Assembly: GCF_035285525.1 (NCBI RefSeq)
Contig: NZ_JAYKGW010000257.1
Location: 1 to 32,000 of the forward strand
Length of the DNA stretch: 32,000 nucleotides
Direction: 5' to 3'
From: Okeania sp.
Lineage (GTDB): Bacteria; Cyanobacteriota; Cyanobacteriia; Cyanobacteriales; Microcoleaceae
Below, one piece after another: positions 1 to 32,000 of the stretch; the stretch's first letter is position 1, and every line of letters begins with the position of its first letter. Under the pieces are notes generated by a model. It did no database searches. It worked only from the letters and a program-made list of their open reading frames with translations, and was not told the DNA's origin. A program made the position numbers and the translations under genes.

Positions 1-475
1 ATGTTTGGCAAATTTATCCTCAGATTTTTCCTGTAGTTGAAAATTCATATGGTGTTCCTTAATTATATTACTAATATTTGATTTTGGGGTGGGGAGACCA
101 AACTCCTACAATTTTTTTTCATAATAAAGAAAATTCATATGGTGTTCCTTAATTATATTACTAATATTTGATTTTGGGGGTGGGGAGACCAAACTCCTAC
201 AATTTTTTTTCATAATAAAGAAAATTCATATGGTGTTCTTTAATTATATTACTAATATTTGATTTTGGGGTGGGGAGACCAAACTCCTACAATTTTTTCA
301 TAATAAAGATTGGCAAGTTTTACATCAAAAATTCAGACATTTGATGAGAAATGTTTGGCAAATTTATCCTCAGATTTTTCCTGTAGTTGAAAATTCATAT
401 GGTGTTCTTTAATTATATTACTAATATTTGATTTTGGGGTGGGGAGACCAAACTCCTACAATTTTTTTTCATAAT
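1..475. repeat. Composite direct-repeat array. Three tandem ~90-bp units (39-128, 129-219, 220-308) plus a fourth unit (389-475). Positions 1-125 recur almost exactly at 351-475.
   Basis: Read directly. The unit GAAAATTCATATGGTGTTCCTTAATTATATTACTAATATTTGATTTTGGGGTGGGGAGACCAAACTCCTACAATTTTTTTCATAATAAA recurs with 1-3 mismatches. The leader ATGTTTGGCAAATTTATCCTCAGATTTTTCCTGTAGTT occurs at 1-38 and 351-388. The array may continue left of the window. Confidence 0.9.
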
Positions 476-557
476 TTAGTATAATATTAAAAATTACAGT
501 TTCTTAAAAATCAAATTTTCATATATAGCAATCCTCAATAGATTGTAAGATTTTATG

Positions 558-624
558 GTAGGGGTTTGGTTTCCTTTACCCAAATGTAAAGGGATTTGGA
601 GACCAAACACCTACAATTTTTTTT
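558..624 (+). terminator. Terminator-like long hairpin followed by T8. It belongs to the GGAGACCAAAC-CCTAC repeat family.
   Basis: Left arm GTAGGGGTTTGGTTTCC (558-574) pairs with right arm GGAGACCAAACACCTAC (598-614) at 15 of 17 positions. The loop holds a nested CCTTTA/TAAAGG stem. TTTTTTTT follows at 617-624. The right arm plus T-run is the same sequence that ends each 90-bp unit at 1-475. Confidence 0.4.
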
Positions 625-698
625 CACACATCATTGCTGATAGCTATAATATTATTAAAGTTTCTGGAAAATCAAATTTTCATATATCTCTAAATAAA

Positions 699-2177
699 AT
701 GCTTACTCAAGACAAACAACAAACAAAACACGACTGGAAACAAATTGCGAAACAATTTGAAAAAATTGTTGGTAAAAAAGGTGTAATTCAACGTAAAGAA
801 GAATTATTAGTCTATGAATGTGATGGTCTATCTTGTTATCGTCAAAGACCTGCATTAGTAATATTACCCCGCACCACTGAACAAGTTTCAGAAGCAGTAA
901 AAATATGTCATCAACTTAATATTCCTTGGTTGCCTAGAGGTGCAGGAACAGGTCTTTCTGGTGGTGCATTACCAATCGAAAATTGCGTTTTAATTGTCAC
1001 TTCATTAATGCAAAAAATCCTGAAAATAGATTTAGAAAATCAACAGGTTATTGTGCAACCAGGAATTATTAATAATTGGGTGACACAAGCAGTTAGTGGA
1101 GCTGGTTTCTATTACGCTCCTGACCCTTCTAGTCAAATTATTTGTTCTATTGGTGGGAATATTGCTGAAAATTCTGGAGGTGTTCATTGTCTCAAATATG
1201 GAGTAACAACTAACCATGTTTTAGGATTAAAAATAGTTACTCCTGAAGGTGAGATAGTTGATATTGGTGGTTTAACTTCAGAGATGCCTGGTTATGATTT
1301 AACAGGTTTATTTGTAGGTTCGGAAGGTACTTTGGGAATAGCTACAGAAATTACTCTCAGAATTATTAAATCTCCTGAGTCAGTTTGTGTACTTTTAGCC
1401 GGATTTCCTAGTATTGAAAAGACTGGGCAAACGGTGTCTGATATTATTAGCGCTGGCATAATTCCTGCTGGGATGGAAATTATGGATAATTTTAGTATTA
1501 ATGCTGTAGAAGATGTAGTTAAGACTGGTTTATATCCTCGGAATGCAGCAGCTATTTTGTTAATAGAATTAGATGGTTCACAATTAGAAGTTGATGTTAA
1601 TAAACAGCGAGTTAAAGAAATATGTGAACGGAATGAAGCTATAGAAATTACGACTGCTAATGAACCAGAAAAGCGGATGAAATTATGGAAAGGGCGAAAG
1701 GCTACTTTTGCTGCTGCTGGTAATATTAGTAAAAATTATTTTGTACAGGATGGCGTCATACCTCGTACAAAAATGGCTTATGTTTTGAGTGAAATTGAGG
1801 CAATAAGTCAGAAACATGGTTATCGGATTGCCAATGTATTTCATGCAGGAGATGGGAATCTTCATCCTTTAATTTTATATAATGATTCTGTTGCAGGAGA
1901 TTTGGAAAAAGTGGAAGAAATAGGGGGAGAAATTCTCAAATTATGTGTAGAGGTTGGTGGTAGTTTATCTGGAGAACATGGTATTGGTTCAGATAAAAAA
2001 TGTTATATGTCTTTGATGTTTAATGAGACAGATTTGGAGACTATGCAATGGGTAAAAAGTGTTTTTAATCCTAAAGGTTTAGCTAATCCTGAAAAAATAT
2101 TTCCGATGCCTCGAACTTGTGGAGAATCTGCTAATGTTCAGAAGATTAAACAGTTTGAAGGAGCTGAAGTTTTTTAG
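699..2177 (+). CDS. glcD: FAD-linked glycolate oxidase/dehydrogenase subunit GlcD (492 aa from the ATG at 699)
   Basis: The translation has the FAD-binding PCMH-type region (PRGAGTGLSGGALP, GGNIAENSGG) and the C-terminal GSLSGEHGIG motif typical of GlcD/D-lactate dehydrogenase family enzymes. The ORF-track start at 555 reads through the hairpin repeat at 558-624, so the in-frame ATG at 699 (MLTQDKQQ) is preferred. Confidence 0.85.
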   Translation: MLTQDKQQTKHDWKQIAKQFEKIVGKKGVIQRKEELLVYECDGLSCYRQRPALVILPRTTEQVSEAVKICHQLNIPWLPRGAGTGLSGGALPIENCVLIVTSLMQKILKIDLENQQVIVQPGIINNWVTQAVSGAGFYYAPDPSSQIICSIGGNIAENSGGVHCLKYGVTTNHVLGLKIVTPEGEIVDIGGLTSEMPGYDLTGLFVGSEGTLGIATEITLRIIKSPESVCVLLAGFPSIEKTGQTVSDIISAGIIPAGMEIMDNFSINAVEDVVKTGLYPRNAAAILLIELDGSQLEVDVNKQRVKEICERNEAIEITTANEPEKRMKLWKGRKATFAAAGNISKNYFVQDGVIPRTKMAYVLSEIEAISQKHGYRIANVFHAGDGNLHPLILYNDSVAGDLEKVEEIGGEILKLCVEVGGSLSGEHGIGSDKKCYMSLMFNETDLETMQWVKSVFNPKGLANPEKIFPMPRTCGESANVQKIKQFEGAEVF

Positions 2178-2231
2178 TAAGTATTCAGCCTTTAGCCATC
2201 AACTATAATAAATAGGTTGTAACATTTTATA

Positions 2232-2299
2232 GTAGGGGTTTGGTTTCCAAATCTCATTTGCGTTTGGGTTTGGAGACCAAACCCCTACAGCTTTTTCTC
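2232..2299 (+). terminator. Candidate intrinsic terminator of glcD, a second copy of the GTAGGGGTTTGGTTTCC/GGAGACCAAACCCCTAC hairpin
   Basis: Arms at 2232-2248 and 2272-2288 are complementary at 16 of 17 positions. AGCTTTTTCTC follows. The element sits 55 bp after the glcD stop codon. Confidence 0.5.
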
Positions 2300-2458
2300 A
2301 CAAATTATCTCTTATAGGTATAGCAATCCCTGTATAGGTTGCGACAAATCAAAAAGTAGATAAAAAAACTGATTTATCGGGAACTGTAACTCTTACCTGT
2401 TCCCTGTTCCCTAAAAGCAGTAGGATTTTTATACACAAATAAAATAGAGTTGCTATAT

Positions 2459-3124
2459 ATGATTTTAAATAATGCTCAAACATTAGAAGCAATAATGCCT
2501 GATGCTACTCAGTTAGAAAGTGATGAACCAGAAATGGAAAGTTCCTTACATTATTTTCAGTTATTACTATTAGTTAGTTCCCTATAATGGTACTGGCGTG
2601 ATACTTCTAATTACTTTATCGGTGCTAACTTAACTATTTATTTCAGTCGCCAACAACTGAAAAATAAAGAATTTCGCAGACCAGATTTTTTCTTAGTTAA
2701 AAACACCGAAAAAAAACCACGCAGCTCTTGGGTAGTGTGGGAAGAAGACGGTAAATATCCTAATTTAATTATTGAATTATTGTCTAAAGATACTGCTAGT
2801 GTAGACTGTAATTTGAAAAAAGAACTGTATCAAGACCGTTTCCGTACTCCGGAATATTTCTGGTTTTATCCACAGATCTTAGAATTTGCAGGTTTTCGGT
2901 TAGTGGGAGATAAATATCAGCCTATTCCAGTTGATGAGGAAGGTAAAAGATGGAGCGAACAATTAGGATTATATTTGGGAGTTTATCAGGAGCAGTTACG
3001 TTATTTTACTGCGGAAGGACAGTTAGTGGCTAGGCCCGAAGAGGATGCTTTGCGGGCGATGGCTGATGCGGAAAAAATGGCTGCCAAGTTACGTTCCCTT
3101 GGTATCGATCCAGATACAGATTAA
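2459..3124 (+). pseudogene. Uma2-family (DUF820) putative endonuclease interrupted by one in-frame TAA at 2585-2587
   Basis: The ATG at 2459 opens MILNNAQTLEAIMPDATQLESDEPEMESSLHYFQLLLLVSSL, then a stop. The same frame continues WYWRDTSNYFIGANLTIYFSRQQLKNKEFRRPDFFLVKNTEKKPRSSWVVWEEDGKYPNLIIELLS... into the tracked ORF 2735-3124 (2735-2459 = 276, a multiple of 3). The sequence on both sides of the stop looks like typical cyanobacterial Uma2 proteins. Confidence 0.8.
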
Positions 3125-3137
3125 TTTTAATATCATC

Positions 3138-3226
3138 AGGACTTACAGACGGATACTAAATCTAGTGAGGGCGAATGCCATTCACCCCTACATCTGGAGT
3201 TTTCCCGGTAAATTTGTGTAAGTCCT
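3138..3226. mobile_element. MITE-like element with AGGACTTACA ... TGTAAGTCCT terminal inverted repeats
   Basis: AGGACTTACAGAC at 3138 and GTGTAAGTCCT ending at 3226 are inverted copies. The termini match the family found at 10 other sites in the window. Confidence 0.6.
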
Positions 3227-3294
3227 AATCATGTTTGGATAAACTGTATAAGGTTTTAACCTTATTTTTTATTTTCTTCTGAAGTCCTGCTAAA

Positions 3295-4140
3295 TTATTT
3301 CTCCTCTTGCTTTAACCAATGGTATAATCTTTCTTTTTCTGAAACAGGTACACCAAGATAAAATTCACACGCATAAAACCCTTCATCTTCAAAACCAACT
3401 GTATCAATATTCCTTTGATGCAGAGATGCAATAGTGTTTTCTTGTTCCAAGGCACTGGCAAACTTCCGCCCTTTCTTAAACGGAACACTGCTTTTGAGTA
3501 AGGTATAATTATAATCTTGAAACACCTTTTCAATTTTAGAAGAGTAAAATGCTCGATAGACAACAAAAGCAAATAACGGAGACAAAGAGTTCTGAGATAT
3601 AATAGGAAATATTTGACGAAAGAAATATTCACCAATGTATCCAAGAGAACCTGTCGCAATAAATAGATCGGTTGTTTCAATAATTTGTTTCAAGTCTTCC
3701 GGTAATGGTTCATGTCTCATATCAAAACAATAGGCTTTTTCACATACCTGAACTCGCTCTGAAAAATCCATTGCAGGTTGGGAACTATCTGATAGATAAA
3801 ATTTATATTCTGTATGACGGATATCTTGATGCTGATAGAATCTTTCTATTTCTTCCCATGTTCGTTTTTGAGAGTTATCGTTCTCGATGAAAAAGTCAAT
3901 GAGTTCAGCCATAGTTAAATCATGGAGTAAAAGTGTAGAAATAATGCCATAAGATGCACCAATATCAACAATGTTTATAGGAAGTTGTCGTTTGCCATAT
4001 AACATTTTTAACAGAGGGCGAAGATATTGGATACCATAATCAGGTACTCCATATTCTTGTTGAGATACTATCTCTAAATATGATGCTGGGGTTGCTTGAA
4101 CGTAAACGTTTGACCAATCAGCTTTTTTGCCAATATCCAT
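3295..4140 (-). CDS. Putative class I SAM-dependent methyltransferase (281 aa)
   Basis: Motif-I-like IVDIGASYG is followed by an acidic strand end (YLSDSS) and DLFIATGSLGYI, which is the usual Rossmann methyltransferase order. ATG start at 4140. The match is weak and no database search was done. Confidence 0.45.
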   Translation of the reverse strand: MDIGKKADWSNVYVQATPASYLEIVSQQEYGVPDYGIQYLRPLLKMLYGKRQLPINIVDIGASYGIISTLLLHDLTMAELIDFFIENDNSQKRTWEEIERFYQHQDIRHTEYKFYLSDSSQPAMDFSERVQVCEKAYCFDMRHEPLPEDLKQIIETTDLFIATGSLGYIGEYFFRQIFPIISQNSLSPLFAFVVYRAFYSSKIEKVFQDYNYTLLKSSVPFKKGRKFASALEQENTIASLHQRNIDTVGFEDEGFYACEFYLGVPVSEKERLYHWLKQEEK

Positions 4141-4254
4141 GATGATTGTCCTTTGTATATATCAAATAAGCAAGTCAGTTTACATAGAGAGACAAAAGTT
4201 TGCGATTTCATACAAATGCAATGTCTTTGTTTGATTCTATGGGATAAAAAATGC

Positions 4255-5508
4255 TTATGGCCGTAATGTCATAAAAGGTCTTGATAGGCTTTCCAAGTGG
4301 ATGCCATTCTTAAGAGCTAATATTATACCAGTTGCTTCCGCATAACTATGAACCTCAATAACATTACTTAATTGGAGTTGAGATTGAGAAACATCTAAAA
4401 TAGTATGGTTCTCTCGCACAGCGATAACGGGTATGTTATATTTTTCTGCCTGTAAAATAGGTACACCTCCCAAAGAGGTTGCAGGCATGACAATAGCTAA
4501 CAGATTATTGAGATTGATAACATCAGCTATGCGGGTGTTGGGTTTTACTTTTATTTGTGGCGCTTTTTGTAAGCCAACCAATATACAGGCTAAACCACTT
4601 GCAGAAGCCATCTCTCCTGCTCCTCTTGCATCAACGATATTATGTGCCAAATCTAAATCTTTGATATTCAGCAAGGGGCCGTGAGCGACAGGGATTTGGA
4701 ATTTTTTCATCATCAGGTGTGACATAATAGCTTCAACGCCACCAACAGGATTAGGACATTCACCTCGGAAATGCTGGGCATACATTTCAGAAGGTAAATC
4801 TTGAACATTGGTTGTGATAGCTATAGCATTAGCTCCTTTTTTAATCAGTTCTTGGCCAGCATTAAATAATACATTAGGATTATCCACAGTACCGACAAAG
4901 GCTCCTACTTCATTTTGAATGCAGCGACTGTAAATCGGTTCATCTGTAATCACAGGCTCTAAAATATTAACACCATATATAGCTCTGACGGCATTAATCA
5001 CATTAAACAGAATTTCAATTTTCCAATCCTCTGATTTTTCAATAATTAGTCCAACATTATTGGCATAGGGAAGATGAAAATTGACAGCACCCTGACAAAA
5101 TAAGTCAATAGAATGCCCTTCTGCATAAACAACATTATTCTTTAAGTTAATAAAGTTGGAGGCATTCACCGTATTGGGATTAGTAATTAAATAATCAACG
5201 GTAGAGGCTAACAAATTTGCTGTTGGCGTGGCATCACCAGCATACCCTCCAATACTACAACCAATACCTGTGGGAACAATGTTTACCACGACAGTTTTTC
5301 CAGGATAATACTGTCCCTCTACAGACTCACCCATTTCTGGAAACTCTTCAGAGTACAATGTAGCTTCGATCATCATGTAGTCTGATGTAATTTGGCTGAT
5401 ATACCAGCGAATAGCATTTTTGTCAACTACTTGTTTGACAACATCAATCAATGAATTGTCTGGTGATATTTCCGATCTTTTGATCCGATATTGTTTATTC
5501 TCAATCAT
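4255..5508 (-). CDS. DUF3326-like protein with a ~70-aa N-terminal extension (417 aa)
   Basis: The core VVNIVPTGIGCSIGGYAGDATPTANLLASTVDYLITNPNTVNAS resembles, from memory, the IPTGIGAxIGGYAGDA signature of DUF3326 proteins found in cyanobacteria and plants. ATG at 5508. Confidence 0.55.
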   Translation of the reverse strand: MIENKQYRIKRSEISPDNSLIDVVKQVVDKNAIRWYISQITSDYMMIEATLYSEEFPEMGESVEGQYYPGKTVVVNIVPTGIGCSIGGYAGDATPTANLLASTVDYLITNPNTVNASNFINLKNNVVYAEGHSIDLFCQGAVNFHLPYANNVGLIIEKSEDWKIEILFNVINAVRAIYGVNILEPVITDEPIYSRCIQNEVGAFVGTVDNPNVLFNAGQELIKKGANAIAITTNVQDLPSEMYAQHFRGECPNPVGGVEAIMSHLMMKKFQIPVAHGPLLNIKDLDLAHNIVDARGAGEMASASGLACILVGLQKAPQIKVKPNTRIADVINLNNLLAIVMPATSLGGVPILQAEKYNIPVIAVRENHTILDVSQSQLQLSNVIEVHSYAEATGIILALKNGIHLESLSRPFMTLRP

Positions 5509-5552
5509 TCACAAATAATCCCTGTAATAAATTGGCAAAAAACGAAACCAAA

Positions 5553-6326
5553 TTATACTATCATACGATACTGATATAGCTTCTCATAAAAAGGTAGGCA
5601 TTCTTCAAAAATAGGCGTTAAATGCTCAGGCAAGGTTATTTCCTGCTCAGTAAAAGGAAGAAATCCACTAGAATTGATAATTGTCTTGTACCAGGTTTTT
5701 GCCCATACAGGATCTGTATCTCTGATTCCAGGCTGCCACGTTAACATTTTATCGGAATAAGATATGCCAAATTGATTACATAATGCGTGTAAAACCTGGG
5801 CTGGATTTTTGATTACGTCAGTTGAATCAATAACAACTGGCGTTTTTTCAGTTCGTTCCTGAATGAAAATGAAAAGATTATACAAATCTTCTATGCCAAT
5901 TTCATGCAAGGTGAAACTTTTCGGATAGTTGTATATTTTTTGTCTAGAAGCGATAATCTCACGAGGATGTCTGATTAAGAAAAAATTATCTAAACACAGT
6001 AACCAGTTTAAATCTCCATTCTGGGGCAGATTGTTGGCCGTATGTTTTTGAAATGAAAAAGAGTACCCTTGAGGTAAATCGCTAGTGATTTTTGATATAA
6101 CCTTTTCATAATTTGTTTCATACAGTTCAATCATTTCTGATCTATGGGGATGATCGCCCCCTTGTGTTGCCAGATATGGAGGATAAAATGGCTCGTCGAA
6201 AATTACACACCCATCCAATTGTTGAAAAGCTCGTGTCATAAGCGTTGAACGACTCCTCGCACAAGTCCACATCGCAATATGCTTATTGGTTGTCATATAG
6301 CTTCTATTATGTATGGTATGTTTCAT
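5553..6326 (-). CDS. Sulfotransferase-like (P-loop-like) family protein (257 aa)
   Basis: The N-terminus MWTCARSRSTLMTRAFQQLDGCVIFDEPFYPPYL resembles the WSGPRNxSTAxMRSF...DEPFYAAYL family usually annotated as sulfotransferase family. Later motifs LIRHPREIIAS and VIDSTDVIKNP fit the same family. The start could be the ATG at 6326 or the in-frame M11 at 6296. Confidence 0.5.
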   Translation of the reverse strand: MKHTIHNRSYMTTNKHIAMWTCARSRSTLMTRAFQQLDGCVIFDEPFYPPYLATQGGDHPHRSEMIELYETNYEKVISKITSDLPQGYSFSFQKHTANNLPQNGDLNWLLCLDNFFLIRHPREIIASRQKIYNYPKSFTLHEIGIEDLYNLFIFIQERTEKTPVVIDSTDVIKNPAQVLHALCNQFGISYSDKMLTWQPGIRDTDPVWAKTWYKTIINSSGFLPFTEQEITLPEHLTPIFEECLPFYEKLYQYRMIV

Positions 6327-6460
6327 AAGTTATAGAGTTTTTCTATACACAAGGATTGCATTTTTTGGTCATGGGGTCAACCCACAGTCAAATTCCTACC
6401 AGTGTTTTTATCAGAACATCTGGGTCTAATATCAAATCTGGTAATATCAATGTAAAAACA

Positions 6461-6512
6461 GTGTGGGAAGGGTTGGGAGTGTGGGAGGTGTGGGAAGTTT
6501 GGGAAGATTTGG
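6461..6512. repeat. Short tandem repeat of GTGGGA(A/G)G-type units
   Basis: GTGTGGGAAGGGTTGGGAGTGTGGGAGGTGTGGGAAGTTTGGGAAGATTTGG was read directly. It produces the WEGLGVWEVWEVWED stretch in the spurious ORF 6356-6751. Confidence 0.7.
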
Positions 6513-6611
6513 TAATGGTTGAAAATAGAACATTTTTTTATACCGAATTAAGCGGATTTGATATAAAATCAATGTTAATCCCTCAAGGCACGGATATTTG
6601 CTTAGCATTTC

Positions 6612-6760
6612 AGGACTTACGCAAAGGCACTATATATATAGCCTGTTGGTGCGTTGTGCGTTGTGCGCTTTTGATGTCGCGTAGCGTTTCGGCGCTTGAG
6701 CCGACATATCAAGCGGAGCTTTGCGGAACGCAAAACACACCCTACAAATAGCTTTTAAGT
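6612..6760. mobile_element. MITE of the AGGACTTACGCA family with a long core and a degenerate right end
   Basis: It starts AGGACTTACGCAAAGGCACTATATATATAGCC. The core CATGTCGCGTAGCG...GCGGAGCTTTGCGGAACGCAAAACACACCCTA matches the copy at 14467-14598. The right terminal repeat is eroded. Confidence 0.6.
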
Positions 6761-6868
6761 ATTTTATTTAGATCAAATTAACCATTAGGTTAGAGTCTAA
6801 GTTATTCTAGATTAAAGACTCAAACGTTGAAGTTAGAGTCTACTGATAACTGATCACTGATAACTGAA

Positions 6869-7954
6869 ATGTCCTTAACCCTACTTAGTCCCTTTAAGAT
6901 GGGAGATTTAACTCTAAAAAACCGAGTAGTTATGCCTCCCCTAACTCGGTCTCGTGCTGGAGTAGAAAGAATGCCCAACTCTATGATGGCAGAATACTAC
7001 GCTCAACGAGCAGGTACAGGTTTGATTATTTCTGAAGCTACTGTCATTTCTAAACAGGGTATTGGTTGGGTTAACACCCCTGGTATCTACTCAGATGAAC
7101 AGACTCAAGCTTGGCAGCAAGTTATAGATGCAGTTCATGCTAAAGGAACTCCTATGTTTCTGCAACTTTGGCACTGTGGACGAGCTTCCCATAGCAGCTT
7201 TCAGGAAAATGGTCAACTTCCGGTATCTGCTTCTGCGGTTATCTTAAATGAAGAATATATTCATACTCCTATTGGGAAACAACCTTATGAAACACCCCGC
7301 GCTCTAGAAATAGAAGAAATTCCAGGAGTTGTAGAAGATTATCGTCAGGCTGCCATTAGAGCAAAAGCTGCTGGTTTTGATGGAGTAGAAATTCATGGTG
7401 GTAATGGTTATTTGATTGACCAATTTTTACAATCAAAGACTAATCATCGGAGCGATCGCTACGGAGGTAGTATAGAAAATAGATTTCAATTTCTCAAAGA
7501 AATTGTTGAAGCTATTTTAACTGTATGGCCGTCTCATCGAGTCGGAGTTAGAATTTCCCCTAATGGTGTTTTTAATGATATGGGTTCTCCAGATTTTCGC
7601 GAAAATTTTCTGTACGTTGCCAAACAGTTAAACAATTACGGACTAGCTTATCTTCATGTTATGGATGGTTTAGCATTTGGTTTTCACGAGTTAGGAGAAC
7701 CAATGAATTTAGCAGAGTTTCGTGAAGTGTTTTCTCAAGCATTGATCGGAAATTGTGGTTATGAAAAAGAAACTGCTGAAGTTGCTATTAAGTCAGGAAA
7801 TGCAGATTTAATTTCTTTTGGTAGACTTCATATTAGTAATCCTGATTTAGCAGAACGTTTTGCTAATAATTGGCCGCTAAATCCGATGGCTGATATGAAA
7901 GTTTGGTATTCATTTGATTCAGAAGGATATACTGATTTTCCTACTTATCAATAA
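6869..7954 (+). CDS. Old Yellow Enzyme family NAD(P)H:flavin oxidoreductase / alkene reductase (361 aa)
   Basis: The N-terminus FKMGDLTLKNRVVMPPLTRSRA, plus LWHCGRASH, GFDGVEIHGGNGYLIDQFL and RSDRYGGSIENR, are classic OYE/NemA-type motifs. Confidence 0.85.
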   Translation: MSLTLLSPFKMGDLTLKNRVVMPPLTRSRAGVERMPNSMMAEYYAQRAGTGLIISEATVISKQGIGWVNTPGIYSDEQTQAWQQVIDAVHAKGTPMFLQLWHCGRASHSSFQENGQLPVSASAVILNEEYIHTPIGKQPYETPRALEIEEIPGVVEDYRQAAIRAKAAGFDGVEIHGGNGYLIDQFLQSKTNHRSDRYGGSIENRFQFLKEIVEAILTVWPSHRVGVRISPNGVFNDMGSPDFRENFLYVAKQLNNYGLAYLHVMDGLAFGFHELGEPMNLAEFREVFSQALIGNCGYEKETAEVAIKSGNADLISFGRLHISNPDLAERFANNWPLNPMADMKVWYSFDSEGYTDFPTYQ

Positions 7955-8045
7955 GTAGTGAACAGGGAATAGTTTAGCTCTATTTTTCCCGTTTGGTAGT
8001 GAACAAAAATTTAGTATTTTTTTTGATACTTTGAGTTTCTATATC

Positions 8046-8075
8046 TTGACAAAAACTAACTTGATGGGAGATAAT
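8046..8075 (+). promoter_or_regulatory. Candidate sigma70-type promoter of rplU-rpmA (TTGACA, 18 nt, GATAAT)
   Basis: TTGACA at 8046-8051 and GATAAT at 8070-8075 lie about 160 nt upstream of the rplU ATG. This is a sequence match only. Confidence 0.3.
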
Positions 8076-8232
8076 AGTAAATTGCGTGTCTAAACCCTGC
8101 TCGGACCAGGTTCAGACATAGTAAAAGCTGGTCAAAAAGAAAGACATTTGTCTATCTCAAGTAACAAAATGACCACTCAAGGTATGAGTTTCAGAACCAG
8201 CTACCTGTACGGCAACCCCATAAAACAAATTA

Positions 8233-8739
8233 ATGAGTTACGCAATTATTGAAACTGGTGGAAAACAATTAAGGGTGGAACCAGGTCGTTTTTATGACAT
8301 CGACCTTCTATCCGCAGCAGAGGGAGAACAAATTTCCCTTGATAATGTGCTTCTAATTCAAAATGATGATGATGTTCATATTGGTCAACCTCTTGTAGAA
8401 GGTGCCCTTGTGAAAGGAACTGTGATGAGACACTTGCGGGGCAAAAAGATTATTGTCTACAAGATGCGACCTAAAAAGAAGACTCGTAAAAAAAGAGGAC
8501 ATCGCCAAGAACTTACCCGTCTAATGATTGACTCCATAAGTCTCAATGGCGCAATATTAGTAGGGGAAGAAAAATCTCCAGCAGCAGAATCTCAAAGTTC
8601 TGGGGTGGAAGTAGCTCCAGAAACGACTGAGACAGTTGCTGAAACTACAGATGTTGGAGAAACTGTTGGAACTCAAACTTCAGGGACTACCGCAGCAGTT
8701 GAAACTGGAGCTGAAGAGCAATCAGAAAATCAGGGATAA
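8233..8739 (+). CDS. rplU: 50S ribosomal protein L21 with a ~60-aa acidic, Thr-rich C-terminal extension (168 aa)
   Basis: [24 protein letters not shown]...[26 protein letters not shown] is canonical L21. Residues from about 106 to 168 ([57 protein letters not shown]) are low-complexity. Confidence 0.9.
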
Positions 8740-8920
8740 TAATTATAGTAGTTATATGGTGTTGCTGAATTGAAGTATGAATCAGGGATTGTTTGGTTTT
8801 GGTCAAGTCCCTTAAATCCCGCAAGTTTGGGGGAATTTCAGAGTTTATTTCCTCCCACACTTGGCTGGATCGGGGGGCTTGCATTATACCTAGAATCAGC
8901 AACGCCATTATATTATACAT

Positions 8921-9023
8921 AGGACTTACGCAGAAACTGGGTTTATCAACAAAATCTCGTGGTTTGAACTGAACCCATAAATTCGGTACGAGCCTAGAAA
9001 CCGGGTTGCTTTGCGTAAGTCCT
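8921..9023. mobile_element. MITE (AGGACTTACGCA ... TGCGTAAGTCCT) inserted between rplU and rpmA
   Basis: There are perfect 12-bp terminal inverted repeats at 8921-8932 and 9012-9023. The core carries AGAAACTGGGTT / AGAAACCGGGTT motifs shared with the copy at 9371-9470. Confidence 0.75.
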
Positions 9024-9053
9024 AATACATAAAAAATTTGGAGGAAATTCATT

Positions 9054-9341
9054 ATGGCTCATAAAAAAGGTACTGGTAGTACCCGTAACGGTCGTGACTC
9101 TAATGCTCAGAGATTAGGTGTTAAACGTTATGGTGGTCAAGTTGTGAAAGCAGGTAATATTCTGGTTAGACAACGTGGTAGCACGTTCCATCCTGGCAAT
9201 AATGTTGGTGTGGGTAGTGACTATACTTTATTTGCTTTAGTTGAAGGTGTGGTAACTTTTGAAAGAAAAGGTAAAAGTCAGAAAAAAGTTAGCGTTTATC
9301 CTGTAGTTCAGGAAGCTAATGTTGCTGTAGCTGAAGCTTAA
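9054..9341 (+). CDS. rpmA: 50S ribosomal protein L27 (95 aa)
   Basis: [52 protein letters not shown] is canonical L27. A GGAGGA Shine-Dalgarno lies 8 nt upstream. Confidence 0.95.
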
Positions 9342-9370
9342 ACGATTTTAACTTACAGTGCTTTTTATAC

Positions 9371-9470
9371 AGGACTTATGTGGGCGAACCCAGAAACCGG
9401 GTTTCTTGTAGATGTTTATTGTCAAAAACAATGATTTACTGTAGAAACCCGGTTTCTTTGCGTAATATAC
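9371..9470. mobile_element. MITE of the same subfamily as 8921-9023, with an eroded right terminus. It could act as the rpmA terminator hairpin.
   Basis: AGGACTTATGTGGGCGAACCCAGAAACCGGGTTTCTTGTAG ... CTGTAGAAACCCGGTTTCTTTGCGTAAT. The two AGAAACCGGGTTTCT blocks are inverted relative to each other and can form a long hairpin 30 bp after the rpmA stop. Confidence 0.6.
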
Positions 9471-9623
9471 AATTCGGCTATATAGTATATGTTCATAATT
9501 CTCTCTACACTTCTATCTCCGCGTCTGGTGCGTCTGGTGCGTCTCCCTACCATACAATAACTACTCAACCGGATTCTAATAATTCCTGATTTATATACCA
9601 TAGACTAGGGACATAATATAAAC

Positions 9624-10883
9624 CTAAATACGTCTAATAATCATAATTGTAACAGGATTAATAGGGTTAAACCGAGTTAAATTAGCTAGAGGTACAGAAC
9701 GAGATAACTGTACTTGCAAAAGACGATAACTCCAGCAGCGATCGCTTTTTTTTCTTTCCTCTACCCAACTTACAGCAGTATGCAAGTTTTCTAAGGTTGT
9801 AAATGCTAAAACTATTATTCCTCCAGGCAACATTCTGATACCACAAACTCCCAAAATATTTCTGAGTTTACCACTATTACCCCCAATAAAAATTCGATTG
9901 GGAGGACGCAAGTGATGTAAAATTTCCGGAGCATTACCGTGAATAGAAACTATATTTTTAACTTGAAAGCGACGACAATTTTCTTCTATTAAACTTGTTC
10001 CTACAGCTGTTTTTTCAATTGCGTATACTATGGAACTACTGGAAAGGCGAGCAATTTCGATAGAAACCGAACCAGTTCCAGCACCAATATCCCAGATTAT
10101 TTGTTCTGGTTGCAAGTTCAACTCAGCTAAAATTAATACCCGCACTTCTCGTTTTGTCATCAACCCAGGGCGGTCATCATAACTCGCAAAATAGTTATCT
10201 GGTATCCCCAGTAGAGGCAAATTAGATAAATCTATAGTTTGGTCTGAGATTTTTGGTTGACGTAATAATACTACCAAATTTAATGGTGCAAATATTTCTG
10301 GTTGTATTGCATCTATAGACAATTTTTGGACTCGTTCATCCTCACCACCAAGATTTTCACAGACCCAAAATTGATATGTAGTTGGTAAATTTAAAGCTAC
10401 TAGCAAATTAGCGATCGCTTTTGGTGTATTAGTAGAATCTGTTAATACAGCAATTTTCTCCACTCCTTGCTGTAATGGTTCAATTAATTCATCCATAGAG
10501 CGACCATGAATGCTAATTATTTTAGCATCTTGCCAAGGAATTTTGATGCGACTAAAAGCTAATTGTACAGAACTCAAATGGGGATAAAACCTTAAATTTT
10601 CTGGTGGAAAATGTCGAATTAATAATCTTCCTAAACCAAAAAATAGGGGGTCTCCTGAAGTTAAAACTACTATACAACTATTAGTGGTATCTAAATGCTG
10701 CCGTATTTCTAAAATTGCTTCTAGTACGTCTCCCAATACAATAGTTTCAGCAGTATGATTAGGAAAATAAGAAAGATGGCGATCGCTTCCTACCAACAAG
10801 GTTGCTGTTTCGACAATTTTCCGTACTGACTCATTTAGTCCACTAATTCCATCTAAACATAAGCCAATAACATTTATAGTCAC
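9624..10883 (-). CDS. cobL: Precorrin-6Y C5,15-methyltransferase (decarboxylating), fused CbiE/CbiT (419 aa, GTG start)
   Basis: The N-terminal tetrapyrrole-methylase half (VIGLCLDG...VVLTSGDPLFFG) is followed by a C-terminal CbiT-like SAM-binding half (IWDIGAGTGSVSIE). The start codon at 10883-10881 is GTG. Confidence 0.85.
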   Translation of the reverse strand: MTINVIGLCLDGISGLNESVRKIVETATLLVGSDRHLSYFPNHTAETIVLGDVLEAILEIRQHLDTTNSCIVVLTSGDPLFFGLGRLLIRHFPPENLRFYPHLSSVQLAFSRIKIPWQDAKIISIHGRSMDELIEPLQQGVEKIAVLTDSTNTPKAIANLLVALNLPTTYQFWVCENLGGEDERVQKLSIDAIQPEIFAPLNLVVLLRQPKISDQTIDLSNLPLLGIPDNYFASYDDRPGLMTKREVRVLILAELNLQPEQIIWDIGAGTGSVSIEIARLSSSSIVYAIEKTAVGTSLIEENCRRFQVKNIVSIHGNAPEILHHLRPPNRIFIGGNSGKLRNILGVCGIRMLPGGIIVLAFTTLENLHTAVSWVEERKKSDRCWSYRLLQVQLSRSVPLANLTRFNPINPVTIMIIRRI

Positions 10884-10974
10884 GATAATTACGCTTGGAA
10901 AGTTTTTTTGTAAAGGTAGGGAGTGCAGGGTAGTTAGGAGTTACAAAGGAGTTGACTGGAAATAAGAGTAAGAT

Positions 10975-11179
10975 AGGACTTACACAAAGGTACTATTGTA
11001 TAGTCTTGGTGGGTTATGAAATACGATTTTCATTAGCCAAAACACACCCTACTGGACTGTTTTGCCTCAAATAGTACATTAGAGAGTAGGGGAGAAATGA
11101 GGTACGAAACCCAACAAAAATCTATTGCATTATTTAAGAGCAAACAATGCACTATCAATAGCGTTTATGCCTAAGTCCT
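10975..11179. mobile_element. Longer, degenerate member of the AGGACTTAC MITE family
   Basis: The left end is AGGACTTACACAAAGGTACTATTGTATAGTC. The right end is ...GCCTAAGTCCT (11169-11179). The interior AAAACACACCCTAC matches other copies. Confidence 0.5.
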
Positions 11180-11362
11180 ATGAATTACAGCAGATTCCTT
11201 TGCAAATGAGGTACAAGGGTAAAATATTGTAGTGCGGGCCGGAAAGCCCGTATGGGGGGTGTACCTCATGGGGAAAGGAAACCGCTGTATGACTCCTTAA
11301 TTCTGACTCCTACTCTCACCAAAATACTTCCATAAACAAACCCTAATTATGGTCTAATTTCA

Positions 11363-12145
11363 TCACAAATTTACAACAGGCCAATCAGATTCTCGATAAT
11401 AACCGATCATATTATCAAACTTTCGTAGTTCACCCCGATGTACTAAAATTTCTGAAGTAACTTCCAACCACTGATTATTTAATTCGGAAATCTGATCTGC
11501 CAAATTAGGAATATCTAAGTTTGATGGAATTTCCCCAAAATATCCCAAGGTAACATGAGCCGTCAAATGATATTGCTGTTCAATACCCAGAGCAATGAAA
11601 TTAGGATTTTGATAAATTGACCGACGTAATTTGAGAATTTGTTGATAAGAACTTCCGTCTTTAGGAACTAAACAAACACCAATTGCTCTAGTCATTACTA
11701 CAATCCCAAAAACTTGCCACTGGACTTGATGGCCATTTGTAGAAGTAGATAATTCCTGAAAACTCTCTGCAATGCAAGAACGTAATTTTTCCTCAAATTG
11801 AGGATTATTTTGACTAGCATTTGTAAAGGCACTTTCCCAAATTAAATCAGCTAAGGTCAAATGAAAACTATTGCTAGGCAATGGAATCATTAAATTCTTA
11901 CCTAATAGTTCTATTAATTGTTCTTGACATTTTTGTAAACGGTGATAGAATTGACTGTTCTCTGACTCCTCTTCTTTAGGTGGAGTAATCACTGTATAAC
12001 CAGGAAAATCTACCGCCTCAAATTGGCCATCAGTGATTTTTTTAAATTTGGGAGAAGGTTGGATATATTCCAACTGAGACTTGTAACTTTGTAGTAGCGT
12101 CATCTGAGCTACTCGGTTAATGTAGTTCTGATATGTATCGTCCAA
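11363..12145 (-). CDS. 2H-phosphoesterase-superfamily-like protein (two HxT motifs), 260 aa
   Basis: Two HxT motifs, FHLTLADL and AHVTLGYF, are spaced about 100 aa apart. This is the hallmark of 2H (LigT/CPDase-like) phosphoesterases. The tracked start at 12145 is TTG, only 31 bp from the divergent holA ATG. An in-frame ATG (MTLLQSY) at 12103 is an alternative start. Confidence 0.6.
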   Translation of the reverse strand: MDDTYQNYINRVAQMTLLQSYKSQLEYIQPSPKFKKITDGQFEAVDFPGYTVITPPKEEESENSQFYHRLQKCQEQLIELLGKNLMIPLPSNSFHLTLADLIWESAFTNASQNNPQFEEKLRSCIAESFQELSTSTNGHQVQWQVFGIVVMTRAIGVCLVPKDGSSYQQILKLRRSIYQNPNFIALGIEQQYHLTAHVTLGYFGEIPSNLDIPNLADQISELNNQWLEVTSEILVHRGELRKFDNMIGYYRESDWPVVNL

Positions 12146-12176
12146 TCTAATTACCCCTTGTCAAAAATAGCTTCTT

Positions 12177-13151
12177 ATGCCAATTTACCTCTACTTTGGT
12201 GAGGATGAGTATTCAATGATGCAAGCTGTTAATGCTTTGCGTGAATCTGTCCTCGATCCTACCTGGGCTAGCTTTAATTATGACAAAATTTTGCCAGCAA
12301 CAGATGCAGTTCAAATTGGATTAAATCAGGCCATGACCCCACCATTTGGTTCTGGTAGTCGTTTGGTCTGGCTCGTCGATACTAATATAACTCAGCATTG
12401 CTCACAAAGTTTGTTGGAGGATTTGGAACGGACTTTACCTCAAATTCCTGAAGCTACTGTCCTATTATTTACTACTTCTCATAAACCCGATCAAAGACTT
12501 AAGTCCACAAAATTAATCCTTAAAGTGGCTCAAGTTCAAGATTTTTCTCCTATTCCTCCTTGGAAAACAGACTTACTGGAGAAGCAAGTCAAAGAAATGG
12601 CTCACCAAATAGGGGTTAAGCTTACTACTGCTGGAGTTACTTTTTTGGCAGAAGCTTTAGGTAGCGATCGCCGACAATTACATAATGAGTTGACTAAATT
12701 GCAACTTTATGGTAATCAAAATACAGTTTTAGATTTAGAAGCGATCGCTAGTTTGGTGGGGTCTCAGACTCAAAGTAGTCTGAAGTTGGCCACCACTATT
12801 CGTTCGGGAGATACGGTTAAAGCTTTGGAGTTAGTAGCAGATTTAATTGCCCATAATGAACATCCATTAAGAATAGTAGCTACTTTGGTTGGCCAATTTA
12901 GAACATGGTTGTGGGTCAAACTAATGATTGAGGCAGGAGAAAAAGATGAAAAAGCGATCGCCCAAGCTGCGGAAATAAACAACCCTAAACGGGTATATTT
13001 TTTACGACAGGAAGTGAAGTCCTTATCTTTGGATAAATTAGAGCAAACTTTACCTTTATTATTAGAGTTGGAAGTAAATATTAAACAGGGAAAAGAGGAA
13101 ATATCTACTCTACAAACTAAAGTTATAGAACTTTGTCAACTCTTTTTTTAG
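12177..13151 (+). CDS. holA: DNA polymerase III delta subunit (324 aa)
   Basis: The N-terminus MPIYLYFGEDEYSMMQAVNALR, the length and the helical C-terminal half are typical of cyanobacterial HolA. Confidence 0.75.
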   Translation: MPIYLYFGEDEYSMMQAVNALRESVLDPTWASFNYDKILPATDAVQIGLNQAMTPPFGSGSRLVWLVDTNITQHCSQSLLEDLERTLPQIPEATVLLFTTSHKPDQRLKSTKLILKVAQVQDFSPIPPWKTDLLEKQVKEMAHQIGVKLTTAGVTFLAEALGSDRRQLHNELTKLQLYGNQNTVLDLEAIASLVGSQTQSSLKLATTIRSGDTVKALELVADLIAHNEHPLRIVATLVGQFRTWLWVKLMIEAGEKDEKAIAQAAEINNPKRVYFLRQEVKSLSLDKLEQTLPLLLELEVNIKQGKEEISTLQTKVIELCQLFF

Positions 13152-14466
13152 AGGGAGTAGGGAACAGGGAGTAGGGATTAGTTAAGAGGTAGAGGAAATA
13201 GGGATTACAGAGGAAGTAACTAAAAGAATAGTAAGAGTGATTTTTCTGCTATAGCTACCCAAAAATTTTCACTCTTTGATTTTTCAATCGTACCTTAGCA
13301 ATTGAAAAGCTAATACTTTTTCCAGACATAAAAACCCTAAAACCATGATTAATGTCAATGCTTGTATATTTAATCAGCAATCCCTAAATATTTTGGTTGT
13401 AACAATTCAAAAACTAGAAATAAACTCCGAAACTCTTACACACTAACGATTACTTCCAAACCTCCAAACCAACATACCAAAAAGTGACAAGATTTTTAAT
13501 ATGAATAAAATTAAGATTGCTATAGGTCAAGTATTTAATAATCTTTTAGAAAAGAGAGAACCGGGAAAAAACTTAATGATTTATGTTCAATAATCAATTT
13601 TACTTTTTATTATTTGAAGATGTTTATTAAATGTATTTAGCCAAGTATTCGAGTTTTCATCAAAACTCGTAGTATAACTATTATTTCAACCAGAGGTATA
13701 GACATATATAGCAATGTGCGCACTTAATATTTACAAATTGCAGGAGGTGTCCAAGCCGCTCAAAGCTTTATATTATAGGCCATTTATTGTCCCAGTTAAG
13801 TGTTCCCTCCATACCTGTTCCCTGCGCGCAGCGCTATAGAAAGGAAATTTTAGTAATTCTATCTTGTGTATTGTGAAAAATCAATAATTCCTGCTAATAT
13901 AAAACCCGGTAGTAGGTTTTAATAACCCTGCAAATTATGCAGTTGGGCAACCCCAATTAAAGTGGTTCAAAACTTTAATACTTGCTTAAATATATGCTCA
14001 AATTCTTAGGGCAAGACTAACCCTTTGTCGTCCGAGAATATTTACAACCCGATATTTTTTGAGTCCTGTACTTCCTAGGCTTTCCACCTTCCCCACCCTA
14101 TCTTTCTTTTTTCTCTTGTGACAATAATATAGATCCTACCTGGTTAGGGAGAAACCTAAAACCGAATTTTTAGAAAAATCAACAGTTTCTCGAATAAGAT
14201 GGTGAAAATTTACACCCTAGCCTATAATACTAATTCCTGACGAAACAGCACTCAATAATATATAGTTGAGGAGATTAAGTCAGGTTTATTTGTTTCCATA
14301 ATAATGTTTATGGTCAGTTCCTAACCATCCCAATCTATAAGGGGGTTTGCCGTTTAACCCTGTAGTGGTCGAGCTACTTGCATTCAACTAAGCTTTGAGA
14401 CTTTTGAGTAAGTTTGAGTAAGTTTGGTTGAGCGGCGAAACTGTGCTTAAATATTCAGGATAAACA

Positions 14467-14598
14467 GGACTTACACGGGAGGCACTATACATAGAGTCTT
14501 GCTCAGTTACGAGATACGCTTTTCATGTCGCGTAGCGTTAGCGGAGCTTTGCGGAACGCAAAACGCACCCTAAAGATAGCGTCCATGGGTAAGTCCTC
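14467..14598. mobile_element. Complete MITE of the AGGACTTAC family (long-core subtype)
   Basis: AGGACTTACACGGGAGGCACTATACATAGAG ... CATGTCGCGTAGCGTTAGCGGAGCTTTGCGGAACGCAAAACGCACCCTAAAGATAGCGTCCATGGGTAAGTCCT. The termini are inverted copies. Confidence 0.75.
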
Positions 14599-14739
14599 AT
14601 AAATTTACACCAGTGATTAGAAGTTTTGATAGACAATCATTAAAAATATTGTTACACAAAAATGGTATAACAATATCAAAATTGATTATAGTAACTAAGT
14701 AAATTAATTGTTGCTCTTCAGCCCAAAGGATCGGTAGTT

Positions 14740-15645
14740 ATGACATCAAACAATCTACGGGAACTTGCTAAACAAGGAGATCCAAAAGTTATCTCCTCAA
14801 TTATCAATCATTCACTACAAAAAAAAGGTATTAATGTCCAAGTCATTAGGGACAATGGTACTCTGGAAATTACACTAGAATCGGATCAAATTTCTAATCA
14901 ACGAGCCTCTCTTGTTGAATTTATCCGAACTGGAATTATGAAATTGGGAGTTGAATCAGTCAATACTGTCAAGGTGTATGGTGTTCAGAGTGATAGTGAA
15001 ATACCAGTATGGGAAGAGGAATTTTTTTTAGGTAGATCATCAGAACACCAGAAATCTGAACTTGAAGAAGAAGGAGGAGATTTTTCAGGTATAAAGGCAT
15101 TAGATCAGGGAATGGAAAGTGGATACGAAACGGAAACAGATGAAGATTACGACGAAGGAGTATATGAGGAAGAGGGAGAATATGAAGATGATGATGATGA
15201 ACTATTACAGGAACCTCAGTCTCAAAAAAAGAATAATTCTTTAGTCCTGAAAGTATTACTGGGATTTGTTTTAGTAGCAGTAGCTGCCTTTGCTGCATTG
15301 TACTTTAGTGGAATATTTCGACTACCATCGTCTAGTCAATCAAAGTCAGAAAACACGACTACTCCTGAACCTAACTTACCTACACCAGAAAACGAAAACA
15401 ACGTTGCCGACTCTAACCCCTGGTATTTTGCTGTTAAAAGCGCTGAAAGTGCTGCCCAAAAAGCTCAGACAGCTCAAACAAAATCTGAATGGAATGAAGT
15501 CGTTAGTGATTGGCAAAAAGCTGTAGAGCTAATGAAGAAAGTACCAGAGTCTGACCAAAATTATCAAAGAGCACAAACAAAAGTTTCTGAGTATCAAAAT
15601 TATCTAGATACAGCAGAGAAGAGAGCTAATAATGCTCCCAATTAA
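14740..15645 (+). CDS. Hypothetical single-pass membrane protein (301 aa) with a conserved cyanobacterial N-domain, an acidic linker, a TM helix and a helical C-domain
   Basis: The N-terminus LAKQGDPKVISSIINHSLQKKGINVQV...LEITLES recurs in many cyanobacterial hypothetical proteins. There is a D/E-rich run (YDEGVYEEEGEYEDDDDE) and a TM segment (LVLKVLLGFVLVAVAAFAALYF). The C-terminal WxxxVxxWQKAVELMKKVPESDQNYQRAQTKVSEYQNYL module follows. Confidence 0.6.
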   Translation: MTSNNLRELAKQGDPKVISSIINHSLQKKGINVQVIRDNGTLEITLESDQISNQRASLVEFIRTGIMKLGVESVNTVKVYGVQSDSEIPVWEEEFFLGRSSEHQKSELEEEGGDFSGIKALDQGMESGYETETDEDYDEGVYEEEGEYEDDDDELLQEPQSQKKNNSLVLKVLLGFVLVAVAAFAALYFSGIFRLPSSSQSKSENTTTPEPNLPTPENENNVADSNPWYFAVKSAESAAQKAQTAQTKSEWNEVVSDWQKAVELMKKVPESDQNYQRAQTKVSEYQNYLDTAEKRANNAPN

Positions 15646-16399
15646 TTAGTTTTGGCTGATTAGCTCTCAAAGTATTAAGATAATAAAGGCTTTAGCTTTT
15701 TGGGAACGAGAAAAGTACCAGATGCATCAATACTTAGGGCTTGGGTATGGAAATCTCAAAGTCTTGCCATACTAATGGACTCTTTTTAGGTAATAATAAA
15801 GTACCAGCTTTTAGGTGGTAATGGTACGGTTCCCGAAAAATCATGCATTCTAAGATTTTGAGCAAGAAAAGGTTAGAAAATAAAGGGAAGATTCTTCTGA
15901 CTACTTCTTCTATAATTCCCCTGACTTCTGAATTCTGGATTCACCGATTCTGGCTCCTCCCCTCGAATAAAAGACTTTTACGGTTCCCGATCAATCAGCA
16001 AACCCTAAATACTTCCTACTCCCTATCCTATAAAAAAGACTTTCCATAAACAAACCCTAAATAAAGTTTTGATATTAATAGACATCTCCAGAAATAAAAA
16101 ATAAAATCAATTATCGTACATAAATTATCAATTGTTTCTTTACTATTGCCTATTACTCCTATATTTCTTTTTTGGAGAAGTCTAATAGCTTTCGTGCTTT
16201 TCCATGAGCTTTAACATTATTTATCAAAGTTAAAAATCTAGATTTTTCCTATTAATTTTCACCTCAAGGTCAGAAAAAAAATAGGGAGAATCTGGAAATT
16301 TTGATAACATTAATACATTAAATTAAGTAATTGATGATTTTCAAAGTAAAATTAGTCTCTAAATCCCACTCAATTAAAATTCCCTGACTCTCCATGAAG

Positions 16400-16816
16400 T
16401 TATTCTTCTATTTGTGAGGCATTACCATTAGCATCACTATCTTTTTCATCATCTACTACTTGTTTCAAATGAATATGTTTGTATCCTAACCTGATTTCAA
16501 ATTCGTCTCCTGGTTTTAAACCCATTGTTTCTGTATAAGTAGCTCCTATAACTATTTGGCCATTTCTATGAACGCTAACTCGATAAGTAGGTTCCCTACC
16601 ACGACCATCTTTATTTCCACTCTTTTCTAAAGGAACTCCTTTTGCTGCTAAAATTGCATCATAAAAATCTGTAAGATTAACACGAGTTTCATCACTTTTT
16701 GTAAGTGTGTAATATCCACAGAGTTTAGCTGTTTCCCTTCGTGGTAAGTCAGAAAGTTCTTTTACCTTTTGAAGTAAAATTTTTCCCGTTAATGGAGTAG
16801 TTGAATTTTCATCCAT
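16400..16816 (-). CDS. Cyanobacterial AbrB-like (cyAbrB) transcriptional regulator (138 aa)
   Basis: The N-terminal LTGKILLQKVKELSDLPRRETAKLCGYY...NLTDFYDAILAAKG is followed by a C-terminal AbrB/SpoVT-type swapped-hairpin motif, IVIGATYTETMGLKPGDEFEIRLGYKHIHL. That arrangement is the cyAbrB architecture, with the AbrB domain at the C-terminus. Confidence 0.8.
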   Translation of the reverse strand: MDENSTTPLTGKILLQKVKELSDLPRRETAKLCGYYTLTKSDETRVNLTDFYDAILAAKGVPLEKSGNKDGRGREPTYRVSVHRNGQIVIGATYTETMGLKPGDEFEIRLGYKHIHLKQVVDDEKDSDANGNASQIEE

Positions 16817-16953
16817 AGTTATTAATAGTTCTCCTTGCTATATTAGTAGTGTACTAAATAAATTTTCGTGAAAATTTTGACAGTTATTAATAATATATAC
16901 TGAAACTTATCAATTGTGCAAAAAAAATCTATAATGTTTTTTTACAAGTAGAG

Positions 16954-17023
16954 GTAAGAAGGAAGAAGTAAGAAGGAAGAAGTAAGAAGGAAGAAGTAAG
17001 AAGGAAGAAGTAAGAAGGAAGAG
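16954..17023. repeat. Perfect 14-bp tandem repeat GTAAGAAGGAAGAA x5
   Basis: Read directly. The units are 16954-16967, 16968-16981, 16982-16995, 16996-17009 and 17010-17023 (the last ends in G). It lies 138-207 bp upstream of the cyAbrB start codon on the minus strand. Confidence 0.95.
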
Positions 17024-17546
17024 ACCTTTAACAAAAAGGGATAAAGGATAGAGATAAATATCTAAAATTAACTTGAGCAGCTATTTTTCAGTATTTCCGA
17101 CTAAGGTCTATCTATTTGTACCATTCTTTTTTCATGCATGGTATTGCTTTATAAGGATTATTTTTGTAGAAATTTTTTGAGCTGGAAAGATGAGATAAAA
17201 ATTTTACAACTGTAAGGCAAATTAAGTAGAACTTGCTGACTTAAAGATAAAAGTATTGATATTAATCATGGTTATAGTATTTTCAAGCCCTGATTTTTGG
17301 GGAACCGTCATTTCAGTTATCAGTTAGCCTCCTGCGGAGGAGCTGCGCTAACAGTTATCAGTAGAGAGTGAACCTCTGACTAAAGTCTGAAGCTTGAAAT
17401 ACTGAATCGAGTATTTTTTCATCCCCGAACAAGGGGAGGCACATACCCCAATTTTTTGGTAAAAGCACGATATTTTGGGCTGATAAAAAAGTTAGCATTT
17501 GGGTAAGATGGGGGCAGGAAAATCAAGGAACAATTTTTCTGATGTT

Positions 17547-17603
17547 TACTTCTCCCCCACTCCCCACTCCCTTACTCCCTTACTCCCTTACTCCCCTACT
17601 TCC
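17547..17603. repeat. Heptamer/octamer short tandem repeat (CACTCCC x2, TTACTCCC x3) abutting the stop codon of the giant gene
   Basis: CCCACTCCCCACTCCCTTACTCCCTTACTCCCTTACTCCCCTACTTCC was read directly. This is typical Nostocales-type spacer repeat sequence. Confidence 0.7.
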
Positions 17604-20600
17604 TTACCACGGACTACCAACCATAGTAAATCCTGACCAATAATAAGGATGAGATAAATTTTTATTTTCAAACTGTCCTAACCCTGAAGGTAAAACTACT
17701 ACACCACGGACTCCAGTTCCCCTTAATTCCCCATCTGCGATAACTACCTCCCCTCGTAACATTGATAACTGTGCTTGTCTTAATGCTTCTGCTTTAATTT
17801 TGGTACGATTCAAATGAGTATAAAATTCTGTCATTAACGCCAATGTCCCCTCATCACTCACATACCAAATACTTGCTAAAGCTGACTTAACTCCTGCTGC
17901 TACTGCTAGTCCGGCAAATCCTAATTCGGCATCTTTGTCTCCGAAGGCGGTGCGACAAGCTGACAATACTAATAATTCTACTGCTGGTTCGTTCCACCCT
18001 AATTCTCTAATTTGGTCTAACTTGAGTTGCTCTGTTCCCCACAACTGAATATAAGAATTGTTGGCTTTTCCTGGTCTAAATTCTGCATGGGTGGCTAGGT
18101 GAATGATGGGATAGGGATAATTTTGTCTTTGACCTAGAAGGTTATCACGAGTAAATTCTTGATTGAGAAATTTGTTGCCTTGCCATATTTCTTGAGATAT
18201 TGTTTCTAATTCTGTGGGTACTGCTGGTAATGGATTTTTGTCTATAAATTGACTTGCTCCCATTGCTAATATTTGGGTGTTTTGAAGTGGTCGGTAGTTG
18301 GTATCCATTAAACTAATACTGGGTATTAAACTGAGACTATATTTTTCAATGAGGAATTGTTCTCCATCGTGTAATGCTGCCATAGGTAAGGTACGCAAAC
18401 CATTGTCCATACTAAAGAGTAGGGTATTGATTTTGGCTGTTTCTAATTCTGCTGCTATGGGTGCAATCAGCCATTTGTATAATTTTTGGGCTGGGGGTAG
18501 ATAACTATGGCTGTCACGACGGAGGGGGTTGGTGATTTCTGCTCGTAGGTTTAAGACGGTTTCCATTAGTTCTTTCCGGTTAATTTGGGGTATGGTTTTG
18601 AGGATGGGGTCACTACCTGGTGTATATAATACGAGTTGCAGGGAGTCTGGGTAGGCGGTAATATAAATAATGGCTGAGTTGTTACCTGTTTGACTGGCAA
18701 TTTTGGTTAGCACTTCCCGGATATTTTGTGTGGATATAGTTTGGTTGTATAGGTCTGACTGAAAGTAGTCAGCAAATTCATTGGTGCGATTTTGTTCTAT
18801 ATTTATGATTGTTTGGGAACTGGCAGCAACTGTGAGGGGTGTTGTATTCACTGTGTTGATGTTTATATGGGTAGGCAGGTTGGGGTTGATGTTGTTTGTC
18901 TGGCGATCGCTTTTTTTATTTAGGGGATTAGGGTTATTGGTGGTTCTGATGGAACTGTTATTTTGAACTGATTGAATAATCTTTGTGGCGATGGAGTTTA
19001 ATGCTCCATTGGTTATGGGTGTTGGGGGTTCTTCTAGGTTGGGTAAAGTTACTGGTATTTGTGGTAATGCTTCTAGTAGAGTATTGTCTATTGATGGATT
19101 AATTGAAATGATTTCACCTGTATTGAGTGAGTCTGCTAGTAGGTTGATGATGTCTCTGATGTTGCCTATGGGGGTAATGTCTCCGGTGGTAATGTTTCGA
19201 TCGGCAATATTGGTAATGTTGGCATCACCGTTTTCGGTAATCGCTGTTTGGTCTCCGGTGGTAATGTTTCGATCGGCAATATTGGTAATGTTGGCATCAC
19301 CGTTTTCGGTAATCGCTGTTTGGTCTCCGGTGGTAATGTTTCGATCGGCAATGTTGGTAATGTTGGCATCACCGTTTTCGGTAATCGCTGTTTGGTCTCC
19401 AGTGGTAATGTTTTGATCGGCAATGTTGGCAATGTTGGCATCACCGTTTTCGGTAATCGCTGTTTGGTCTCCGGTGGTAATATTCCCATCAGCAATATTA
19501 GTAATGTTAGCATCACCTGTTCCACTATCAACTGTTTGGTCTCCAGTCTCAATATTTTCCCCAGCTTGAACTTCTATTCCTCCTGCGGTTCCTGACTCAG
19601 AGCTAGATTCTAAGTCTTGAGTTGTCACGGAACCGTCGGCAGCAATAATTTCTACTTTACCTGCTGCGGTTCCTCCTTGAGTGGTGACGTTGGCAGTTCT
19701 AATATCTCCTTGGGTGCTAAAGGTATTTAAGGCTATATTTCCACTGGTACCATTGGGGGCACGGGTTTGAATTGTTCCTGTATTAATGCTACCACTAATA
19801 CTTTGAATGTTTACGTTTCCACTTCCGGCATTACCAAAGGATGCGACGTTATTAATATTGACAATACCACTAGCATCCAGATTAATATCTCCACCTGTAC
19901 CATTTGCACCGGAGGAATAGGTGGCAATATGATTAATATTGAGATTGCCGTTTTCTTGGGTTTGGAGGGAGATGAAACCACCTGCTCTATTAATTCCTGT
20001 GGAAAATATAACTTCTGTGTTGATGTTACCATTGTTGTTGATAATGTTCACGGTTCCACTATTTTCTCCACCGAAAGAACTTATGTTGCTGGTAGTAATG
20101 TTTCCCTCTCCTCGCTGAATTATGAAAATATTACCACCACTACCTTCGGGAGCGTAGGAACTAAGGTTTGCAGGTTCTTCTGCAAAGATGGTGGCAATAT
20201 TTTCTGAGGATACGTCAGCATTAGTGGAAATATTTGCTTCTCCATTTAAAAGACCGGCGGTAGTATCAATGTTGCCATTGATTGTGTCTAGAGTAATGTC
20301 ACCACCCCTGGTGCCACCACCACTAAAGCTTTCGATAAAACCTGTGCTAATGTTTGTTGTGGCACTGAGGGTGATGTTTCCTCCTTGTCCTGCGGTGGAA
20401 AAGGAGCTTAGTTCGCCAATGCTGGTATCTATTGCACCGTCGGCAGAAATAAAGATGTTGCCACCCTGACCATTACTTTCTGCTGATGAGCTAATGGTTG
20501 CAGTTGTCACATCACTACCACTTGCAATGTTAACGTTTCCACCATTCCCATTACTTTCTGAAAAGGAGGAGATATTTTCTACTTCAATGTTATCAGCACC

Positions 20601-23600
20601 AATAATATTTACATTACCGCCATTACCTTTTCTGGAGGAAGATGCTAACTCACCATTGGTTGTATTAATAGCTCCTGTTTCACTTTTGATAAAAATTTCT
20701 CCTCCGTTGCCTGTGCCAACGGTTCCGGAAAAATCAGAACGAGAGTCAATGTCAGCAAGATTAATGTCGCCTTTACTAATAATGGTGACGTTGCCTGCAT
20801 TTCCGTTTTGACTGTAGGAAACTATTTCTCCGGTGCTGGTGACGGTTCCTTCTCTACTCTGAATGGTAATGTTACCACCAGGATTTTCTTCTACATCTTC
20901 AACTTGAGATTGAGTTATAGTCAAGTCTGCTTCCTTGTTTCTAAAGGAGGATCTATCTTCTGGGTCTCCTGCTGAAGAAAGTATTTCACTGGTACTAATA
21001 TCACCTGTAGCAGTGATCTCAATATTACCTGCTGCTCCTTTACGAGAAAATGATTCAATTTCTTGGGTTTGAATGTTTTCTTGACTATTTAAAGTAATTG
21101 CACCTCCTGAACCGTCTTCTGCTCTAGAAGATATTTTTTTTCCTATTTCTATTCCCCCTGTAGTGCTTTCTATTTCAATATCACCACCTTTTCCATAGCG
21201 ATCGCTTCGAGTATTAATTTCATCTTCTATGATAATGTCACTATGACTTTTGATGGTAACGTTGCCTCCATCGTTAAGGTCGGCGAGACTATTTATTTCT
21301 TTCTGTATGGTGACACTACCTTCTGCACTGGTAACGGTAATATCACCACTCCTGCCTCCATTTGTTTGGGTTGGGGAAATTGGTTCTTCAGGGTTGCCAG
21401 CGGTGGAAAGAAGTTTAGCGGTGGTAATGTTGCCTTCTGCTTCAATGTTAATATTACCTCCATTACTCTGACGAGAGAATGATTCTAAATTCCCTCTTTC
21501 TATTTCAATGGTTCCTCCAGCTCTGAGGGTGATGTCTCCTCCATTTCCCATACCACTTTCATTGTTTGAGATTGCTTCGCTATCGCTCGCAATGACAGAT
21601 GATGATTCCTCTTGGTCTTCAAATTCTGCTCCAGCAAAGGATGAAATATTGTTAGCTTGGATATTTCCCTGAGTCGCAGTAATACTGACACTTCCAGCAT
21701 TCCCATTAAAGGATGAGGATATCAGGTCGCCGTTACTGGTATCAATATTTCCCTTGGTACTTTGGAGGGCAATATTTCCCCCATTACCGTTATCATCAGA
21801 ACGGGAATCTATATTACCTGTAGTTATGTCTAAGTTGCTGGTAATATTTATATGTCCAGCATTTCTTAACCCAGAAAAAGAGCTAAGAAAACCGCTACTG
21901 GTATCAATATTTCCATTCATACTTTCTAGGGTTATGTTGCCACCTTGACCACTACTATTGGCACGAGAATCTATACTTCCTGTGGTTAAGTTACCACTGC
22001 TAGTAATTTTGACGCTTCCAGCATTTCCCAACTCCGAAAAAGAAGACAGTTCACCTCTGCTAGTATTAACATTTTGATTTTGACTTTCTAAAGTAATATC
22101 TCCACCTTTACCATCTCCTTTGGAACGAGAATCTATATTACTGGTTGTGAGATTGCCAGAACTTTGAATATTAATATTACCGCCATCACCACTTCCAGAA
22201 GAAGAAGATAACTCACTATCAATAGTTATAGCACCTGTATTGCTCTTGATGAAAATATCACCCCCATCACTATTGGTATTAGCACGAGAATTAATAGTCG
22301 CTGTTTCCTCCTCTGTTTGGTTATTAAGGATTTCAATATCTCCATGACCTTTAATAGTGATATTACCACCCTTGCTGGTAGCACCAAAACTTTCTATTTC
22401 TGAATTAATAGTTACTGCACCCTCTGTACTTTCAATGATAATGTTCCCTCCTTGACCTATGTTGTCTGAACGGGAGTCAATATTTGCTAATGCTTTGGTT
22501 TCATTGTCACCAATATTAATATCACGAACGGCTTCGATAGTTATATTACCACCATTACCAGAACTGGCAAAACTATTAATTTCTCCTGTGGTGGTTACTG
22601 CACCTGCTGTACTCTTAATATTAATATCACCACCATTAGCACTATTGCTCTGATTCTCGGTTGTTGATGTGGGGTTATTATTTTCGGGGTCTCCAGCAGT
22701 AGAAATAATAACGTTGGTAACAATATCACCCGTTGCTTCTAAACTGATATTTCCTCCAGAACCATTACGAGAAAATGACGTCAAACTAGACTCTGACTCT
22801 GTTCCAGCAGTAGTATCAATATCTCCTCCTGCGGTCAAAGTAATATTTCCCCCATTACCAAAATTTCCAGTTCCCGTAAAATCAGAATCTATTGCAGCAC
22901 CAAGCTCTTGACCTGCAAAAGAAGAAATATTGCCCGTAGTGATATTGCCATCACTGGTAATACTTATATTACCTGCATTCCCTGTCAGGGAAGAAGAGAT
23001 AAGTTCACCATTACTGGTATCAACATTACCAGTCTTGCTTTCGAGAGTAATATTTCCACCCTGAACATTTTCTGAACTAGAATTAATATTACCAGCAATT
23101 AAACTTCCATCACTTTTGACTGTCACATTACCCGCTGTTCCGTCCAGAGAGAGAGAAGATATTTGTGCATCTCCGGCAACACCAGTAGTATCTATACTGC
23201 CGTTGGTACTTTCAATGGTGACATCTCCACCATTACCACCAGATGTTGCTGACTCAATAGTTTCGGTATTAATATTTCTAGCAGCTTTAATGCTGACATT
23301 TCCTGCATTTCCACCGACGGCAACAGTATCTATTTCTTTCGTAAGAGTCACCTTACCTTCTTTACTTTCAATAATAATATCACCACCATTCTTATTATTT
23401 GTGATCGTATTTTCAGCAGTTTCTGTTGTGTCTGTGTTGCCAACATTACCAACAATAGGGTTGCCCGCAGAAGAAAAAACACCCCCAGTAGTAATATCAC
23501 CCTTGCTAGTAATACTAACTCTACCCGCACCACCCAACCGAGAAAATGATTCCAACGTTCCAGCCCTAGTATCTATATTTCCCTCTGCTGTCAGAGTAAT

Positions 23601-26327
23601 ATTTCCTCCATTTCCATCTGCTGTCTGGGGTTGGTCAAAACTAACATCACTGTCATCGAATGGTGATGAATTTCCTAAATCTCCCTGTTGGTCTAGTGCT
23701 TCGCCCGCAGAAGAAAATATATCTGCTGTAGTAATATCGCCCTCACTGGTGATCGTAACATTTCCAGCATTACCTCCAACAGAAAAAGAAACTATTTCGT
23801 CCCTACTGGTATTAACATTTCCACCTGTACTTTCTAGAGTAATATTGCCACCATTACCACCACCATTGGAGCGGGAGTCGATATAACCTGTAGTTAAATT
23901 GTTATCGCTCGTAATAGTAACATCCCCACCATTACCTTGAAGGGAAGCAGAAAATATTGCACCTGCGGTTGTATTAACTTTACCGCCACTATTTATAGTA
24001 ATATCTCCACCCTTATTATTTCCTTGAGTAGAAGCATTAATATCTCCAGTTCTAATATTACCATTTGCATCGAGAAATATATTCCCACCACTGGTTGAAA
24101 TTGAATTAGCTTTCAGGGTAGTTTCAGTAGTATTAATATTCCCGCTGCTAAAAATATTAATATTCCCTGGTTGACCATTAGGAACTGATGTAGTTATCTC
24201 TTCAATTGCAGTAAAATTACCATTAATATTTAACTCTAAATTGCCTCCACCTCTAACTTTAATCCCAGCAAAATCATCACTAACTTCACCGATAATTAAA
24301 TTATTTATAGAATTAATAAATACCCCTTTTTCTCCTGCTAATACTTCTAAATTATTTACATCTATTCGCAAAGGTGCTTCCGCCAAACCTACACCACCAA
24401 TATCTTGAGTTTGAAATATTGCTTGGTCGGCAGTAATTAAAGAATTAAGAGAAACTTGGTTAATATTGCCTTGATTAGCATTAAGAAAAACTTGACCAGT
24501 AGTTATTAAACCAGCCAGATTTATATCACCATTATCTCCTAAATTTCCTAGTTCAATTGTGATATTTCCACTACCTGCATCTAAAGTTGTTCCTGCTTTT
24601 TGATTAATAGAAGCTGCCCCTGGTTCGCGACCATTAATATCAACTCCATCATCATTTCCCAAAAGAGTAATATCACCATTGCCACTAGACGTATTTATAT
24701 CAGCATTTAGATTAATATTTCGTCCAGCTTTTAACTCTATAGACTCCAAAGACTCAGAAGTTTCTATTGATTGATTAACAGTTATATCATTGTCAGCTTC
24801 CAAACTAATATTACCCTCTAATTCTCCTATTTTTTCAGCAGAAAATGTTTGAAACTCCCCTGATTCCCCCTTCAAAGAAAGAGATGTTTCCGCTCCAATA
24901 ATTATATTTTTTGGGTCAAATAATATAGTCCCTCCTTCTCCTAATGCTGCACTAACATTAACATTCCCATCAAAAATTAATCGCTCCTTGCCAGATACTT
25001 CAACAAACCCTCCATTACCAAAAAATTCTCCTCCTTTAGCACTAATATTTCCAGAAAAATTAGTAGTATTATCAGACCAAATTATCACTCGACCGCCATT
25101 ACCATTATTAATAGCATTGGCAGAAATAAAAGAGTTATTATTAACAAAAGTTTGTAGAGAATTAGGAACTATTCCATTGCCTTGGAAGTCGCCTCCAATT
25201 AATATATTTCCTCCTCCATTTAAACCATTGGCATTAATGTTGGCGTCTATTATTGCTATTTGGGAACCTAAGATGTTAATTTGTCCACCTTTTTGGGTTA
25301 TATCCCCCCTAACCCCCCTTTGAAAGGGGGGGACTGGCTCTCCCCTTTGAAAGGGGGGGACTGGCTCTCCCCTTTGGAACGGGGGAATGTGGGATACATC
25401 TATATTTCCAGAAATTACCACAGGAGCAAGATGATCCCACTGTTGTACCGTTGTATCTGTCAAAACCAAATTACCTTCAGCATCAACCATTACAGATGAG
25501 GCGCTGTATCCCCCCTGACCCCCCTTTGAAAGGGGGGAACCTGTTAACAGTTGTGGTAACGATAACAGTGTAATCGACTCTCCCAACAAATTAACAGCAG
25601 CAGGCGATATATCCAAACTTAAAACATGACCTGGTTGAGAGATGCGCAAAACATCTCCACCATTAACCGCAGCGATCGTAATATTTCCACCCGCTGTAGA
25701 AAGTTCCCCTGTATTGACAACCGTGCCGCCAGTCAGAGTAAGATTATTTCCTGGATTTAAAGTTAAATTTCCTTGGTTAACTATAGCCCCTGGGTTAGAA
25801 ACATCAAAACGATACCCACTGGGATTACCCACTAAATTTGAGTAGTTGTTTGTACCTAGTGTTTGAAACCAAAAATTATTGTTATCGAAACCAATACCCG
25901 TGGCAGTAGTAACACTAAAAGAAGCAGGAACATTAAGACTAGCATTAGGGCCAAACATTATACCAGCAGGGTTCATTAAGAAAAGATTAGAATTGCCACC
26001 AATTACTTGAATCAGACCATTAATAGTAGAAGCATTTCCCCCTGTGACTCTACCCAGGATATTCTGAATGTCTGGGGTAGTCAGAAAGTTAGCAGTTTGA
26101 TTAGATTTAACATTAAATTCGCCAAAACTGTGAAATAGGTTAGCACCGTCGTTACTAGGAGAGCCACCTTCGATATTAAATTGGTTGCCATTTTGATTGA
26201 CAGTAGTTCCTGTACCGTCCGTTGCTGGAGTAATAGACTGGGAATGAGCGGGGATGGCGACTGTTCCTAACAGGGAAGTCAAAGCCATCAGGGGATAAAG
26301 ATGTAATTTTAAGAGCTTCATTTGCAT
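17604..26327 (-). CDS. Giant secreted protein (~2907 aa from the ATG at 26327): signal peptide, TPS (haemagglutinin-activity) domain, long degenerate beta-helix repeats, 24-aa tandem repeats, N/T/P-rich linker, C-terminal CHAT domain
   Basis: The signal peptide is MQMKLLKLHLYPLMALTSLLGTVAIPAHSQ. The TPS domain is about 25868-26234 (GANLFHSFGEFNV...ILGRVTGGNASTINGLIQVIGGNSNLFLMNPAGIMFGPNASLNV). Dozens of GGNITL/GGDITI...GNI.T repeats follow. The CHAT region is about 17607-18790, with HLATHAEF (His codon 18087-18089) and LVLSACRTA (Cys codon 17955-17957). The tracked GTG at 26423 lies inside a MITE, so the ATG at 26327 (or 26321) is preferred. Confidence 0.9.
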   Translation of the reverse strand: MQMKLLKLHLYPLMALTSLLGTVAIPAHSQSITPATDGTGTTVNQNGNQFNIEGGSPSNDGANLFHSFGEFNVKSNQTANFLTTPDIQNILGRVTGGNASTINGLIQVIGGNSNLFLMNPAGIMFGPNASLNVPASFSVTTATGIGFDNNNFWFQTLGTNNYSNLVGNPSGYRFDVSNPGAIVNQGNLTLNPGNNLTLTGGTVVNTGELSTAGGNITIAAVNGGDVLRISQPGHVLSLDISPAAVNLLGESITLLSLPQLLTGSPLSKGGQGGYSASSVMVDAEGNLVLTDTTVQQWDHLAPVVISGNIDVSHIPPFQRGEPVPPFQRGEPVPPFQRGVRGDITQKGGQINILGSQIAIIDANINANGLNGGGNILIGGDFQGNGIVPNSLQTFVNNNSFISANAINNGNGGRVIIWSDNTTNFSGNISAKGGEFFGNGGFVEVSGKERLIFDGNVNVSAALGEGGTILFDPKNIIIGAETSLSLKGESGEFQTFSAEKIGELEGNISLEADNDITVNQSIETSESLESIELKAGRNINLNADINTSSGNGDITLLGNDDGVDINGREPGAASINQKAGTTLDAGSGNITIELGNLGDNGDINLAGLITTGQVFLNANQGNINQVSLNSLITADQAIFQTQDIGGVGLAEAPLRIDVNNLEVLAGEKGVFINSINNLIIGEVSDDFAGIKVRGGGNLELNINGNFTAIEEITTSVPNGQPGNINIFSSGNINTTETTLKANSISTSGGNIFLDANGNIRTGDINASTQGNNKGGDITINSGGKVNTTAGAIFSASLQGNGGDVTITSDNNLTTGYIDSRSNGGGNGGNITLESTGGNVNTSRDEIVSFSVGGNAGNVTITSEGDITTADIFSSAGEALDQQGDLGNSSPFDDSDVSFDQPQTADGNGGNITLTAEGNIDTRAGTLESFSRLGGAGRVSITSKGDITTGGVFSSAGNPIVGNVGNTDTTETAENTITNNKNGGDIIIESKEGKVTLTKEIDTVAVGGNAGNVSIKAARNINTETIESATSGGNGGDVTIESTNGSIDTTGVAGDAQISSLSLDGTAGNVTVKSDGSLIAGNINSSSENVQGGNITLESKTGNVDTSNGELISSSLTGNAGNISITSDGNITTGNISSFAGQELGAAIDSDFTGTGNFGNGGNITLTAGGDIDTTAGTESESSLTSFSRNGSGGNISLEATGDIVTNVIISTAGDPENNNPTSTTENQSNSANGGDINIKSTAGAVTTTGEINSFASSGNGGNITIEAVRDINIGDNETKALANIDSRSDNIGQGGNIIIESTEGAVTINSEIESFGATSKGGNITIKGHGDIEILNNQTEEETATINSRANTNSDGGDIFIKSNTGAITIDSELSSSSGSGDGGNINIQSSGNLTTSNIDSRSKGDGKGGDITLESQNQNVNTSRGELSSFSELGNAGSVKITSSGNLTTGSIDSRANSSGQGGNITLESMNGNIDTSSGFLSSFSGLRNAGHINITSNLDITTGNIDSRSDDNGNGGNIALQSTKGNIDTSNGDLISSSFNGNAGSVSITATQGNIQANNISSFAGAEFEDQEESSSVIASDSEAISNNESGMGNGGDITLRAGGTIEIERGNLESFSRQSNGGNINIEAEGNITTAKLLSTAGNPEEPISPTQTNGGRSGDITVTSAEGSVTIQKEINSLADLNDGGNVTIKSHSDIIIEDEINTRSDRYGKGGDIEIESTTGGIEIGKKISSRAEDGSGGAITLNSQENIQTQEIESFSRKGAAGNIEITATGDISTSEILSSAGDPEDRSSFRNKEADLTITQSQVEDVEENPGGNITIQSREGTVTSTGEIVSYSQNGNAGNVTIISKGDINLADIDSRSDFSGTVGTGNGGEIFIKSETGAINTTNGELASSSRKGNGGNVNIIGADNIEVENISSFSESNGNGGNVNIASGSDVTTATISSSAESNGQGGNIFISADGAIDTSIGELSSFSTAGQGGNITLSATTNISTGFIESFSGGGTRGGDITLDTINGNIDTTAGLLNGEANISTNADVSSENIATIFAEEPANLSSYAPEGSGGNIFIIQRGEGNITTSNISSFGGENSGTVNIINNNGNINTEVIFSTGINRAGGFISLQTQENGNLNINHIATYSSGANGTGGDINLDASGIVNINNVASFGNAGSGNVNIQSISGSINTGTIQTRAPNGTSGNIALNTFSTQGDIRTANVTTQGGTAAGKVEIIAADGSVTTQDLESSSESGTAGGIEVQAGENIETGDQTVDSGTGDANITNIADGNITTGDQTAITENGDANIANIADQNITTGDQTAITENGDANITNIADRNITTGDQTAITENGDANITNIADRNITTGDQTAITENGDANITNIADRNITTGDITPIGNIRDIINLLADSLNTGEIISINPSIDNTLLEALPQIPVTLPNLEEPPTPITNGALNSIATKIIQSVQNNSSIRTTNNPNPLNKKSDRQTNNINPNLPTHININTVNTTPLTVAASSQTIINIEQNRTNEFADYFQSDLYNQTISTQNIREVLTKIASQTGNNSAIIYITAYPDSLQLVLYTPGSDPILKTIPQINRKELMETVLNLRAEITNPLRRDSHSYLPPAQKLYKWLIAPIAAELETAKINTLLFSMDNGLRTLPMAALHDGEQFLIEKYSLSLIPSISLMDTNYRPLQNTQILAMGASQFIDKNPLPAVPTELETISQEIWQGNKFLNQEFTRDNLLGQRQNYPYPIIHLATHAEFRPGKANNSYIQLWGTEQLKLDQIRELGWNEPAVELLVLSACRTAFGDKDAELGFAGLAVAAGVKSALASIWYVSDEGTLALMTEFYTHLNRTKIKAEALRQAQLSMLRGEVVIADGELRGTGVRGVVVLPSGLGQFENKNLSHPYYWSGFTMVGSPW
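19179..19538 (-). repeat. Five tandem 72-bp units inside the giant gene, encoding TGDQTAITENGDANITNIADRNIT x5
   Basis: The units are 19179-19250, 19251-19322, 19323-19394, 19395-19466 and 19467-19538. Units 1 and 2 are identical and unit 3 differs by one base. Units 4 and 5 are progressively diverged. Confidence 0.95.
25314..25386 (-). repeat. 27-bp G/C-rich palindrome-containing unit repeated about 2.7 times in-frame in the giant gene (PPFQRGEPV x3)
   Basis: CCCCTTTGAAAGGGGGGGACTGGCTCT occurs twice, followed by the partial CCCCTTTGGAACGGGGG. Each unit contains the palindrome CCCCTTTGAAAGGGG. A related single copy, CCCCCCTTTGAAAGGGGGG, lies at 25520-25538 and encodes SPLSKGGQGG. Confidence 0.85.
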
Positions 26328-26355
26328 TTTTAGGGAACACTTAACTGGGAACAGT

Positions 26356-26857
26356 ATGAACGCTATTAGTAGGGTGTGTTTCGCTACGCGACATGAAAAG
26401 CCCACTTCGTCAGGCATCGACACACTATATATAGTACCTTTGCGTAACTCCTGTTAATATTAGGACTTACGCACGAAGGCTATTGGTAGAGTCCGTTAGC
26501 GTCAGCGTCACGCACTAATACTCTGTATATAGTGTCTTTGCGTAACTCCTGAATATGAAAAAAATAACTATGATTTGTTATTGTATATCTTTTTTAGGAC
26601 TTACGCACGCGCAACGTGTTTCTGTCATTGCGGGATTCGCAGCTTTGCGATAGCAAGCCACAGGGTTTCGCTCCGCGACATGAATGGGTGGGTCGCAGTC
26701 CGTCAGGATAGCAATCTAAAGCCAAGAAAATTGCGTTCCTCATGGCTTTAGTCCTGTTTTTCATTATTAGGACTTACGCATAGACCCTATCTGTAAGGTG
26801 CGTTACCCTGACGCTAACGCACCAATACTCTATATATAGTGCTTTTGCGTAAGTCCT
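26356..26857. mobile_element. Array of four AGGACTTACGCA-family MITEs: A 26356-26452 (left end truncated), B 26462-26550, C 26596-26755, D 26769-26857
   Basis: Copies B and D have both termini (AGGACTTACGCA ... TTTGCGTAA(C/G)TCCT) and a GGTGCGTTA...TAACGCACC-type core. Copies A and C carry the CGCGACATGAA long core in the inverse orientation to copy 14467. All lie within 530 bp 5' of the giant gene. Confidence 0.75.
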
Positions 26858-26985
26858 GATTATATCAGTTGCTATAGTAATTACTATTTGAGATGAAACA
26901 GTCCACTACTTATTAAGGTGACTATAATATTATGAAGCATTAGTCGTTAATTTTTCTGGTTCTACAGGAGAATTATGTAATAACA

Positions 26986-27372
26986 TTAATTGTTCTTCTT
27001 GTAAAGTTTCGATAGCATAAGCGCCCCCGAAGTATAGCTAAATTTAACATCAAAAACAGTTGACTCATGAACTTCTACAATTGTTCCGACCTGTCCCCTA
27101 TATAATCCTAATTGGGGTAAGTCTTCTAGTAAAGCAACTATATCTAAGAGTTTAAATTTAAGGTTTTGCTTATTTTCATATTCATCTATTTTTTGAGATA
27201 AACTTTCTACAGTTTCGTTTTCTTGTAGTTGATTTTTGAAAGCTAAATAATCACCTTTTCCTAAATTAACAGTTGCTACAAAGCGCCAAAAATCTATAGG
27301 GGGTAATTGCTTTTGTAAAATAAGTAAAACTTTTTCGATTAATTGTTGATTTTCAGGTATTTTAATTGTCAT
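26986..27372 (-). CDS. Fusion of an antitoxin-like N-terminal domain with a DUF4926-like C-terminal domain (128 aa as tracked). The 3' end may be frameshifted.
   Basis: The C-terminal half FKLLDIVALLEDLPQLGLYRGQVGTIVEVHESTVFDVKF resembles DUF4926 proteins. The N-terminal half (LPPIDFWRFVATVNLGKGDYLAFKNQL) resembles small cyanobacterial proteins that pair with PIN toxins. After the G5 run (C5 at 27024-27028 on the plus strand) the +2 (equivalently -1) frame, restored by adding one G, reads AYAIETLQEEQLMLLHNSPVEPEKLTTNAS and stops at 26930-26932. Confidence 0.55.
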   Translation of the reverse strand: MTIKIPENQQLIEKVLLILQKQLPPIDFWRFVATVNLGKGDYLAFKNQLQENETVESLSQKIDEYENKQNLKFKLLDIVALLEDLPQLGLYRGQVGTIVEVHESTVFDVKFSYTSGALMLSKLYKKNN

Positions 27373-27421
27373 TTTTCACCTCAGCTATAAAATTAATAGA
27401 ATTAACAGTTTTAATGGTTGA

Positions 27422-27800
27422 TCAAGTTTGAAAACGATTAATTAATTGTTTATCGCCAGTTATAAAATACTCAGAATTTGCTAATTATACACTAGGAACG
27501 TGGAGAACATCAAAGGTTTTAATTCCTTGACTTTCTAAATATTTAGCTCTTTTTTATACTTCTTTTGTTTTGGTTTTTTTTATATTAGCCATTTGCTGAA
27601 AGACTATCATGTTCTGTTTTTGATTTAATTTAGGATGACAGCTATTTTCATAGTCAAGAATACTTGAGTTAACTAACTCAATTTCTTGATTTTTAATCAT
27701 TCCTAAAATCAACAGCTTCAGTTTCTCAGGCGATTTTATTTTGTGTTTGGTCATCAAAAGGACGATGATAAAAACTGGTATCTAAATAAACTCTAATCAC
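27422..27800 (-). pseudogene. Decayed PIN-domain (VapC-like) toxin gene with at least one frameshift and two in-frame stops
   Basis: The minus strand from 27800 reads VIRVYLDTSFYHRPFDDQTQNKIA, then a stop. One frame over it reads (S)PEKLKLLILGMIKNQEIELVNSSILDYENSCHP... with a stop at 27554-27556. It then reads KRAKYLESQGIKTFDVLHVPSV with a stop at 27485-27487, then LANSEYFITGDKQLINRFQT and a final stop at 27422-27424. The YLDTS, DVLH and ITGD segments match the acidic-residue positions of PIN domains. Confidence 0.65.
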
Positions 27801-27877
27801 ATCATACTATAGTCCTATTAATTATACAGTAAGCTGATTGATGACCTCCTTTAACAATTTTTATCAGGACTCAAAAT

Positions 27878-27894
27878 AGTAGGGACTCCCTACT
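27878..27894 (-). terminator. Palindromic hairpin AGTAGGGACTCCCTACT downstream of the lectin-RTX gene
   Basis: An 8-bp palindrome arm pair lies about 120 nt after the stop at 28016. On the minus strand it is followed by ATTTTGAG, a weak U-tract. Confidence 0.3.
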
Positions 27895-28015
27895 GTGGTA
27901 TGCCAAAATTAAAAGTTTTGTAAGGTAAGAGTTAACAGCTATTAACTCCTACAAATGGTTGATAATTTTGTCATTTTTTGGCAAAACCAGATTTCTTAAT
28001 TACCACAAATCCCAA

Positions 28016-29137
28016 TTAGGAAAATTCATCTAAAATGAAATCCTCTGCGCTAATACTTGGCGCACCTTTCAAAGTAGCTATTTTGTTGCCACCGCCCAAA
28101 CCAGGTAGGGCACCGTTGGCATTATAATATAAATCTCCAGTGGAGCGAACGTAAACGATATCTGCTACAGAACCAGCAACGGCTTTTTTGTTTTTTACTG
28201 ATGCAAATTCTCGCTCAATACTAAATCCTTTTCCTACTTCACTACCAAGAGTGATAAAAGTATCTGTATTGAGAACAATATTGTCAACATTGGGTCGAAA
28301 ATCTGTGATAGTATCAACGCCCAAGTCTTCTCTCCTGTAAGCTCTGTTGCTGCCTATCAGAAAATCATCTGCACCGCCACCACCTGTTAATGTATCGTTT
28401 CCGGCGCCACCGAATAGTTCGTCAGCACCACCACGACCGATTAAAGTATCGTTACCGTTTCCGCCATTGATTCTCTCAGCTTGATTAGTTCCTCGGAGTC
28501 GGTTGTTTTCATTATCACCGTTCATAGTTCTATTGGGGCCTGGATCAGAACTGGAAAACTCCCATTCCAGAAGAGCTAGACTGTTTCTATAATCATAACC
28601 ACCGAAGCCAACATAAGCCTTGTTACCGATAATACCTTCAATATCGACTTTTGTAGACAACAAAGGATTTTTAGGTTTAGTAGTCGTGGTAGATGTAAAA
28701 ACTTTTAGTCGATCATTCTTGCTCTTATATTCAATCCAAACATTAATCTCTTCATCGCGCTCTAAGTCTAAATCGTCAGGTTGAACTGAAACTAAAGGTA
28801 TAGGACTACCGTTGGTATTAATTAAAATACCCTGTAAACTGTCTAATTCTACAGCTACACTTGATAAAATTCCTACGCCACTATCAAAAGAGTGAGTTGC
28901 TACAGCAATATCTTCTCTTGGATCGTCATGTAGTATGAATGTTAAACCAGTGTTTTGTCCTACTTGATATCGAAAATTGGTTTCAAAAGAAGTATCTTCA
29001 TCAAACCTAATTTGTTCAGAAAAAAAGGCACTACCTTTATTTTGATCGTTAGCATCAAACTCTAAAGTCTGGCCTATTCTAGCTGCTCCTTCATTAAAAG
29101 TAAACTCGAAAAAGTTGTTAGAACTTAATTTAACCAT
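28016..29137 (-). CDS. Secreted L-type (legume-like) lectin domain protein with RTX calcium-binding nonapeptide repeats (373 aa)
   Basis: The N-terminal half has a legume-lectin-like pattern (KGSAFFSEQIRFDEDTSFETNFRYQV...GLTFILHDDP...SVAVELDS). The C-terminal half has GGNGNDTLIGRGGADELFGGAGNDTLTGGGGADDF nonapeptides and a cyanobacterial RTX tail (DTITDF...ADIVYVRSTGDLYYNANG...ATLKGAPSISAEDF). No N-terminal signal peptide is evident, which fits a type I secretion substrate. Confidence 0.75.
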   Translation of the reverse strand: MVKLSSNNFFEFTFNEGAARIGQTLEFDANDQNKGSAFFSEQIRFDEDTSFETNFRYQVGQNTGLTFILHDDPREDIAVATHSFDSGVGILSSVAVELDSLQGILINTNGSPIPLVSVQPDDLDLERDEEINVWIEYKSKNDRLKVFTSTTTTKPKNPLLSTKVDIEGIIGNKAYVGFGGYDYRNSLALLEWEFSSSDPGPNRTMNGDNENNRLRGTNQAERINGGNGNDTLIGRGGADELFGGAGNDTLTGGGGADDFLIGSNRAYRREDLGVDTITDFRPNVDNIVLNTDTFITLGSEVGKGFSIEREFASVKNKKAVAGSVADIVYVRSTGDLYYNANGALPGLGGGNKIATLKGAPSISAEDFILDEFS

Positions 29138-29243
29138 AATTACCTTGACTGCAATGAATTAAATATTCAGAAGTTGGACTTCAATTCAAATCTTCGGTTC
29201 AATTATAACAATTATTCTGTTCTGTCAACAAATATAATCAATG

Positions 29244-29380
29244 ATATCATGTCCGTTAGCATCGGATTTTTCGGGCACCGTGCGTGTATAAAATCAAGCT
29301 AAGAATAGCAGAAAAGCTTCTGCCTTCAGAATAGCTGCCTTCCTTCCTCCAAAATGTAACTATTCAACCGGACATGATAT
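29244..29380. repeat. 137-bp element bounded by perfect 12-bp inverted repeats ATATCATGTCCG / CGGACATGATAT
   Basis: Read directly at 29244-29255 and 29369-29380. The interior contains the hairpin GCAGAAAAGCTTCTGC and the direct repeat GAATAGC x2. It lies 107-243 bp upstream of the lectin-RTX start codon. Confidence 0.5.
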
Positions 29381-29581
29381 GACCTCTAGTCATCTCTACC
29401 TTTTATTTATCAATCTCCTAATTTCCCATTCCCCTCCAAGGAGGGGTGTCAGCATTTTTACACGGATATATAGCAACCGACAAGGCGATTAGGACATGGA
29501 CTAATGATGAATCTTAGAGAGCGGAAAGACTTGAACAACTGTTCCCTGTTCCCAGTTAAGTGTTCCCTGCTATAACTACAT

Positions 29582-29669
29582 AGGACTTACGCATGAACGC
29601 TATTGGTAGGGTGCGTTAGCCGTAGCGTAACGCACCAAGACTCCATATATAGACCTTTGCGTAAATCCT
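29582..29669. mobile_element. Complete short-core MITE of the AGGACTTACGCA family
   Basis: AGGACTTACGCATGAACGCTATTGGTAGGGTGCGTTAGCCGTAGCGTAACGCACCAAGACTCCATATATAGACCTTTGCGTAAATCCT. It lies 82 bp downstream of the clpC stop on the minus strand. Confidence 0.8.
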
Positions 29670-29750
29670 GCTACAAAACGGCAGAAAGCATAAACCCTCC
29701 ACCGTCTTAACCATTAAATATTTACTTCCGTTCCCGAAAGAAACTAAATC

Positions 29751-32000
29751 CTATTCAGCAACTTGAGGTACTAACTCTCGCTTCTCCTTTTCTTCCTCTT
29801 CACCCTTAGAAACGGTAATCTGACCATCTTCTCCAACATCAACCACAGCAGTATCGCCATCATTGATCTTGCCAGCCAAAATTTCCTCAGCTAAACTATC
29901 CTCAAGCAAACGCATAATCGCTCGACGCAAAGGACGCGCACCATAACTAGGATTATAACCTTCTTCAACCAACCGCTCCTGGAAGCGCTCAGTAATCTCT
30001 AACTTAATACCCTTCTCTGTCAAACGACTAAACACTTCTTTCAGCAGAATAACAGAAATTTCCTTCACCTCTTCCTTACTCAACTGACGGAACACAATAA
30101 TCTCATCCAAACGGTTCAAGAACTCAGGACGGAAATACTGTTTCAACTCCTCATTCACCAGATTGCGAATCCGGTTATACTGAGCATCAGCTTCATTGTC
30201 TGAGAACTCGAAACCAAGACCACCGCCTCCTTTTTCGATTACCTTAGAACCGATATTAGAAGTCATAATAATCAAGGTATTCTTGAAGTCAACTGTTCTT
30301 CCTTTAGCATCAGTCAAACGACCATCTTCCAAAATTTGCAACAGCATATTGAATACATCAGGGTGTGCTTTTTCAATTTCATCAAACAACACCACAGTAT
30401 AAGGACGACGACGAACCGCCTCCGTTAACTGACCACCCTCATTATAACCAACATAACCAGGAGGAGAACCAATCAACTTAGAAACAGTATGACGTTCCAT
30501 ATATTCCGACATATCCAATCGGATCATCGCTTCCTCAGAACCAAAGAAATATGCAGCCAAAGCCTTAGTCAACTCAGTCTTACCAACACCAGTCGGTCCT
30601 GAGAACACAAAACTAGCAATCGGACGGTTAGGATTTTTCAATCCCACTCTAGCGCGACGAATAGCACGAGACACTGCCTTCACAGCATCCTCCTGACCAA
30701 TCAAACGTTGGTGTAAAGTATCCTCCATGTGCAGCAGTTTCTCAGACTCAGACTCAGTTAACTTATTCACCGGAACCCCAGTCCAACTTGCCACAATATG
30801 AGCAATATCCTCCTCAGTTACCATTGGAGAATCATTTTCATTAGTGGAGTCGAGCTTCTTATTTTGAGCTAAAGAACGGATCTCCGATTTGATTTCCATT
30901 TCGCGATCGCGCAACTCACCCGCTTTATCAAAATCCTGAGAACGCACCGCCTCATCCTTATCTTTCAAAAGTTGACGTAACTCCTTATCCAACTCCTTAG
31001 CTGCGGGTGGCAACTGAGAATTAATCAACCGCACACGGGAACCAGCTTCATCTATTAAGTCAATAGCTTTATCTGGCAAATAGCGATCGCTAATATAACG
31101 GTCTGATAACTTAGCCGCAGCTTCCAGAGCAGTATCCAAAATTTTCAACTTATGGTGTTGCTCGTAACGTTCCCTCAAACCGTACAATATCTCAATAGTT
31201 TCATCAACAGAAGGTTCACCCACCATCACTGGTTGAAAACGACGTTCCAGAGCTGCATCTCGTTCAATATGTTTCCGATACTCATCTAGGGTAGTCGCCC
31301 CTATGCACTGTAACTCCCCACGGGCTAAAGCAGGTTTCAAAATATTGGCTGCATCAATGGCCCCTTCCGCAGCACCAGCTCCAATTAAAGTATGGACCTC
31401 ATCAATAACTAGAATAACATTACCCGCAGAGCGAATTTCGTCCATAATTTTCTTGAGACGTTCTTCAAACTCACCCCGGTATTTAGTACCAGCCACCAAA
31501 AGGCCAATGTCCAGAGTTACCACCCGCTTTTCTTCTAAAATATCTGGGATATCATTATTAGCAATGCGTTGTGCCAAACCTTCAGCGATCGCCGTTTTAC
31601 CGACACCAGGTTCCCCGATCAAAACTGGATTATTTTTAGTTCTACGGCCGAGAATTTGAATTACCCTTTCAATTTCGGTTTGTCTTCCCACCACTGGGTC
31701 TAACTTACCTTCAGATGCCATTTGAGTCAGATTTGAACCAAACTCATCCAGGGTCGGAGTTTTTGTCCGACCACCCCCACCACCAGCTGTCACCTCTGCT
31801 GTTTCACCCAAAATTCTAATTACTTGAGTGCGGACTTTTGAGAGGTCTACGCCCAAATTTTCTAGAACTCTGGCAGCTACTCCTTCTCCTTCTCGGATTA
31901 AACCCAAAAGTAAATGCTCTGTACCAATATAGTTATGTCCTAATTGCCGTGCTTCCTCTAGAGATAATTCTAAAACCCTTTTAGCTCTAGGAGTAAATGG
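29751..32000 (-). CDS. clpC: ATP-dependent Clp protease ATP-binding subunit ClpC, with the 5' end outside the window
   Basis: There are two AAA+ modules ([32 protein letters not shown]), a UVR-like middle region and a ClpB_D2-small tail. The frame stays open upstream of the tracked M at 31907 ([46 protein letters not shown] is the second Clp_N repeat), so the gene continues past 32000. Confidence 0.95.

Follow-up and report, generated by a model that had tools for sequence, protein, structure and literature searches.

A single gene in DNA from Okeania sp. raises two questions. How might a giant protein that begins as a two-partner secretion (TPS) exoprotein leave the cell when no TpsB transporter is encoded nearby? 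And why would such a protein end in a CHAT protease domain? In proteobacterial pathogens, TPS passengers are adhesins, cytolysins or polymorphic toxins. To our knowledge, hardly any work on two-partner secretion has gone beyond these organisms, and DdvA is the only periplasmic CHAT protease to have been studied. Cyanobacterial TPS proteins have been described without any functional data (Arnold et al., 2010). A search of the full-text literature for TPS (or hemagglutinin) domains combined with CHAT, including DUF928, CHASE2 and exoproteome angles, found no publication on this architecture. It is unmentioned by Kaur et al. (2020), an Anabaena exoproteome paper and the EXCRETE paper. An initial sequence-only reading had called the function experimentally undefined, and this agrees with our search. 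Here, we describe the gene, its relatives and its 32 kb surroundings (the whole stretch analysed, hereafter the window).

Results

An uninterrupted reading frame encodes a predicted TPS exoprotein

The reading frame occupies positions 17604 to 26423 of the reverse strand and runs for 2,939 codons without interruption. The protein is 100% identical to NCBI WP_324239192.1 / MEB3343763.1, a 'CHAT domain-containing protein [Okeania sp.]' of 2,905 amino acids. The start codon is the ATG at position 26321, as in WP_324239192.1, or possibly that at 26327. The GTG at position 26423 lies inside a partial MITE-like repeat and is a spurious start. Residue numbers follow the 2,939-codon frame from this GTG, so that the CHAT module ends at residue 2939. 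The features are listed in Table 1. Some are near-perfect in-frame DNA tandem repeats (19179–19517 and 25315–25385) and, hence, the assembly may not give their exact number of copies. Promoter and terminator scans gave no signal above chance level, and Rfam found no match across the window.

Table 1. Features of the TPS-CHAT locus, with coordinates in the 32 kb window.
Feature	Position	Strand	Basis or remark
TPS-CHAT exoprotein CDS	17604..26321	-	2,905 aa from ATG 26321; mechanical ORF extends to GTG 26423
C-terminal CHAT protease module, aa 2545–2939 (Pfam CHAT aa 2643–2937)	17607..18791	-	Pfam, AF2, Foldseek
Predicted catalytic Cys2823 codon (LSACRTA)	17955..17957	-	Conserved in 103/103 aligned relatives
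Predicted catalytic His2779 codon (HLATHAEF)	18087..18089	-	Conserved in 103/103 aligned relatives
Asn/Pro/Thr-rich low-complexity linker, aa 2416–2544, poorly conserved	18792..19178	-	Composition
72-bp in-frame tandem repeat TGDQTAITENGDANITNIADRNIT x 4.7, fibre end	19179..19517	-	TRF, 94% matches
Variable, Cys-free, acidic repeat fibre, aa 586–2302, GGNITL / GNAGNV motifs	19518..24668	-	Period 27/54 aa
EtpA-like post-TPS beta-helix block (GGNILIGGDFQG...GGFVEVSG), aa 403–585	24669..25217	-	phmmer
27-bp in-frame tandem repeat (PPFQRGEPV, about 3 copies)	25315..25385	-	TRF 2.6 copies, 95% matches
TPS domain, aa 69–266, NPAGI motif at aa 151	25626..26219	-	Pfam PF05860
Predicted Sec signal peptide MKLLKLHLYPLMALTSLLGTVAIPAHS, cleavage after AHS	26241..26321	-	Read by eye from sequence
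Array of about 100-nt MITE-like elements, ends AGGACTTACGCA / TGCGTAAGTCCT	26414..26863	.	4 matches vs 0 expected

In a Pfam search with the whole protein, TPS and CHAT were the sole domains at E ≤ 0.01; NCBIfam contained no family for it. Judged by eye, the sequence preceding the predicted cleavage site (MKLLKLHLYPLMALTSLLGTVAIPAHS, followed by QS) shows the n/h/c regions typical of a Sec signal peptide, with a basic n-region, a hydrophobic core and small residues at −3 and −1. The TPS domain matched PF05860 with an E-value of 5.8e-41 (141 bits against a cutoff of 33.5). It aligns, using phmmer, to EtpA 8CPK (1.7e-8), HMW1 2ODL and HxuA 4I84, and the conserved NPxGI motif of TPS domains is present as NPAGI. 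Likeness to EtpA resumes downstream, where residues 403–585 match residues 357–539 of EtpA 8VBA (phmmer, E = 2e-13). The PPFQRGEPV motif, encoded by the shorter tandem repeat, occurs three times.

The fibre is about 1,700 residues long and rich in Gly, Asn, Ser, Thr and Ile. It contains 25 motifs of the GG[ND]I.. type, and its sequence repeats with periods of 27 and 54 residues (z = 3.8 and 4.8 respectively). This periodicity, the homology to EtpA as far as residue 585 and the beta-helix-like composition would fit a beta-helical passenger; an AF2 model of the N-terminal 440 residues, from an 11-sequence alignment, was poor (pLDDT 55). N-glycosylation sequons number 83 in the protein, against 66 ± 7. 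The enrichment is mild, and we set aside the idea of HMW1C-type glycosylation. The disordered linker of ~130 residues is detectable in 17 of 119 relatives. Alignment A1 has no consensus across its first 40 columns, on the linker side of CHAT, and comparison of relatives revealed no conserved candidate site for cleavage in the linker.

The CHAT module is complete and contains a single cysteine

The C-terminal module matched PF12770 over nearly the full profile (positions 2–289 of 289) with an E-value of 1.9e-69 and 235 bits against a cutoff of 24. Comparing the CHAT-module profile with PDB sequences gave nothing meaningful; fold comparison alone was productive. The AF2 model of the module (pLDDT 91, pTM 0.92) was best matched by Csx29/TPR-CHAT in Foldseek (E = 1e-14), and also by separase, DdvA and SAVED-CHAT. 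E-values ranged from 1e-14 to 1e-7 and TM-scores reached 0.59 over about 385 columns, at 13–16% identity. The modelled fold is thus of the caspase/separase type and resembles those of Csx29 and separase. His2779 and Cys2823 are invariant in alignment A1, and among 104 relatives some 80 positions of CHAT show conservation of 95% or more. The module is complete, has an intact His-Cys dyad and is predicted to be a protease.

These results bear out the architecture in the sequence-only reading: an intact giant frame, a signal peptide with a haemagglutinin-activity TPS domain, a middle of GGNITL-type repeats and a complete CHAT domain at the C-terminus.

Cys2823 is the sole cysteine of the mature protein, and exactly one cysteine is present in 58 of 83 TPS-CHAT representatives. 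A single, predicted catalytic, cysteine fits export in an unfolded state, in line with the reading preferred in the Discussion. In a rival reading, the entire polypeptide would pass through TpsB, with CHAT folding at the distal end of the fibre. It would then be a displayed or released effector protease, acting on matrix or sheath proteins, neighbouring filaments, epibionts, grazers or phage. The position of CHAT at the C-terminus of a long stalk with a flexible linker would suit this role, as would the lack of disulfides, a weak Foldseek match to the secreted clan-CD gingipain RgpB and the extracellular-type P_proprotein domains of some paralogues. Pseudomonas aeruginosa LepA/LepB provides an example of a TPS-secreted protease. 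We nevertheless regard this possibility as somewhat unlikely, for reasons that emerge from homologous systems below.

No TpsB is encoded in the window

An HMM built from 120 cyanobacterial TpsB proteins matched none of the six-frame window ORFs of at least 60 residues. Likewise, no POTRA/ShlB protein emerged from Pfam scans of 18 of the larger window ORFs, with those on either side of the gene among them. The flanks contain an AbrB-like gene, MITE-like repeats, a DUF4926 ORF and a lectin+RTX gene. Both the absence of TpsB from the 32 kb and this description of the flanks are as the sequence-only reading had them. The MITE-like array occupies the 5' region and a partial copy spans the GTG. No Cas genes, TPR, CRISPR or sigma/anti-sigma context were found in the window.

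The protein belongs to a large family with conserved ends

By sequence, the protein is not singular but a member of a large family of filamentous cyanobacteria, with hundreds of intact members. Each of the 120 best relatives starts with a TPS domain. CHAT is at the very C-terminus in 104 of these, and the other 16 end inside the repeats, breaking off in the same repeat class as the 72-bp repeat. Several genomes each have many paralogues. Many hypervariable copies occur in Okeania, Trichodesmium, Dapis, Oscillatoria and Planktothrix, which are filamentous and form blooms or mats. Median identity to relatives is 63% for the CHAT end, 58% for the N-terminal end and 30% for the fibre. By this measure no other part of the protein is as well conserved as CHAT. 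Judging by their conservation, both ends appear to be under strong purifying selection.

No TpsB gene was found near any of 33 fused loci, searched up to 10 kb from the gene or to the contig end. Hence, being an 'orphan' is the family norm. This label, from the sequence-only reading, is accurate in that the window lacks TpsB but does not mark a peculiarity of this locus. Solitary TpsB genes are present in related genomes (Lyngbya and an Oscillatoriales MAG), and TpsB-type barrels have been reported in Trichodesmium (Arnold et al., 2010). Together, these make a TpsB acting in trans plausible. A genome scan for Okeania and Trichodesmium TpsB returned only TPS-CHAT loci without TpsB. A chimeric TPS+ShlB query, directed at the TpsA-TpsB fusions reported in Trichodesmium, returned only ordinary TpsBs of other taxa.

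The missing TpsB, in the window and at all 33 fused loci, and the MITE-like elements adjoining the start codon might be taken to indicate a relic. The gene would then be a non-functional or non-secreted tpsA, stranded without a transporter amid MITEs and toxin-antitoxin debris. We rejected this pseudogene reading as hardly credible: the 8.7 kb frame is intact, the dyad and ends of the protein are conserved and intact relatives are abundant.

The pattern of conservation also bears on a CdiA-like function, in which the fibre would bind a neighbouring cell and deliver CHAT as a toxic protease, for contact-dependent inhibition or kin recognition. The order of TPS domain, putative long beta-helix and C-terminal enzyme is that of CdiA, and the many paralogues per genome with variable fibres would fit. 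However, the C-terminal module is conserved rather than polymorphic. The protein has no VENN or [VL][DE]NN motif and no Fil_haemagg_2/PT-VENN Pfam match. The 787 bp downstream of the gene contain only chance ORFs of 35–46 residues and the downstream genes of relatives are unrelated, so that no conserved immunity-type ORF is present in the window or in relatives. An adjacent cdiB is also absent. We rejected this CdiA-like toxin reading as highly improbable. CHAT does not stand where a CdiA toxin tip would, and the earlier proposal of contact-dependent effector delivery accordingly finds little in its favour.

TPS and CHAT are encoded by separate genes elsewhere in cyanobacteria

In other cyanobacterial loci TpsA, TpsB and a Sec-exported TPR-CHAT protein are separate gene products, often accompanied by DUF928 and CHASE2 receptors. 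CHAT was near the TPS gene at 9 of 11 such split loci. Tight tpsA-tpsB-TPR-CHAT operons are among them (L036, L045, L007 and L044), and tpsA and tpsB overlap by 11 nt at L036. All four TPR-CHAT partners that were read (L005, L006, L007 and L036) have signal-peptide-like N-termini. The recurrence of CHAT beside tpsA and tpsB points to an extracytoplasmic protease intrinsic to the system and, judged by gene content, association of CHAT with TPS is a recurring, conserved feature of cyanobacteria. The four split TpsAs read have a conserved C-terminal module containing exactly two cysteines, 96–110 residues apart; its EAxGW motif is absent from the window protein. The CHAT of the fused protein shares only about 32% identity with split TPR-CHAT partners, so the two can be only tentatively equated in function.

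This arrangement argues against an effector protease at the fibre tip. The split TPR-CHAT proteins have no TPS domain and, hence, cannot use TpsB. The fused subfamily itself includes stand-alone proteins (>50% identity) with a signal peptide and CHAT but no TPS domain. Furthermore, in FhaB, CdiA and HMW1, the best-studied long TpsAs, the C-termini are periplasmic, at least transiently.

The genes accompanying split loci raise another possibility, which we consider unlikely. The fibre might be the antenna, and the fusion the sensor arm, of a trans-envelope caspase-like system for signalling, defence or cell death. Contact, damage or phage would activate the exported CHAT, which would cut DUF928 or a receptor at its periplasmic CHASE2 domain. 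The cytoplasmic CHAT-like protease or AAA_35 STAND NTPase of the receptor would then trigger a DUF1822/sigma-70 response or suicide. Split TPS neighbourhoods recurrently contain CHASE2 (7/11), DUF928 (7/11) and DUF1822 with or without sigma-70 (6/11), and their CHASE2 proteins have N-terminal CHAT-like or AAA_35 domains. Some fused loci retain such partners (L003, L009, L010, L011, L024, L032 and L035, with weaker matches at L008 and L028). There is also a precedent in DdvA, a periplasmic TPR-CHAT anti-sigma factor of solved structure, proposed to start sigma-factor release in phage defence. Conversely, DUF928, CHASE2 and DUF1822/sigma-70 partners were not found in the window and are absent from about 24 of the 33 fused loci. 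PADLOC defence models gave only a marginal match (BovA, 1.2e-5). The system also occurs in Gloeothece, which is unicellular, and this weakens a link to multicellularity.

Discussion

A protease that may regulate its own fibre

Our preferred reading, to which we assign a probability of roughly 0.4, is that the gene belongs to a TPS-CHAT family specific to cyanobacteria, that the fibre is exported by a TpsB encoded in trans and that CHAT is the system's own protease. CHAT would probably work on the periplasmic side. The starting point can be read from the sequence: a putative Sec signal peptide, an EtpA/HMW1-like TPS domain, a repeat fibre and a linker-tethered CHAT with its predicted dyad. By analogy with the TPS pathway, the TPS domain would, after Sec export, dock with the POTRA domains of TpsB, a ShlB/FhaC-type protein whose gene would lie elsewhere in the genome. 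The repeat region would be threaded outward and fold as a surface fibre. Comparative genomics suggests that CHAT would be an extracytoplasmic protease belonging to the system, a fused equivalent of the Sec-exported TPR-CHAT proteins. Such a site of action is favoured by the signal-peptide-like N-termini of the split partners and by the stand-alone CHAT proteins with a signal peptide, and DdvA is a periplasmic precedent. In the final and least certain step CHAT would reach the periplasm last, fold and remain at the periplasmic face, like the periplasmic C-termini of FhaB, CdiA and HMW1. There it might be both a stopper and a regulated protease, cleaving the tether or a partner and so leading to release or maturation of the fibre. 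The two-cysteine C-terminal module of the split TpsAs, whose EAxGW motif the window protein lacks, fits the stopper analogy. Against this final step, a C-terminal domain can also reach the fibre tip, as with TPS-secreted enzymes and the secreted clan-CD gingipains. Other observations count against the preferred reading as a whole: the absence of TpsB near all 33 fused loci, the negative search for an Okeania or Trichodesmium TpsB, the linker without a conserved cleavage site, the low identity of the fused CHAT to the split partners and the low pLDDT of the N-terminal model.

A caspase/separase-like CHAT protease is a regular third partner in cyanobacterial TPS systems, whether as an exported protein of its own or as part of the fibre polypeptide. 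Should it prove to mature or release the fibre, or to signal from it, type Vb secretion would gain a new principle of regulation and CHAT proteases a new role outside the cytoplasm. The family is also relevant to interactions of trichomes with one another, with epibionts and with phage, and to the caspase-like activities long discussed in connection with Trichodesmium cell death. More speculatively, and with the low odds of the sensor arm, the fibre may be the outermost part of a cyanobacteria-wide trans-envelope pathway that turns contact, damage or phage into a proteolytic signal for transcription or death. Its parts would be the TpsA fibre, TpsB, exported CHAT, DUF928, a CHASE2 receptor headed by a cytoplasmic CHAT-like or STAND-NTPase domain, and DUF1822/sigma-70. 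Okeania and other Oscillatoriales would have fused the sensor with the first protease and multiplied the fusion into large paralogue families with hypervariable fibres. Because the family is large and its predicted catalytic residues are clear, the question is directly testable in tractable Nostoc/Anabaena, using the split version.

Comparison with known systems

The Okeania protein shares with the EtpA, HMW1 and FhaB TpsAs a Sec peptide, an N-proximal TPS domain with NPxGI, long, putatively beta-strand-rich repeats and very few cysteines. With EtpA, direct homology extends through residue 585. Unlike these proteins it has no adjacent TpsB, has its own 27/54-residue repeat class and ends in CHAT rather than an adhesin tip, prodomain or HMW1-type disulfide loop. 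Its host is a free-living filamentous cyanobacterium. CdiA has the same combination of TPS domain, long filament and C-terminal enzymatic domain. Conversely, a conserved C-terminus with a variable filament is the inverse of the CdiA pattern, and VENN, immunity gene and cdiB are lacking.

Csx29 (Craspase), separase and DdvA share the fold, and the His-Cys dyad in canonical positions. The CHAT of DdvA is, as predicted here, placed outside the cytoplasm. Unlike all three, the Okeania CHAT has no TPR region and is fused to a TpsA fibre, and identity is low. The resemblance to type III-E Craspase is one of fold only; gRAMP/Cas7-11 association and an N-terminal TPR are lacking. Clan-CD cysteine proteases are also embedded in, or attached to, giant secreted or surface proteins in the MARTX/TcdB CPD and gingipains/PorU. 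The Okeania protein similarly carries a predicted clan-CD protease on a giant exoprotein, a likeness that our fold comparison reflects in the weak RgpB match only. However, it belongs to the CHAT family, not C80 or C25, and the secretion route differs.

The split clusters of Planktothrix agardhii plasmid p1, Microcoleus FACHB-53 and Nostoc UHCC 0302 likewise combine a TPS fibre, an exported CHAT and the TPS pathway, and some fused loci have the same accessory genes. In the Okeania protein, by contrast, TpsA and CHAT form one polypeptide without the TPR region or two-cysteine C-terminal module, CHAT is divergent from the split partners, and TpsB and the accessory genes are unlinked.

The TPS-CHAT reading frame is intact and begins at an ATG codon

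The TPS-CHAT gene of Okeania, a marine filamentous genus of the family Microcoleaceae, is an uninterrupted frame of 2,939 codons. Its product is 100% identical to NCBI entry WP_324239192.1 / MEB3343763.1 ('CHAT domain-containing protein [Okeania sp.]'; 2,905 aa, from a 49-kb contig). Hence, the deposited annotation likewise contains an intact gene. That the gene is a decaying relic, the last by weight of the rival readings, is hardly credible.

The gene in fact begins at ATG 26321 (or 26327) and not at the GTG at 26423. The GTG falls within a partial copy of a ~100-nt MITE-like element (ends AGGACTTACGCA and TGCGTAAGTCCT), which creates the spurious extension of the frame. Directly after ATG 26321 we read, by eye, a predicted Sec signal peptide of textbook layout, MKLLKLHLYPLMALTSLLGTVAIPAHS/QS; such a peptide had also been claimed from the sequence. 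Residue numbers count from the GTG. Coordinates of features in the window and at related loci are tabulated below.

Features of the window and of related cyanobacterial loci
Feature	Locus	Coordinates	Detail
TPS-CHAT gene	window	17604-26423 (-)	
In-frame near-perfect DNA tandem repeat	window	25315-25385	27 bp x 2.6; PPFQRGEPV
In-frame near-perfect DNA tandem repeat	window	19179-19517	72 bp x 4.7; TGDQTAITENGDANITNIADRNIT
Tandem repeat, CTCCCCTA x 6	window	17552-17607	unit 8 bp (or 16 bp); immediately 3' of TPS-CHAT stop codon
MITE-like elements, ~100 nt	window	26414-26863	two full copies and one partial; upstream of TPS-CHAT gene
MITE-like full copies	window	26458-26556, 26765-26863	
MITE-like element, one end only	window	6612-6636	elsewhere in window
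Legume-lectin and RTX gene	window	28016-29137 (-)	1.6 kb upstream of TPS-CHAT gene, same strand
301-aa ORF	window	14740-15645 (+)	extremely acidic middle; one predicted transmembrane helix
Small RTX-repeat protein adjoining TpsB	Planktothrix-type clusters	L007:10731-11549; L045:9028-9861	
TpsA genes with a two-Cys C-terminal module (last ~130 aa)	split TpsAs	L005:12001-14067, L006:12001-17556, L007:6920-10615, L036:6562-10011	..C..TGRGGLP...EAxGW..kG.v.LvA...SC..
'CHASE2 domain-containing proteins'	related loci	L005:17222-19567, L006:7509-9794, L040:23941-26316, L028:23982-26507; L007:17020-19338, L045:18302-20650	CHAT-like (E 1e-15 to 6e-7) or AAA_35 domain N-terminal to CHASE2
AAA_35-WD40, HTH_VMAP-M9-AAA_35 and CyanoTRADDas_TM genes	Okeania sp. 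SIO1H4	L003:3865-9370	precede a fused TPS-CHAT paralogue

Elsewhere in the window, the lectin-RTX protein resembles the Planktothrix-type RTX proteins solely by a weak phmmer match (2e-5), via the RTX repeats. The 301-aa ORF has no significant match in Pfam or PADLOC.

A TPS domain and a CHAT protease flank a fibre

At E <= 0.01, Pfam detects exactly two families in the protein. The TPS secretion domain spans aa 69-266 (E 5.8e-41) and the CHAT domain, at aa 2643-2937, is full length (E 1.9e-69; profile positions 2-289 of 289). The significance of both matches bears out the TPS plus CHAT architecture first seen by sequence inspection. The protein matches no NCBIfam model.

The TPS domain contains the conserved NPAGI motif and can be aligned to its counterparts of known structure in EtpA, HMW1 and HxuA. 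Homology to EtpA extends over residues 403-585 (E 2e-13). The fibre consists of ~1,700 residues, free of cysteine, in repeats rich in Gly, Asn, Ser, Thr and Ile (periodicity 27 and 54 residues). In composition, the mature protein is strongly acidic, with 318 Asp and Glu versus 136 Lys and Arg. The gene models of many relatives break off in the 72-bp repeat class. Hence, its copy number is probably variable and error-prone in assembly. Between fibre and CHAT module is an Asn/Pro/Thr-rich linker of ~130 residues, which is essentially unconserved (detectable in 17 of 119 relatives).

The CHAT module is the last 395 residues, aa 2545-2939. Consistent with the sequence-only reading, AlphaFold2, supplied with 27 family sequences, gave a confident CHAT model of caspase/separase fold (pLDDT 91, pTM 0.92). 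Csx29 of the type III-E Craspase, a TPR-CHAT protease, is the closest fold neighbour (E 1e-14, TM 0.59); further neighbours are separase, SAVED-CHAT and the anti-sigma factor DdvA, by its periplasmic domain. The predicted catalytic dyad is intact: His2779 and Cys2823 are conserved in all 103 aligned relatives. Cys2823 is the sole cysteine of the mature 2,905-residue protein, and the catalytic Cys is likewise alone in 58 of 83 TPS-CHAT cluster representatives. Profile, dyad and fold all place the window protein firmly in the CHAT family.

TPS-CHAT proteins are a large family of filamentous cyanobacteria

We searched 5.8 billion proteins with the window protein as query and called domains in the 120 best matches. 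More than 2,100 matches had E <= 1e-10. All of the 120 best have an N-terminal TPS domain and in 104 the CHAT module reaches the last residue. The other 16 all stop within the repeat region and are therefore contig-end or repeat-induced truncations. All sources with a name are filamentous cyanobacteria, among them Okeania, Dapis, Trichodesmium, Oscillatoria, Kamptonema, Planktothrix, Planktothricoides and Laspinema. A single genome can carry many copies, at times side by side as in Oscillatoria princeps (L002). With the CHAT module as query, an exhaustive HMMER search returned 5,626 cluster representatives (E <= 1e-30); in all of the best 150, the module is at the extreme C-terminus. Median identity to relatives is 58% for the TPS domain, 63% for CHAT and 30% for the fibre. 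Conservation across the family is high at both ends and low in the fibre. The window gene is no singleton but belongs, as an ordinary member, to a large family that has seen no experimental work.

Some paralogues from the protein search (P0033, P0039, P0042, P0045, P0055, P0072, P0080 and others) have a P-domain of the proprotein-convertase type (PF01483) inside the fibre; one is from Trichodesmium erythraeum IMS101. On a 2.9-kb contig binned as 'Methanobacteriota archaeon' (L034, WTIT01000132.1) is a coding fragment whose product shares 65% identity with the N-terminus of the window protein. The archaeal label most likely reflects bin contamination.

Fused loci lack an adjacent TpsB gene

There is no TpsB gene in the window. 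We examined 32 further fused loci, with TPS and CHAT in one polypeptide, from Okeania, Dapis, Trichodesmium, Oscillatoria and relatives, with flanks of up to 10 kb. An HMM built from 120 cyanobacterial TpsBs had no match at the window or at any of the 32. Thus, the gene is an orphan, as had been proposed, but this is not peculiar to it; orphan status is the rule for the TPS-CHAT family. TpsB is abundant in cyanobacteria (>4,000 matches), and solitary TpsB genes occur in Lyngbya aestuarii (L037) and an Oscillatoriales MAG (L047). Arnold et al. (2010; PMC2878562) report TPS barrels in Trichodesmium, even passenger-fused (Tery_3487), and state that functional data on cyanobacterial TPS proteins are lacking. 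A dedicated search meant to surface TpsBs of Okeania or Trichodesmium demonstrated none for this genome. We infer that a TpsB in trans would serve the window protein.

Split loci couple TPS proteins to an exported CHAT

At split loci, TpsA, TpsB and TPR-CHAT are separate genes. We reached these by tblastn of plasmids and TpsB look-ups, and counted 11. The Microcoleus FACHB-53 locus (L036) encodes a TpsA of 1,149 aa, a TpsB whose gene overlaps tpsA by 11 nt, and a TPR-CHAT of 954 aa. Planktothrix agardhii plasmid p1 (L007) and a 200-kb metagenomic contig (L045) encode an RTX protein, TpsB, TpsA, TPR-CHAT, DUF928, AAA_35-CHASE2 and AAA_35. Nostoc UHCC 0302 (L044) has DUF1822, CHASE2, DUF928, TpsA, TpsB, CHAT and TPS in a single co-directional row. 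Near the TPS gene, CHAT is present at 9 of the 11 loci, CHASE2 and DUF928 at 7 each, DUF1822 (with or without sigma-70) at 6 and TpsB at 4. The split system is also present in two genetically tractable strains, Nostoc punctiforme (pNPUN03) and Anabaena PCC 7120 (pAlpha). The link in the genome between TPS and an exported CHAT is conserved. A neighbourhood of Sec-exported TPR-CHAT, DUF928, CHASE2 receptor, DUF1822 with or without sigma-70, and sometimes TpsB recurs at L005, L006, L007, L036, L038, L040, L042, L043, L044 and L045; we found no paper describing it in the literature searched.

The four TPR-CHAT N-termini that we read (L005, L006, L007 and L036) have a hydrophobic, signal-peptide-like start and no TPS domain. 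Hence, these partners should act in the periplasm. Short proteins with a signal peptide and CHAT, and no TPS domain, exist in the window's own CHAT subfamily (>50% identity). The TpsAs of the same four loci share a conserved C-terminal module with exactly two Cys residues, 96-110 residues apart, which are the only cysteines beyond the N-terminal signal-peptide region. The EAxGW motif of this module is absent from the window protein, and only two of the 120 closest relatives have it. In fused proteins, the CHAT module occupies the C-terminus in place of the two-Cys module.

The CHASE2 proteins of split clusters have an N-terminal CHAT-like or AAA_35 STAND-type domain. They would be receptors whose head, caspase-like or an NTPase, we assume to be cytoplasmic. 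A minority of fused loci (L003, L009, L010, L011, L024, L032 and L035) also lie beside DUF928, CHASE2, DUF1822 or AAA_35 genes, with weaker matches at L008 and L028; the window locus has none of the four. An unlikely reading, second by weight among the rivals, makes the fibre with its CHAT the sensor of a trans-envelope system for CHASE2/STAND/sigma signalling or cell death. This broader reading is unproven; if true, cyanobacteria would have caspase-like signalling across the envelope, which would be highly interesting.

The three genes preceding the fused paralogue in Okeania sp. SIO1H4 (L003) are STAND components of conflict-system type. The HTH_VMAP-M9-AAA_35 architecture is common to L003 and split cluster L045.

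Discussion

By analogy with the established TPS pathway, the window protein would be exported via Sec and its TPS domain recognised by TpsB in trans. The fibre would then be extruded and fold on the trichome surface. Comparative genomics suggests that CHAT is an extracytoplasmic protease intrinsic to the system, rather than a toxin that diversifies. We favour a model in which folded CHAT would be retained at the periplasmic face, as a stopper and a protease for regulated release or maturation; its location and substrate are the least certain step. Retention is favoured because the split counterparts are predicted to be periplasmic, because CHAT replaces the two-Cys module of split TpsAs and reaches the periplasm last, and because the best-studied long TpsAs (FhaB prodomain, CdiA and HMW1) have C-termini that stay periplasmic. 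We give the whole chain, from Sec export to periplasmic CHAT protease, a probability of about 0.4. The same C-termini count against the foremost rival, which we consider doubtful: an effector protease, with CHAT exposed at the tip of the fibre.

The combination of TPS fibre and CHAT, fused or as operon partners, is visible in database annotations. No paper on it was found within the literature searched, in agreement with the earlier statement that its function is experimentally undefined. The observation made from sequence inspection is confirmed and its interpretation partly supported.

The window protein would work like a TpsA and partly qualifies as one. A predicted signal peptide, the TPS domain and homology to EtpA are all present; the linkage with a TpsB that defines the class is missing locally. 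We rejected a CdiA-type polymorphic toxin: the CdiA pretoxin motif is absent from the protein and there is no immunity gene, so that a CdiA-like toxin, third among the rivals, is very improbable. Identity as a Craspase component was also rejected. The two-Cys module of split TpsAs recalls the C-terminal disulfide anchor of HMW1. For a periplasmic TPR-CHAT, DdvA is a solved precedent, with a proposed self-cleaving role. The family is best described as a variant of two-partner secretion with a caspase-like protease built in.
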